51,794 nucleotides of DNA from Actinomycetota bacterium (lineage in GTDB: Bacteria > Actinomycetota > CADDZG01 > JAHWKV01 > JAOPZY01). Where the stretch lies: NCBI GenBank assembly GCA_050693695.1, contig JBOGWM010000282.1, forward strand, positions 1-51,794. Direction: 5' to 3'. The notes beneath the pieces were generated by a model. The model ran no database searches. It saw nothing but the letters and a program-made list of their open reading frames with translations, and had not been told where the DNA came from. Position numbers and translations under genes: made by a program. Positions 1 to 51,794 of the stretch are shown piece by piece (positions within the stretch are counted from its first letter, which is position 1; each line of letters begins with the position of its first letter).

Positions 1-350
<350 letters not shown>

Positions 351-399
351 CGTGAGCCGCCGGGGTGTCGGACTTCGGTGCTCTGCCGACGAATGCCCC

Positions 400-981
400 C
401 TATTTCGCGACCAGCCGCTCGGTGAACGCCAGGCCCTCCTCGCCATACATACGGTCGCGGACTTCGCCCAGCGGCCGGGCGACATCCTCGTCCTTGTCCT
501 CCCTGAGCTGCGCCAGCAGATCGGCCAGCTCGGCCTCGGATTCCTCGGGGCCGAGCCGCGCCTGCAGGTCCGCCGCGGCGCGGCGCCGGAAGTCGGCCGG
601 ATAGCCCTCGTACCATACGAAGAGCAGCCGCTCGAGCAGCGTCAGCACGTGATCCGCGAAGAAGAAGAAGGCCTCGATCAAATAGCGCCCGTCGACCTCG
701 TCGAGGCTCGCCCATGGCGTGTGCCGAGCAACGGATTGGAGATGGAGGTAGAGCATGGGGTCCGGGCGACACAGCTCGTAGAGGCGCCTCAGGAGCGGGT
801 ACTGCACGAGGTCGATATGCCAGCCCTGCGCGTACGCTTGGCGCCAAACGCGCACGAGTGGGTCGGGGGCACCACATGCCCCCACCTCTTCGAGCCAATT
901 CCGGTACCGGTCCGGCGCCTCGTCTGGATGGAACCAGGGCGCGACGCCGAGTCGGGATGCGATGTCTTCGAGGGTGCTCAC
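400..981 (-). CDS. Hypothetical 193-aa protein, translationally coupled to the upstream 134-aa ORF
   Basis: The GTG start at 981 overlaps the TGA of ORF 978-1382 (GTGA). The protein is acidic and helical-looking, with no TM segment, signal peptide or recognisable domain. Confidence 0.55.
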   Translation of the reverse strand: MSTLEDIASRLGVAPWFHPDEAPDRYRNWLEEVGACGAPDPLVRVWRQAYAQGWHIDLVQYPLLRRLYELCRPDPMLYLHLQSVARHTPWASLDEVDGRYLIEAFFFFADHVLTLLERLLFVWYEGYPADFRRRAAADLQARLGPEESEAELADLLAQLREDKDEDVARPLGEVRDRMYGEEGLAFTERLVAK

Positions 982-1382
982 AGTGCCATGTAGTCCGAGA
1001 TGCGAATGGTCCCGTCAGGCAGACGGATAACGTTATAGCGAATCGTGACGCCGTTGACCACGACCGTGGGCCCGGCGGGGTCCGCGATGCGCGGCGGCTG
1101 GCCCGTGAACGTCTCACCGCGCCCCATCCGGACCAGGACATCGCGGGCGATCGCGGTCTCCACCCCCTCTGCAGCCCCGGCGCGAGCCGGGTTGGTCGCC
1201 GGCCCGGTACGGTGCTGGCGGTACCCGTGACCGCGGTTGAACTGGAACGGACGACCGTCGACCGTCGCGGAGCTGACTTGGTTGGTGCCCGTGCCGCTCA
1301 CCGTGAACGTGGGCGGCGAGGCAGGCACAGGAGAAGGGCCTCGGTCGCCCCCGCGACTCAGCTTTGACTTCAGCCATACCAT
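978..1382 (-). CDS. Hypothetical 134-aa protein (small toxin-like domain; function unknown)
   Basis: Internal ATG (MVWLKSK...) of track ORF 978-1703, preceded by a GGGAGG SD. The C-terminus reads ...GVTIRYNVIRLPDGTIRISDYMAL. The stop overlaps the start of the next ORF. Confidence 0.5.
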   Translation of the reverse strand: MVWLKSKLSRGGDRGPSPVPASPPTFTVSGTGTNQVSSATVDGRPFQFNRGHGYRQHRTGPATNPARAGAAEGVETAIARDVLVRMGRGETFTGQPPRIADPAGPTVVVNGVTIRYNVIRLPDGTIRISDYMAL

Positions 1383-2052
1383 CGTCCGCCTCCCGGCTGA
1401 CGCCAAACCCCTCCCTATCTGTCCCAGGCGAGACTGCCCGAGCCCCACCCCCATAGCTCTGAGCAAAGCGAGAACGCGGGCAGCCGGACCCATCCCTGGA
1501 GGGAACCTGGCGGGGCGGGTGATGAGAGGACTTCCCCTGGAGCCTCCGAGGCCCCGGCCAGCGCCACGGATACCAAGCTCCGATCTCGGCGCAGCGCGCA
1601 TTTGCAGCGCCCATGATCTCGGCCTTGCGGACCCCCGCCTGCGCGCGAAGCTGGGTCTGCACCTCTCCCGCTCGCTCCTCGATCTCCCCCACGAACCTCG
1701 CAACCTTTTCCCGAGCAGCCCCGGGCTTGTACCCGGACGTCAGAGCCTCGACAAGGTCTTCCTCGTTGTAGTCGACGGGCTCTTTGGTCTCCGGCGTCTC
1801 GGAAGTCGTGGGCTGATCCTCGAAGCTTGCCGTATCGAGGGATTCGCGCGCGGGGGGCGGGGGTGGTTGGCGGGCACCGTCTTCCGCCAGTGCTGCGGCG
1901 GCCTTTGACCGCTCTTCGCGCGCCGCGCTAGCGGCTGTCTCTCGCAACTGGGTGACCGCCGCGGATGCCGCTTTCGCGGTCAGGTCATGCTTCTCCGAGG
2001 CCGCTTTCCCGGCACTCCCGTCACTACCGTCTCTGCTCACCGGGGTCGGCAA
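1114..2052 (-). CDS. Doubtful low-complexity Ala/Pro/Ser/Glu-rich ORF, possibly a frameshifted gene remnant
   Basis: TTG start without an SD. The first ~155 residues look protein-like (…DYNEEDLVEALTSGYKPGAAREKVARFVGEIEERAGEVQTQLRAQ…). The frame then degenerates to Arg/Gly-rich text and overlaps ORF 978-1382 by 269 nt. Confidence 0.2.
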   Translation of the reverse strand: MPTPVSRDGSDGSAGKAASEKHDLTAKAASAAVTQLRETAASAAREERSKAAAALAEDGARQPPPPPARESLDTASFEDQPTTSETPETKEPVDYNEEDLVEALTSGYKPGAAREKVARFVGEIEERAGEVQTQLRAQAGVRKAEIMGAANARCAEIGAWYPWRWPGPRRLQGKSSHHPPRQVPSRDGSGCPRSRFAQSYGGGARAVSPGTDREGFGVSREADDGMAEVKAESRGRPRPFSCACLAAHVHGERHGHQPSQLRDGRRSSVPVQPRSRVPPAPYRAGDQPGSRRGCRGGGDRDRPRCPGPDGAR

Positions 2053-2641
2053 CGCCGGGGCCCCGGCGCCTATGGGTGTCTTCGAAGGAGTGGAGGGCGG
2101 CGATTTAGGGGGGGAATCTCTACGGATGGCCTTGACGCCACCTCCCGATCCGGCGTTGGGCTTGGGATCTCCGAGCCTGCTGGCGCCGGAGGCTTGGTTG
2201 TGGCGTCCCCATCCCCGGGAGGCTGTTGATTCTGCGGACTATCGGGGACACCCGGCGCCTCTCCTTCTGCATTTGGTCTCTCGCGGCTTTCGGCTGGCTG
2301 CTCCTCGAGGGGGCCGCCAGCCTCGAGAAGCGTTCCGGATTGGCGGCGCTGTATCTCGGAGCCCGCGCCTCGTTGCGATCTGTCAGCATGGTGTGGAGCT
2401 AGCTAGGCCGGCTTGGCCCGAACGGACAACGACTCCGCCACATAGACATACCGGTCAATGGTTTCACGCACGCCAGATCAAAAACATCCGTCTCTGGGCA
2501 CTTCTTGAGGCAGTTCCTTCTTCCCTTCAGGGCAACGGGATCTTCTCTCGTGCCCGATCCGGCGCTGACCCCCACATGGAGCCCCACCACCTCGCCACCC
2601 ACTGCTGCGCCGGATGAGCCCGGACACGGATACCGGGAGCT

Positions 2642-3307
2642 TCAGGCGAGAGGTGGCTTGTGGCCCGGGCCGGGCGTCCGGTGGGTGAGCACCGGTTCCA
2701 GCAGGGAGGCGAGCCGCCCGGCGGTCTCGAAGAGCGCCACGGCCTGAGAGACGTCGTCATCGAGGTGGGAGAGCAGATCCACGCCCAGGTAGAGCGCGAC
2801 CACCGCGAAAGCCAGCGTCCTCGGCTGGATCATCCCCTCGAGGACCGAACCGGTCACCACCTCCCCGATGATCCCCTCCACCAACCCGACCCAGGGCTCC
2901 ACCCTGGCCACCACCTCCGGCGCCAGGTCGGGCCGCGACAAGCTACCCGCGATCAGCTCCGAGATGACCGTGATATGGCCCCGCTCGAGATCCTCCCGAT
3001 ACAGCTCCGTCGCCACCTGGATCCGCTCCTCGATCCTGCCGGCGCCGGCCAGAGCCTCCGTGTACCGCTCCATCCGCTCCGATGCGGTGCTGTCCAGGGC
3101 GGCCAGCAGCAGATCGTTGAGGGTGCCGAAGTGGTAGAAGATGAGGGCCTGGTTGAAGCCGCCCCGCCGGGCGATCGCCCGAGCGCTCGTCCCGGCGAAC
3201 CCTTCCTCCTTCAGCGTCTCGAGCGCGGCCTCGACGATCCGATCCTTGGTGGTCCCTCCCGAGGCCCCCGACTCCGGCCTCGCGCCCGCTGGCCCGGCTT
3301 CATTCAT
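2642..3307 (-). CDS. TetR/AcrR family transcriptional regulator
   Basis: N-terminal HTH TKDRIVEAALETLKEEGFAGTSARAIARRGGFNQALIFYHFGTLNDLL followed by a helical ligand domain. The start is placed at MNEAG (ATG 3307) rather than track start 3367, because the DUF72 gene begins at 3327 on the other strand. Confidence 0.85.
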   Translation of the reverse strand: MNEAGPAGARPESGASGGTTKDRIVEAALETLKEEGFAGTSARAIARRGGFNQALIFYHFGTLNDLLLAALDSTASERMERYTEALAGAGRIEERIQVATELYREDLERGHITVISELIAGSLSRPDLAPEVVARVEPWVGLVEGIIGEVVTGSVLEGMIQPRTLAFAVVALYLGVDLLSHLDDDVSQAVALFETAGRLASLLEPVLTHRTPGPGHKPPLA

Positions 3308-3326
3308 CCGCCTAGGATAGGGCCGA
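3308..3326. promoter_or_regulatory. 19-nt divergent promoter core with back-to-back TANNNT boxes (both genes probably leaderless)
   Basis: Plus-strand TAGGAT at 3313-3318 ends 8 nt before the GTG at 3327. Minus-strand TATCCT (plus 3314-3319) ends 6 nt before the ATG at 3307. A CCTAGG palindrome sits at 3311-3316. Confidence 0.4.
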
Positions 3327-4220
3327 GTGGGTAGGGTTTTCATCGGTACCGCCTCCTGGACGGACAAGACGCTCGTCCAGAGCGGAGGCTTCTATCCCCC
3401 TCACGCCAAGACGCCGGAGCAGCGCCTGCGCCACTACGCCGAGCACTTTCCCATCGTCGAGGTCGATTCGACCTATTACTTCCCCCCCACCGGGCGCAAC
3501 GCCGCCCTGTGGGCCTCCCGGACGCCGCCGCATTTCACCTTCCACATCAAGGCCTACTCGCTCCTCACGCAGCATCCGACGCGCCCCTGGTCGCTCCACG
3601 AAGACCTGCGGCCGCCCCCCTCAAAGGAGAAAAAGCGCTTCCTCTACCCTTCCCATCTCCCGCCGGAGGCGATGGAGGAAGTCTGGCGGCGCTTCGCCGA
3701 GGCGCTGATGCCGCTTCACTCCGCAGGCAAGCTGGGCGTGGTCCACTTCCAGTTCCCGGAATGGTTCCTCCCGGGAAGCAGGAGCCGGGACTACATCCTG
3801 GAGTGCGCCTCCCGCCTTCCCGACTTCTCCATCGCGGTGGAGCTGCGCAACGCGGCCTGGACGAACGAGCGCAACCTGGCGCGCACCCTCGACTTCCTCA
3901 CCGAGCACCGCCTCCCCTATACCTGCGTGGACATGCCCCAGGGCTTCCGGTCCAGCCTCCCACCCATCGCGGCGGTGACCAGCCCGGACCTGGCCTACGT
4001 CCGCTTTCACGGCCGCAACCGGCAAACGTGGGAACAGAAGGCGGAGACCGCCACCATGCGGTTCGCCTACCTCTACTCGCAAGACGAGCTCGCCGGCTGG
4101 GTGCCCAAGATCCAGGACCTCGCCTCCCGGGCCGGGGAGGTCCACGTGCTGATGAACAACTGCTACCGTGACTGCGCGGTCCAAGGGGCGCAGCAGCTCG
4201 CCTCGCTCCTGGAGGCCTGA
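3327..4220 (+). CDS. DUF72 (UPF0759) family protein
   Basis: GTG start. GTASWTDKTLV..GFYPP......RLRHYAEHFPIVEVDSTYY and the later FQFPEWF and VRFHGRN motifs are typical of DUF72. Confidence 0.8.
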   Translation: MGRVFIGTASWTDKTLVQSGGFYPPHAKTPEQRLRHYAEHFPIVEVDSTYYFPPTGRNAALWASRTPPHFTFHIKAYSLLTQHPTRPWSLHEDLRPPPSKEKKRFLYPSHLPPEAMEEVWRRFAEALMPLHSAGKLGVVHFQFPEWFLPGSRSRDYILECASRLPDFSIAVELRNAAWTNERNLARTLDFLTEHRLPYTCVDMPQGFRSSLPPIAAVTSPDLAYVRFHGRNRQTWEQKAETATMRFAYLYSQDELAGWVPKIQDLASRAGEVHVLMNNCYRDCAVQGAQQLASLLEA

Positions 4221-4412
4221 ATCTCAGACCCGGGCAGTCCCCGGTCACCTGCTCGGCGGGTCTGCTGGCGAAAACGACCGGGCCGCTTCTTGGCGGCCAA
4301 GGCAGCATGGCTCGAAGCTCGGTCCTGGCTTTGGAGGAGCATCACCGGGAGAATAAACGGAAGAGGAGAGACGTTGTGTCTTTCGAGATCCCCACGAGTT
4401 GGAGGTAGAGAT

Positions 4413-4826
4413 ATGTCAACGGAGACCAAGGCCGTCGAGATCCCGGAGAGCCATCTGGAGATTCTCCAGAAGAAAGGCTTTGCCCATGTGGCCACCATCG
4501 GCCCTGGCGGTGAGCCTCACTCCAGCCCCGTCTGGTACGACTGGGACGGAGAGTACATCCTGTTCAGCCAGACGAAGACCCGTCGGAAATATCGCAACCT
4601 GCAAAAGGACGCCCGGATCGCGCTCTCCGTCCTGGACCCCGATAATCCCTACCACTATCTCGAGATCCGGGGAGTTGTGCACTCCGTCGAGGACGATCCC
4701 AACTCCGCCTTCATCGATTCGCTTTCCAAGAAGTACCTGGGTCTGGAGAAGTATCCCTACCCCCAGCCGGGAGACGAGCGGATAGTTCTGAAGGTGACCC
4801 CCTCGCACCTGAGCTTCATGGGGTAA
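4413..4826 (+). CDS. PPOX-class (pyridoxamine 5'-phosphate oxidase family / F420-dependent-like) protein
   Basis: ATG at 4413 with GGAGG at 4401-4405. The sequence ...GFAHVATIGPGGEPHSSPVWYDWDGEYILFSQTKTRRKYRNLQKDARIALSVLDPDNPYHYLEIRG is a PPOX split-barrel signature. Confidence 0.8.
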   Translation: MSTETKAVEIPESHLEILQKKGFAHVATIGPGGEPHSSPVWYDWDGEYILFSQTKTRRKYRNLQKDARIALSVLDPDNPYHYLEIRGVVHSVEDDPNSAFIDSLSKKYLGLEKYPYPQPGDERIVLKVTPSHLSFMG

Positions 4827-4846
4827 GCCCGAGAGGAAAGCGGGCT
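4826..4846. terminator. Hairpin between convergent genes (possible bidirectional terminator)
   Basis: AGCCCG (4826-4831), a 9-nt loop, then CGGGCT (4841-4846). It lies directly after the TAA of the PPOX gene and before the 3' end of ltaE. There is no U-tract. Confidence 0.3.
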
Positions 4847-4858
4847 ACCGCCCCCGAT

Positions 4859-5944
4859 TCATCGAAGCGCCTGCCCGATCTGATCGAGAGCGTATTCGAT
4901 GTCATCGGCGGAGACGTCCTTGTGGGTGACCATGCGCACCATGCCCTCTCCAAAGGGAAAGAGCAGGACCGCCCGCCGGGCCATCTCCTCGGCGAAACCC
5001 TGGGGAGTGAACCCGAGGGGCGCCGTGCGCACCATGACGATGTTCGTCTCTATGCCGGCGGGCTCCAGCACCCCTTCTACCAGCGCGGCGATCCCCTCCC
5101 CCAGCCGGCGGGCGTGGGCGTGGTCCTCGGCGAGACGGTCGATCATCCGCTCCAGGCCCACCAGGCAGGCGGCGGCGAGCACGCCCACCTGGCGCATCCC
5201 GCCGCCGTGCAGCCTGCGGAAGCGGCGAGCCCGGTCGATAAGGTCGGCGGGGCCGATGACCATCGACCCCACCGGGGCCCCCAGACCCTTCGAGAATGAG
5301 CACATCATCCCGTCGCTGAGGCCACACCACTCCGCCACCGGAACACCGGCAGCCACCGAGGCGTTGAAGATGCGGGCCCCATCGACATAGACGGACAGGC
5401 CATGCTCATCGGCGATCTTGCGAACCGCCCGCAGGTCTTCGACCGGATAGACGGTCCCGCCCTCCTGGTTGTGGGTGTTTTCGAGCGCGATCACCCGGCT
5501 CCTGGGAGCGACGTCGGACCGGGGACGAATCGCCTTCACGATGTCGTCGGGGTCGAGCACTCCCCCGCGCCCGGGCAGAGGCCATGCCTGGACTCCGCAA
5601 AACGCCGCCAACGAGGCCCCTTCGTGGTTGAGAACGTGGGCGCTGCGGTGACAGATCAGCTCGTCGCCCGGCCGGGTCATCGCCTCCAGGGCGATGAGGT
5701 TGGCCATCCTGCCGCTGGGAACGAACACCGACGCCTCGGCTCCGAACCGAGCACAGACGGCAACCTCCAGCGCATTGGCGGTGGGATCCTCGCCCAGGAA
5801 GTCGTCTCCCACCTCGGCTCGGGCCATGGCCTCGCGCATCTCGGGAGTGGGTTGCGTCACGGTGTCGGAACGCAGGTCCACGACCCGGTCAGTCCCCCGT
5901 ACGGACGGGAGCCCCGCGTCTCTGAGGGAAGCCTTGCCTGGCAC
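4859..5944 (-). CDS. ltaE: Low-specificity L-threonine aldolase
   Basis: DLRSDTVTQPTPEMREAM...GDDFLGEDPT...VPSGRMANL...ALENTHN..GG and the PLP-lysine context SFSKGLGAPVGS. Confidence 0.85.
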   Translation of the reverse strand: MPGKASLRDAGLPSVRGTDRVVDLRSDTVTQPTPEMREAMARAEVGDDFLGEDPTANALEVAVCARFGAEASVFVPSGRMANLIALEAMTRPGDELICHRSAHVLNHEGASLAAFCGVQAWPLPGRGGVLDPDDIVKAIRPRSDVAPRSRVIALENTHNQEGGTVYPVEDLRAVRKIADEHGLSVYVDGARIFNASVAAGVPVAEWCGLSDGMMCSFSKGLGAPVGSMVIGPADLIDRARRFRRLHGGGMRQVGVLAAACLVGLERMIDRLAEDHAHARRLGEGIAALVEGVLEPAGIETNIVMVRTAPLGFTPQGFAEEMARRAVLLFPFGEGMVRMVTHKDVSADDIEYALDQIGQALR

Positions 5945-5997
5945 CCGGAGAGTCTACCGTCCGGTTACCGTGCCCGAATGTGGGCTAAGATCCGGGA

Positions 5998-6948
5998 ATG
6001 CTGTTCCCACCCATGCCGCTGCAAGCCTGGGCCGACACCAAGGCGACGCTGCACCGGTTTGCGCAGATCGTGGGTAAGGTCCGCCTGGCCGCCAGCGTTC
6101 GCCGCAACCACTGGTGGAACGTACCGTTCCATCTGACTGGGCGCGGTATCACCACCCGGCCCATGGGCACTGACCCGATCTTCACCATCGACTTCGACTT
6201 CGTTGATCATCGGCTGCTCGTCCACGCCATCACCGGGGAGACCGTTTCCTTTCCCCTGATCGGACAATCGGTGGCGTCGTTCTATCACCACACCCTCGAG
6301 GCGCTCCGCACGCTCGGCGTCGAGGCGACCATCGACAAGCCGGAGCCGTTCGATCTGCCCGACTCCACCCCGTTCGCGTACGACACCGACCATGCGGCCT
6401 ACGACTCCATCCGGGTCACCCGCTACTGGCGGGTGCTCAGCCAGGTGGCCATCGTGCTCGAGGAGTTTGCAGCCCGTTTCTCCGGCAAGACGAGCCCGGT
6501 GCACCATTTCTGGCACACGTTCGACATCGCGGTCACTCGCTTCTCGGAGCGGCGGATCGATCACCCGCCGGAGGTCGATCCCGTCACCCGGGAGGCCTAC
6601 TCCAGGGAGGTCATCAGCTTCGGGTTCTGGTTCGGTGACGACAAGTTCGCCGAGCCCGCGTTCTACTCCTACACCGCTCCGGAACCGGAGGGGCTGGCGG
6701 ACGAACCGCTGGAGCCCGAGGCCGCCCGGTGGGTGGCGGGCAACGGGAGCCATCTGGCGGTGCTGCGCTACGAGGACTGCCGCGCGCAGCGTGACCCGTG
6801 GGCCAGCGCGCTCGAGTTCTTCGAGAGCGCCTACCAGGCCGGGGCACGGCGCGCCGGATGGGACATAGCCCGGCTCACCTCCCCCGGCGGCGTGACGGAC
6901 CCGGTCGAGCTGAAGTCCGAAGCGACTCCCAGTGGCCGGGCTATTTGA
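5998..6948 (+). CDS. DUF5996 family protein
   Basis: [21 protein letters not shown]....[17 protein letters not shown] and the rest of the 316-aa product resemble the DUF5996 family as I recall it. There is an 8-nt convergent overlap with the aminotransferase gene. Confidence 0.7.
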
Positions 6949-8161
6949 GAGACGCTGCCCCGGAGCCTCGCGCCGCCGAGGCGGGCTCGGGGCCTTGCTC
7001 GAGGGCGCGACGGATGCCGCGGATGGCCTGGCGGATCCGGTGGTCATTCTCGACCAGGGCAAAGCGAACGTGGCCATCTCCCGCCCTCCCGAACCCGATC
7101 CCCGGCGACACCGCCACCTTGGCCTCCCTGAGTAACAGCTTGGAGAACTCGAGAGACCCCATCTCGGCGAAGGGCTCGGGAATGGGGGCCCAGGCGAACA
7201 TGGTGGCGGGCGGGACCGGGATCTCCCACCCGCACCGGGCGAGGCCGGCGACGAGGGTGTCCCTGCGGGACCGGTAGATCTCCCGGATGCCCTTGGGGGC
7301 CTCGCTCATCTCGTTGAGGGCGATGATCCCCGCGATCTGGATGGGCTGGAAAGCCCCGTAATCCAGGTAGGACTTCAGCCTGCCGAGCGCGCCGATGATC
7401 TCCGCCTTGCCGCAGCCGAAGGCCAGGCGCCACCCGGCCATCGAGTAGGACTTGGACAGGGAGAAGAACTCCACCGCCACCTCTTTGGCCCCCGGCGCCT
7501 GCAGGATGGAAGGGGCTCGCTCCTGATCGAACACCAGGTCGGCATAGGCCATGTCGTGAACGACGATCACCTCTCGTTGGCGGGCGAAGGCCACCAGGCG
7601 CTCGAAGAACTCGAGGTCCACCACCGCGGTGGTGGGGTTGTGCGGGAACGAGACCAGGATCACGCGAGGCGGGGGGGCGGCGTGCTCGTAGGCCAGGGTG
7701 AGATCCGCGAAGAAATCGGCTCCCAGCGACATCGGGACATGCTGGACGCTAGCCCCCGCAAGCACCGGAGCGTAGGTGTGGATGGGATAGGTGGGCTCGG
7801 GGACGAGGCAGGAGTCGCCGGGCTCCACCAGGATCCACATCAGGTGACTGAGCCCCTCCTTCGCCCCGATGACGGCGATGGCCTCGGTGTCGGGGTCGAG
7901 AGAGACCTCGTAGTTTCTCAGGTACCAGTCGCAGATGGCCCGCCGCAGCTTGGGCAGGCCCCGGGAGGCGGAGTAGCGGTGGTTGCGAGGGTTGTGAGCG
8001 GCCTCGACCAGCTTGTCGACGATCGGACCCGGGGTGGGGAGATCGGGATTGCCCATCCCCAGGTCGATGATGTCCTCCCCCTCCCTGCGGGCGGCCGCTT
8101 TCAGCTCATTGACGATCGCGAAAACGTAAGGGGGAAACCGTCCGATCCGTCGAAATTCCAT
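6941..8161 (-). CDS. Pyridoxal-phosphate-dependent aminotransferase, class I/II (AlaT/AspC-like)
   Basis: [36 protein letters not shown] and the PLP-lysine motif [15 protein letters not shown]. Confidence 0.85.
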
Positions 8162-8226
8162 CCGTTCATCACCCGCCTCGGTGGTCGATGTCGAGAGTGC
8201 AACCTACACCGTTCGACCGCGCAGCG

Positions 8227-10452
8227 TCAGGATCTGCGGAGCCGCAGGGCGTTCGCCACGACGCTGACGCTGGACAGGGCCATGGCTCCGGCGGCGACCG
8301 CCGGCGAGAGTTTGCCCAGGGCGGCGAGAGGGATCGCGGCCACGTTGTAGGAGAAGGCCCAGAAGAGGTTCTGGTAGATCGCCCGCAGGGTACGTCTCGC
8401 GAGGCCAATCGCCCGGGGGATGGCTCGGGGGTCGTCCCCGATGATGGTGATGTCGGAGGCCTCCACCGCCACGTCGGTCCCCGTGCCGAAGGCGATGCCG
8501 AGGTCCGCCTGGGCCAGGGCGGGGGCGTCATTGATCCCATCCCCCACCATGGCGACCGTCTTGCCCTCCGCCTGGAGACGCTGAACCTCCTTCACCTTCC
8601 CCGACGGCAGGACTCCCGCGACGACCCGGGAGATCCCGAGCTCCCAGGCGACACGTGCGGCAGCCCGCTGGTTGTCGCCGGTCAGCAGGACCAGCTCGAC
8701 GCCCTGGGCCTCGAGCTCCGCCACGGCCTCCGCCGCCCCCGGCTTCACCCGGTCGGAGAGGGCGATCAGTCCCCGCGCCCGGCCCTCCCAGCCCACCATC
8801 ACGACCGTCCAACCCTGCGCCTCCAGGCTCTCGGCGCGCTCCGCGAGCTCCGAGCAGCCCATGAGGCGGTGCTGGACCAGGAGCTGCGACTTGCCGACCA
8901 CCACCTCGTCGCCGTCCAGCACCCCTCGTACCCCGAAGCCGGAGGCCGCCTCGAAGAGCTCCAACGCCGGGAGGCGAAGGCCCCGGGCAGCCGCGGCTTC
9001 CACGATGGCCCGGCCGATGGGATGCTCCGATCCCGCCTCCACCGCCGCCGCCCGGGAGAGCACCGTGTCCGGATCCGTCGGAACATGATTCCAGGTGTCC
9101 GCCACGACCTCGGTCACCGCCATCTTGGCTTCGGTCATCGTCCCGGTCTTGTCCAGGACCACGACCTGCACCCTTCCCGAGCGCTCCAGCACCTCTCCCC
9201 CCCGGATCAGCACGCCCAGCTCCGCCCCCCGCCCGGTCCCGGCCATGAGGGCGGTGGGAGTGGCGAGGCCCATGGCGCACGGGCAGGCGATGATGAGAAC
9301 CGCGATGGCGGCCGGGAGGGACTGCGCCGGAGACCCCGTGACGAGCAGCCAGGCCCCGAAGGTGATCCCGGCCAGGACCAGCACGGCGGGGACGAAGATC
9401 CCGGCCACCCGGTCGGCGAGCCGCTGCACGGGGGCCTTGGACCCCTGAGCCTGCTTGAGCAGGGTCACGATCTGAGCCAGAGCGCTATCCGCCCCCACCT
9501 TCGTCGCTTCCAGGACGAGGCGGCCCTGCTGGTTCATCGTAGCCCCGAAGACCTCGTCGCCCGCGCTCTTATCGACCGGCAAGGACTCTCCGGTGAGCAT
9601 GGACTCATCCACGCTGCTGGATCCCTGGCGGACCACCCCGTCGACGGGGACCTTGTCTCCGGGCCGGACCACCACCAGATCGCCGGGCTTGACCTGGTCG
9701 AGACCGACCCGGACCTCCGACCCGTCCCGGAGCACGGTGGCCTCCTTTGCGCCGAGGGCCACAAGCTTGCGGATCGCCGAGGTGGTGCGGGAGATCGCCC
9801 GGGCCTCGAAGTACCTGCCCGCCAGGACGAGGGTGATGATCACCGCCGCGGTCTCGAAATAGACCGAGTGATGCCGCCCGGTCATCGCCGCCCACACGCT
9901 GTAGCCATAGGCGGCTAACGTCCCGATGGCGACCAGGGTGTCCATGTTGGTCTGGCGGTGTCGGGCCTTGGCGACGGCCGAGGCAAGGAAGGGCCATCCG
10001 GCCCAGAGCTGGACCGGGGTGGCCAGCACCAACCCGACCCAGGCCGCGGCCGACATGCCGATGCGTTCCGCCAGCCCCGGAAAGAAGTGCAGGAGGACAA
10101 GGGGCACCGAGAGAGCCCCCGACACCAGCGCCCGTCGGGCGATCGGGGCCGGGTCCGTCCCCTCACCGGCCCTCCCCGCCTGCGGACGCAGCCGATAGCC
10201 GATTCCGGCGACCGCTCCAACCAGCGCTTGGGGTGCCAGGGGACCCGAGAGCGACACCACGGCCTCCTGCGCGGCGAAGTTCACCGCCGCTGCCGCCACC
10301 CCGGGTTGGCGGCTGAGAATCCTCTCGACCCGCGCGGCGCAGGAAGCGCAGGTCATCCCCTCCACATCGAAGGTGAAAGACTCCTTCGCCGCCATCTCGC
10401 GGGGAGAGGACGCCTCCGTCATCCGGTCGCTTGCCTTCATCTCTCTTCTCAC
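8227..10452 (-). CDS. copA: Copper-translocating P1B-type ATPase
   Basis: N-terminal HMA domain [17 protein letters not shown] motif [12 protein letters not shown], phosphorylation site DKTGTMT and hinge [10 protein letters not shown]. The start is ambiguous (GTG 10452 or ATG 10440). Confidence 0.9.
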
Positions 10453-10462
10453 TTCCCCTCCG

Positions 10463-17670: not shown

Positions 17671-19488
17671 ATGACGGGTCAGACGGGCGACTCGACCAAG
17701 AAAGCGCTTGACGATGCCCTGAGCTTTCCCATCCTGACCGAGGAGGTCACCCTGCCGACGAACCCTCGGGAAACGGCCCCCGCCCCAGGGAGATCGCCGC
17801 TGAGCCAGATCATCCAGGGAGCCATCGGGGAGGTCCTGGGGTGCCTGCCGAAACCGGGCGACCCCAATTCCTTCCTCGAGGCGCTCAATAAGTCCTTCAG
17901 CCTGCAGAAGGTTTCGGGACATACGGAATATAGCTGGACGCCGCGAGGCTATACCGCCTATACCGAAATGGGGGCCGTGACCGGAGCGCAGGCCAGCCTC
18001 TTTGTTCGAGCCACCTCCGCCCTCGATGACTCCCTTCCCCTGCTCGAGGGGCTGAAGCCCCTGCGGGCGGACGCCGACCCTGAGGACAGCCAGGCTGCCC
18101 GGGCGATCGTGCGCTCCAACTTGACGGAGCTGGTGACCGAGCTGGGAGAGGTCGGAGGCCCTCGGGTGCAGCGGGTGGACGATCTCTTCGGGCTGCTGCT
18201 GGGGATCGACATAGCCCAATTCATCTCCGGGTCGACGTTCTCCATCGATGCGGAGGAGATCAGCGGCGACCTCGGCCTCCTGCGGGAGCGCCTCGGGCTG
18301 GAGCAGGATCGCGTGAACACCATCGAGGAAGAGCAGAACTTCACCAATTTCCTGGTCCTCGTCGACTACGTCCAGTCGCTCTTCCAGAGCTGGATCGTCT
18401 TCCGGGATGGTTTTGTCCGCACCGATGGCGAAGTCTTCTTCGGGACCCAACTCGTATTGTTGTCCCGCTCGCTGGGAGTGGTGGCCGAGTCGGTCCAGGA
18501 AACCTACTTCGCCATGAACTCGGTCTTCCTCGGACCGGCGGAGCGGGAGACAACCGATCTGAATCTCAGTGCGGTCACGCCCGGTGAGCCTGAGGCTCCG
18601 ATCACGGTGGCGGAGCTGCTCGATTGGGTGAGGACGGTCGCCGGGGAGGAGGGTCCTCGTCTCATCCGGGAAGGAGGCAAGGACGGGGTGATCGCTCTCA
18701 GCCCGACCCTGGACACGCTCAGCAGGCTGGTCTCGAAGACGTTCGAGCTGGCGAGCGATCCCTCACACCCCGCCAATCCCACCAGTGCCTTCCACACCGC
18801 CCGGGTGCAGCGTGCCCTGGAGGAGCTCTCCGCCCACCTGGAGGAGGCCTTCGATCTTGCCGGCGAAATCACGCGCGGCCGCCCGGAGATCATCGCGGTG
18901 GACCCCGAGTCGGTGTTTCTGGCAGAAGGGATACCCGTGCCGGAGCGGTTGGATGTGGACGGGGAGGGGTTCCAGAACGGCGCCCGAGTGTTGCTCAAGA
19001 ATCAGACCCCGCCAGACCCAACCGCGCCGACTGAGCTCGCGGGCGCCTCGGTCACGGTGGTGAGCCCGAACCAGGTCAGGGCCAGCTTCCTTTTCGCTCT
19101 CATTCACGCAGGTATCTGGGACGTCGTGGTAGAGAATCCCGACGGTGGCTTCGGGAGCGGAGTGACCTTCACCGTTACTGTGCCTCCTCCGGAGTCACCG
19201 CCGCCCCCCCCGCCCGAGGTGACCTCTGTAGAACCGTCCTCTCTCCAGCAGGACGATACCGCAACGGTAACCCTAACAGGCCAGGGATTCGCGCCAGGAG
19301 CGAGGCTCGATTTCGGCGACAGCATCGGCGTCGCGGTAAATTCGATCAACCCGTCGGCCATCGTCGCGGAGATCAACATCTCCCGCAACGCGGCCGTAGG
19401 CCCGAGAGATGTGAGTGTCACCAACCCGGATGGGCAAACGGGCACTCGGCCACAGGCTTTCCAGGTGACCTCCACCACCGTCCTATGA
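17671..19488 (+). CDS. Orphan 605-aa protein with two C-terminal IPT/TIG (Ig-like) domains joined by a poly-proline linker
   Basis: ATG at 17671 with GGGAGGAG at 17656-17663; the track ORF start at 17554 is rejected. The C-terminus reads ...IIAVDPESV...VDGEGFQNGARVLL...VVVENPDGGFGSGVTFTV-PPPESPPPPPPE-VTSVEPSSL..TVTLTGQGFAPGARLDFG...VSVTNPDGQTG. The N-terminal ~430 aa are unassigned. Confidence 0.75.
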   Translation: MTGQTGDSTKKALDDALSFPILTEEVTLPTNPRETAPAPGRSPLSQIIQGAIGEVLGCLPKPGDPNSFLEALNKSFSLQKVSGHTEYSWTPRGYTAYTEMGAVTGAQASLFVRATSALDDSLPLLEGLKPLRADADPEDSQAARAIVRSNLTELVTELGEVGGPRVQRVDDLFGLLLGIDIAQFISGSTFSIDAEEISGDLGLLRERLGLEQDRVNTIEEEQNFTNFLVLVDYVQSLFQSWIVFRDGFVRTDGEVFFGTQLVLLSRSLGVVAESVQETYFAMNSVFLGPAERETTDLNLSAVTPGEPEAPITVAELLDWVRTVAGEEGPRLIREGGKDGVIALSPTLDTLSRLVSKTFELASDPSHPANPTSAFHTARVQRALEELSAHLEEAFDLAGEITRGRPEIIAVDPESVFLAEGIPVPERLDVDGEGFQNGARVLLKNQTPPDPTAPTELAGASVTVVSPNQVRASFLFALIHAGIWDVVVENPDGGFGSGVTFTVTVPPPESPPPPPPEVTSVEPSSLQQDDTATVTLTGQGFAPGARLDFGDSIGVAVNSINPSAIVAEINISRNAAVGPRDVSVTNPDGQTGTRPQAFQVTSTTVL

Positions 19489-19584
19489 GCGCCGGATCGG
19501 TGAGCGTGTCGGTGGGGTCGAGGTGAGGCATGAAAGACATGGAGTCGTTGCGATGACTGAACTTTCGATCTGAGGAGGTCCCAC

Positions 19585-20712
19585 ATGGCGAGGGAACGGG
19601 AATACCAAAACCTCTTCGACCGCATCGCGGCGCTGAAGGAGACGCTGGCCAGCCGGTTGTCGGCCGACCTCCTTCAGAACCCGCAACTCGGGGAGGAGCT
19701 GGTCAAGCAGGTCGACGACCTGCTGACGGCCGCGGTGGAGGCGGACGCGAGGTCGATACCTCCCCCCGACAAGGGCCTGGCCGAGCTGGCCGGAGTCGGC
19801 CCCGAGGCGGCGGCGGAGTTCGGCCAGACCCGCATCCCCCCCGGCGTCCTGGCCTACGACGAGACGGTCACCTCCGAGAGGATCATCGCCACCGGCGACC
19901 TCTACTACATCTACCAGCACGAGAGGGTGGGAGTCTTCCGGGTGATCCAGAAGCTCCAGGAGCTGTTCCGGGCCGGGACGGCCCGGCTCTCCGCCGGGCC
20001 GGGCGCCTTCGCCCTCTACCAGTTCGACCGCCGGGAGGTCCTGCGGTATACGCAGCGGGATCGCCTGTCGGCCTACCGCCGGGCCTTCGGGTACGGCCGG
20101 GCCCCGGTTCCGGCCGGATCGCGCGCCAACACCGACTTCCACGGCCTCTTCACCCACTTCAACAATCAGGTCGCTCTGTTCTTCCGGGACAAGCGCATCT
20201 CCGACGTCATCCGCGAGCGCGCCTTCGATCCCAGCTTCGGCAGCATCGCCATCGTCCGGCGGGCCGGCCTGGACCTGCGCAACAATCTGAAGTTCACCTC
20301 CTTCGGCCACGTGAACGTCTTGCGAGTCGAGGTCATGCAGCTCCTGGAGGAGGCCTTCCGTATCCTGGAGTCCGACGATATCAAGCGTCTGTTCGGCGCC
20401 GATACCGCCTGGGACGTCGTTGAGGACGTGCTCGTCCGGCACTTCAACGAGCGGCTCGTCACCTCCCCCCGCCAGCGGATGGCGGTCGCGGGGAGGGAGG
20501 TGCTGCGCTGGCTCGCCCAGCCGCACATCCTCGAGACCACCCGGGTGGAGTTCGAGACCCTGCTGCTGCAAGTGGTGGAGTACGCGGAGGAATGGCTGAC
20601 CAGCGCCCAATCGCTCGGTCTGGCCCGGCGCTCCACCTCCCAGCGCATCCTGCCCTGGGATCGCCCGGCCTCGCCGGTCGCCAACGGCCAGCCCGCCCGC
20701 TCGGGGGGGTAG
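19585..20712 (+). CDS. Orphan 375-aa protein
   Basis: ATG with a GAGGAGG SD. The globular-looking sequence (…ATGDLYYIYQHERVGVFRVIQKLQELF…VLRYTQRDRLSAYRRAFGYG…) has no signal peptide or TM segment. No family was recognised. Confidence 0.7.
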   Translation: MAREREYQNLFDRIAALKETLASRLSADLLQNPQLGEELVKQVDDLLTAAVEADARSIPPPDKGLAELAGVGPEAAAEFGQTRIPPGVLAYDETVTSERIIATGDLYYIYQHERVGVFRVIQKLQELFRAGTARLSAGPGAFALYQFDRREVLRYTQRDRLSAYRRAFGYGRAPVPAGSRANTDFHGLFTHFNNQVALFFRDKRISDVIRERAFDPSFGSIAIVRRAGLDLRNNLKFTSFGHVNVLRVEVMQLLEEAFRILESDDIKRLFGADTAWDVVEDVLVRHFNERLVTSPRQRMAVAGREVLRWLAQPHILETTRVEFETLLLQVVEYAEEWLTSAQSLGLARRSTSQRILPWDRPASPVANGQPARSGG

Positions 20713-20774
20713 AGGTGCGCCGCCCGGTGAGGGCCAATCGGAGCAAGTCCGTAATCTGAATCAGGGGGAACGGG

Positions 20775-22244
20775 ATGACTGACGCAGATGCAAGTCTAGA
20801 GGAGTTTATTGAGTGGATGGATGAAGCGGTCTATGAGGCGCCGTTCCGGTCGGCCCGGGCGCCTGCCCGCCGCAGGCCCCCGACGGGACGGCAGGCCCGG
20901 AGGGCGACAACGCGAGCGCTTCAGCCTGCGCGTCCTGCCGTGGACATCAATCACGCGGTGGCTCGGAACCGAGTTCATAGACAGTCGCTGAGCTGGCAAC
21001 CATCTCTCGATGGCATCGTGCGGTATTTGGGATTCGGGACCAGGACGCCGGATGAGCCGCGGTTCGCCGAGGCGGTCGCGCGCTGGCAGCAGGATCAGAA
21101 CGGGCTCACGGTCGACGGCATCCTCGGGCCGCAGACGTGGGGGCGAATGCGAGGAGCGATCGGACCGGTCCCCTCCGTTGACATAGATCGTGCTATGCGT
21201 CGTAATCGCGACTATAGCCGGTCCCTGGGATGGGGAGCGTACGCTTCCACCATCTCCCGCCTCATCGGATTCGCGACCTCCTTTCCGAGCGAGCGGCAGT
21301 TCGCTGGGGCGACCGGGCGCTGGCAACGAGCCCAGGGAGGCCTCGTTGTGGACGGCATCCTCGGACCGAGGAGCCTGGCTCGAATGGAGTCGGCGCTGAG
21401 GCAGCCAGAGCTCGGTCTGACTCCGGATGGCCAGGCTGAGCTCTTCGTCACCCATATCCCGCCGATCCCCCCCGCCAGCGGGCCGTCCCGGATTCCGGGG
21501 GCGGAACTGGGTCACGAGATCCTGACTGAACGCGCCGCGAGGCGCGCCGGTATCGTCGCGGGGGATCCCTTGGATGCCGCACTTCGGGCAGGAGTAACCC
21601 GGGTGGACATCGGTAGAACGACCACCTTGCCTTTTGGCATCGAGCTTCCCTTGGAGCTTCCGGCCGCCCTCGTGCACGCCGTCGATCCCGCCGAGCAGTC
21701 GCGCCACGCCCTCCGTGGCGGGCCCGACCTGTGCCAAGACATGGCGACAGCTCTGAGGGGGGTCCGCAATCGTCTCATAGCCTTGCACGGCAACGCCCTG
21801 AGGGCCCCAACACGAGTCGCAGCCTTCGAGTCGATCGGCGAAGCGCTTCACTTGATCCAGGACTCGTACTCGCAGGCCCACACCGAGCGCGAATGGGCGC
21901 CGGCGCCGCCCCATCGGATCAGATACATCCGCTTCTTTGCCAGGGTGATCAATCCCTTCACGATCCCTCCCCGATCCCCGCTTATCCGAGGGAGGGCCCC
22001 TCACGAGCACCAGTTTCCGACGGACAACCGGGACAGCATCTTCAACCCGGGGGCAAGCCTGAAACCCGAAGCCTTGCGTGCCATCGACGCGAGCCACGAG
22101 TTCCTGGTGATGATCGTGCGGCATCTTCCAGGTCCCCCATCTTCCAGGACCGCTGCGGGCCTTCGTCGCTTCATGAATCGACACCTTGCACTTCACCCCA
22201 CCCCTCACGAGCCTGGGATGTTTCACCCGGGAACCTGTCCATGA
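20775..22244 (+). CDS. Protein with two tandem peptidoglycan-binding (PG_binding_1-like) repeats and a His-rich C-terminal domain (possible Zn-hydrolase/phospholipase C-like)
   Basis: The repeats VDINHAVARNR...FAEAVARWQQDQNGLTVDGILGPQTWGRM and VDIDRAMRRNR...FAGATGRWQRAQGGLVVDGILGPRSLARM are a PGB helical-bundle signature. The C-terminal domain contains ALHLIQDSYSQAHTE and PHEHQF. There is no signal peptide. Confidence 0.75.
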   Translation: MTDADASLEEFIEWMDEAVYEAPFRSARAPARRRPPTGRQARRATTRALQPARPAVDINHAVARNRVHRQSLSWQPSLDGIVRYLGFGTRTPDEPRFAEAVARWQQDQNGLTVDGILGPQTWGRMRGAIGPVPSVDIDRAMRRNRDYSRSLGWGAYASTISRLIGFATSFPSERQFAGATGRWQRAQGGLVVDGILGPRSLARMESALRQPELGLTPDGQAELFVTHIPPIPPASGPSRIPGAELGHEILTERAARRAGIVAGDPLDAALRAGVTRVDIGRTTTLPFGIELPLELPAALVHAVDPAEQSRHALRGGPDLCQDMATALRGVRNRLIALHGNALRAPTRVAAFESIGEALHLIQDSYSQAHTEREWAPAPPHRIRYIRFFARVINPFTIPPRSPLIRGRAPHEHQFPTDNRDSIFNPGASLKPEALRAIDASHEFLVMIVRHLPGPPSSRTAAGLRRFMNRHLALHPTPHEPGMFHPGTCP

Positions 22245-22354
22245 AGTCCGGGACGGATCCCGGCGGCTGCCACGGTCAGCGCACCCGGCATGAGACGTGA
22301 GACAAACGGCGCCGCCTGGACCCGGAAGCCCGACCGGCCGACCGCGAGCCTCCG

Positions 22355-23107
22355 GTGATCATCGACGCTCACTGTCACGCCGGGAGGGGCGACCTCATGA
22401 CGGCGCCCTGGAACACCAACGCGCCCATCGAGCCGTACCTCAAGCGCGCCCGGGCGGCCGGTATCGACAAGACGATCGTGGTCCCGCCCTTCCACAGCGA
22501 CTACCGGCGGGCCAACGCCCAGCTCGCCCGGGTCGTGGCCCGCTATCCCCGCCGCCTGATCGGCTTCGGGATGGTGCATGCCCGCAGGGACGCCGGACGC
22601 ATCCTCCCCATGATGGAGCGGGCGACCCGGGAATGGGGATTTCGCGGGATGAAGGTTCACGGCCATGACGCCATGGCCACCCGGGAGGTGTGTGAAGCGG
22701 CCCGGGCCCTCCGGCTGCCGCTGCTGGTCGATGTCGTCGGGCGAACCTACCTGGTGGACCTGCTGGCCTCCGAGTACCCGGATGTTCACTTCGTCATCCC
22801 CCACTTCGGGAGCTTCGCCGACGACTGGCGGGCGCAGCAACAGGTGGTGGATCAGCTCGTCCGCCATCCCAACGTCCACGCCGATACCTCCGGCGTGCGA
22901 CGGTTCGACTACCTCGTCCAGGCGGTCCGGCGAGCCGGGCCGGAGAAGATCATCTTCGCCTCTGACGGCCCCTGGCTGCACCCGGGAATCGAGCTGGAAA
23001 AGATCCGCGTGCTGCGCCTCCCGCCGCACGAGGAAGCGCTCGTCCTGAGCGGGAACGCCCTGCGACTCCTGCGTGGGACGGGGAGCGGCGTGGAAGGATC
23101 CGGATAA
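22355..23107 (+). CDS. Amidohydrolase-family (TIM-barrel metal-dependent hydrolase) protein
   Basis: GTG start. IIDAHCHAG at the N-terminus, MKVHG, HFG and a late FASDGPW acidic motif. Confidence 0.75.
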   Translation: MIIDAHCHAGRGDLMTAPWNTNAPIEPYLKRARAAGIDKTIVVPPFHSDYRRANAQLARVVARYPRRLIGFGMVHARRDAGRILPMMERATREWGFRGMKVHGHDAMATREVCEAARALRLPLLVDVVGRTYLVDLLASEYPDVHFVIPHFGSFADDWRAQQQVVDQLVRHPNVHADTSGVRRFDYLVQAVRRAGPEKIIFASDGPWLHPGIELEKIRVLRLPPHEEALVLSGNALRLLRGTGSGVEGSG

Positions 23108-23120
23108 GGCATCCCTCTCC

Positions 23121-23558
23121 TCAAGGGTCGGGAAGCGACTCCACGCGTTTTTTGAGCTCCTCGAGCGCGGTCGAAACGATGACCTTCACCGCCTGGCGCC
23201 GGAGGAACGCGGGCAACGGAAAGCCCGGGTCGATGTCGTAGCTGTAGGTCACCGTGGTCACATGGTCGATCGTTCGAAGCTGATACGAGCCGGTGATCTC
23301 CTTCAGGTCCCCCTCGGTCATCTCCCAGGCCACGCCCCCTTCAGGATAGGAATAGCGCAGGGTGTAGCCCACCCGCTTGATACGGGCGTCCACATCGAAG
23401 CGAGCCAGGGCGGGCCGTCCTTGCTCATCGCGCTCGAGCACCTCCGCGGACTTCACGGCGTCCATCCACCTCGGCAGGGCCTCGATGTTCCCGATGACCT
23501 GGAGGATCTTGGGAGTGGAGCCCTTGATCTCGATTGAAGCGCTTCCGGATTCTCCCAT
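23121..23558 (-). CDS. SRPBCC (polyketide cyclase/dehydrase-like) family protein
   Basis: 145 aa. IEIKGSTPKILQVIGNIEALPRWMDAVKSAEVLERDEQGRP... has the pattern of the helix-grip fold family. Confidence 0.7.
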   Translation of the reverse strand: MGESGSASIEIKGSTPKILQVIGNIEALPRWMDAVKSAEVLERDEQGRPALARFDVDARIKRVGYTLRYSYPEGGVAWEMTEGDLKEITGSYQLRTIDHVTTVTYSYDIDPGFPLPAFLRRQAVKVIVSTALEELKKRVESLPDP

Positions 23559-23644
23559 GGAGAAGCTTCCTTTCGTTTTCTGCCTGCTTGATTTCAGAGG
23601 TTCGCAACCGAGGCATTCTATCGAGGTGTCGATTCGGAAGGCGC

Positions 23645-24433
23645 TCAGCGCTCCTTTGGGCCAGCCCGCGCCAGGGACAGGCGCCAGGCTCGCTGCGTCC
23701 GCCGGAAATAACCCACGTTCAGGAGATGGCTGCGACCCACATGCATGGAAGAGACCAGCGGCTGATGGATGTGGCCGAAGAACACCGCCCGCGGCTGGAC
23801 CTCCCGGACGTAGCCGAGCAGCCGGGCCGACCCGCGCTCATGCCGGCGGGCCAGGGTGTCGTAGGTCAGCTCGGGCACCTCGGGGGGGACGTGAGAGCAG
23901 ATCACGTCCACCTCACCCAGCTCCTCGAGCTTGGCGTTGTACTCCTCTTCCGCGATCTCTCCGGCCACCTTCTGTGGCGTCGGAAGCCCGCCTCCCACGA
24001 ATCCCACCCGCAGCCCTTCGATCTCGATCACCTTGCCGTCCGGGAGCTCCACCCTCCCCAGGAGGACCTCCTTCGCCAGCGCGGGCGAATCCACATTGCC
24101 CAAGATCACGTAGGTCCGGAGAGGAAGCGCGTCTCGGATCGCCATGTAGCTGGACCGTATCAGCGCCTGAAATCGCTCCTTGACCTGGGTCTCCCGGCCC
24201 TCCCGATGGCGGGCCATCACGGCTCGAGCGTCCTCGAAGCGCCGCTGGGTACGAAGAGCCACGACCTCGGTCATCACTTCCAGTCCGAAGACATCCACCA
24301 GGATCCCGTCCATCGTCTTGTAATCGATGACGTTGATCAGGTCTCCCAGCAGGAGCAGGGTATCGCGGGGGGTCACCTCTCGGGCCAAAGCGTCCAGCGC
24401 GCAGTGAAGGTCGGAGATGATCTTGACGGTCAC
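23645..24433 (-). CDS. Metallophosphoesterase (calcineurin-like) family protein
   Basis: ISDLHC, LLLLGDLINV, ILGNVDSP, CSHVPP and FGHIHQP, matching the order of the MPE metal-binding motifs. Confidence 0.8.
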   Translation of the reverse strand: MTVKIISDLHCALDALAREVTPRDTLLLLGDLINVIDYKTMDGILVDVFGLEVMTEVVALRTQRRFEDARAVMARHREGRETQVKERFQALIRSSYMAIRDALPLRTYVILGNVDSPALAKEVLLGRVELPDGKVIEIEGLRVGFVGGGLPTPQKVAGEIAEEEYNAKLEELGEVDVICSHVPPEVPELTYDTLARRHERGSARLLGYVREVQPRAVFFGHIHQPLVSSMHVGRSHLLNVGYFRRTQRAWRLSLARAGPKER

Positions 24434-24443
24434 CGCCCCAGCG

Positions 24444-25223
24444 TCATCCGCCGAAGCGGCGCACCCGCGCGGAGTACTCGAGGATGGCGTCCGCGACGTC
24501 CTCCTCGGTGATATCCGGGCAGTACTTGGGATTGAAGAGCAGCTCGGCGTAGGCGGCCTGGAGCGAAAGGAAGCCCGACGAGCGATACTCTCCCGAGGGC
24601 CGCCACACGAGATCGGGGTTGGGATATCGCTGTCCGGCGGTATCCAGGAAGTCGTGGATGTTCAGCGTCTCGAAATCGACCCTCAGGCGGCGGGCGTGCT
24701 CGAGCATGCGACTCATCGCCCGATGAATCTCATCCGCCCCACCGTAATTGATCGCCAGATTGATCCAGTTGCGCTCCATGCCCGCCGTCTTGGCCTGGAT
24801 CTCATCGATGGCCGCAATCAGGGACTGAGGCATCCCTCCGGGAAATCCCGCCTGCTCGGCCTCCTTTTCGACCCCCTGGGGAACCCCATCCCGGCGCCCG
24901 ATGTGAAACACCCGCACCTCCTCTTCGACCGCCTCCGGTAAGAACTCGTGGATCCACTCCTCGTAAAGGTCGAACAGGGCAGAGATCTCGAGGGGCGAGC
25001 GACGCCAGTTCTCGGTCGAGAAGGCCCAGATCGTTACGGTGTGGACCCCCACCTTTCGGCAGAAGCGGGCGAGGCGGCGAGCCACCTCGAAGCCCCGGCG
25101 GTGGCCCTCCACCGGGGCTAGCCCCCGCTGCAGCGCCCAGCGCCGGTTCCCGTCCGGAATGACCGCGAAGTGGGCGGGGATCGTGGCGCCGGCCAGCCTG
25201 GCGGCCGGGTCGGGCCGGGTCAT
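24444..25223 (-). CDS. cis-prenyltransferase (UppS family), divergent member
   Basis: AVIPDGNRRWA, FSTENW.R and INYGG are present. The C-terminal motif reads RPSGEYRSSGFLSLQAAYAELLF instead of the canonical RT(S/G)GE.R.SNFLLWQ.AY.E. Confidence 0.8.
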   Translation of the reverse strand: MTRPDPAARLAGATIPAHFAVIPDGNRRWALQRGLAPVEGHRRGFEVARRLARFCRKVGVHTVTIWAFSTENWRRSPLEISALFDLYEEWIHEFLPEAVEEEVRVFHIGRRDGVPQGVEKEAEQAGFPGGMPQSLIAAIDEIQAKTAGMERNWINLAINYGGADEIHRAMSRMLEHARRLRVDFETLNIHDFLDTAGQRYPNPDLVWRPSGEYRSSGFLSLQAAYAELLFNPKYCPDITEEDVADAILEYSARVRRFGG

Positions 25224-25229
25224 CGTTGC

Positions 25230-26216
25230 TTACTCGATCAGACGGGGCACGCGCTCGATGATAAGGCGCGTCAGCCTTTCCAGCGAGTCGCGGGCGGGAC
25301 ACTGCGGAGCCCCTTTCAGAAGGGACAGAGCCCGCTGCGCATGGCCGGTGGCGACGCCGATCGCCTCGTCGAAGGCTCCCGTCTTCAAGACGATGGAACG
25401 GATGTGGTCCACGTCCGGATCGGGGGTCCCCAACTCCTGGACCAGGGACGGCTCGGACTCGATCGCGAGCAGCACCGGCAGGGTGTACACGCCCACCCGC
25501 AGGTCCGTCCCGGGCGGCTTCCCAAGATCGTCCTGAGAGGCGGCCAGGTCCAGCAGATCATCGGCCACCTGGAAGGCGAGCCCAAAGGCGAACCCGAACG
25601 CGGCGAGCAGCTCGGAGATCCGGGTCGGACACCCCCCCACGGAGGCGCCCAGGCGGGCAGATGCCTCGAAGAGGGCGGCGGTCTTGTCCTGGATCGTGGA
25701 GAAGTAGTGCTTTTTGGTGCGGCGGCAGTCATAGCCATACTCCAGCTCTCGCACCTGACCCTGCACCACACGGGCGATAGCGTCGGCCAGCACCCGGGGA
25801 ACCTCGCCGCCCACATCGGCGGCCAGGCTGGAGGCGCGGGCAAACAGATAGTCCCCGACGAGGATCGCCACCGTGTTGCCCCACTTGCCGTTGGCGGTCG
25901 CAGCCCCTCGCCTCGCCTCCGCCTCATCGATCACATCATCGTGATAGAGGGTCGCGAGATGAGTCATCTCCAGGGCCGCGGCGGTCATGTCGACCCGGAG
26001 GTCAGGTCCGGAGCCGAGATGCGAGGAGAGCTCCACGAGCGCCGGACGCAGCCGCTTGCCTCCCGCCCTGGAGAGATAGGTGGCCGCTTCCGTGAGAAAG
26101 AGAGTGGCCGCGCTGGAGGACTCCAGCAGCGTCCGCTCGACCCGCTCCAGGTCCGTCGTAACGAGCTCGAGAGCGAGACTTACTTCATCTTGAGAGAGCC
26201 TCTCCACCACCTCCAC
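25230..26216 (-). CDS. trans-polyprenyl diphosphate synthase (IdsA/GGPPS/HepPPS-like)
   Basis: First Asp-rich motif LYHDDVIDEAEARRG and second Asp-rich motif FQVADDLLD. The gene ends 7 nt upstream of the cis-prenyltransferase gene. Confidence 0.85.
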   Translation of the reverse strand: MEVVERLSQDEVSLALELVTTDLERVERTLLESSSAATLFLTEAATYLSRAGGKRLRPALVELSSHLGSGPDLRVDMTAAALEMTHLATLYHDDVIDEAEARRGAATANGKWGNTVAILVGDYLFARASSLAADVGGEVPRVLADAIARVVQGQVRELEYGYDCRRTKKHYFSTIQDKTAALFEASARLGASVGGCPTRISELLAAFGFAFGLAFQVADDLLDLAASQDDLGKPPGTDLRVGVYTLPVLLAIESEPSLVQELGTPDPDVDHIRSIVLKTGAFDEAIGVATGHAQRALSLLKGAPQCPARDSLERLTRLIIERVPRLIE

Positions 26217-26276
26217 CCCCTCCGTCTCCTGGCAGGGGGAGAGCTTAGCCCTCCCCCTGGGCCTCTCCCAAACGAT

Positions 26277-26723
26277 CTAGATACCGGACACCTGTATCAG
26301 GATCTCTCGGTTCCGGGCCCGGTCGAACTCCACCACCATGATGCGCTGCCAGATCCCCAGGTCGAGGGAACCGGCGTTCACGGGCACACATTCGGAGCTG
26401 CGGCCCGCGAGCAGGTGTCGGATGTGAGCGTGAGCGTTCGGGGTCTCGTCCTCCTGCATGTTCTCGGTCCGCGCGTTCCAGTCGTTATGGAGGTAGGCAC
26501 CGTGCTCGGGAACGATCTCACAAAGCGCCTTGTGGATGTCGGACAGCAGTCCGGTCTCCTTCTCGTTGATCACGACTCCACAGGTGGTGTGCTTGGAGTA
26601 GACCAGTACGAATCCCTCCTCGATCCCCGAGGCGAGGAGGACCTTCTCCACGTCCGCGGTGACGTCGATCACGTCAAAGGACTTGCCGGTGGTGATCACC
26701 AGCCGTTCCCGATGGATCCTCAT
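26277..26723 (-). CDS. YjbQ/UPF0047 family (secondary thiamine-phosphate synthase-like) protein
   Basis: Internal ATG of track ORF 26277-27464 (MRIHRERLVITT...). FDVIDVTADV, VYSKHTTCGVVINE and NAHAHIRHLL are family hallmarks. Confidence 0.8.
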   Translation of the reverse strand: MRIHRERLVITTGKSFDVIDVTADVEKVLLASGIEEGFVLVYSKHTTCGVVINEKETGLLSDIHKALCEIVPEHGAYLHNDWNARTENMQEDETPNAHAHIRHLLAGRSSECVPVNAGSLDLGIWQRIMVVEFDRARNREILIQVSGI

Positions 26724-26746
26724 GGCCCCCCCCCGAGCTCCGATGG

Positions 26747-27673
26747 TCAGTCCAGACCGGCCGGGAGCGGGAAGTGGACATCCTCCTCCGCCACTCGCAC
26801 CTCCTCCACCTCGGTCACACCCCGCGTCTGGAAGAAGCGCACCACCCTCTCCACCAGCTCCTCCGGGGTGGAGGCCCCCGAGGAGACTCCGACGATCTCC
26901 GTTCCCTCGATCCATCGGAGATCGATGGCGGTCTCGTCGGCAATGAGATAGGAGCGAGCCCCGACCTCTCGCGCCACCTCGACCAGGCGATTGGAGTTGG
27001 ACGAGTTCTCGGACCCCACCACCAGGACCAGGTCCGCCCGCTCGGCCATCGCCTTGATCGCGAGCTGGCGATTCTGGCTCGCGTAACAGATATCGTCCTT
27101 CGTCGGTCCCGCGATGGACGGAAAGCGGCGACGAAGCGCCTCGATGATCTCTCGCGTATCGTCCACCGCCAGCGTGGTCTGGGTGAGAAAACCCACCCGT
27201 TCCTCTTCGGATACGTCGAGTCCCCCCACGTCCTCGGGTCGTTCGATCACCACCGTCGCCTCGGGGGCCTCCCCCGAGGTCCCCTCGACCTCCTCGTGCC
27301 CGGCGTGACCGATCAGAACGATCTTCATGCCCGCCCGAGCGAAACGCCGGGCCTCGACGTGCACCTTGGTCACCAGCGGGCAGGTGGCATCGATGACCTT
27401 CAGGCGGCGGCGGCGAGCGTTCTCGTGGACACTGGGGGCGACCCCATGAGCGGAGAGGATACACACCGACCCTTCCGGCGCCTCCTCTTCACTCTCGACA
27501 AAGACCGCTCCCTTGTCCTCCAGACCCCGTACCACATGCAGGTTGTGGACGATCTGGCGGCGCACGTAGACCGGCGGGCCGAAGCTCCCGAGGGCTCGCT
27601 CGACGATCTCGACTGCCCGATCGACGCCCGCGCACCAGCCCCGGGGAGCGGCGATCAGAAGTTTGCTCGGCAT
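26747..27673 (-). CDS. ispH: 4-hydroxy-3-methylbut-2-enyl diphosphate reductase
   Basis: PRGWCAGVDRAVEIVE, SAHGV, DATCPLVTKVH and IGHAGHEEV, with conserved Cys ligands. Confidence 0.9.
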   Translation of the reverse strand: MPSKLLIAAPRGWCAGVDRAVEIVERALGSFGPPVYVRRQIVHNLHVVRGLEDKGAVFVESEEEAPEGSVCILSAHGVAPSVHENARRRRLKVIDATCPLVTKVHVEARRFARAGMKIVLIGHAGHEEVEGTSGEAPEATVVIERPEDVGGLDVSEEERVGFLTQTTLAVDDTREIIEALRRRFPSIAGPTKDDICYASQNRQLAIKAMAERADLVLVVGSENSSNSNRLVEVAREVGARSYLIADETAIDLRWIEGTEIVGVSSGASTPEELVERVVRFFQTRGVTEVEEVRVAEEDVHFPLPAGLD

Positions 27674-27676
27674 CAG

Positions 27677-28870
27677 CTACCCCTCCGAGCTCTCCAGCTT
27701 CTCCTGCGCCACCTTGATCGCCTCTTCCATGAGGGCGTCCACCATTCGCTCCGCCCGAACCCATCCAAGTTGGCGTCCCCTCGAGAAGAGCAAACCCCTT
27801 CCCGGCCCCGCCGCCAACCCCACGTCCGCATCCCGAGCCTCCCCCGGACCATTGACCTCGCAACCCATCACCGCGACCTGAATGGGGGGAAGCTTGAGCT
27901 CTTCGAGCCTATCCAGAACCTGCTTGGTGAGTGCGAATACATCCATCTCCGCCCTCCCACAGGACGGGCATGACACCAGGTCGAAGCTGGTACGCCGCAG
28001 TCCCAGGCTCTGGAGGATCTGCTTCGCCGCCTTCACCTCCTCCACCGGGTCCGCGGTGAGCGATACCCGGATGGTGTCGCCGATCCCCTCGGCGAGCAGG
28101 GTCCCGATGCCCACGGCGGATTTGATCGTCCCCACCGGCGGGGGCCCCGCCTCGGTCACCCCCAGGTGCAGCGGATAGTCGACCCTCTCCGCCAGAAGCC
28201 GGTAGGCCCGGATCATCTGGTCCACCTTCTGATGCTTGACCGAGATCTTCAGGTCGAAGAACCCCTCCTGCTCGAGGATCCGCACTTCCTCGAGCGCGCT
28301 CTCCACCAGCGCTTCCGGCGTGGGGCCGCCGTGGCGGGCCACCAGGGCCCGCTCCAGCGAGCCCGCATTGGCGCCCACCCGGATGGGAATCTCCCGGCTG
28401 GCCGCCTCGCGGACCACCGTCCGGATCTGGGAAGCATCACGGATGTTGCCCGGATTGAGACGGAGCCCATGGACTCCCGCCTCGAGGGCCATCAAGGCCA
28501 GACGGTAAGAAAAATGGATATCGGCGATGATCGGCACCCCCGCTTCGGCCACGATGGCGGGAAGGGCGCGGGCGTCGGCCTCGTGGGGGACCGCCACGCG
28601 CACCAGATCGGCCCCCTGCGTCGCAAGGGCATGGGCCTGAATGAGCGTGGCCGAGACATCTTCGGTCTTGGTGGTGGTCATGGACTGGATGCGGATCGGA
28701 GCGTCCCCGCCGATCTCGACGTTGCCCACCCGGATCTTTCTCGACAGCCTTCGAGGGGAAGGCCCCGTGCCCCAGATGTCCATCCGAGATCGCTGCCCGC
28801 TCGGTGCTTGAGCGTGTGCTTTGAGCATCCGCTCAACGCTATCGAGGGGCTTGTTGTTTGTCAATCTCAT
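27677..28870 (-). CDS. ispG: 4-hydroxy-3-methylbut-2-en-1-yl diphosphate synthase
   Basis: IRIQSMTTTKTEDV, RVAVP, LHLGVTEAG and VSCPSCGR...MGCEVNGPGE. The start is placed at ATG 28870 (GGGGGAGG SD). The track ORF start at 29041 would overlap vapC. Confidence 0.9.
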   Translation of the reverse strand: MRLTNNKPLDSVERMLKAHAQAPSGQRSRMDIWGTGPSPRRLSRKIRVGNVEIGGDAPIRIQSMTTTKTEDVSATLIQAHALATQGADLVRVAVPHEADARALPAIVAEAGVPIIADIHFSYRLALMALEAGVHGLRLNPGNIRDASQIRTVVREAASREIPIRVGANAGSLERALVARHGGPTPEALVESALEEVRILEQEGFFDLKISVKHQKVDQMIRAYRLLAERVDYPLHLGVTEAGPPPVGTIKSAVGIGTLLAEGIGDTIRVSLTADPVEEVKAAKQILQSLGLRRTSFDLVSCPSCGRAEMDVFALTKQVLDRLEELKLPPIQVAVMGCEVNGPGEARDADVGLAAGPGRGLLFSRGRQLGWVRAERMVDALMEEAIKVAQEKLESSEG

Positions 28871-28926
28871 GCTCAGACCTCCCCCGGCTCCTAGCCAGCG
28901 AGGACGTCGGGTTAGGAGATTTCGTC

Positions 28927-29328
28927 TCAGGCGAGCGCTTCGCGAACTTGCAGTCGCGAGATGCGGGCGAGGGCGTCGAAGTCCCGGTCGTGATGCAGGA
29001 TCGTCAGGTCGTGGCGCAAGGCGCAGGCGGCGATGAGACAATCCACCGAGGAGCGTACAGTGACCCCGGCATGCCGAGCTCCCCGGTACAGATCGACCGC
29101 TTCTGAGAACACCTGCTCCCGAAGCGGCGATTCGATAACCGGAAAGGCCAGCATGGCCTCGCTGGCCAGCCGGAACGCGGGTTCATCCCGGAACCCCTGG
29201 AGCACTTCCTGAATCACCGGCAGACAGGTGACCACCTCATCGAGGTCCCCGAAAGACCCGATGTCAATGCGGCTTGGGCGGCGGAAGATTTCGATCCAGA
29301 CCGAGGTATCAACGAGCAGCACGCTCAC
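28927..29328 (-). CDS. vapC: PIN-domain ribonuclease toxin VapC
   Basis: VLLVDTSVWIE at the N-terminus (first acidic residue), and later D...E and HHDRDFD motifs. GTG start. It overlaps the preceding antitoxin gene. Confidence 0.8.
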   Translation of the reverse strand: MSVLLVDTSVWIEIFRRPSRIDIGSFGDLDEVVTCLPVIQEVLQGFRDEPAFRLASEAMLAFPVIESPLREQVFSEAVDLYRGARHAGVTVRSSVDCLIAACALRHDLTILHHDRDFDALARISRLQVREALA

Positions 29329-29545
29329 GCCCGGCGGCTAGGTGTCGGGGCTGATCCGCACGCATCCTCGATAGATCACCCTCCCAGAGCCCAGAGCCGG
29401 CAAGCTCCAGGATCCGCCCGGCTCTGGCTCGCCGCACGAAGTCTTCCAGGGCTCGGGCAACCGCCCTCGAGTATGTTCGCTCACCGCTCAGCCGAACCGC
29501 TTCCTCCAGAAGTTCCTCATCAAGCACAAGGTTTGTACGTCTCAT
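29309..29545 (-). CDS. vapB: Type II antitoxin VapB (DUF2191-like)
   Basis: MRRTNLVLDEELLEEAVRLSGERTYSRAVARALEDFVRR is typical of VapB-type antitoxins. It lies upstream of and overlaps the PIN gene. Confidence 0.75.
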   Translation of the reverse strand: MRRTNLVLDEELLEEAVRLSGERTYSRAVARALEDFVRRARAGRILELAGSGLWEGDLSRMRADQPRHLAAGRERAAR

Positions 29546-29576
29546 GTGTCTAGGGTACAGAAGGCTCCTCAGCGGG

Positions 29577-30326
29577 TCAATGGCGTCCCCTCAGCCACTG
29601 CAAATCCTCCTTGATTCGTGGCCAGGGGGTCTCGAAGATGACGACGGACGCTCCCGAGGCCGCCACCATCTCCCGGATGGCCTCGGGGTCCATCTTCCCG
29701 GCACCGATGTTGGCGTGGCGGTCGGCCCCCGTTCCCGGGAGATCGCGGGAGTCGTTGCAGTGCAGGACATCGATCGTGCCCACGATCTTGAGCACCCGCT
29801 CCACGACATCGGAAAGCTCCTCGCCCGCCGCGTGAGCATGGCAGGTATCGAAGCAGAAGCCGACCTCGAATTCCTGGAGGCGCTCCCACAGCCGCTCCAT
29901 CTGCTCGACCTTCCTCGCCACGGCGTTGTTCCCCCCGGCCGTGTTCTCGATGAGGATCGGTACCGGGAACTCGCGCTCCTCGAAGACCTTCCACCAGCGC
30001 TCCGGACCCTTGAGGGGATCATCCTCGGCGTGCCCGCCATGCACGATCACCCCGGCCGCCCCGATCCCGGCCGCGGACTGCGCCGTCTCCGCCAGCGTCT
30101 TGCGAGACGGAACCCGGATGCGGGGGGAGGGATGGCAGACGTTCAGCCGGTAGGGGGCATGGACATAGATGGGCAGCGGCGATTCACGAAGCGCCTGCGC
30201 GTCGAGCCGAGGCTTGGGCCGCTGAAAGCTCTGAGGATCCCCCAAGAACAGCTGGACCGCCTCGGCGCCGACCGAACGGGCCTCGGCCAAGGGGTCCACG
30301 CCAGCCACATGGGCGCCGATGAGCAC
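29577..30326 (-). CDS. nfo: Deoxyribonuclease IV (AP endonuclease family 2)
   Basis: IGAHV, VHAPY.LN, VVHGG, ILIENTAG, FDTCHAHAAG and LHCNDS, matching the order of the Endo IV metal-binding motifs. Confidence 0.85.
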   Translation of the reverse strand: MLIGAHVAGVDPLAEARSVGAEAVQLFLGDPQSFQRPKPRLDAQALRESPLPIYVHAPYRLNVCHPSPRIRVPSRKTLAETAQSAAGIGAAGVIVHGGHAEDDPLKGPERWWKVFEEREFPVPILIENTAGGNNAVARKVEQMERLWERLQEFEVGFCFDTCHAHAAGEELSDVVERVLKIVGTIDVLHCNDSRDLPGTGADRHANIGAGKMDPEAIREMVAASGASVVIFETPWPRIKEDLQWLRGRH

Positions 30327-30379
30327 GAGCGGAGCCTACCCTTTCTTTGGTTGGACCATGTGGTCCACGGGGTCGTGAA

Positions 30380-30757
30380 TCAGATGCGACGCAGGGGCAG
30401 GCGCGGGTCGATGTCTCGAAGGTCTTCGGGATCGCTGGTCAGCACCTGATGACCTCGCTGTCGGGCGCAGAGCACGACCGAGACGTCCACGATGTCATCG
30501 ACGCCTGCCACTCCACAGAGTTGTCCCACCGCCCGAGCTGTGTAATCGTCGAGGGGCACGACCTCTACGAGCGGCGAGGCGAGGAGCCGGACCAAGCGGG
30601 CTTGGCGGCTGCCGTCGCGCCAAACCTGAGCCAGCGCACCAGCCGGGATGGCCAGCACGTCACCGATCTCGCAGGCCCTGGCGACCACCGCCACAACATT
30701 CCGCTGGTTACGCTCAAATGCGATTAGGGCCCCCGCGTCCAGGGTCGCTCCACTCAA
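30380..30757 (-). CDS. PIN-domain toxin
   Basis: TLDAGALIAFE at the N-terminus and LTSDPEDL near the C-terminus. The TTG start overlaps the antitoxin stop (TTGA). Confidence 0.7.
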   Translation of the reverse strand: MSGATLDAGALIAFERNQRNVVAVVARACEIGDVLAIPAGALAQVWRDGSRQARLVRLLASPLVEVVPLDDYTARAVGQLCGVAGVDDIVDVSVVLCARQRGHQVLTSDPEDLRDIDPRLPLRRI

Positions 30758-30999
30758 CGGCCGAGGGCCTGGTCAGCCATGGCCCGCTCCTGATCGGTCA
30801 GCGGCCCCCCGGTCTCCGCCAGCATCTTCGAGAGCATCTCCGCCAGGTCATCAAGGGCGCCTTTTAGCAAGAGAGCCTCCGCTACATAGGCGCTCACGCT
30901 CCGCGCTCGACCTTCGGCGACCGCACGTTGGGCCTGCTCGAGCAAGAAGGGCGCCAAGCTCACGGCGATCTTGGTCTTGGCTGTCATACCGACTATCAT
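30754..30999 (-). CDS. Ribbon-helix-helix (CopG-like) antitoxin
   Basis: TKIAVSLAPFLLEQAQRAVAEGRARSVSAYVAEAL gives a beta-strand plus two helices. The ATG at 30999 overlaps the adnB TGA (ATGA). Confidence 0.7.
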   Translation of the reverse strand: MIVGMTAKTKIAVSLAPFLLEQAQRAVAEGRARSVSAYVAEALLLKGALDDLAEMLSKMLAETGGPLTDQERAMADQALGR

Positions 31000-33900
31000 A
31001 CCAAACCTCCTCCGAGCAGCGTCTCCCCGGCTTGGGGCATCTCAAGGGCGGCGGTGAGATCCGACAGGGCACGCTGGGCCTCGGCGGGCTCCAGGGTGCG
31101 GGAGTCCTGCGTGCCCGTGCTCAGATAGCAGTAGGTGACTCGCAGGGGACCCCGGAGGTCGACGCCGAGCTGGATCAGGGCGGCGGCGTAGAGCGCGAGC
31201 TGATGGATCTTGTCGAGCTCGGATGCCGAGCCGGTCTTGAAGTCGACGATCTCGAGGCCTCCATCGTCGCATTCGTAAACCGCATCCATCCGGCCTCGGA
31301 TCAGGCATCCCCCCACCTTGAGCACGAAGGGGAGCTCCGCCATGACTTCTCCGGTGTCCAGGCGGGCGAGCCTGCGCTCGCCGTATCCCAGCGACTTAAA
31401 GCCCGCCTTGATCTCTGCCAGGCGGGCGGTCTGGATCCGGGTCGCCGGGATGTCCAGGATCTCCTCGTCAGCGAGACCCATCAAAGCTCCGATACGCGCC
31501 TGTTCCTCGATCCAGCGATGCACCTCGACCCCGATCCGGCGGGACACCTCGGGCCGTGCGGGAAGGGGACGCATGAGCTCCCGGCGACTGAGCCGTCCCG
31601 CAGCCAGATCCACCGCTCGGGTGACCGACAGGGTCGCCGGCAACCCCCGTCCGGGCAAGTCGGCAGGGCGTTTTCTACCGGTTTCGGCCACCGCCGCCGC
31701 CATCCGGCGGTGCTGCTCGATCAGCGCTTCGGCGCGAGTGCGCGCGGGGGGTTCCAGGCGCGAGAGCAGCTCCTCGGCGGATAGCTCGCCGGACATCAGA
31801 GCCTCTAGGGCGACGGGATAACTCTCGGGGAAGACCGGGTCCGGGTACAGGAGGTGGGGGGGGTCGGGCGGCCAGGTGGCCCTCTCGGACAGACGAGCGA
31901 GCAACGGGTTCCGATCCGGCATCTCGGCGCCCGGGAGCACCTCGGTCTCGGGAGCGGCGGCCACCTCCTCCCAGAAGAGCGATGGGCCATGAGGTCGGCT
32001 CTGTCGCAGATACCACCAGGCAGCCGTCACATAGAGCCGCTGCTTCGCACGGGTCAAAGCGACGTAGAAGAGGCGGCGCTCATCCTCCACCGCCCGCTCT
32101 CTGAGCTCCCGACCGAACTCCGCCTTCTTCTGGGGCTGACCGTCGGGAAGCCACGGCTTCGGCAGGTGCTCGGCATCCTCACGCACGGGATAGGGGAGCT
32201 GCCCGTACGAGATCATGGGATTCGAGATCCGCTCGTCGGGAAACACCGAGCCCACCTGGTCGCCGCTCTCGTTGCGGCGAGCGGCCACCGCGGGTACGAA
32301 GACCACCTCGAACTCGAGTCCCTTGGCCTGATGCACCGTCATGAGCTTGACCGAATCGTCGGTCACGAGCGCGGCGAGCTCCATGGTTTCCTCCACCTCC
32401 TCCGCCGCATCCAGGTAGGCAAGGAAGGCCGGCAACGAGGGCTCCCCGGAGACGGGAGCGAAATTGGCGACCAGCCCAAGGAAGTTGGTGAGATTGGCCC
32501 ACCCCGAGCCGGTTCCCGCCACCACGTCGAGGGCCTCCGCGATCCCCGTCGAGGTCGCCACCTCCTGAACCAGATCGAGGAGCGGGCCCGGAGTCCGGGG
32601 GCGCAGGGCGCTCAGCTCGGCCCGAGCTTGAGCCAGTCGCCTGGCCGCCTCGGGGGCCAATCCCTCGATCTCGTCCAGGTGATCCAGCGCCTCGGTCAGC
32701 GAGTAGGCGACCTCCTCCGGATCGAGCTTGGCGCCCCTGGCGCCCCCACCCGCCCCTCCAACCGCCAGCTCCCGGTTGCGGGAGGCCGCCCAGCGGGCGA
32801 GCAGGACCAGATCCCGGTAATGCACGCGAAAGCGGGGGCCGAGAAGGATCCGGGCAAGCCACCGATTTCCCCCGGGACCGGGGTCGGCAAGGACTCGCAG
32901 CCAGGCCACGACATCCATCACCTCCGGCAACGCAAGCAGTCCTCCGAGACCGACCACCTCGACGGGGATGTTCGAAGCGCAGAGCGCATCGTAGACGGCG
33001 GCGATATGAGCCCTTCTCCGGAGAAGGATCGCGAAGTCGGACCAGCGAGCAGGGTCTCGTCCGGGTCGGGCAGGCGCGCCGTGGAGACGCTGTATCTCCT
33101 CGGCGATGTAGCTCGCCTCCTCGAGTTGGTCGCCAAGTTGCTTCACGCCCACCCAGCCCTCACCGTGGCGGGGATCGGCCGCCAGAGCCTTGCCCGGACG
33201 CCGGGCCTGCGGAATGGAGTCGATGAGCCGGTTGGCGACGTCCAGGATGCGGGCGCCGCTGCGGAAGTTCTGGGAGAGCGACAGGTAGCCGTGCGCCTTG
33301 CCCCCGGCTCTCAAGAAGTGGCGAGCGGGAAAATCGATCAGGTTAAACAGCGTGGAACCTCGCCACTGGAAGATGTTCTGGCGGGCATCCCCCACGGCGG
33401 TGAGGTTGTATCCTTCGGGCGCGAGAAGCTGCATCAGCCGCCGCTGGGCCACGTTGGTGTCCTGGTACTCGTCAAGCAGGATCGCCCGGTAGCGCTGTCG
33501 AAGATCGGCCGCCACGCTCGGGAAACGCTCCAGGATCTCGACCGCCTTCGTCACCTGGTCGCCGAAATCGATGCGCTGGGCGCGTTGCTTGGCATCCAGA
33601 TAGGCCCGAACCACTTCTGCCAGCTCGATCCGGCGGCGGGAGGTGGCGATCACCTCCTCCGAGAACCCGACGGCGTCGCGAAGGATCCGTTCGTCCTGGG
33701 TGATCACCATCTCGGGAGTGAGCAGGTGGTTGGCGCACTGATCGGCAAGGCCCAGGGCCATCCGACAGATCATAGCGACCGAGCGTGACTCGATGACGTC
33801 AAAGGCGGGGAGCCGATCAAGCTCGGACAAGAGCAGCTGCCAACGTTGGGCCTCGGAGAGCAGGCCCACTTCGGGATCCACCCCGATTCGCACCCCATGC

Positions 33901-34241
33901 TCCCGGACGAGACTGTCGGCGAAGGAGTGGTAGGTGGCGACCTGCGGCTCCTCCCGGGGACGGGGCGCCATCTCGGCGCACGCCGCCGAGATCCGGTCTT
34001 GCAGCTCTCGGGCAGCCTTGTTGGTGAAGGTGAGACCGAGGATCTGCGACGGCTGAAGGGTCTGGCCCTCGATCATCCAGACGATCCGAGCGGCCATGAC
34101 CGCGGTCTTCCCACTCCCCGCCCCGGCGATGATGGCCAGGGGGACGAGCTCGTGGGTGATCGCCTGGAACTGCTCGGAGCTCGGCTCGTGACCGCCGAAC
34201 GTGGCACGGACCGCCGGGGAGATAGAGGTCGTAGCGCTCAT
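30996..34241 (-). CDS. adnB: UvrD-like helicase / RecB-family nuclease subunit AdnB
   Basis: Walker A AGAGSGKT, UvrD motifs (LLDEYQDTN, VHQAKGLEF) and a C-terminal nuclease GRMDAVYE..GGLEIVDFKTG...QLALY. The start is placed at ATG 34241, which overlaps the adnA stop (ATGA). Confidence 0.85.
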   Translation of the reverse strand: MSATTSISPAVRATFGGHEPSSEQFQAITHELVPLAIIAGAGSGKTAVMAARIVWMIEGQTLQPSQILGLTFTNKAARELQDRISAACAEMAPRPREEPQVATYHSFADSLVREHGVRIGVDPEVGLLSEAQRWQLLLSELDRLPAFDVIESRSVAMICRMALGLADQCANHLLTPEMVITQDERILRDAVGFSEEVIATSRRRIELAEVVRAYLDAKQRAQRIDFGDQVTKAVEILERFPSVAADLRQRYRAILLDEYQDTNVAQRRLMQLLAPEGYNLTAVGDARQNIFQWRGSTLFNLIDFPARHFLRAGGKAHGYLSLSQNFRSGARILDVANRLIDSIPQARRPGKALAADPRHGEGWVGVKQLGDQLEEASYIAEEIQRLHGAPARPGRDPARWSDFAILLRRRAHIAAVYDALCASNIPVEVVGLGGLLALPEVMDVVAWLRVLADPGPGGNRWLARILLGPRFRVHYRDLVLLARWAASRNRELAVGGAGGGARGAKLDPEEVAYSLTEALDHLDEIEGLAPEAARRLAQARAELSALRPRTPGPLLDLVQEVATSTGIAEALDVVAGTGSGWANLTNFLGLVANFAPVSGEPSLPAFLAYLDAAEEVEETMELAALVTDDSVKLMTVHQAKGLEFEVVFVPAVAARRNESGDQVGSVFPDERISNPMISYGQLPYPVREDAEHLPKPWLPDGQPQKKAEFGRELRERAVEDERRLFYVALTRAKQRLYVTAAWWYLRQSRPHGPSLFWEEVAAAPETEVLPGAEMPDRNPLLARLSERATWPPDPPHLLYPDPVFPESYPVALEALMSGELSAEELLSRLEPPARTRAEALIEQHRRMAAAVAETGRKRPADLPGRGLPATLSVTRAVDLAAGRLSRRELMRPLPARPEVSRRIGVEVHRWIEEQARIGALMGLADEEILDIPATRIQTARLAEIKAGFKSLGYGERRLARLDTGEVMAELPFVLKVGGCLIRGRMDAVYECDDGGLEIVDFKTGSASELDKIHQLALYAAALIQLGVDLRGPLRVTYCYLSTGTQDSRTLEPAEAQRALSDLTAALEMPQAGETLLGGGLV

Positions 34242-37204
34242 GTCCGGACCGAGAAGCCCAGCTCCCGGCCCTCGGGCCACAGAGGGCAGAGAGGCTTCAT
34301 CCGGCACCAGAGGCAATCCGCCTCGGGCGAGGGGGCGAATCGCTCCGCCATGACTCCCTCGACGAGCATCGGCAGGCGCTTGAGGACCTTGTCGGCCTCC
34401 TCCGGGCTCTGCGTCGCTTGCTTGGGGCGGCCGTCCGCCCAGGTATCTCCCGGATACACCAGGCGCGCCGACACCGGCTTTCCGAGCTCGCGCAGCTCGG
34501 AATCCTCCCTGGCGGCCAGATGATAGATGGCAAGCTGCAGGGACTGGGGAGCCTTGCCGAGACCGGGGGCATAGCGGGCAGTCTTGTAGTCAGCCAGAAC
34601 GATATTAGGTCCGATCTTGTCGATCCGATCGATACGTCCACGCAGGATCGCTCCGGCATGCGGGATCTCGAAGAAGTGCTCGGTACGCACCGTCCGGCCC
34701 GCCTTGACCTCGTGCTCCAAGAAGACCTCGAGCATCCTCTCCCCGTCCCGCCGGTACTGGCGGGCGATGGCGGCGTTCGGGAAGGCGCCTTCCTCGAAGA
34801 GGTCGTCGTAGGCCTTGAAGAGGGTGGGTCGATCCGAGATCACCCCCTCGTGCACGTTCTGAAAGAGAGCGTGCATCCAGGTCCCGAACTTCATGGCGTA
34901 GGTGGAGATCGGATCCAATCCAAGGATGGTCTGGAGCATGTACTGCAGACCGCAGTTCTCGTAGACGGAGAGGCGGGAGTAAGAGGTTCGGAGTTGTCCT
35001 CCATCCTCCAGAGCCACGGCCCCCTCGGTCCATCCCCAACGTCCGTACCAGCGAGCGGGGTCGGTCCCGGGAAGCTCGGAGGCAGCGATGAGAGCCGCCA
35101 CCTTCTCCTCCGAAAGGCTGGTCCGCGACTGCAGGGTTCGACGCAGGCTGGCTCGCAGCTCTCGCTCGGTCAGGGGAAGCGACTCCTCCAAGGAGGCAAC
35201 GGCGATGGCTTCTCCCGCCAGCTCCGTCAGAAACCGGCTGGGCCGGCCCCGGCCTCCCGGCCCCGGCGAGACCGTGAAGATCGCCTTTCGCCGGGCCCTG
35301 GTGGCGGCGAGGTAAAAGGTTCGGCGATCATCTGCGATCGCCTCGATCTGGCGTTGCGTCACCTCGGCCATCTCCAGGGAGAACGGATCGAAGAGCCCCT
35401 GAGCGCGCCGCCCCTTTGGAATCCAGGCGTCAAGGCATCCGGCAACCACCACGACGTCCCACTCCCTTCCCTTCGCGCCGTGAAAGGACAGGAGCTGGAC
35501 TCCCCCTGCCCGGTCATCGGTTCTCGGTGCCAACCAGGGGTCAGCCCCGAAGTCGGCCCTCGTCGCCTCCCGGAGATACTCCCGAATCGTTGCCCTCCCA
35601 TGACGCCGCTCGACGAAGCGCCCCAGGGCATGGCCGAAGGCCATGAGCGCATCCACCTGGGCGTTGGCCGGGGTACCCCCTCGGTCCTGCCCGGGCGCGA
35701 AGGGCTCCTCTCGTATGGAGGCGACCAGCCGCTGGTAGTAGGGAGCTGCGGCGTAGACCTGCCAGAAGCACTCATCGGCCGCCGCCTTCGCTTGGCTCCG
35801 TACCAGATCGGCGAGCATCCGCAGGCCCGCCGCCTCCTCGGCTTCCTCCACCACCTCCGCGAGGCTCCGATGCTCTTGCCAGGCCCGGCGCTCCAGATGG
35901 CGACGCTGCCCGTAATCCAGGCCCACCAAAGGAGAGGTGAGGAGGTTGCCGAGCAGCGCCTCGGACCCCTCCTCATCCAGCGCCACGCGGACGAGATCGA
36001 GAAAGCAGGAGACGGCCGGCTCGGCTGCCAGAGGCCGCTCCGGCGCCATGGCAATGTAAGGGACCTCCCAATGCTCGAGAGCGCGCTGAAGAGCCGGCAG
36101 CAACTGAGCAGGCTGGGAAACCAACACGGCCATCTCGTGCCAGTCGGCTTCGTGGAGAAGTTGAAGCCTCCGCAGCTCCCTCCCGATCCCGGCCATCTCC
36201 TCAGCGCAGGACCCGTAGAGCCGGCAGGTGAAGTCGGTCTCTCGTTCCGAATAGACTGTTGGCCGCCACCATCCTTCACCGTCGTTGTGGGCGATCATCT
36301 CCCCCACCGCCGCCCCCAGGCCGGGACCGAGACGATGAGTGCGATCGAGGATCACCCGGGAGTGAGCGTCGAACCACTTCTCGAAGCCCAGGACCCAATC
36401 CGGCTGGGCTCCTCTGCACGACTCGACCGCACAGTCCGGATCGGCGGCGACCGTGAGATTCGCAATCCCCATCCCTGCCAGCAGCTCCCGATGGGCCGGG
36501 CTCATCTCCTCTCCCTCATCGACGAGGACGTGCAGGAAGCGAAGCGCTAGGGCCCGCCTCACCTCTTCATGGCGCTGGAGCATCCGGGCTGCCGAGGCGA
36601 TGAGCGTCGCATAGTCGATCCGACATTCACGGCGAAGATGATCCCGATACCGCCGGTAGAAGCGCACCACCTCCTCCCAGTCGGGCCGCCGAAGCGACAG
36701 GGCATCGAGGTCCTCGTCGCGCATGAGACGCTGGGTGACCCTCAGGCAAAAATCGGCAACCTCATCGACGAAAGCGCGCTGGGAGAGCTGGTCTCCCCAC
36801 GTGGGCCAGTCGGCCGGGCGCTCCATGGCGAGAAGCTCCCGCACCACTCCCCATTGCTCGGGAGCCGTGAGCAGGACCGGAGGCTCGCGGTACTCCAGCC
36901 CCAGAGCGCGGTAATGACGGGTGACGAGATGGTAGCAGAGGGCGTGCCAGGTATAGACGGGAATCTCGACGGTCGCCCGCTGCGGCAACCCCCAGGCGAG
37001 ACGGTCCTTCACCTGTTGAGAGTAGGCCCGGCTGTTGCAGAGAAAGAGAATCCGGTGAGGGGCCAGGCCGGGAGTACAGGCCAGGCGAAGGAACCTGCGC
37101 TCCAGGGTGAGGGTCTTGCCGGTCCCTGGCCCGCCGAGGACCAGAAGCGGACCCCCCTCGTGTTCAATCGCCTCTCGCTGGCGGTCGGTCAGCTCAACGC
37201 TCAC
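34238..37204 (-). CDS. adnA: UvrD-like helicase / RecB-family nuclease subunit AdnA
   Basis: GGPGTGKT, helicase core, a C-terminal RIDRIDK...VLADYKT...LQLAIYHLA nuclease and a terminal Cys cluster CLWCRMKPLC. The GTG at 37204 overlaps the stop of the NYN gene (GTGA). Confidence 0.8.
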   Translation of the reverse strand: MSVELTDRQREAIEHEGGPLLVLGGPGTGKTLTLERRFLRLACTPGLAPHRILFLCNSRAYSQQVKDRLAWGLPQRATVEIPVYTWHALCYHLVTRHYRALGLEYREPPVLLTAPEQWGVVRELLAMERPADWPTWGDQLSQRAFVDEVADFCLRVTQRLMRDEDLDALSLRRPDWEEVVRFYRRYRDHLRRECRIDYATLIASAARMLQRHEEVRRALALRFLHVLVDEGEEMSPAHRELLAGMGIANLTVAADPDCAVESCRGAQPDWVLGFEKWFDAHSRVILDRTHRLGPGLGAAVGEMIAHNDGEGWWRPTVYSERETDFTCRLYGSCAEEMAGIGRELRRLQLLHEADWHEMAVLVSQPAQLLPALQRALEHWEVPYIAMAPERPLAAEPAVSCFLDLVRVALDEEGSEALLGNLLTSPLVGLDYGQRRHLERRAWQEHRSLAEVVEEAEEAAGLRMLADLVRSQAKAAADECFWQVYAAAPYYQRLVASIREEPFAPGQDRGGTPANAQVDALMAFGHALGRFVERRHGRATIREYLREATRADFGADPWLAPRTDDRAGGVQLLSFHGAKGREWDVVVVAGCLDAWIPKGRRAQGLFDPFSLEMAEVTQRQIEAIADDRRTFYLAATRARRKAIFTVSPGPGGRGRPSRFLTELAGEAIAVASLEESLPLTERELRASLRRTLQSRTSLSEEKVAALIAASELPGTDPARWYGRWGWTEGAVALEDGGQLRTSYSRLSVYENCGLQYMLQTILGLDPISTYAMKFGTWMHALFQNVHEGVISDRPTLFKAYDDLFEEGAFPNAAIARQYRRDGERMLEVFLEHEVKAGRTVRTEHFFEIPHAGAILRGRIDRIDKIGPNIVLADYKTARYAPGLGKAPQSLQLAIYHLAAREDSELRELGKPVSARLVYPGDTWADGRPKQATQSPEEADKVLKRLPMLVEGVMAERFAPSPEADCLWCRMKPLCPLWPEGRELGFSVRT

Positions 37205-38745
37205 AGCCCCACCGACCTCGCCAGGCTCTCGGAGGAGATGACGAACGCGCCGGAGACGATGCAGCGCCTCCCGAGCTCCCGATCGGAGGTGACGACCACC
37301 GGCCCGACCCCCGGCGTTCCCGCCTCGAGCTCCGACACGATGAAGTCGTCGGCTGTCTCGCCCTCGGAGGTGAAAACTCGGGTGATCGTGTGAGCGCCCA
37401 CGCGAGGCACCCAGAACCACGAGACCTTCCGACCGTCATAGATCACGGTCACCCGATTCCCGGTTCTCGACTGATAGCGCTGGAGCGCCTGCTCCAGCGC
37501 TCGACGCTTGTCCTGAAGGCGCTCCGCTCCGATATGGCCCAAGCTCACGTTCCAGCCGTCGACCAGAAGGAGGATTCGCTTGGCCTCGAGCACTCCCCGA
37601 GCACCATCCTCCACGAAACGATCTCTCAGCTCACTCGGAGTTGGCGCTGGGCGCCCCCTGGGCGCGGCTCGGGCTCGGCCACCCTCTGAGCGCCCTCCAA
37701 GCGTTTCCGGTGCCGGGAGCCTCGCTCGAGCTTCTTTAAGCTCCCGCCGTACGCGTCGGTATCGCTCCTGGAGGTCCTCGAGCTCGGCTCGCAGGTCTCG
37801 CCGCTCCCGACGTGAGATCTCCTCAGCCTCCTCCAGCTCCGCCATCCTCGTGACAAGGCCCTGCTCGCGTGCTCGCACCGTGGCGCATTCCTCCTGGAGA
37901 CTCCGAGCGCGCTTCGCCGCCTCCGCTGCCTCCTTCGCCTTTTCCTCGAGCGTTTGCGAGGCCTTGCCCAATCGCCGTTCGAGGCGTTTGGTCGTCCGCC
38001 GCTCGGTCGCAAGATCTCGACCAAGGCGCCTCACCTCCTCCTGGCTGTTCCAGCTCTCCCGGGCAAGGGCCCCGATGAGCCCTTCCAACTCATCTAGCTC
38101 CGGATCCTCCTCCGCCCAAGTCGACACCTCCAGGGCATCCTCGACCCGATCCCAGGCCAGCAGGATCGAGACGACGTGAGGGGCATCGCCTGACCCTTGC
38201 CGCAGATCATCGATGATCTCTTTGGTGGAAAGCTGCTCATAAGGGGCGAAGCATCCGACATGGACGCTCCTGAACATGTCGACGATGACTTCGGTGAAGC
38301 GCCTGTGTTGGCCGAGAGCGGCGAGGATGGTTTCTCGCTCCGGCTTCCCCAGCTTGCGCAGACGCTTCCCCACCAGCGGAACCAGCCGGGGGGGCGCCTC
38401 GTTCCGCTGAAGGAACTCGAGCCCGTCCGCCGCCACCAGCAGCAACGGCTCCAGCAGCCAATCGGCCACGCCGAACCCATTGAGGCAAGACGGCGAAGCC
38501 GCCGACTCGCCTCCCGTCCCGCCGCCGGCGGGCACTGTCCGATCATCGGGCGTCCTCCGGACACGCCGAGCGGTCCCGACCGGCGACTTCGACAGCCCCC
38601 GACGGCCAAGCGCCAGGACTTCCTTGCCTCCCGAAACACCCGGAGAAGCTTCCAGTCGGCTCACTTCCACGCTCCCGTTCTCGGTCGCCTTTTCTTTTTC
38701 CGGCATGGATACCCTTTTCTCCTGCCTGGCGCCGAGCTGGAGCAA
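37201..38745 (-). CDS. Coiled-coil protein with a C-terminal YacP/Rae1-like NYN ribonuclease domain
   Basis: The C-terminus ILLLVDGWNV...VTVIYDG...TRVFTSEGETADDFIV...VVVTSDRELGRRC..SGAFVISSESL matches the NYN_YacP pattern. The middle ~120 aa are Glu/Arg/Leu/Ala heptad-like. An alternative start is ATG 38706. Confidence 0.75.
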   Translation of the reverse strand: MLQLGARQEKRVSMPEKEKATENGSVEVSRLEASPGVSGGKEVLALGRRGLSKSPVGTARRVRRTPDDRTVPAGGGTGGESAASPSCLNGFGVADWLLEPLLLVAADGLEFLQRNEAPPRLVPLVGKRLRKLGKPERETILAALGQHRRFTEVIVDMFRSVHVGCFAPYEQLSTKEIIDDLRQGSGDAPHVVSILLAWDRVEDALEVSTWAEEDPELDELEGLIGALARESWNSQEEVRRLGRDLATERRTTKRLERRLGKASQTLEEKAKEAAEAAKRARSLQEECATVRAREQGLVTRMAELEEAEEISRRERRDLRAELEDLQERYRRVRRELKEARARLPAPETLGGRSEGGRARAAPRGRPAPTPSELRDRFVEDGARGVLEAKRILLLVDGWNVSLGHIGAERLQDKRRALEQALQRYQSRTGNRVTVIYDGRKVSWFWVPRVGAHTITRVFTSEGETADDFIVSELEAGTPGVGPVVVTSDRELGRRCIVSGAFVISSESLARSVGL

Positions 38746-38876
38746 GGAACGGGATCCGCATCCCCCGGCGGGGAAGGCTCCAAAGCCGGGATGGGATCTT
38801 CGCCATGGGCTCTCGGCTCGACGCCCGGGCGGTCGATCGATCTTGTGAGGGACGATAGGGAGCAGGGCGGGTCACG

Positions 38877-39923
38877 TCAACCATCCGCCGCCGGGTCGGA
38901 TTCCAGGTTCGCTCTTTGACCTCGGAGGAACGCAGCTTCCGAGACAGGCAGCTCGATGCCTGCCGGGCGCCCTCCGGGTACGGTGCGACTCTCCGAACCT
39001 TCCCTTTCGATAGCCGCCACGCAGGCCCGCGCATCCGCCACCAGCCCTCTCATCTCACCCAGGGCGTTCCCCGCGATCGTTAGGCCCCTGGCCAGGCGAC
39101 CCTCGATGCGATCCCCCAGCTCGCGAAGACAGACGGAGACCTCGTGAATCCGCACCAAGAGCTGCTCGTGGTCGACACTGCGTGCGTAGCCGCGGTAGAG
39201 ATTCCACAGTCCGAGCAGGAGAGGAAGCGCCAGCGAGTAGGAAACGATGATCACCCGCCGGTCCTGGGCCATCCGATGGGCCTTGCGGCAGCAGGCGTAG
39301 ACCGAGTCCGGCACCGCCATCACCGCCAGAGGAGCCGTGACCGAGGGCTCAATGTAGCCGGCCACCTCCTTGATCCGGGAACAGGCGAGCTGCTCAACCT
39401 GCCTTCGCAGCTCCTCGCGTACGGCTGGATCCTCCGAGGCCTCCAGACGATCGATGAGGTCGAGACCCGCCCACTTGGAGTCGACCGCGAGCACCTTCTC
39501 GTCGGGAAGGCGCAGGGCGAACTCACAGACCCTGCCTCCCAGCCGAAAGTCCCTGATGACCATCTCCTGGGGGAATTCCCCCAGGGCCGCCGAAAGAAGG
39601 TTCTCCCCGGCCCGTCCCCGGGCAGAAGAGCCGGTCACCAGGCGCTCGATCCGGGTCACCGCCTCGGTGGCGGCCTCCTCCAGACGTCCGCGCTCCTCGA
39701 ATTTTCCCACCAGCTCGGAAAGGGACCCCGCGGCCAGATCGAGGCGCGCCTGAATGGTCCTGGTCGCCTCGGCTTCCACCGCCTGGCGCGCCGCCATCTC
39801 CCGAAGCTCCCGGACGGGCGCCGCCACCCGAGCCAGGACAACCGCCGCGATCACGATGGCGGCGGCCACGCTCACCGGTCCCAGATCCATAGTGGGAGAG
39901 ATCTTAAGAACCGGGGGTGACAT
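38877..39923 (-). CDS. rmuC: DNA recombination protein RmuC
   Basis: N-terminal TM helix, then coiled coil, then ...RGRAGENLL......F.LRLPDEKVLAVDSKW...IEPSVTAPLAVMAVP, as in the RmuC family. Confidence 0.8.
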   Translation of the reverse strand: MSPPVLKISPTMDLGPVSVAAAIVIAAVVLARVAAPVRELREMAARQAVEAEATRTIQARLDLAAGSLSELVGKFEERGRLEEAATEAVTRIERLVTGSSARGRAGENLLSAALGEFPQEMVIRDFRLGGRVCEFALRLPDEKVLAVDSKWAGLDLIDRLEASEDPAVREELRRQVEQLACSRIKEVAGYIEPSVTAPLAVMAVPDSVYACCRKAHRMAQDRRVIIVSYSLALPLLLGLWNLYRGYARSVDHEQLLVRIHEVSVCLRELGDRIEGRLARGLTIAGNALGEMRGLVADARACVAAIEREGSESRTVPGGRPAGIELPVSEAAFLRGQRANLESDPAADG

Positions 39924-39957
39924 TTCTCACGGTTTGCGGATCGATGTCACCATTTAT

Positions 39958-40167
39958 CTAAAGAGCTCCAACGATCTCGGCGTGAAAGGCGCACAGTCCC
40001 CTCTTGGCTCCCGAGAGCCGCTCGCAACCCGGCCAGGCACAGGCCCACGTACCAACTTTGGCCTGGACCCGCCTGAGGTGCTCGGCGCAGAGCCGCCCCC
40101 GTACGGGGGCCTGCCCGCAGAAAGTCCGGTGGCTGGCGGGCCACATGCAGCCCCCGGAAGCAGTCAA
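39958..40167 (-). CDS. Small (69-aa) tandem zinc-ribbon-like Cys/His protein
   Basis: TTG start 5 nt after a GGGAGGAG SD. The motifs are C-x5-H-x3-C-x9-C-x2-H and C-x4-C-x10-C-x2-H (CAWPGCERLSGAKRGLCAFH). The second resembles the GLCxxH zinc fingers seen N-terminal to actinobacterial HNH proteins. Confidence 0.5.
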   Translation of the reverse strand: MTASGGCMWPASHRTFCGQAPVRGRLCAEHLRRVQAKVGTWACAWPGCERLSGAKRGLCAFHAEIVGAL

Positions 40168-40320
40168 TCACTCCTCCCGGGAAACATCGACTCTTCTCCC
40201 GCTACGGGGAGAGGGGACCACCCCGGGAACAGAACACCCGAGATGGTCCTCCTCCACCCCACCCCCCCAACTTGTGAGCGGTCTCCGGTCGAGGCATTGG
40301 CCCCTGGACCGGGGCTGAGA

Positions 40321-41877
40321 ATGCCATTGAGCGAACCAAGCACCATTCACGTTGTCTTTGATACCGTCGCGACGGAGGAGCGAGGAAGAACGCATCTCAT
40401 CGCCACATCTCTCCCGATCCCGAGAACCACCCAAGGAGGACCGACGATCGGAACCGAATCCGTCCCGCTGGCCAGGTTGATCGCCGAGCAGCGCAAGCGC
40501 CAGAGTCTTTCTCTAAACGGCGTGGCTCGGCTGATGCGCAGGGCCGCCGAGGAAGAGGGCAGCTACTGTGGCGCCGATCCCCAGGCCATCCACGACTACG
40601 AGCGGGGACGGATTCCCCACCCCGATCCCCTGCGCTGGCTGGCGACCGCCCTCGGCCTCCCAGTCGAGCAGGTCACCACGGCGGCATCGCAACAGCGCGT
40701 GGCCCGCCGCCGGCAGCGGCTTGCGGACATGCCCCTCTCGCTCGATCTCCCTCGCTCGCCCTCGCGTATCGTGGAGGAAGTAACCTCGTTCACCATGCGA
40801 GATCTCAGTCCCGGTCTTAGCCGGCGGGAGGCGATCAAGACCCTGGGCGCGGTCGTCTTCGGCGCTTCCCTGACGGAGCCACTGGAGCGCTGGGCCATGG
40901 CGGATCCCGTGGTCCCGACCCACAGCTTCAACGGCTCCATCGGCGAAGAGGAGGTGGGGCGTCTTGAAGCGACTGTCCGCACTCTCCGTACCTGGGAGAG
41001 CCGCCTCCGGATGGGGGTTCGCCGCAAGGCGGTGATCGGACAGCTCAACGAGGTGGCGGATCTCGTGAAGGAATCCCAATCCCCCGCCATCGCCTCCCGG
41101 CTGTTCAGGGTGATGGCCGAGCTGTCGCAGATAGCGGCATCCATGTCCTACGACGCCGGCATGCACGGAGTGGCCCAGAAGTACTACTCCCTGGCGCTGT
41201 CCACAACCGACGCTGCGGGAGACCACCTCTTCGGCGTCAACATCCTGGCAGATATGAGTCGGCAGATGCTCGACCTCGATCGACCCATGGACGGCCTCGA
41301 GCTGGTCAGGCTCGCCCTCGACGGACGAGACATCCCGATGCCCCCCAGGGTCCGGGCGATGCTGCGCACCCGTGAGGCGTGGGCCTACGCCAAGATGGGG
41401 CGAGTCCAGGCGTTCCAGCGTGCGGTCGGCCTCGCCGAGGAGACCTTCGCCAGGGGAGAGGCCGGCGAGGAGCCGCACTGGATCAAGCGCTTCGACGCCG
41501 CGGAGCTCTCCGGGGTGATCGGGGCACGATACCGGGATCTGGCCCGGCATGATCCCAGCCATGCCTGGCGGGCGATCGGCAAGATCCAAGAGGCGCTCGG
41601 GTTGAGAGATCGACATCGTCTTCGCAACCGGGCCTTCGATACGGTGGGTCTCGGCCGGGCGTACCTCCTGGCGGGGGAACCCGAGGAGGCATGCCGAGTG
41701 ACCCATCCCGTCCTAGAAATGGCGGGGGCGTTGGAGTCGGGGCGGGTCTGCCGCCGCCTGCGCGACTTGCATCGCGAAGCCGAGCTCCACCGCCAGCTTC
41801 CCGAGGTCGCGGAGTTTCGGGAGGAGATCACCGAGCGGGTGTTGAGGGGCCGGCGAGGAGTGGGGTGGCTCGGATAG
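40321..41877 (+). CDS. XRE-family HTH regulator with a C-terminal TPR-like helical-repeat domain
   Basis: HTH LARLIAEQRKRQSLSLNGVARLM....IHDYERGR. The C-terminal ~330 aa carry TPR-like repeats (AQKYYSLAL..., EAWAYAKMGRVQAFQRAV..., GLGRAYLLAGEPEEA). The start is placed at ATG 40321; the track start at 39754 runs antisense through rmuC. Confidence 0.75.
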   Translation: MPLSEPSTIHVVFDTVATEERGRTHLIATSLPIPRTTQGGPTIGTESVPLARLIAEQRKRQSLSLNGVARLMRRAAEEEGSYCGADPQAIHDYERGRIPHPDPLRWLATALGLPVEQVTTAASQQRVARRRQRLADMPLSLDLPRSPSRIVEEVTSFTMRDLSPGLSRREAIKTLGAVVFGASLTEPLERWAMADPVVPTHSFNGSIGEEEVGRLEATVRTLRTWESRLRMGVRRKAVIGQLNEVADLVKESQSPAIASRLFRVMAELSQIAASMSYDAGMHGVAQKYYSLALSTTDAAGDHLFGVNILADMSRQMLDLDRPMDGLELVRLALDGRDIPMPPRVRAMLRTREAWAYAKMGRVQAFQRAVGLAEETFARGEAGEEPHWIKRFDAAELSGVIGARYRDLARHDPSHAWRAIGKIQEALGLRDRHRLRNRAFDTVGLGRAYLLAGEPEEACRVTHPVLEMAGALESGRVCRRLRDLHREAELHRQLPEVAEFREEITERVLRGRRGVGWLG

Positions 41878-42347
41878 GGGTCACCGGGCACTCCGACCTC
41901 CCGCCGGAAACGGCCGAGCTCGTCTACCGGGCGCTCCAAGACGCACTCCGCCCCGATGCGGGAGCCGGGCTGGTCGGCGTCACCTGCCTGGCGGAGGGCG
42001 CGGATCAGATCTTCGCCCGGGCGATCCTGGATCTGGGCGGGCGCTACGAGGTGATCCTCCCCGCTCCCGACTACCGGGAGAAGGTGGTCAAGCCTCATAA
42101 CCTCGGGGACTTCGATGAGCTTCTCAAGCGAGCGAGCACGGTTCGATACCTGCCCTTCGAGACCTCGGGGCGCGAGGCGTACCTGTCGGCGAGCAAGGAG
42201 CTCATCTCGGTAAGCGAACGTCTCCTCGCGGTATGGGACGGCCAGCCCCCCCGAGGGCCGGGAGGGACCGCGGATGCCGTGGCCCATGCACGAGAGGTCG
42301 GCGTGCCGGTCGAGGTGATCTGGCCGGAAGACGCTCGACGGGGCTGA
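41865..42347 (+). CDS. SLOG/LOG/DprA-like Rossmann-fold protein (160 aa)
   Basis: GTG at 41865 with a GGCGAGGAG SD, overlapping the regulator's 3' end by 13 nt. Motifs are IGVTGH, CLAEGADQIFA, LLAVWDG and GPGGTADAV. Confidence 0.65.
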   Translation: MARIGVTGHSDLPPETAELVYRALQDALRPDAGAGLVGVTCLAEGADQIFARAILDLGGRYEVILPAPDYREKVVKPHNLGDFDELLKRASTVRYLPFETSGREAYLSASKELISVSERLLAVWDGQPPRGPGGTADAVAHAREVGVPVEVIWPEDARRG

Positions 42348-42449
42348 GCCCAACAGGAGGATCCCTTCTCCGATTCAGGAGCCACAGCGCGGCCTGCGGT
42401 CTCCTTTGCATGTACCCCCGGGACGGTCCGGCTCGGCTACGCTTCTCTC

Positions 42450-43190
42450 ATGCCCATCCCCCGCCCGCCCGGAGCTGTCACCTTCGATTGCTGGGGCACG
42501 CTCCTGGTCGACGTGGATGTCCGAGGGGCGCTGGAGCGAAGAGGGGCCGCCCTCGTCAGGGCGTCGCTGCGGCGGGGACTGGACCTCGCTCCCGAGCGCG
42601 CCCGGGAGCTCATCGAGGCCGCCTGGCAAGAGCACGTGGTCGCCTGGCGAAACGGAGATCTCTTCGGACCAGAGGGCGCCGCCCTCTGGTGTGTGGCCCA
42701 GCTCGGCCTGGACGACCCCTCCGACATCGTAGACGAGCTGGCGGAGACCCTCGCGACGGGAACCCTGGACAGCGGGACCCGGCTCGTGGAGGGTGCCGAG
42801 GAAGCGCTCACCGCCCTGCGATCCCGAGACATCCCGACCGCCCTGATCTGTGATACGGGCCTCACCCCGTCGCGCGTCGTTCGAGAGGCGCTCCGCCGCC
42901 ACGGCCTCGCGCTGGCCCACTACTTCTTCTCCGACGAGTTCGGCGTCCCCAAGCCCAGCCCCCGGATCTTCTCCGCAGCTCTCGTTGCCATCGGTGTGGA
43001 GCCGCCCACGGCCGTTCACATCGGCGACTTGAGAAGGACCGACGTGGCCGGCGCCCGGACCGCAGGCATGGCCAGCATCCGATTCGCAGGGGTCCACGAC
43101 GATGGCTGGCTGCCCGAGGACTGCCAGGCCGAGGAGGCCGATGCGGTGCTCTACCACTGGGACGACCTGCCCGCCCTGCTCGGCCTGTAG
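42450..43190 (+). CDS. HAD-superfamily hydrolase (subfamily IA, D-x-W variant of motif I)
   Basis: Motif I is VTFDCWGTLL, motif II is ICDTG and motif IV is HIGDLRRTDVAGARTAGM. Confidence 0.8.
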   Translation: MPIPRPPGAVTFDCWGTLLVDVDVRGALERRGAALVRASLRRGLDLAPERARELIEAAWQEHVVAWRNGDLFGPEGAALWCVAQLGLDDPSDIVDELAETLATGTLDSGTRLVEGAEEALTALRSRDIPTALICDTGLTPSRVVREALRRHGLALAHYFFSDEFGVPKPSPRIFSAALVAIGVEPPTAVHIGDLRRTDVAGARTAGMASIRFAGVHDDGWLPEDCQAEEADAVLYHWDDLPALLGL

Positions 43191-43219
43191 TCCCTCCAGT
43201 GGCAACAAATTAGGATCTT

Positions 43220-43229
43220 GAATGCATTC
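43220..43229. promoter_or_regulatory. 10-bp perfect palindrome GAATGCATTC upstream of the brnT-like gene, with a related half-repeat GAATGCGAAT across its start codon
   Basis: Read directly from the sequence. It lies in an AT-rich 80-nt spacer. The second copy is at 43270-43279. It is a possible antitoxin operator. Confidence 0.3.
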
Positions 43230-43271
43230 GTATCATATTCGCAATACATACGTGCTACGCTTACCGAGTGA

Positions 43272-44012
43272 ATGCGAATCGACGAGCTGTTTTGGGACGA
43301 GGACAACGAAGAGCACATCGCCGCCCATGGAGTCACCATCGAGGAGGTGGAAGCAGCTATCTTCGATCGGGCCTCGATCGCCCTCCGGACGACCGGGCCC
43401 AGTGGCCAGCCGCGCCAGGTCTTTCTCGGTCAGTCTGACGCCGGGCGTTATCTCTTCATCGTCCTGGAGCCGGTACATGCACACCTCTCCCGGCCGGTCA
43501 CCGCACGAGACATGACCGACGGCGAGAAGACCCGATACAAGAGGAGAGGAGATGAGATGGAGAAGCATATTCCACGCTTCGGGAGTAGAGAAGAGGAGGC
43601 CAAGTTCTGGGCTGAGACGGGCATTGAGGACCTCGCCTCAGGGCAGGTTGAGGAGGCAGAGATCGAGCGCCCCGAGCGACCCTCGACGACCACCTTCGCG
43701 GTCAGGCTCGACCGCAAGACGGTTTCCCTGCTACGAGAGGTGGCGAAAGCCTACAACCTCGGCGTCACCCAGCTGGTGCGCTCCTGGATGCTGGAACGGC
43801 TCAAGCTGGAGCAGCAGGCAGGAGTCCTGGCGCATCTGAGGTACGCTTTCCCCGCCGACTTCGAGCTCGCCGTGCGAAAGAAGGTAGTACAGACGGCCAT
43901 GGCACACGTGGTGGAGATCGCCGAGGGGGCCCTGGAAGAACTGGGCAGCCGCTTCGAGTCGGAGGTGGAGCTCACCCGGGAAGGTTGTAAGCAAACCTCA
44001 GTTCAGCGGTAG
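43272..44012 (+). CDS. BrnT-like (DUF497) toxin domain fused in frame to a BrnA-like RHH antitoxin domain
   Basis: Residues 1-90 read ELFWDEDNEEHIAAHGVTIEEVE..IF....R....GQSDAGRYLFIVLE....RPVTARDMT..E...Y, the DUF497 pattern. Residues 96-185 read MEKHIP..SREEEAKFWAETG...TTFAVRLDRKTVSLLREVAKAYNLGVTQLVRSWMLERL, the BrnA pattern. No stop codon separates the two domains. Confidence 0.7.
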   Translation: MRIDELFWDEDNEEHIAAHGVTIEEVEAAIFDRASIALRTTGPSGQPRQVFLGQSDAGRYLFIVLEPVHAHLSRPVTARDMTDGEKTRYKRRGDEMEKHIPRFGSREEEAKFWAETGIEDLASGQVEEAEIERPERPSTTTFAVRLDRKTVSLLREVAKAYNLGVTQLVRSWMLERLKLEQQAGVLAHLRYAFPADFELAVRKKVVQTAMAHVVEIAEGALEELGSRFESEVELTREGCKQTSVQR

Positions 44013-44213
44013 GCAAGGTCCTTCGAGCTCGTTGATGAAGGCGCCGAGAGACCCGGCCACGATCGCCGATGCGAAGGCGATGATGAACAGCGTGATGAGG
44101 GCCTTTCGAAGCCTGCTTTCCCGAGGAAGGTGAGAGCCGTAGTAGAACGTCACGAAAGCAACGGCGGTGGCGAGCATGGGAGAGATCCAACCGACATGCT
44201 CTTTCCACTCCAT
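43998..44213 (-). CDS. Possible small two-TM membrane protein (start unresolved)
   Basis: The C-terminal 71 aa of track ORF 43998-44648 read MEWKEHVGWISPMLATAVAFVTFYYG...ALITLFIIAFASAIVAGSLGAF. The upstream part of the ORF looks non-coding. Confidence 0.3.
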   Translation of the reverse strand: MEWKEHVGWISPMLATAVAFVTFYYGSHLPRESRLRKALITLFIIAFASAIVAGSLGAFINELEGPCLPLN

Positions 44214-44510
44214 GCCGAACTCGTGCCACTGCTTGAGGCCGACGTCCGCCTCCAGAAGGCGCTGAGGGAAAGCTTCTAGGCCCGATGCCGTTACCGCTAC
44301 AGGGGTCGGGTGCGGGGGCCCGGTATCCAGCAGGGTCGTCTTTCTTCGGCCCAAGGGTTCGACCTCTTTCACCTCGATGAAGGCGGTGCCGGGGATCGAG
44401 GAAGCCCCGGGGGCTCCGGTGCAGGTAGCTCCTCCCCCCGACCCCCAGCAAGGGCGAGGTCTTGGGGGCGCTTCCAGCCGCTCAAGGGGAACTACGGCTG
44501 AGTTGAGGTC

Positions 44511-44539
44511 TTGACAAAGAGTAGGTCCTTCGCTAGAAA
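44511..44539 (+). promoter_or_regulatory. Sigma-70-type promoter candidate for the LTD gene
   Basis: TTGACA (44511-44516), an exact 17-nt spacer, then TAGAAA (44534-44539). The SD GAGAGGAG at 44561-44568 precedes the ATG at 44575. Confidence 0.5.
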
Positions 44540-44574
44540 TAAAGGAGCAGTGGTTCACTGAGAGGAGATGTGTC

Positions 44575-45435
44575 ATGGCAACTGCTGTAATTTCGGGTAC
44601 CTGGCCAAGCATGAGCGCGTCCCCTCCCAACCTCAACGGCCTGGGCACTGAGCACCTCAGGTGGGGGGTCCCGGCCGGTGGTGGTGGGCAGAGCGGCTAT
44701 CGCTTTGGAGGAGGCACCGTTCCGGTGATGCTCGACGGCAGCGAGTTCACGCTCGGCACCTTCACTCATGAGAACTTCCCGGTACAGGGATTCTCGCCGA
44801 GCCAGTTCGACGTGGACCTCAAGGTAAACGTGGCGTTCGATGAGGGAAACCTCGAGCGGGCGTTCAGCTTCCGCTTTCACCACAACGAGACCCCCAACAC
44901 GGGACCGACACCGGACGACGAGGTCGATCTCCCGACCCTGCAGTCGCCCGAGACCGTGATCATCGACGGCAGCGAGTACGCGGTCATGATCAGTGGGTTC
45001 AAGCAGAACGGCCAGATCGTCACGAAGTTCATCAGCGCCGAGAACGGCGCCAACCGCGCCGACATCGTCGCCAAGCTCGTGCTGGTGGGCAAGCCGGACG
45101 TCGTCATCACCAACGTCCACTTCAAGGGCGTGAAGCCCAATCAGCCCGACGAGTACATCGAGATCATCAACCGTGGCACCGCACCGGCGGACATCTCCGG
45201 ATGGCTCCTTCACGCGGACGACGGGGGCCAGGACTTCAGGTTCCCGGCCGGATTGGTGCTCAAGCCGGGTCAGAGCATCCGCATCTACACCAACGAGACA
45301 CATCCCGACACGGGCGGCTTCTCGTACGGCATCAAGCGGCCGATCTGGAACAACAAGGGTGACCTCGCCCGTCTTCAGAACACCGGCGGAGAGATGGTGT
45401 CGCAGTACGGCTACGGAGAAAGGGCGCTGCCCTGA
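44575..45435 (+). CDS. Lamin-tail-domain (LTD) protein with an unassigned beta-rich N-terminal domain
   Basis: The C-terminus DEYIEIINRGTAPADISGWLL....G..FRFP.G..L.PGQSIRIYT...........IWNNKGDLARLQN.GGEMV is an LTD signature. The N-terminal LGTFTHENFPV...FSFRFHHNETPN resembles choice-of-anchor-type domains, but this recollection is weak. Confidence 0.75.
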   Translation: MATAVISGTWPSMSASPPNLNGLGTEHLRWGVPAGGGGQSGYRFGGGTVPVMLDGSEFTLGTFTHENFPVQGFSPSQFDVDLKVNVAFDEGNLERAFSFRFHHNETPNTGPTPDDEVDLPTLQSPETVIIDGSEYAVMISGFKQNGQIVTKFISAENGANRADIVAKLVLVGKPDVVITNVHFKGVKPNQPDEYIEIINRGTAPADISGWLLHADDGGQDFRFPAGLVLKPGQSIRIYTNETHPDTGGFSYGIKRPIWNNKGDLARLQNTGGEMVSQYGYGERALP

Positions 45436-45471
45436 TCGCGGCTGCTCTGAAATCGAAGGGCCAGTCCAGGG

Positions 45472-48400
45472 CTAGTCCACCGTCGAGGGGCCGAAGACCG
45501 TGCGCAGCTCGGCGTAGAGGCCGTTTCGCAGCTCCACCGAGTAGCCTCCGCCGAGCCTGAGCACGGTGGTCTTGTCCCCGTTGCCCAGATGCAATAGCAC
45601 CGGCGAGGGGCCCGGGTGGGAAGAGAGCACCCCCTTGAGCTGCTCGATGCGGCCGGGAGTGCAGACGGAAACCGGGAGCCGGATACGAAGCGGGGTGGCG
45701 GCGCCTGACAGGTCGGGGGCGACGACCTCGCTGACCACGAGCTTGCACGCGTCGTCCTTGCGATCCAACCTGCCCTTGAGCAGGAGGATCCGGTCCAGCT
45801 CGAGCAACTCGGGCGCGGTGGCTTTCACCGTCTGAGGGAAGAAGATCACCTCCAGCGACCCTTTCATGTCCTCGAGGGTCCCGAGCATCATCAGCTCTCC
45901 TCGGCGGGTGAACCTGCGCTCGAGGCGGGTCAGGATCCCGCCCACGGTGCGTGTCTCTCCTTCTCGCCCCTCGGCAAGGTCCGCGATCTCCGCATCCGCC
46001 TGGTAGCGGAGGGCGGAAGCGAGGTCCGCGAGAGGGTGCTCGGATACATAGAAGCCAAGCATCTCCTTCTCCGCCGCCAACAGGACCGAGCGAGGGATCC
46101 CCGAGCCGGGCCGAAGCGCCGGGGCGGAGGGCGCCGGGGAGGCCCCGGCGAAGACGACCGGCGCAGGGCTCTCGGGGGAGGCGGCGAAGAGCGAGAACTG
46201 ACCCGCGTCCTCGGAGCGCCTCTCGGCCAGGACGCATTCGATGGCCTCGATCGCCGGTTTGCTGAGGACCAAGCCGGCGCCCTTGGGATCGGGGGCCAGC
46301 AGGCTGGAGCGTTCGATGCCCAGGGAGTCGAAGGCGCCGGCCTTAGCCAGGCTCTCCACCACCTTCTTGTTGAGCACGCCCGCCTCCACCCTCTTGCTGA
46401 AGTCATGAAACGAGACGAAGGGGCCCTTGCTGCGCCGAGCCTGGAGGATCCGCTCCGCCACCGCTGCGCCCACGTTTCTGATGGCCGAGAGGCCGAAGAG
46501 AACCTCCTCTCCCCGGCAGGTGAAGTCCAGGTCCGAGGAGTTCACGTCTGGAGGAAGCACCCGGATCCCCAGGATGCGGCACTCCGCCAGGTAAATGGGC
46601 ATCTTATCGGCGTTGGTCTTGACCGAGGTCAGCAGCGCGGCGAGGTACTCGACCGGGTAGTGCGCCTTCAGCCACGCGGTCTGATACGCGATGAGAGCGT
46701 AGCCACTGGCGTGGGCCCGGTTGAAGGAATATCCCGCGAAGGGCCGGATCAGCTCCCAGAGCCCCTCCGACTCCTCCCGGGTGAGTCCCGAGACGCCACA
46801 GCCCTGATCGAAGGAGGTCCTGGCCTTGGCCAGCACCTCCACCTTCTTCTTGGCGATGGCGTAGCGGGCCATCTCCGCATCCTCGGCCGAGAAGCCCGCC
46901 ACCGCCTGAAGGATGGCGGTGACCTGCTCCTGGTAGACGATGACTCCGTTGGTGTCGGTGAGCACGGGCTCGACGAGGGGATGGAAGTAGGTGATCGAAG
47001 AGGGCTCGTGCTTTCCCTTGACATAGCGAGGGATCTCGTCCATCGGACCCGGCCGGTAGAGGGCGATCAGAGCTGCGATCTCCTCGAAGCGGTCGGGCCG
47101 GAGGGAGCGAAGAAGCTTCGTCATCCCCGGAGACTCCATCTGAAAGATGCCCGACGAGCTCGCCCTCTGGAGGAGCGTGAAAACCTCGGGGTCATCCAGG
47201 GCGACGGCATCGATGTCCACCTCGGTCCCCCGGTTGGACCGGATGTGGGCCAGCGCGTCCTCGATCACGGTCAGGTTGCGCAGGCCGAGGAAATCCATCT
47301 TCAACAGGCCGATGGCCTCCACCGCCTGCATCTCGTACTGGGTGACCACTTCCCCTTCGGCTTCGCTCCCCTGCGCCCTGCGACGCTGGCGGGCGTCCTC
47401 GGGGTGGACGCCTTCGGTGGCGAGAGCGGCTCGCACCTCACCCCTCGTGCGCTGCAGAGGAAGGTGGTGCACGAGGGGGTCTCGCCCGATCACGACGCCG
47501 GCGGCGTGGATGGAATGCTGGCGACGCAACCCTTCCAGCTTGCGGGCTGTGTCGATCACCTGACGAGAGACCTCATCGTCCTCGTAGGCTTTCCGAAGCT
47601 CCGAGGCGGCGGTATGGGCATCGTTGCGTCCCGCTCCCCGGGGCCATTCCACCGACTTCTCGAAGCACGCCTCGAAAGGAGCCTCCTTGCCGAGGATGCT
47701 GGGAGGATACATCTTGGCCAGGCGATCCCCGATGGAGTAGGGAAGCCCGAGGACCCGCGCGGCATCCCGGATCGCGGCCTTGGCCTTGATGGTGGAGAAG
47801 GTAATAATCTGGGCCACCCGCTCCTCGCCGTAGCGCTCGGTCACGTAGCGGATGACCTCACCCCGCCGACGCTCGTCGAAGTCGATGTCGATATCGGGCA
47901 TCTGGCGCCGTCCCGGGTTCAGGAAGCGCTCGAACGCGAGCTTCCAGCGGAGGGGGTCGAGCTCGGTGATCCCGAGAGCGTAAGCGACGATCGAGCCGCC
48001 GACCGATCCCCTCCCCGGGCCGACCCGGATCCCCGATCGCTTGGCCCAGGAGACGAAGTCGGCAACGATCAGGAAATAGCCCGGATACCCCATCTGCTCG
48101 ATCACCGACAACTCGTAGGCGTACCGCTCCTCGATCTCGGCGGTGACATCCGGGTAGCGCCGCCGGATACCCTCCTCGGTGAGCCTGCGCAGGTGCGACT
48201 CCAGCGTCTCGCCTTCGGGGACGTCGAACTGAGGCAAGAGCATCCGGTAAAGCTCGATGCTGGTTTCACACCGCTCCCCCACCATGAGGGTGTTCTCGAT
48301 CGCCTCGGGGTACTCGGGGAAGGCGGAGGACATCTCCTGCCGGCTCTTGAGGTAGAACTGATCGGTGTCGAAGCGCATCCGGTTGGTGTCGGCGAGCTCC

Positions 48401-49086
48401 TTGCCGGTCTGGATGCAGAGCAGGATGTCGTGGGCCCCGGCGTCCTCCCGATGGGTGTAGTGGGAATCGTTGGTTGCGACCAGAGGGATGCCCAGCTCGG
48501 CTCCGATCGCGGCGATCTCGGCGTTGAGTCCCGGCTGCTGGGCGAGCCCCTGGTTCTGGATCTCGAGAAAGTAGCGGTCCCCAAAGATCTCCCGGTACTC
48601 GGCGGCCACCCGGCGCCCTTCCTCGCGCTGGCCGGCCAGCAGGACCTTGGGCAGCTCCGCCGAGAGGCACCCCGACAGCACCACCAGTCCCTCCGAGAAC
48701 TTCGCCATCAGCTCCTTGTCGATACGGGGACGGCGGGAGCGGGGATCGTAGCCCTCCAGGAACCCCAGAGAGGAGAGCTGCATCAGGTTGCGATAGCCGG
48801 CCTCATCGGCGGCCATCATGGTGAGGTGGTGGTAAGCGTCCTCTCGATTCGCGGGCCGGTCGAACCGGCTTCGAGGGGCCACATAGGCCTCCATCCCAAT
48901 GATGGGTTTCACTCCCGCCGCCTTGCCCTCGAGATAGAAGGGAATGGCCCCGTACATGACCCCGTGGTCGGTCAGGGCGATGGCCGGCATGCCAAGCTCT
49001 TTGGCGCGAGCGAACATCTCGGAGATCCGGCTGGCGCCGTCCAGCATGGAATATTCGGAGTGCGAGTGAAGATGTACGAAACTCAA
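45472..49086 (-). CDS. dnaE: DNA polymerase III alpha subunit
   Basis: PHP domain FVHLHSHSEYSMLDG, polymerase core, and C-terminal OB and tau-binding regions. The start is placed at TTG 49086 (MSFVHLH...) because codons upstream lose the GC3 bias. The track ORF extends to 49278. Confidence 0.9.
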   Translation of the reverse strand: MSFVHLHSHSEYSMLDGASRISEMFARAKELGMPAIALTDHGVMYGAIPFYLEGKAAGVKPIIGMEAYVAPRSRFDRPANREDAYHHLTMMAADEAGYRNLMQLSSLGFLEGYDPRSRRPRIDKELMAKFSEGLVVLSGCLSAELPKVLLAGQREEGRRVAAEYREIFGDRYFLEIQNQGLAQQPGLNAEIAAIGAELGIPLVATNDSHYTHREDAGAHDILLCIQTGKELADTNRMRFDTDQFYLKSRQEMSSAFPEYPEAIENTLMVGERCETSIELYRMLLPQFDVPEGETLESHLRRLTEEGIRRRYPDVTAEIEERYAYELSVIEQMGYPGYFLIVADFVSWAKRSGIRVGPGRGSVGGSIVAYALGITELDPLRWKLAFERFLNPGRRQMPDIDIDFDERRRGEVIRYVTERYGEERVAQIITFSTIKAKAAIRDAARVLGLPYSIGDRLAKMYPPSILGKEAPFEACFEKSVEWPRGAGRNDAHTAASELRKAYEDDEVSRQVIDTARKLEGLRRQHSIHAAGVVIGRDPLVHHLPLQRTRGEVRAALATEGVHPEDARQRRRAQGSEAEGEVVTQYEMQAVEAIGLLKMDFLGLRNLTVIEDALAHIRSNRGTEVDIDAVALDDPEVFTLLQRASSSGIFQMESPGMTKLLRSLRPDRFEEIAALIALYRPGPMDEIPRYVKGKHEPSSITYFHPLVEPVLTDTNGVIVYQEQVTAILQAVAGFSAEDAEMARYAIAKKKVEVLAKARTSFDQGCGVSGLTREESEGLWELIRPFAGYSFNRAHASGYALIAYQTAWLKAHYPVEYLAALLTSVKTNADKMPIYLAECRILGIRVLPPDVNSSDLDFTCRGEEVLFGLSAIRNVGAAVAERILQARRSKGPFVSFHDFSKRVEAGVLNKKVVESLAKAGAFDSLGIERSSLLAPDPKGAGLVLSKPAIEAIECVLAERRSEDAGQFSLFAASPESPAPVVFAGASPAPSAPALRPGSGIPRSVLLAAEKEMLGFYVSEHPLADLASALRYQADAEIADLAEGREGETRTVGGILTRLERRFTRRGELMMLGTLEDMKGSLEVIFFPQTVKATAPELLELDRILLLKGRLDRKDDACKLVVSEVVAPDLSGAATPLRIRLPVSVCTPGRIEQLKGVLSSHPGPSPVLLHLGNGDKTTVLRLGGGYSVELRNGLYAELRTVFGPSTVD

Positions 49087-49108
49087 CCGGCCCCCACGGA
49101 TCCCTCGG

Positions 49109-49129
49109 CCCGCGGGTAAGACCCGCGGG
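49109..49129. promoter_or_regulatory. 8-bp all-GC hairpin in the dnaE 5' region
   Basis: CCCGCGGG, loop taaga, then CCCGCGGG. It lies 23-43 nt upstream of the proposed dnaE start. Confidence 0.3.
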
Positions 49130-49220
49130 GTGCCCAGACGGGGAAGATACCGAACTACACTCCTGTAACTCCAGGCATCATACGCCGCCCGACCGGGCGG
49201 CGGCAAGATGGCGGCCTCCT

Positions 49221-49478
49221 TTGACTTTGACCGGCCCGTGCAGAAGGCCAGCCGGGCGCCGACCTCCGCCATCGACACCTGCCGGCCCCGGCCACCCGGC
49301 CTGGACGGGCGTCGTCCTCTACGCCGGCGCCGCCATGGTCGGCTACGTCGTCGCCCCGTCCTTGTCGCTCGCGGTGTTCGTGGCCCTGCCCATCTTCTAC
49401 GGGATCACCAGCGTCGGGGTCGCCGAGCTCGAGAGGCAGGAGCGGCGAGTGAGGGGCGGAGCCGGGAGTGGACGGTGA
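49221..49478 (+). CDS. Possible small membrane protein (85 aa or shorter)
   Basis: GC3 is very high from about nt 49290 onward. The hydrophobic hairpin is AWTGVVLYAGAAMVGYVVAPSLSLAVFVALPIFYGI. An internal ATG lies at 49335. No family was recognised. Confidence 0.35.
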   Translation: MTLTGPCRRPAGRRPPPSTPAGPGHPAWTGVVLYAGAAMVGYVVAPSLSLAVFVALPIFYGITSVGVAELERQERRVRGGAGSGR

Positions 49479-49535
49479 GTCACGCCGGCCACCCCGACTA
49501 CGCCTCCAGTTCCGCAGGCGATTCGGGTGAGCGCT

Positions 49536-50459
49536 TCAATGGGCGCCCGTCAGGCACCGGGCCTTTGCCAGCGCTTTTTCCAACTCGGGCGGCAGGGGCT
49601 CCTCCACGTTCACCTCTTCTCCTGATATGGGATGTACGAACCGCAGCCGGGCGGCGTGGAGGAAGGGCCTTCCAAGCCCCAGCTCCCCCGCCAGGGGGCG
49701 GGTCCTCTTCCCATAGACGGGATCTCCGACGATCGGGTGCCCGATGTGAGCGAAGTGGACGCGGATCTGGTGGGTGCGTCCGGTCAACAGGGCGGCCTCG
49801 ATGAGGCAAGCGCGACCCAATCCCTCCCGCACCCGGAAGTCGGTGATCGCCTCCCGCCCGCCGGCGGTGACGCCCATCATGGTGCGGGCCTGCGGCAGGC
49901 GGCCGATGGGAGCCTCGATGCGGCCGGTCGGCAGCCGGAAGACGCCGGCCACCAGAGCCAGGTAGAGACGTTGAATCCTCCGGGCGGCCATGTCAGATCC
50001 GAGGGCATCGTAGGCTCGATCGCTCTTGGCCACGACCAGCAGGCCGGAGGTGTACTTGTCGAGGCGGTGAACGATCCCGGGGCGCCGGGCCCCCCCGGCA
50101 CCGGCCAGCGACATCCGAGCCGCGAGGGCTTCCACCAGGGTGTCTCCCAGCGTGCCCGGGGCCGGGTGGATCACCACCCCTGCGGGCTTGGCCACAACCG
50201 CCAGATCCTCGTCCTCGTAGCGGACCTCGAAGGTCGCGGGGCGGGGGGTCGGAGAGTCCTGGAGCCGAAGACGCACGTCCACCGACTGGCCGGCCCGCAG
50301 GCGCAGCGACCTCCGGGCGGCCGCCCCGTCCACCACCACCAAGCCCTCGGCGATCAGCCGCTGGGCATCGCTTCGCGATAGGCCGGCCGCTTCCGCCAAC
50401 CAGGCGTCGATCCTACACCCCGCACTCTCCGGGCCGACCTCCACAGAACCCCCCATCAC
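49536..50459 (-). CDS. rluD: RluA/RluD-family 23S rRNA pseudouridine synthase
   Basis: N-terminal S4 domain (RIDAWLAE...SRSDAQRLI..G.V.VDG) and catalytic HRLDKYTSGLLVVAK. The start overlaps the lspA stop. Confidence 0.85.
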   Translation of the reverse strand: MMGGSVEVGPESAGCRIDAWLAEAAGLSRSDAQRLIAEGLVVVDGAAARRSLRLRAGQSVDVRLRLQDSPTPRPATFEVRYEDEDLAVVAKPAGVVIHPAPGTLGDTLVEALAARMSLAGAGGARRPGIVHRLDKYTSGLLVVAKSDRAYDALGSDMAARRIQRLYLALVAGVFRLPTGRIEAPIGRLPQARTMMGVTAGGREAITDFRVREGLGRACLIEAALLTGRTHQIRVHFAHIGHPIVGDPVYGKRTRPLAGELGLGRPFLHAARLRFVHPISGEEVNVEEPLPPELEKALAKARCLTGAH

Positions 50460-50947
50460 ACTTTACGAAGCCGGATCTCGGCCGCCAGGAGTAGCCCGAC
50501 GCCGAGCACGATCGCCATGTCCGCGAAGTTGAACGTGGGCCAGAAGGAGAAGTCGATGAAGTCCACCACCCGGCCCCGCATCGGGCCCGGGGGCTGGAGG
50601 AGCCGGTCGATGAAGTTCCCCAGCCCTCCCCCGGCGATGAGCCCGAGGGCGACCGGATACTGCCCGGAACGCCAGCCCCAGATGAGCACCCCCACCACGA
50701 TCAACGCAGAGGCGGCGAAGAAGACCAACGGGGCCCGGGAAAGGACGCCGAAGGCGCCCCCGGGGTTTCGGACGAGGCGAAAGCCGAAGATCTCTCCCAG
50801 CACCGCCACCCTGCGACCACCCTCCAGAACATCTCCCGCGATCGCCTTGGCCACCTGGTCCACCACGACAGCGACGATGGTGACGACAAGAAGCCGGGCG
50901 TGGGTCCGCGGGAGCGTCGCTACCGACGCTCCTCCGCCTTCTTGCAT
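50456..50947 (-). CDS. lspA: Lipoprotein signal peptidase II
   Basis: Four TM segments, with VRNPGGAFG and WPTFNFADMAI (catalytic Asp motifs). Confidence 0.85.
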   Translation of the reverse strand: MQEGGGASVATLPRTHARLLVVTIVAVVVDQVAKAIAGDVLEGGRRVAVLGEIFGFRLVRNPGGAFGVLSRAPLVFFAASALIVVGVLIWGWRSGQYPVALGLIAGGGLGNFIDRLLQPPGPMRGRVVDFIDFSFWPTFNFADMAIVLGVGLLLAAEIRLRKV

Positions 50948-51360
50948 CGAATGCAGAGCGAGACATACGGGAGCGCCTTCACCCGGGAGACGTCGATTGG
51001 CTTCTGGCAGAACTCGCAGAGCCCATAGGTGCCGAGCTCGATCTTGTGAAGGGCCTTGTCGATCTTGTCGAGGAGGTCCGAGAGGTTGTTGGCGATGGAG
51101 AGGTCCTTCTCGCGCTCGAAGGTGAACGAGCCCGCATCCGCAGGATCCTCATCGTAGGAGACTTCACCCGACATCTCCGATTGGGAAAGGTGAAAGGTCC
51201 CCTCCTCGATCTCATGAAGCTGGCGAGAAAGCTCCTCTTTCTGGTCGAGGAGGCTCTTGATGACCGCCTGAAGCTCCTCCGAGGAAAAGGGCTCGACATC
51301 CCGAGAGGGCCCGGCATCGACCGCCTTCTTGGGATCCGATTCGCTCGTCTTCCTGGCCAT
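50920..51360 (-). CDS. DksA/TraR-family C4 zinc-finger protein
   Basis: Coiled-coil N-terminus and C-terminal GLCEFCQKPI....R....P....C..C. Its position upstream of lspA-rluD is as in actinobacterial genomes. Confidence 0.8.
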   Translation of the reverse strand: MARKTSESDPKKAVDAGPSRDVEPFSSEELQAVIKSLLDQKEELSRQLHEIEEGTFHLSQSEMSGEVSYDEDPADAGSFTFEREKDLSIANNLSDLLDKIDKALHKIELGTYGLCEFCQKPIDVSRVKALPYVSLCIRCKKAEERR

Positions 51361-51679
51361 ATTGAACTCGGTCTACCCCCGATAGATGAGCCTGACATGG
51401 AGGGTTCGGAGGGATCTTTCCGGTCGATGGGAAGCATTCTACCGAGAAGCCGAGGAACCGTAGCACGTCGTCTTTCCCGAGTCAATCTCCTGATGGACTT
51501 TCCAGGCCGGACGGGCCACCTTCTTCCGGGCAACTCCCGCCTCGCATCATCCTTATGGTGGGCGCCGCGCTCGGCGTGGATCGGCCGTCGATCATCCCTG
51601 GCCGGGCTTCTGGGAGGGGCCGGGGAAGGGCCTGCCCCGCCCCCGCCGGCTAGATGCCGAGCGAGGGCTGGTTTTGAGG

Positions 51680-51794: not shown

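Follow-up and report, generated by a model that had tools for sequence, protein, structure and literature searches.

The gene for protein G lies directly 3′ of gene F and on the same strand, with a gap of 62 nt, and follows genes A to F in the 51,794-nucleotide window, which is the whole stretch of DNA analysed here (Table 1). The open reading frame, the two repeats of about 70 residues, the His-rich C-terminus and the ALHLIQDSYSQAH motif of the original prediction were all located as described. The view that the protein carries no export signal also holds, as it has no hydrophobic segment (best 19-residue Kyte–Doolittle mean 1.3); a Tat or Sec signal was ruled out for the same reason. From its N-terminus onwards, protein G would comprise a VYEAPF tag core and an Arg-rich spacer forming an N-terminal address region, two tandem peptidoglycan-binding modules, a flexible linker that ends in AEL/FVT and a 266-residue metal-dependent phosphodiesterase domain.

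Table 1. Features of the protein G locus, with positions in the window
Feature	Position (nt)	Strand	Basis or remark
Gene A	13980-14861	+	upstream cassette gene
Gene B	14924-15703	+	upstream cassette gene
Gene C (HExxH)	15764-17107	+	upstream cassette gene
Gene D	17111-17656	+	upstream cassette gene
Gene E	17671-19488	+	upstream cassette gene
Gene F	19585-20712	+	upstream cassette gene
Protein G ORF	20775..22244	+	open frame; 489 aa from ATG 20775, 475 aa from ATG 20817
Acidic/aromatic stretch SLEEFIEWMDE	20793..20825	+	possibly 5′ leader with GAGGAG ribosome-binding site of ATG 20817; GC3 0.43, public start M15
VYEAPF, residues 19-24, putative degenerate version of the [LI]FEAPL tag core found at N-termini in the family	20829..20846	+	regex rarity; tag seen in relatives
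Arg/Pro-rich spacer, residues 25-55	20847..20939	+	translation
Extended PG_binding_1 module 1, residues 56-125	20940..21149	+	Pfam, repeat comparison, PHROG
Extended PG_binding_1 module 2, residues 135-204	21177..21386	+	48% identity to module 1
Junction A221-E222-L223 / F224-V225-T226; F224 candidate mature N-terminus	21435..21452	+	aromatic column, junction consensus
Predicted catalytic domain F224-P489, divergent Zn-PLC/S1-P1-nuclease type	21444..22241	+	homologues, conservation, AF2, Foldseek
Candidate ligand codons H247, D278, H311	21513, 21606, 21705	+	conservation
Candidate ligand codons H359, D363, H369	21849, 21861, 21879	+	conservation
Candidate ligand codons H412, D417, D420	22008, 22023, 22032	+	conservation
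Amidohydro_2 gene	22355..23107	+	downstream of protein G gene

The public gene call starts protein G at M15. Over the first 14 codons from ATG 20775 GC3 is 0.43, compared with 0.71–0.86 for all other starts tabulated; AGGGGGA is found 5 nt upstream of this ATG, and GAGGAG 12 nt upstream of ATG 20817. The SLEEFIEWMDE stretch may lie upstream of the true start and hence be untranslated.

The two repeats (residues 55–130 and 134–209) align without gaps at 48% identity over 75 residues (E = 3e-24). PG_binding_1 (PF01471) scored above its cut-off on the first repeat only (residues 95–125, 35.2 bits against 23), covering no more than profile positions 28–57, and the second repeat was assigned to the family through its identity to the first. 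PHROG endolysin families match this same stretch, and only the peptidoglycan-binding part of the protein. The PG_binding_1 match and the repeat identity bear out, at the level of sequence, the earlier assignment of peptidoglycan-binding repeats.

The C-terminal domain has no Pfam, NCBIfam or PDB sequence match, and its family is rare: in 1.84 billion proteins, clustering at 50% identity gives only 98 clusters. Sixteen of the 18 His residues of protein G fall within the last 275 amino acids; PHEHQF corresponds to residues 409–414, and the previously noted His-rich motif ALHLIQDSYSQAHTE to residues 357–371 (nt 21843–21887). H247, D278, H311, H359, D363, H369, H412 and D417/D420 do not vary among 45 relatives and reach at least 90% conservation in a set of 140, and the inclusion of H359, D363 and H369 in this set indicates that ALHLIQDSYSQAHTE is no chance string. 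The order of these candidate ligands matches the pattern H, D, H, H-x3-D-x5-H, H, D/E, by the reference numbering in phospholipase C (PLC) and P1. The last pair in protein G is H-x4-D, as opposed to H-x3-E/D, and lies in a non-helical stretch of the AF2 model.

Protein G itself is below the PF00882 cut-off (26.8 bits), with no match at E ≤ 1, and a PF00882 search of the genome returned nothing at E ≤ 10. In phmmer searches, however, the domain matches the relative P0157 at E = 1e-9, and P0157 and a second relative, P0162, are above that cut-off (27.6 and 27.3 bits). PF00882 matches at E ≤ 0.01 were obtained for 8 family members in a first set of 45 and for 24 in a set of 140 (best 1e-7); other catalytic families each gave weak matches in three members at most. 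Searches of PDB sequences with protein G and the family profiles retrieved peptidoglycan-binding structures alone and no PLC or nuclease, and hhalign gave no significant alignment between the core family and two PF00882 subgroups taken from the phylum of the window. The AF2 model of the domain (pLDDT 84, pTM 0.84) is mostly helical. Among the top 50 Foldseek matches in the PDB, 23 were PC-PLC, alpha-toxin, S1, SmNuc1 or plant S1-like nucleases, none of them individually significant; the best PLC match had E = 0.6, probability 0.54 and TM 0.24/0.27, again not significant. A control search with protein F yielded a random mix of structures, and Foldseek against BFVD gave no match.

The candidate ligand order of protein G (His, Asp, His, H-x3-D-x5-H, His, Asp/Glu) recurs in zinc-dependent PLCs such as Bacillus cereus PC-PLC (PDB 1AH7) and Listeria PlcB, which also share a helical domain with protein G as modelled by AF2 and, with most G-family members, an aromatic residue some 12–16 positions before the first His. 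In contrast to these enzymes, protein G falls short of all sequence and structure thresholds for direct inclusion, lacks a signal peptide, and has Phe instead of Trp, longer ligand spacings and H-x4-D at the last site; its activity is predicted. The part preceding the domain is 223 residues long, with two peptidoglycan-binding modules and the putative tag, compared with a pro-part of 14–26 residues in the PLCs. S1/P1 nucleases (PF02265; P1, S1, SmNuc1, AtBFN2, TBN1) share the superfamily ligand pattern and recur among the Foldseek matches, but PF02265 is unmatched in all 140 relatives and the domain context points to the envelope rather than to nucleic acids. The zinc PLC/P1-nuclease reading in the original prediction is supported by the transitive PF00882 links, the full ligand pattern and the Trp1-equivalent aromatic, while direct assignment of protein G by Pfam, PDB sequence or any single Foldseek match did not succeed. 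On balance it is very likely that F224–P489 belongs to the zinc phospholipase C / S1-P1 nuclease superfamily.

The F224 column is Phe in 94, Trp in 35 and Tyr in 2 members (aromatic in 131 of 140), within the junction consensus [AG][ED]xF[VFW][TVI], and the junction is disordered in the AF2 model. In relatives P0111 and P0120 the equivalent residue directly follows a predicted AxA signal-peptidase site, comparable to Trp1 of PLC; in protein G it is internal, and its position as mature N-terminus would need cleavage. A lineage-specific insertion places F224 and H247 23 residues apart, compared with 13 in PC-PLC. Zinc PLC and P1 nuclease use the free amino group of Trp1 to bind a metal ion, and for this reason protein G would be active only once cleaved before F224. 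The Listeria PC-PLC propeptide is removed by Mpl, any extra N-terminal residue inactivates this enzyme, and its W1F mutant retains activity (PMC10576769). We infer that protein G is made as a zymogen, tethered to the wall and activated by a cut in front of F224. Its peptidoglycan-binding modules would keep the pro-form at the wall, comparable to the Listeria PlcB pro-form held at the cell wall (PMC10576769), and the cut could plausibly be made by the HExxH protein C of the cassette, much as PlcB is activated by the metalloprotease Mpl. The parallel would extend to gene arrangement, each operon (mpl-actA-plcB, and C...G) including a gene for a zinc metalloprotease. Such a cut would also sever the peptidoglycan-binding modules from the enzyme, which counts against the zymogen reading. 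A single cleavage motif for all payloads was considered and rejected, as [AG][ED]xF[VF][TV] was not seen by eye in VanY, M23, amidase or muramidase payloads; this junction appears to be specific to the PLC-type domain.

The order of the cassette genes is kept in L002, L009–L012, L015, L016, L040, L127, L138 and other loci. Wherever flanks sufficed, in Cyanobacteria, Acidobacteriota, Eremiobacterota and many metagenome contigs, the G-type gene came after F; it directly follows the F orthologue in L002, L004, L007, L009–L012 and L015–L018, and also in the conserved cassettes of Scytonema, Tolypothrix, Pantanalinema, Acidobacteriaceae and Eremiobacterota. Other payloads occupy the same place in L039, L040, L043, L055, L064, L075, L081, L093, L127 and L138, and the payload slot of these sister cassettes holds VanY, Amidase_2, M23, M15 (M15_4) or Muramidase genes. 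These arrangements show that the last slot is interchangeable between G-type enzymes and peptidoglycan hydrolases. Downstream of the payload, relatives have Amidohydro_2 and Peptidase_M20 genes, the latter missing in the window, and a LuxR-type regulator adjoins the cassette. L081 carries three tandem payload genes (gaps of 48, 93 and 26 nt) with no immunity-sized ORFs between them. No transmembrane helices or signal peptides were found in the cassette proteins, and with no membrane protein and no ATPase the cassette has no evident export route. PADLOC and PHROGs gave no defence or phage family for any of the seven cassette proteins except the peptidoglycan-binding match of protein G, and there are no phage genes around the cassette, the neighbouring genes being without PHROG matches. 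Protein F is modelled as all-helical (pLDDT 69.5) and has no structural neighbour in Foldseek. In this conserved and undescribed cassette, A-B-C-D-E-F-payload, protein G is probably a leaderless payload enzyme of modular build that fills the last, exchangeable position.

Relatives carry an almost invariant MNRQxPxLFEAPLAHE, always at residues 4–13, at the head of at least six unrelated enzyme types and also of A/B-like proteins; the LFEAPLAHE tag is present on the VanY, Amidase_2, M23, M15 and muramidase payloads of sister cassettes and on some of the A/B-like proteins. We found no description of this tag or of a comparable system in the literature searched. An HMM of LFEAPLAHE did not score the N-terminus of protein G, and identification of AVYEAPF with the tag by HMM was not supported; what speaks for it is the rarity of the motif, since [VILM][FYW]EAP[LFIVM] has two matches in the whole 2.53-Mb genome (six-frame translation, 4.46 million residues), one of them in protein G. 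In orthologues of protein G, as in ADLEFEDELGRRGQAGR, an acidic/aromatic block is kept ahead of a basic run. The suggestion of a shared recognition or packaging tag is supported in principle, by way of relatives in which one N-terminal tag heads many payload enzymes and some A/B-like proteins. SLEEFIEWMDE is probably not that tag, VYEAPF being the better candidate, and the proposed likeness to the N-termini of the window's own A and B proteins is only compositional.

Several known systems resemble parts of this arrangement. Tox-HET-C is a PLC/S1-P1-like toxin domain of polymorphic toxin systems that include a PVC-type metallopeptidase (Zhang et al., 2012, PMC3482391). As proposed for protein G, a divergent PLC/S1-P1-like hydrolase serves there as an exchangeable head alongside a processing metallopeptidase. 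The Het-C motif is HxxxDxxxH, however, compared with HxxxDxxxxxH in protein G, and none of the 140 relatives matches Het-C (PF07217) at E ≤ 0.01. The surroundings of the protein G gene lack contractile-injection and Rhs genes, and the payload is encoded separately, downstream of a core cassette of another kind. Modular phage endolysins are, like protein G, leaderless and join PG_binding_1 to an envelope-degrading domain, and the sister payloads are classic endolysin catalytic domains; mycobacteriophage LysB is a lipid esterase with a peptidoglycan-binding domain. Protein G differs from these enzymes in its PLC-type rather than cutinase-type head, its lack of phage context, the putative shared N-terminal tag and its fixed place behind six non-phage genes. 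Identification of protein G as a phage endolysin was rejected, as its PHROG matches are confined to the peptidoglycan-binding part and the context of a phage lysis module is absent. Finally, eCIS cargo with N-terminal loading sequences and the Tae/Tge/Tle sets of the T6SS provide precedents for a short N-terminal address on interchangeable wall- or lipid-degrading enzymes, often in tandem, whereas no sheath, tube, ATPase or membrane component is present in or near the cassette and the arrays examined have no adjacent immunity genes.

We tentatively propose that the cassette is a protease-triggered system for envelope breaching or programmed lysis, unlike known secretion, contractile injection and phage lysis systems, in which protein G would be one swappable payload allele. 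Its parts would be the acid-masked cationic A and B proteins, the HExxH protease, three further proteins and leaderless, tagged envelope-degrading enzymes, with no membrane or motor protein. A component of the cassette would recognize the N-terminal tag in the course of handling, loading or releasing the payload, and the PLC-type payload would be armed by the cut before the invariant Phe, which would create a metal-binding N-terminus. Protein G would have a phosphodiester of the envelope as its substrate, with phospholipid head groups the most likely target, because wall-degrading enzymes fill the slot elsewhere and family members occur as fusions to PG_binding, OmpA and amidase modules.

This substrate would be wrong if the domain were a nuclease of the S1/P1 side, making protein G a DNA- or RNA-degrading toxin. 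Phospholipase and nuclease activities are both represented in the superfamily (PMC3482391), the S1, SmNuc1 and plant nuclease matches in Foldseek are in keeping with such a role, a few family members have weak GIY-YIG (two) or NERD (three) matches, and the many invariant Arg residues could serve for phosphate substrates of any kind. We nevertheless judge a nuclease improbable, given that the same operon slot otherwise contains peptidoglycan hydrolases, that PF00882 and never PF02265 is the sole Pfam family match, and that the accessory domains of the 140 relatives are overwhelmingly envelope-directed (PG_binding_1 in 32, PG_binding_3 in 7, OmpA in 4, Amidase_2 in 3 and a glycoside-hydrolase-like domain in 1). 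A non-catalytic metal-binding or structural module, or an unrelated fold, would accord with protein G having neither a significant structural match nor a significant direct profile match; it is very improbable in view of the eight near-invariant His/Asp residues in PLC order, several invariant Arg residues and the PF00882 matches among relatives, all of which fit a conserved active site.

The phospholipase-type assignment is also compatible with protein G and the other payloads being endolysin-like self-lysis enzymes rather than weapons delivered to other cells. After a trigger, cationic A and B would permeabilize the producer's own membrane in a holin-like manner, and leaderless hydrolases would reach the envelope from within, lysing the producer to release its contents or as an abortive response. 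The payload set (Amidase_2, Muramidase, VanY/M15, M23, PG_binding_1) matches the repertoire of modular phage endolysins, and the PHROG endolysin matches, the lack of transmembrane helices and signal peptides throughout the cassette, the tandem L081 payloads without intervening immunity-sized ORFs and the adjoining LuxR-type regulator are all consistent with this idea. We regard self-lysis as rather unlikely, since pore formation by A and B is an assumption, the core genes have no PADLOC or PHROG match and no phage genes lie nearby, and polymorphic payload arrays with a dedicated tag would hardly be needed for it. As for the tag, the N-terminal resemblance of protein G to A and B might come down to a shared composition of Glu and aromatics with no recognition function, SLEEFIEWMDE being untranslated. 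The low GC3 and the gene call at M15, the failure of the tag HMM, the lack of FEAPL in the window's A and B proteins and an acidic-plus-aromatic window test that gave only 23% against 8% point in this direction; the near-invariant tag on unrelated enzymes and A/B-like proteins, the scarcity of VYEAPF-like motifs (two in the six-frame translation, including that of protein G) and the block and basic run kept in orthologues argue the other way, and make composition a possible but doubtful explanation.

Overall, the analysis defines a rare, previously unannotated branch, very likely of the zinc PLC / S1-P1 nuclease superfamily, and the G family offers candidate catalytic residues and a candidate activation site at L223/F224 that can be put to the test. 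A conserved six-gene core, followed by either the G-type enzyme or a classic peptidoglycan hydrolase, occurs in cultured cyanobacteria (Scytonema hofmanni UTEX 2349, Tolypothrix) as well as in soil phyla. The payloads all lack export signals and have a short N-terminal tag in common, putative in protein G, which points to an undescribed handling of envelope-degrading enzymes. With a tag, a protease and culturable hosts, the system is approachable by experiment.

The ORF of G, the final gene of a seven-gene operon, is open on translation, and its repeats and His-rich motif lie where the original prediction had placed them. The two repeats are real (48% identity, ungapped, E = 3e-24), and 16 of the 18 His residues fall in the last 275 of the 489 amino acids. 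Since PG_binding_1 exceeds the Pfam cut-off in repeat 1 only, and there over just the second half of the profile, each repeat is best read as a PG_binding_1-like module extended at its N-terminus by one more helix (VDIxxAxxxNRxxxxSLxW). The extended module also occurs in a sister cassette, within an unrelated payload of M15_4 type. No stretch of G is sufficiently hydrophobic for a signal peptide or membrane helix. The start codon is uncertain. Because the public gene call begins at M15, and the 14 codons ahead of it show low GC3 (0.43, versus 0.71–0.86 over the opening 14 codons at each other tabulated start) and contain GAGGAG 12 nt from the M15 ATG, the SLEEFIEWMDE stretch may be largely untranslated. 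AGGGGGA lies 5 nt upstream of the first ATG, at 20775.

Positions of features in the window, in G and in related loci
Sequence	Feature	Position
Window	protein F gene	19585–20712 (+)
Window	G ORF	20775–22244 (+)
Window	Amidohydro_2 downstream of payload	22355–23107
G	VYEAPF	residues 19–24
G	repeat 1	residues 55–130
G	repeat 2	residues 134–209
G	disordered in AlphaFold2 model	residues 215–242
G	C-terminal domain	F224–P489
G	ALHLIQDSYSQAHTE	residues 357–371
L001 (lower-GC relative)	divergent operon with G orthologue	8277–12462
L002	M20 and/or Amidohydro_2 downstream of payload	11285–13563
L004	M20 and/or Amidohydro_2 downstream of payload	7135–9470
L006	PF00882-passing relative	6783–8500
L043, L057, L059, L076, L081, L085, L127, L138	M20 and/or Amidohydro_2 downstream of payload	

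The family of the C-terminal domain of G is rare: among 1.84 billion cluster representatives, a full HMMER scan gave only 98 relatives, to which word-seeded searches added more. Alignments of 45, later 140, relatives revealed invariant or near-invariant G246-H247-E248, D278, R310-H311, L313-R314, H359, D363, H369, R372, R386, E411-H412, D417 and R419-D420. In PC-PLC and P1 nuclease the zinc ligands follow one another in this order too: H, D, H, H-x3-D-x5-H, H, D. The D278–H311 and H369–H412 spacings are longer than in PC-PLC; their equivalents in P0145, the shortest relative counted by hand, are 14 and 28. The domain has no direct sequence match in Pfam, NCBIfam or the PDB, and strict membership of PF00882 (Zn_dep_PLPC) was not found for G. 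It does retrieve the relative P0157 (E = 1e-9), which, like P0162, passes the curated PF00882 cut-off. PF00882 matches 24 of the 140 relatives at E ≤ 0.01, and other catalytic families at most three each, weakly. By sequence, then, the tie of G to zinc phospholipase C (PLC) is transitive, through its relatives. An AlphaFold2 model built on the 45-sequence alignment is mostly helical (pLDDT 84, pTM 0.84). Foldseek against the PDB gave nothing significant (best PLC match 1AH7, E = 0.6, TM 0.24/0.27), and PC-PLCs, alpha-toxins, S1, SmNuc1 and plant S1-like nucleases made up 23 of the top 50 matches; a control search with protein F returned mixed, unrelated structures. The PLC/P1 reading originally offered as a weak assignment is supported, with membership indirect, and we consider it probable that the domain belongs to the zinc PLC/S1–P1 nuclease superfamily. 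Five relatives (P0006, P0007, P0017, P0054 and P0060) carry weak GIY-YIG or NERD matches ahead of the PG-binding or catalytic part, which suggests multi-warhead proteins.

In the column aligned to F224 (QAELFVTH in G), 94 of the 140 relatives have F, 35 have W and two have Y, the non-aromatic exceptions being fragments or misalignments. In the two relatives whose signal peptides are classical, the AxA site directly precedes the equivalent residue (...PVWA/FSNEY and ...APAWA/FDNEF), and in several more a hydrophobic N-terminus stops just ahead of WFVK. Trp1 of zinc PLC and P1 nuclease is arranged in the same way, and its free alpha-amino group binds metal. Listeria PC-PLC remains active as W1F, one additional N-terminal residue abolishes activity, and removal of a 26-residue propeptide by the metalloprotease Mpl releases the enzyme from the cell wall (PMC10576769). 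The consensus for the F-type junction is [AG]-[ED]-x-F-[VFW]-[TVI] (acidic residue in 94%), to which A-E-L-F-V-T of G conforms; since none was found by eye in the non-PLC payloads read, it appears specific to the PLC-type domain. The acidic blocks of A and B end similarly, in GEE/FL and SEE/FF. We infer that G would be a zymogen activated by cleavage ahead of F224, for which the HExxH protein C of the cassette is the obvious candidate protease. At L006, the relative that passes PF00882 has a propeptide (MYIRAHG...GLG/W) and, at its C-terminus, PG_binding_1; the next gene encodes an HExxH protein with a similar start, MYIMTT: a second pairing of PLC-type enzyme and metalloprotease-like gene, outside the cassette.

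Many members of the domain family start with M..Q....LFEAPLAHE. A metagenome scan found DNA encoding FEAP[LF]AHE at 101 loci, and at least 25 distinct leaderless proteins carry the tag 4–13 residues from their start, often with two or three in tandem, a count that leaves out chance matches in other frames. By Pfam, the tagged proteins include VanY, Amidase_2, Muramidase, Peptidase_M15_4 with PG_binding_1, and Peptidase_M23; others are PLC-type with PG_binding_1 and Amidase_2. The tag is also found on A/B-like proteins (MAIFEAPLAHE...(PEAWE)n...DRFLGGLARRLGG), and tblastn places tagged enzymes directly downstream of F orthologues, in the slot of G. Because one tag is shared by many payload types and A/B-like proteins, with payloads after F, the original prediction of a shared tag holds in kind; its exact letters, SLEEFIEWMDE, are probably wrong. 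Evidence for the tag in the window is weaker than in relatives. The tag HMM gives no score to G, and FEAPL is absent from A and B of the window. The six-frame translation of the genome (4.46 million residues) holds just two matches to [VILM][FYW]EAP[LFIVM], one of them VYEAPF of G; the chance of such a match at the N-terminus of G is about 1e-5, for a pattern written after the motif was seen. In orthologues of G an acidic/aromatic block is retained ahead of a basic run, and a crude composition test picked out 23% of family versus 8% of genome N-termini. In many payloads of L064, L075, L081, L133, L040 and L043, C-N-C-x-E-C, which could be a small zinc knuckle, follows LFEAPLAHE directly, with an acidic block such as EREWEA before the enzyme domain; the motif is absent from G of the window.

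The order A-B-C-(D)-E-F-G is kept in Scytonema hofmanni UTEX 2349, two Tolypothrix, Pantanalinema, an Elainellales MAG and an Acidobacteriaceae MAG, and a reduced cassette in Synechococcus-labelled MAGs, Eremiobacterota MAGs and several metagenome contigs. Distribution is sporadic, since F orthologues were present in just 3 of the 401 genomes sampled from the phylum; the cassette is single-copy in its own genome (2.53 Mb, 325 contigs, 67% GC, 97.5% complete). Identity to the window proteins is 50–71% for C and F and 35–44% for G. F is among the best conserved (52–71%, or 36% in two outliers); its predicted model is all-helical (pLDDT 69.5) and found no neighbour among PDB structures. Membrane helices are absent from all seven proteins, and PADLOC and PHROGs matched only the PG-binding part. 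The N-terminal half of G is variable, with two PG-binding modules in the window, one in L002 and none in L004. Cyanobacterial orthologues (L009–L016) have instead a conserved domain of about 200 residues and unknown kind (RFATYLKRQGFLPT..RFDPRTF..GYNTRIAVVRGVPI), then a linker such as REAEWELESELEWEFESEF. At L001 the G orthologue stands opposite the core genes, next to genes for a trypsin-like and an Aspzincin_M35 protein; the start of the latter, MQAPPQFEHH, resembles MQPPRTEFQLEHE of family member P0020. In many non-cyanobacterial cassettes a Peptidase_M20 and then an Amidohydro_2 gene directly follow the payload. Their divergence (51–60%) is similar to that of F, and they may be system parts or markers of a conserved insertion site; the window has the Amidohydro_2 gene (71% identical to that of L002) and lacks M20.

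Accessory domains among the 140 relatives (PG_binding_1 in 32, PG_binding_3 in seven, OmpA in four, Amidase_2 in three), together with the sister payloads, suggest that G is aimed at the envelope. Phospholipid is its most likely substrate; nucleic acid is the leading alternative, and other phosphodiesters linked to the wall are possible. The cassette may be a weapon against other cells, or may bring about protease-triggered lysis from within, with putative pore formation by A and B. Lysis from within fits the endolysin-like payload repertoire, the absence of any exporter and that of immunity genes; no immunity-sized ORFs lie between the three tandem payloads of L081. Overall, G adds a new and divergent variant to a known enzyme superfamily and serves as a swappable payload in an undescribed cassette.

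What the first reader, a model, noticed from the sequence alone, without database searches (positions are those of the whole stretch)
30380..38745. Chain of 4-nt start/stop overlaps couples NYN protein, AdnA, AdnB, an RHH antitoxin and a PIN toxin
Read directly from the sequence:
- The NYN gene's TGA and the adnA GTG overlap at 37201-37204 (GTGA).
- The adnA TGA and the adnB ATG overlap at 34238-34241 (ATGA).
- The adnB TGA and the RHH ATG overlap at 30996-30999 (ATGA).
- The RHH TGA and the PIN TTG overlap at 30754-30757 (TTGA).

Five consecutive genes therefore appear translationally coupled. A toxin-antitoxin pair hard-wired to the 3' end of a double-strand-break resection machine is unusual. 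TA modules normally have their own autoregulated promoter. It could mean the PIN/RHH pair is expressed in step with DNA-damage repair. It could also be a TA insertion that has been domesticated into the operon.
Basis: partly seen in the sequence, partly recalled or inferred. Interest (0 to 1): 0.6.

Follow-up and report, generated by a model that had tools for sequence, protein, structure and literature searches.

The report
Toxin-antitoxin cassette inserted into adnAB-nfo operon
A small mobile toxin-antitoxin gene pair, which very probably carries its own promoter, has landed between the DNA-repair genes adnB and nfo in this one actinobacterial species; the chain of overlapping stop and start codons is real but is what this genome produces by chance, so the finding is largely ordinary.

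Summary
All four 4-nt stop/start overlaps are in the sequence at the stated coordinates. They do not have one origin.

- **adnA/adnB and NYN/adnA:** the adnA/adnB overlap is kept in 27 of 28 relatives. The NYN/adnA overlap is kept in 4 of 5 same-family relatives.
- **RHH/PIN:** this overlap is typical of the toxin-antitoxin (TA) family.
- **adnB/RHH:** this junction is new.

In same-order relatives nfo follows adnB, directly in 11 genomes (9-41 nt gap). The RHH-PIN pair sits there only in this genome and in a 99.5%-identical MAG. None of about 110 homologous cassettes found elsewhere lies next to adnAB.

Across 87 distinct cassettes, 82 carry a -10-like hexamer 6-7 nt before a conserved antitoxin ATG, which corresponds to window 30987 and not 30999. 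The hexamer lies between two GGTATGA half-sites. This points to an own, autoregulated promoter giving a leaderless mRNA. adnB's TGA lies inside that -10 box.

About 19% of same-strand gene pairs in this genome allow a 4-nt overlap, and a second chain of four exists.

One point favours operon integration. This copy alone has a strong Shine-Dalgarno (SD) sequence before ATG 30999 and lacks a -35 box.

The closest precedent is E. coli dinB-yafNO. No transcript data could be obtained.

The parts
37201..38745 (-). Coiled-coil protein with a C-terminal YacP-type NYN domain. It is the first gene of the chain. The start is uncertain: TTG 38745 is the longest ORF, and ATG 38706 is in frame.
   Evidence: Pfam NYN_YacP 62 bits. 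It lies next to adnA in 4 of 5 same-family relatives with a 4-nt overlap; a homologue was found in only 1 of 20 genomes of the neighbouring family, and there not next to adnA.
34238..37204 (-). adnA (UvrD-like motor plus PD-(D/E)XK nuclease). GTG start at 37204 overlaps the NYN TGA.
30996..34241 (-). adnB. ATG 34241 overlaps the adnA TGA. The C-terminal tail is about 11 codons longer than in same-family relatives and ends at a TGA inside the TA cassette's -10 box.
   Evidence: The 4-nt adnA/adnB overlap is kept in 27 of 28 relatives. Tail comparison.
31006..31013 (-). Shine-Dalgarno GGAGGAGG, 6 nt before ATG 30999, inside the adnB tail.
   Evidence: This is the only one of 87 family cassettes with a 5-nt SD core at this place.
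30995..31003 (-). TGGTATGAT, a candidate extended -10 box (TGNTANNNT) of the cassette's own promoter and the first GGTATGA half-site. It contains adnB's TGA (30998-30996) and the first ATG (30999).
   Evidence: 82 of 87 cassettes have a -10-like hexamer 6-7 nt before the conserved ATG, against 2.5% of control ATGs. Motif rules from PMC3898074.
30983..30990 (-). Second half-site GGTATGAC, containing ATG 30987-30985. This is the family-wide antitoxin start and the inferred leaderless transcription start.
   Evidence: G at -2 98%, T at -1 100%, A at +4 94% over 87 cassettes. 37 of 87 have no start codon at the position of 30999.
30754..30999 (-). RHH-type antitoxin: 81 aa from ATG 30999, or 77 aa from ATG 30987.
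   Evidence: Weak profile hit to CopG/Arc/MetJ-type antitoxins. It always precedes the PIN gene in homologous cassettes.
30380..30757 (-). VapC-like PIN toxin, 125 aa. TTG start overlaps the RHH TGA.
   Evidence: A 4-nt NTGA overlap is present in 59 of 87 cassettes.
30327..30379 (-). 53-nt spacer between PIN and nfo. It holds the palindrome TGGACCA-CA-TGGTCCA (30367-30352) and has no T-tract terminator.
29577..30326 (-). nfo (deoxyribonuclease IV), the ancestral downstream neighbour of adnB.
   Evidence: NCBIfam NF002198 329 bits. It follows adnB in 16 same-order relatives.
28927..29545 (-). Second, unrelated vapB-vapC pair between nfo and ispG.
   Evidence: Pfam VapB_antitoxin 41.8 bits and PIN 57.2 bits. 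Not found at this place in same-family relatives G001 and G004.

Best explanation
The RHH-PIN pair is a mobile type II (VapBC-like) toxin-antitoxin cassette that inserted between adnB and nfo of an older NYN-adnA-adnB-nfo gene row. The insertion happened in the recent ancestry of this species.

The chain of four overlaps is a composite:
- two ancestral junctions (NYN/adnA and adnA/adnB);
- one junction internal to the cassette (RHH/PIN);
- one new junction (adnB/RHH).

The new junction arose because the adnB frame now runs into the cassette's regulatory region. It stops at the TGA inside the cassette's -10 box, TATGAT.

In its family the cassette has its own promoter. This consists of a weak TTG-type -35, about 17 bp of spacer, and a -10 hexamer TATGAT or CATACT. 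The promoter is embedded in two GGTATGA half-sites, the likely operator for the RHH antitoxin. The antitoxin ATG lies 6-7 nt after the hexamer, so the mRNA is leaderless.

In this window that start is ATG 30987, 8 nt after the adnB stop, not ATG 30999.

In this copy the -35 region is occupied by the adnB tail. A TGN-extended -10 remains, and a strong SD precedes ATG 30999. The pair is therefore probably expressed in two ways. One is from its own autoregulated promoter. The other is by read-through from adnAB, which must also supply nfo. This resembles yafNO behind dinB.

**Shown:** the anatomy, the insertion, and the family-wide motif conservation.

**Inferred:** promoter activity, the leaderless start, read-through, and toxin/antitoxin activity.
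For: **Insertion**
- nfo follows adnB in 16 same-order relatives. The gap is 9-41 nt in 11 of them. In 5 genomes a small antisense gene lies between them (gap 230-340 nt in 4; 1185 nt in G015, which also carries an unrelated TA pair there). No relative has this RHH-PIN pair at the site.
- The best PIN/RHH homologues in 40 relatives (71%/62% identity, in another family) lie elsewhere.
- A further 16 loci from named genomes and assemblies and 80 metagenome loci show no AdnA, AdnB or Nfo in the fetched flanks, up to 3-5 kb where the contig allows.
- The family occurs in Actinomycetota, Myxococcota and Dormiibacterota.
- A 99.5%-identical MAG has the same arrangement.
- G015 carries a different PIN/RHH_1 pair at the same adnB-nfo site on the opposite strand. 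The site therefore accepts TA insertions.

**Own promoter and start**
- 82 of 87 distinct cassettes have a TANNNT or xATAxT hexamer 6-7 nt before the conserved ATG, against 2.5% for all ATGs in the same loci.
- 37 of 87 have no start codon at the position of 30999.
- The half-site is a direct repeat in 50 cassettes and an inverted repeat in 20.
- A TTG signal is seen at -36 to -34.
- No other cassette has a 5-nt SD core.
- The ParD alignment begins at the second Met.
- In M. tuberculosis TANNNT lies 7-12 bp before transcription starts, TGN-extended boxes are the strongest, and 32 of 37 TA pairs with a primary start site are leaderless (PMC3898074).

**Chance**
- 18.8% base rate and a second chain of four in the same genome.
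- Co-directional overlaps make up about 15% of gene pairs in most prokaryote groups, and the 4-nt overlap is the commonest type (PMC6728339).

**Precedent**
- dinB-yafNO is transcribed from two promoters (PMC2814082).
Against: - No transcript or ribosome data exist for this locus.
- The consensus promoter scan found nothing in 29400-31600, because no -35 box is present.
- This copy lacks the -35 region and uniquely has GGAGGAGG 6 nt before ATG 30999. The native promoter may be crippled here, and ATG 30999 may be the start in use.
- In 50 of 87 cassettes the first ATG exists and 'MxVGM' could be translated.
- The -10-like hexamer overlaps the repeated half-site. Part of its conservation may reflect operator function and not promoter function.
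- The promoter rules come from mycobacteria. The host is only placed as 'Actinomycetota bacterium' through its relatives.
- The exact insertion boundaries could not be defined, and no target-site duplication was looked for.
Confidence: 0.7

Rival explanations
1. Domesticated TA. After insertion the cassette lost its own promoter and is now expressed only from the adnAB operon. The antitoxin is translated from ATG 30999, by SD-driven initiation or by termination-reinitiation at ATGA. RHH and PIN levels then follow the double-strand-break repair genes, for example as a growth brake during repair.
For: - No -35 box remains upstream of the -10 box in this copy.
- It is the only one of 87 cassettes with a strong SD (GGAGGAGG) correctly spaced before the first ATG.
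- No terminator-like site lies between adnB and nfo.
- Where nfo lies 9-41 nt behind adnB in relatives it must be co-transcribed, so read-through is needed here too.
- Both genes are intact in two MAGs.
- yafNO is induced from the dinB promoter.
Against: - The arrangement is limited to one species-level lineage.
- The TGN-extended -10 box and both half-sites are intact, and such boxes can work without a -35.
- No LexA box or RecA-NDp-type motif was found near the operon.
- A different TA pair sits at the same site in G015 in the opposite orientation, so co-orientation is not required there.
- A second unrelated vapBC pair lies just behind nfo. This suggests TA accumulation and not a designed link.
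Confidence: 0.17
2. Locus-stabilising addiction. The two TA pairs that bracket nfo are kept because they penalise deletion of this chromosome segment. There is no regulatory link to repair.
For: - Two unrelated PIN-type TA pairs flank nfo.
- Both are not found at these places in same-family relatives.
Against: - Nothing marks the segment as a mobile island.
- adnAB, nfo and ispG are conserved core genes in relatives.
- Composition is even across the region.
- Neutral persistence of selfish cassettes explains the same facts.
Confidence: 0.08
3. Annotation artefact. The small ORFs are not genes, or the overlaps come from wrongly chosen starts.
For: - The Pfam PIN hit is below the cut-off and the RHH protein has no Pfam hit.
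- My crude GC3-based caller preferred the antisense ORF over the PIN gene.
Against: - More than 3000 homologues of the same 125-aa length exist.
- The PIN model has pLDDT 95 and matches VapC structures.
- The RHH partner is conserved in nearly all cassettes.
- TTG 30757 is the only canonical start before the conserved Asp7.
Confidence: 0.02

Closest known systems
E. coli dinB-yafN-yafO-yafP operon (YafNO type II TA behind DNA polymerase IV)
   Same: A type II TA pair lies directly downstream of a DNA-repair gene on the same strand. It is transcribed both from the upstream repair-gene promoter and from its own antitoxin-autoregulated promoter (PMC2814082). The present locus has the same layout: repair genes, the TA pair, then a further downstream gene.
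   Different: - The toxin here is a PIN/VapC type, not a RelE-like mRNA interferase.
- The host is an uncultured actinobacterium.
- The upstream genes are adnAB, not dinB.
- No LexA box was found.
- The dual transcription is inferred here and not measured.
VapBC type II toxin-antitoxin modules, especially the leaderless TA transcripts of Mycobacterium tuberculosis
   Same: - A small DNA-binding antitoxin gene precedes a PIN toxin gene with a 4-nt overlap.
- The PIN fold matches VapC structures at TM 0.65-0.75.
- A TANNNT box directly before the antitoxin ATG fits the leaderless TA transcripts of M. tuberculosis, where 32 of 37 are leaderless (PMC3898074).
   Different: - Sequence similarity to Pfam PIN is below the cut-off.
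- At the place where my by-eye reading of the sequence puts the second catalytic acid (Glu) of VapC, this family has a nearly invariant Gln44 (by-eye placement, not a structural superposition).
- The antitoxin matches no curated family.
- Neither toxicity nor the RNA target is known.
Translational coupling by termination-reinitiation at ATGA/GTGA overlaps (Huber et al. 2019)
   Same: Co-directional gene pairs have a 4-nt stop/start overlap, often with an SD inside the upstream gene (PMC6728339). The adnA/adnB junction, between two subunits of one enzyme, is the classic use and is conserved.
   Different: At the adnB/RHH junction the overlap coincides with a conserved promoter/operator element of an inserted cassette. 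It is not kept in any relative, so it is most simply a by-product.
Mycobacterial AdnAB helicase-nuclease
   Same: Two adjacent genes each encode a UvrD-like motor plus a C-terminal PD-(D/E)XK nuclease. The gene order is adnA then adnB.
   Different: - Here the pair is preceded by a NYN/coiled-coil gene at family level.
- It is followed by nfo at order level.
- Orthology to mycobacterial AdnAB was judged from domain architecture only.

Membership tests
Type II toxin-antitoxin, VapBC type | Two small co-directional genes, antitoxin first, closely spaced or overlapping | tested here: met
   RHH 30999-30754 and PIN 30757-30380 overlap by 4 nt. The pairing is kept in nearly all homologous loci, and 59 of 87 have an NTGA overlap.
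Type II toxin-antitoxin, VapBC type | Toxin has the PIN fold | tested here: met
   AlphaFold2 model with pLDDT 95.3 and pTM 0.88. The top 45 PDB matches are VapC, FitB or other PIN-domain proteins, with TM up to 0.75. Pfam PIN alone scores 20.5 bits, below the 23.6 cut-off.
Type II toxin-antitoxin, VapBC type | Four conserved acidic active-site residues of the PIN domain | tested here: inconclusive
   Alignment A2 has invariant D7, D88, D91 and D109 and nearly invariant D112. At the place where my by-eye reading puts the usual Glu, Gln44 is nearly invariant. No structural superposition of the active site was made.
Type II toxin-antitoxin, VapBC type | Antitoxin has a DNA-binding domain (here ribbon-helix-helix) and a toxin-binding tail | tested here: inconclusive
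   There is no Pfam or NCBIfam hit. The profile of 7 homologues hits CopG/Arc/MetJ-type ParD antitoxins at only E 0.016-0.02. The strand-helix-G-helix pattern is visible in alignment A1.
Type II toxin-antitoxin, VapBC type | Toxin arrests growth and the antitoxin neutralises it; the antitoxin represses its own promoter | not testable with these tools
   This needs expression tests. Conserved half-sites over the -10 box and start are consistent with autoregulation.
AdnAB helicase-nuclease | Two subunits, each with a UvrD-like motor domain and a C-terminal RecB-type PD-(D/E)XK nuclease, encoded by adjacent genes | tested here: met
   Pfam UvrD-helicase, UvrD_C and PDDEXK_1 are found in both proteins. 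The pair is conserved with a 4-nt overlap in 27 of 28 relatives.
Translationally coupled gene pair (termination-reinitiation) | Co-directional genes with a stop/start overlap of 4 or 1 nt on one transcript | tested here: met
   The sequence geometry is met at all four junctions. A single shared transcript has not been shown.
Translationally coupled gene pair (termination-reinitiation) | Translation of the downstream gene depends on translation of the upstream gene | not testable with these tools
   This needs reporter fusions with a premature stop in the upstream gene. For adnB/RHH, comparative data favour an independent leaderless start at 30987.
DNA-damage-regulated TA (dinB-yafNO type) | The upstream promoter is controlled by the DNA-damage response (LexA box or RecA-NDp motif) | tested here: not met
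   Neither motif has a match between 38000 and 44800, where the operon's upstream region lies. The window's best LexA-box matches have 2 mismatches and lie elsewhere. The RecA-NDp pattern is no commoner than chance. The motifs come from distant model species, so this is weak negative evidence.

The most novel reading that the evidence does not exclude
The cassette is being domesticated. It has lost its -35 box and gained a strong SD before a 4-codon-longer antitoxin start that overlaps the adnB stop. RHH and PIN synthesis is therefore driven by, and translationally tied to, the AdnAB resection machine, with PIN acting as a growth or RNA checkpoint during double-strand-break repair.

A separate point stands on better evidence. 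The family shows a promoter/operator design in which one 7-8-bp half-site occurs either as a direct or as an inverted repeat, over the -10 box and a leaderless start.
Probability: 0.12. Interest if true: 0.55.

Novelty: new member of a known kind. Interest (0 to 1): 0.25.

Why it matters
As stated, the finding matters little. Overlap chains are common in GC-rich genomes, chromosomal TA cassettes insert into operons, and dinB-yafNO already shows a TA pair behind a repair gene.

The case is useful in two ways:
- **A caution for annotation.** An ATGA overlap can be created when an upstream frame runs into the promoter of an inserted cassette. The annotated start (30999) is probably four codons too long.
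- **A well-defined comparative data set.** 87 cassettes show a leaderless promoter/operator architecture for an unnamed RHH-PIN family found in Actinomycetota and Myxococcota. This copy is a natural variant, without a -35 and with an SD, in which the switch from leaderless to operon-driven expression could be tested.

Tried and rejected
- **Promoter and terminator scan of 29400-31600:** nothing found. This is uninformative for -35-less actinobacterial promoters.
- **LexA-box and RecA-NDp motif searches:** no convincing site near the operon.
- **PDB sequence search with the PIN protein alone:** only noise. The fold search was needed.
- **Context of the closest Nfo homologues (81% and 77% identity):** the contigs start at or just before nfo, so they say nothing about adnB.
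- **The small antisense Zn-ribbon-like gene found between adnB and nfo in some relatives:** no clear copy in this genome. Whether the TA pair replaced it remains open.
- **ORF 29544-30449 (+) and ORF 30347-30727 (+):** rejected as antisense shadows of nfo and PIN.
- **Upstream starts TTG 34316 for adnB and GTG 37420 for adnA:** rejected, because relatives align from the 4-nt-overlap start.
Full report
**Observation.**

On the minus strand the window carries a co-directional gene row:

- an RmuC-like gene (39923-38877);
- a coiled-coil/NYN_YacP gene (38745-37201);
- adnA (37204-34238);
- adnB (34241-30996);
- an 81-codon RHH-like gene (30999-30754);
- a 125-codon PIN gene (30757-30380);
- after 53 nt, nfo (30326-29577);
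- a second vapB-vapC pair (29545-28927);
- ispG.

Two details need changing. The TA pair is not at the 3' end of the unit, because nfo follows it. A second in-frame ATG lies at 30987.

**Is the chain more than chance?**

I laid out the whole 2.53-Mb MAG and made a crude gene call from GC3. By that call, 201 of 1069 same-strand neighbour pairs (18.8%) allow a 4-nt stop/start overlap. Under independence that predicts about 1.3 chains of four. Two chains of four and five chains of three are present.

Published surveys put co-directional overlaps near 15% of gene pairs in most prokaryote groups, with the 4-nt overlap the commonest type (PMC6728339). The chain is what this genome yields by chance.

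**Each junction has its own history.**

- The adnA/adnB overlap is kept in 27 of 28 relatives across the class. My frame check missed the 28th, which also reads GTGA at the adnA stop. This fits two subunits of one enzyme.
- The NYN/adnA overlap is kept in 4 of 5 same-family relatives. A NYN homologue was found in only 1 of 20 genomes of the neighbouring family, and there it is on another contig than adnAB.
- The RHH/PIN overlap belongs to the TA family itself. 59 of 87 distinct cassettes have ATGA, GTGA or TTGA.
- Only the adnB/RHH junction is new.

**The TA pair is an insertion.**

AdnB was found in 39 of 40 relatives. In 16 same-order genomes whose contig reaches past adnB, nfo comes next.

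| Gap between adnB and nfo | Genomes | What lies in the gap |
|---|---|---|
| 9-41 nt | 11 | nothing |
| 230-340 nt | 4 | a small antisense Zn-ribbon-like gene |
| 1185 nt | 1 (G015) | that small gene plus a different PIN/RHH_1 pair on the opposite strand |

No relative has this RHH-PIN pair at the site.

Homologues of the pair do occur in 15 of the 40 relatives. They are often present in several copies and always lie elsewhere. The best ones (71% PIN, 62% RHH identity) are in a different family from the host's.

Sixteen further loci from named genomes and assemblies, and 80 metagenome loci, show no AdnA, AdnB or Nfo in the fetched flanks. Those flanks reach up to 3-5 kb where the contig allows. 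The family spans Actinomycetota, Myxococcota and Dormiibacterota and has more than 3000 members of constant 125-aa length.

The only other genome with the adnB-RHH-PIN-nfo arrangement is a MAG contig that is 99.5% identical in nucleotides, so it belongs to the same population. It rules out misassembly but adds no evolutionary depth.

AdnB here has about 11 more C-terminal codons than in same-family relatives. This is as expected if its frame now reads into foreign sequence.

**What the pair is.**

The PIN protein scores below Pfam's cut-off. A model built from 39 homologues has pLDDT 95, and its best PDB matches are all VapC, FitB or other PIN-domain structures.

D7, D88, D91 and D109 are invariant. 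At the place where my by-eye reading of the sequence puts the usual Glu, Gln44 is nearly invariant. Catalytic competence is therefore not settled.

The partner protein shows the strand-helix-Gly-helix pattern of ribbon-helix-helix proteins. It gives only a weak profile hit to CopG/Arc/MetJ-type ParD antitoxins, and that alignment begins at its second Met.

**The cassette brings its own start signals.**

I aligned the DNA before the antitoxin gene in 87 distinct cassettes from unrelated contexts. The results are:

- No similarity is seen upstream of position -16, apart from a weak TTG signal at -36 to -34.
- Close to the start there is a sharply conserved block. It reads GGT-ATGAT(N4)-GGT-ATG-AC in 50 cassettes and GGT-CATACT(N3)-GGT-ATG-AC in 20.
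- 82 of 87 have a TANNNT or xATAxT hexamer ending 6-7 nt before the conserved ATG. The control rate for all ATG triplets in the same loci is 2.5%.
- In 37 of 87 the codon aligned with window 30999 is not a start codon (CAT, TAT, TAA, AGG and others). The start shared by the whole family is therefore the ATG that corresponds to window 30987.
- The half-site GGTATGA(C/T) occurs twice. It is a direct repeat in one subgroup and a perfect inverted repeat (GGTCATAC...GTATGACC) in the other. This is what an operator for a dimeric RHH repressor would look like.
- No other cassette has a 5-nt SD core before the gene.

In M. tuberculosis, TANNNT lies 7-12 bp before transcription starts. No -35 consensus exists there, and TGN-extended boxes are the most active. 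32 of 37 TA pairs with a mapped primary start are leaderless (PMC3898074).

The simplest reading is that the family has an autoregulated promoter whose transcript begins at the antitoxin's ATG. In the window the element is TGGTATGAT (31003-30995), followed by AGTCGGT and ATG 30987. The TGA that ends adnB (30998-30996) and the 'overlapping' ATG 30999 are both part of this -10 box and half-site. The ATGA overlap is thus a by-product of where the adnB frame happens to stop.

**What is special about this copy.**

The position where other cassettes have a -35 box is adnB coding sequence here (GACGCT, read). The consensus promoter scan finds nothing.

This copy is also the only one of 87 with a strong SD, GGAGGAGG, placed 6 nt before ATG 30999. 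No terminator-like site lies between adnB and nfo. In relatives where nfo sits 9-41 nt behind adnB, nfo must depend on read-through.

I therefore think the pair is expressed in two ways. One is from its own extended -10 promoter as a leaderless mRNA. The other is from adnAB read-through transcripts, on which the SD and ATG 30999, or reinitiation, can serve.

This is the arrangement shown experimentally for yafNO behind dinB in E. coli, with one SOS-regulated upstream promoter and one antitoxin-autoregulated proximal promoter (PMC2814082). I found no LexA box or RecA-NDp-type motif near this operon, and no transcript data could be obtained.

**Verdict.**

The pair is embedded in the repair gene row and may well be co-transcribed with it.
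- It is nonetheless a lineage-specific insertion of a mobile cassette that very probably has its own promoter and a non-overlapping native start. A second, unrelated vapBC pair sits just behind nfo, and another TA pair occupies the same site in a relative. This points to TA accumulation and not to a designed link with double-strand-break repair.
- A true domestication, meaning operon-only expression, keeps a probability of roughly one in six.

Noticed in passing
L029 (G015:C5, region between adnB and nfo): A different TA pair (PIN 30.8 bits, RHH_1 20.6 bits) lies at the same adnB-nfo site on the opposite strand. The site appears to be a recurrent landing place for TA cassettes.
   Followed up: partly
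L022, L023, L026, L027, L029 (between adnB and nfo in relatives); also L166 and L167: A conserved small antisense gene (54-66 aa, MAKCKTCGKxIRIPxGWTxGPAVRRHYWxKHPE, Zn-ribbon-like) has no Pfam family. It lies between adnB and nfo in five same-order relatives but has no clear copy in this genome (best tblastn E 0.012).
   Followed up: partly
window 28927-29545 (-): A second, unrelated vapB-vapC pair (VapB_antitoxin 41.8 bits, PIN 57.2 bits) lies between nfo and ispG. Same-family relatives G001 and G004 instead have a 130-145-aa ORF there that I judged by eye to be anti-sigma/HATPase-like (no family scan was run).
   Followed up: partly
87 RHH-PIN cassettes (L001-L020, L061-L156); in the window 31003-30983: The family shows a conserved promoter/operator design. 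The half-site GGTATGA(C/T) appears as a direct repeat in 50 cassettes and as an inverted repeat in 20. In both cases it overlaps a -10-like hexamer and a probably leaderless ATG.
   Followed up: yes
window 30352-30367 (-): A perfect palindrome, TGGACCA-CA-TGGTCCA, lies in the 53-nt spacer between the PIN stop and the nfo start. It has no T tract. It could be a regulator site or a small hairpin.
   Followed up: no
window 27677-29041 (-): The longest ispG ORF overlaps vapC by 115 nt. The Pfam GcpE match begins at residue 101, and an ATG at 28870 has a GGGGGAGG SD upstream. The real ispG start is probably 28870.
   Followed up: partly
window 37201-38745 (-) and L052-L055: The NYN_YacP/coiled-coil gene precedes adnA, with a 4-nt overlap in 4 of 5 same-family genomes. 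An RmuC-like gene lies upstream of it in this window. This is a recombination-gene neighbourhood whose NYN member has no known role.
   Followed up: partly
alignment A2 (PIN family), residue 44 of the window protein: Gln is nearly invariant at the place where my by-eye reading puts the second catalytic acid (Glu) of VapC PIN domains. The family may have an altered active site.
   Followed up: no
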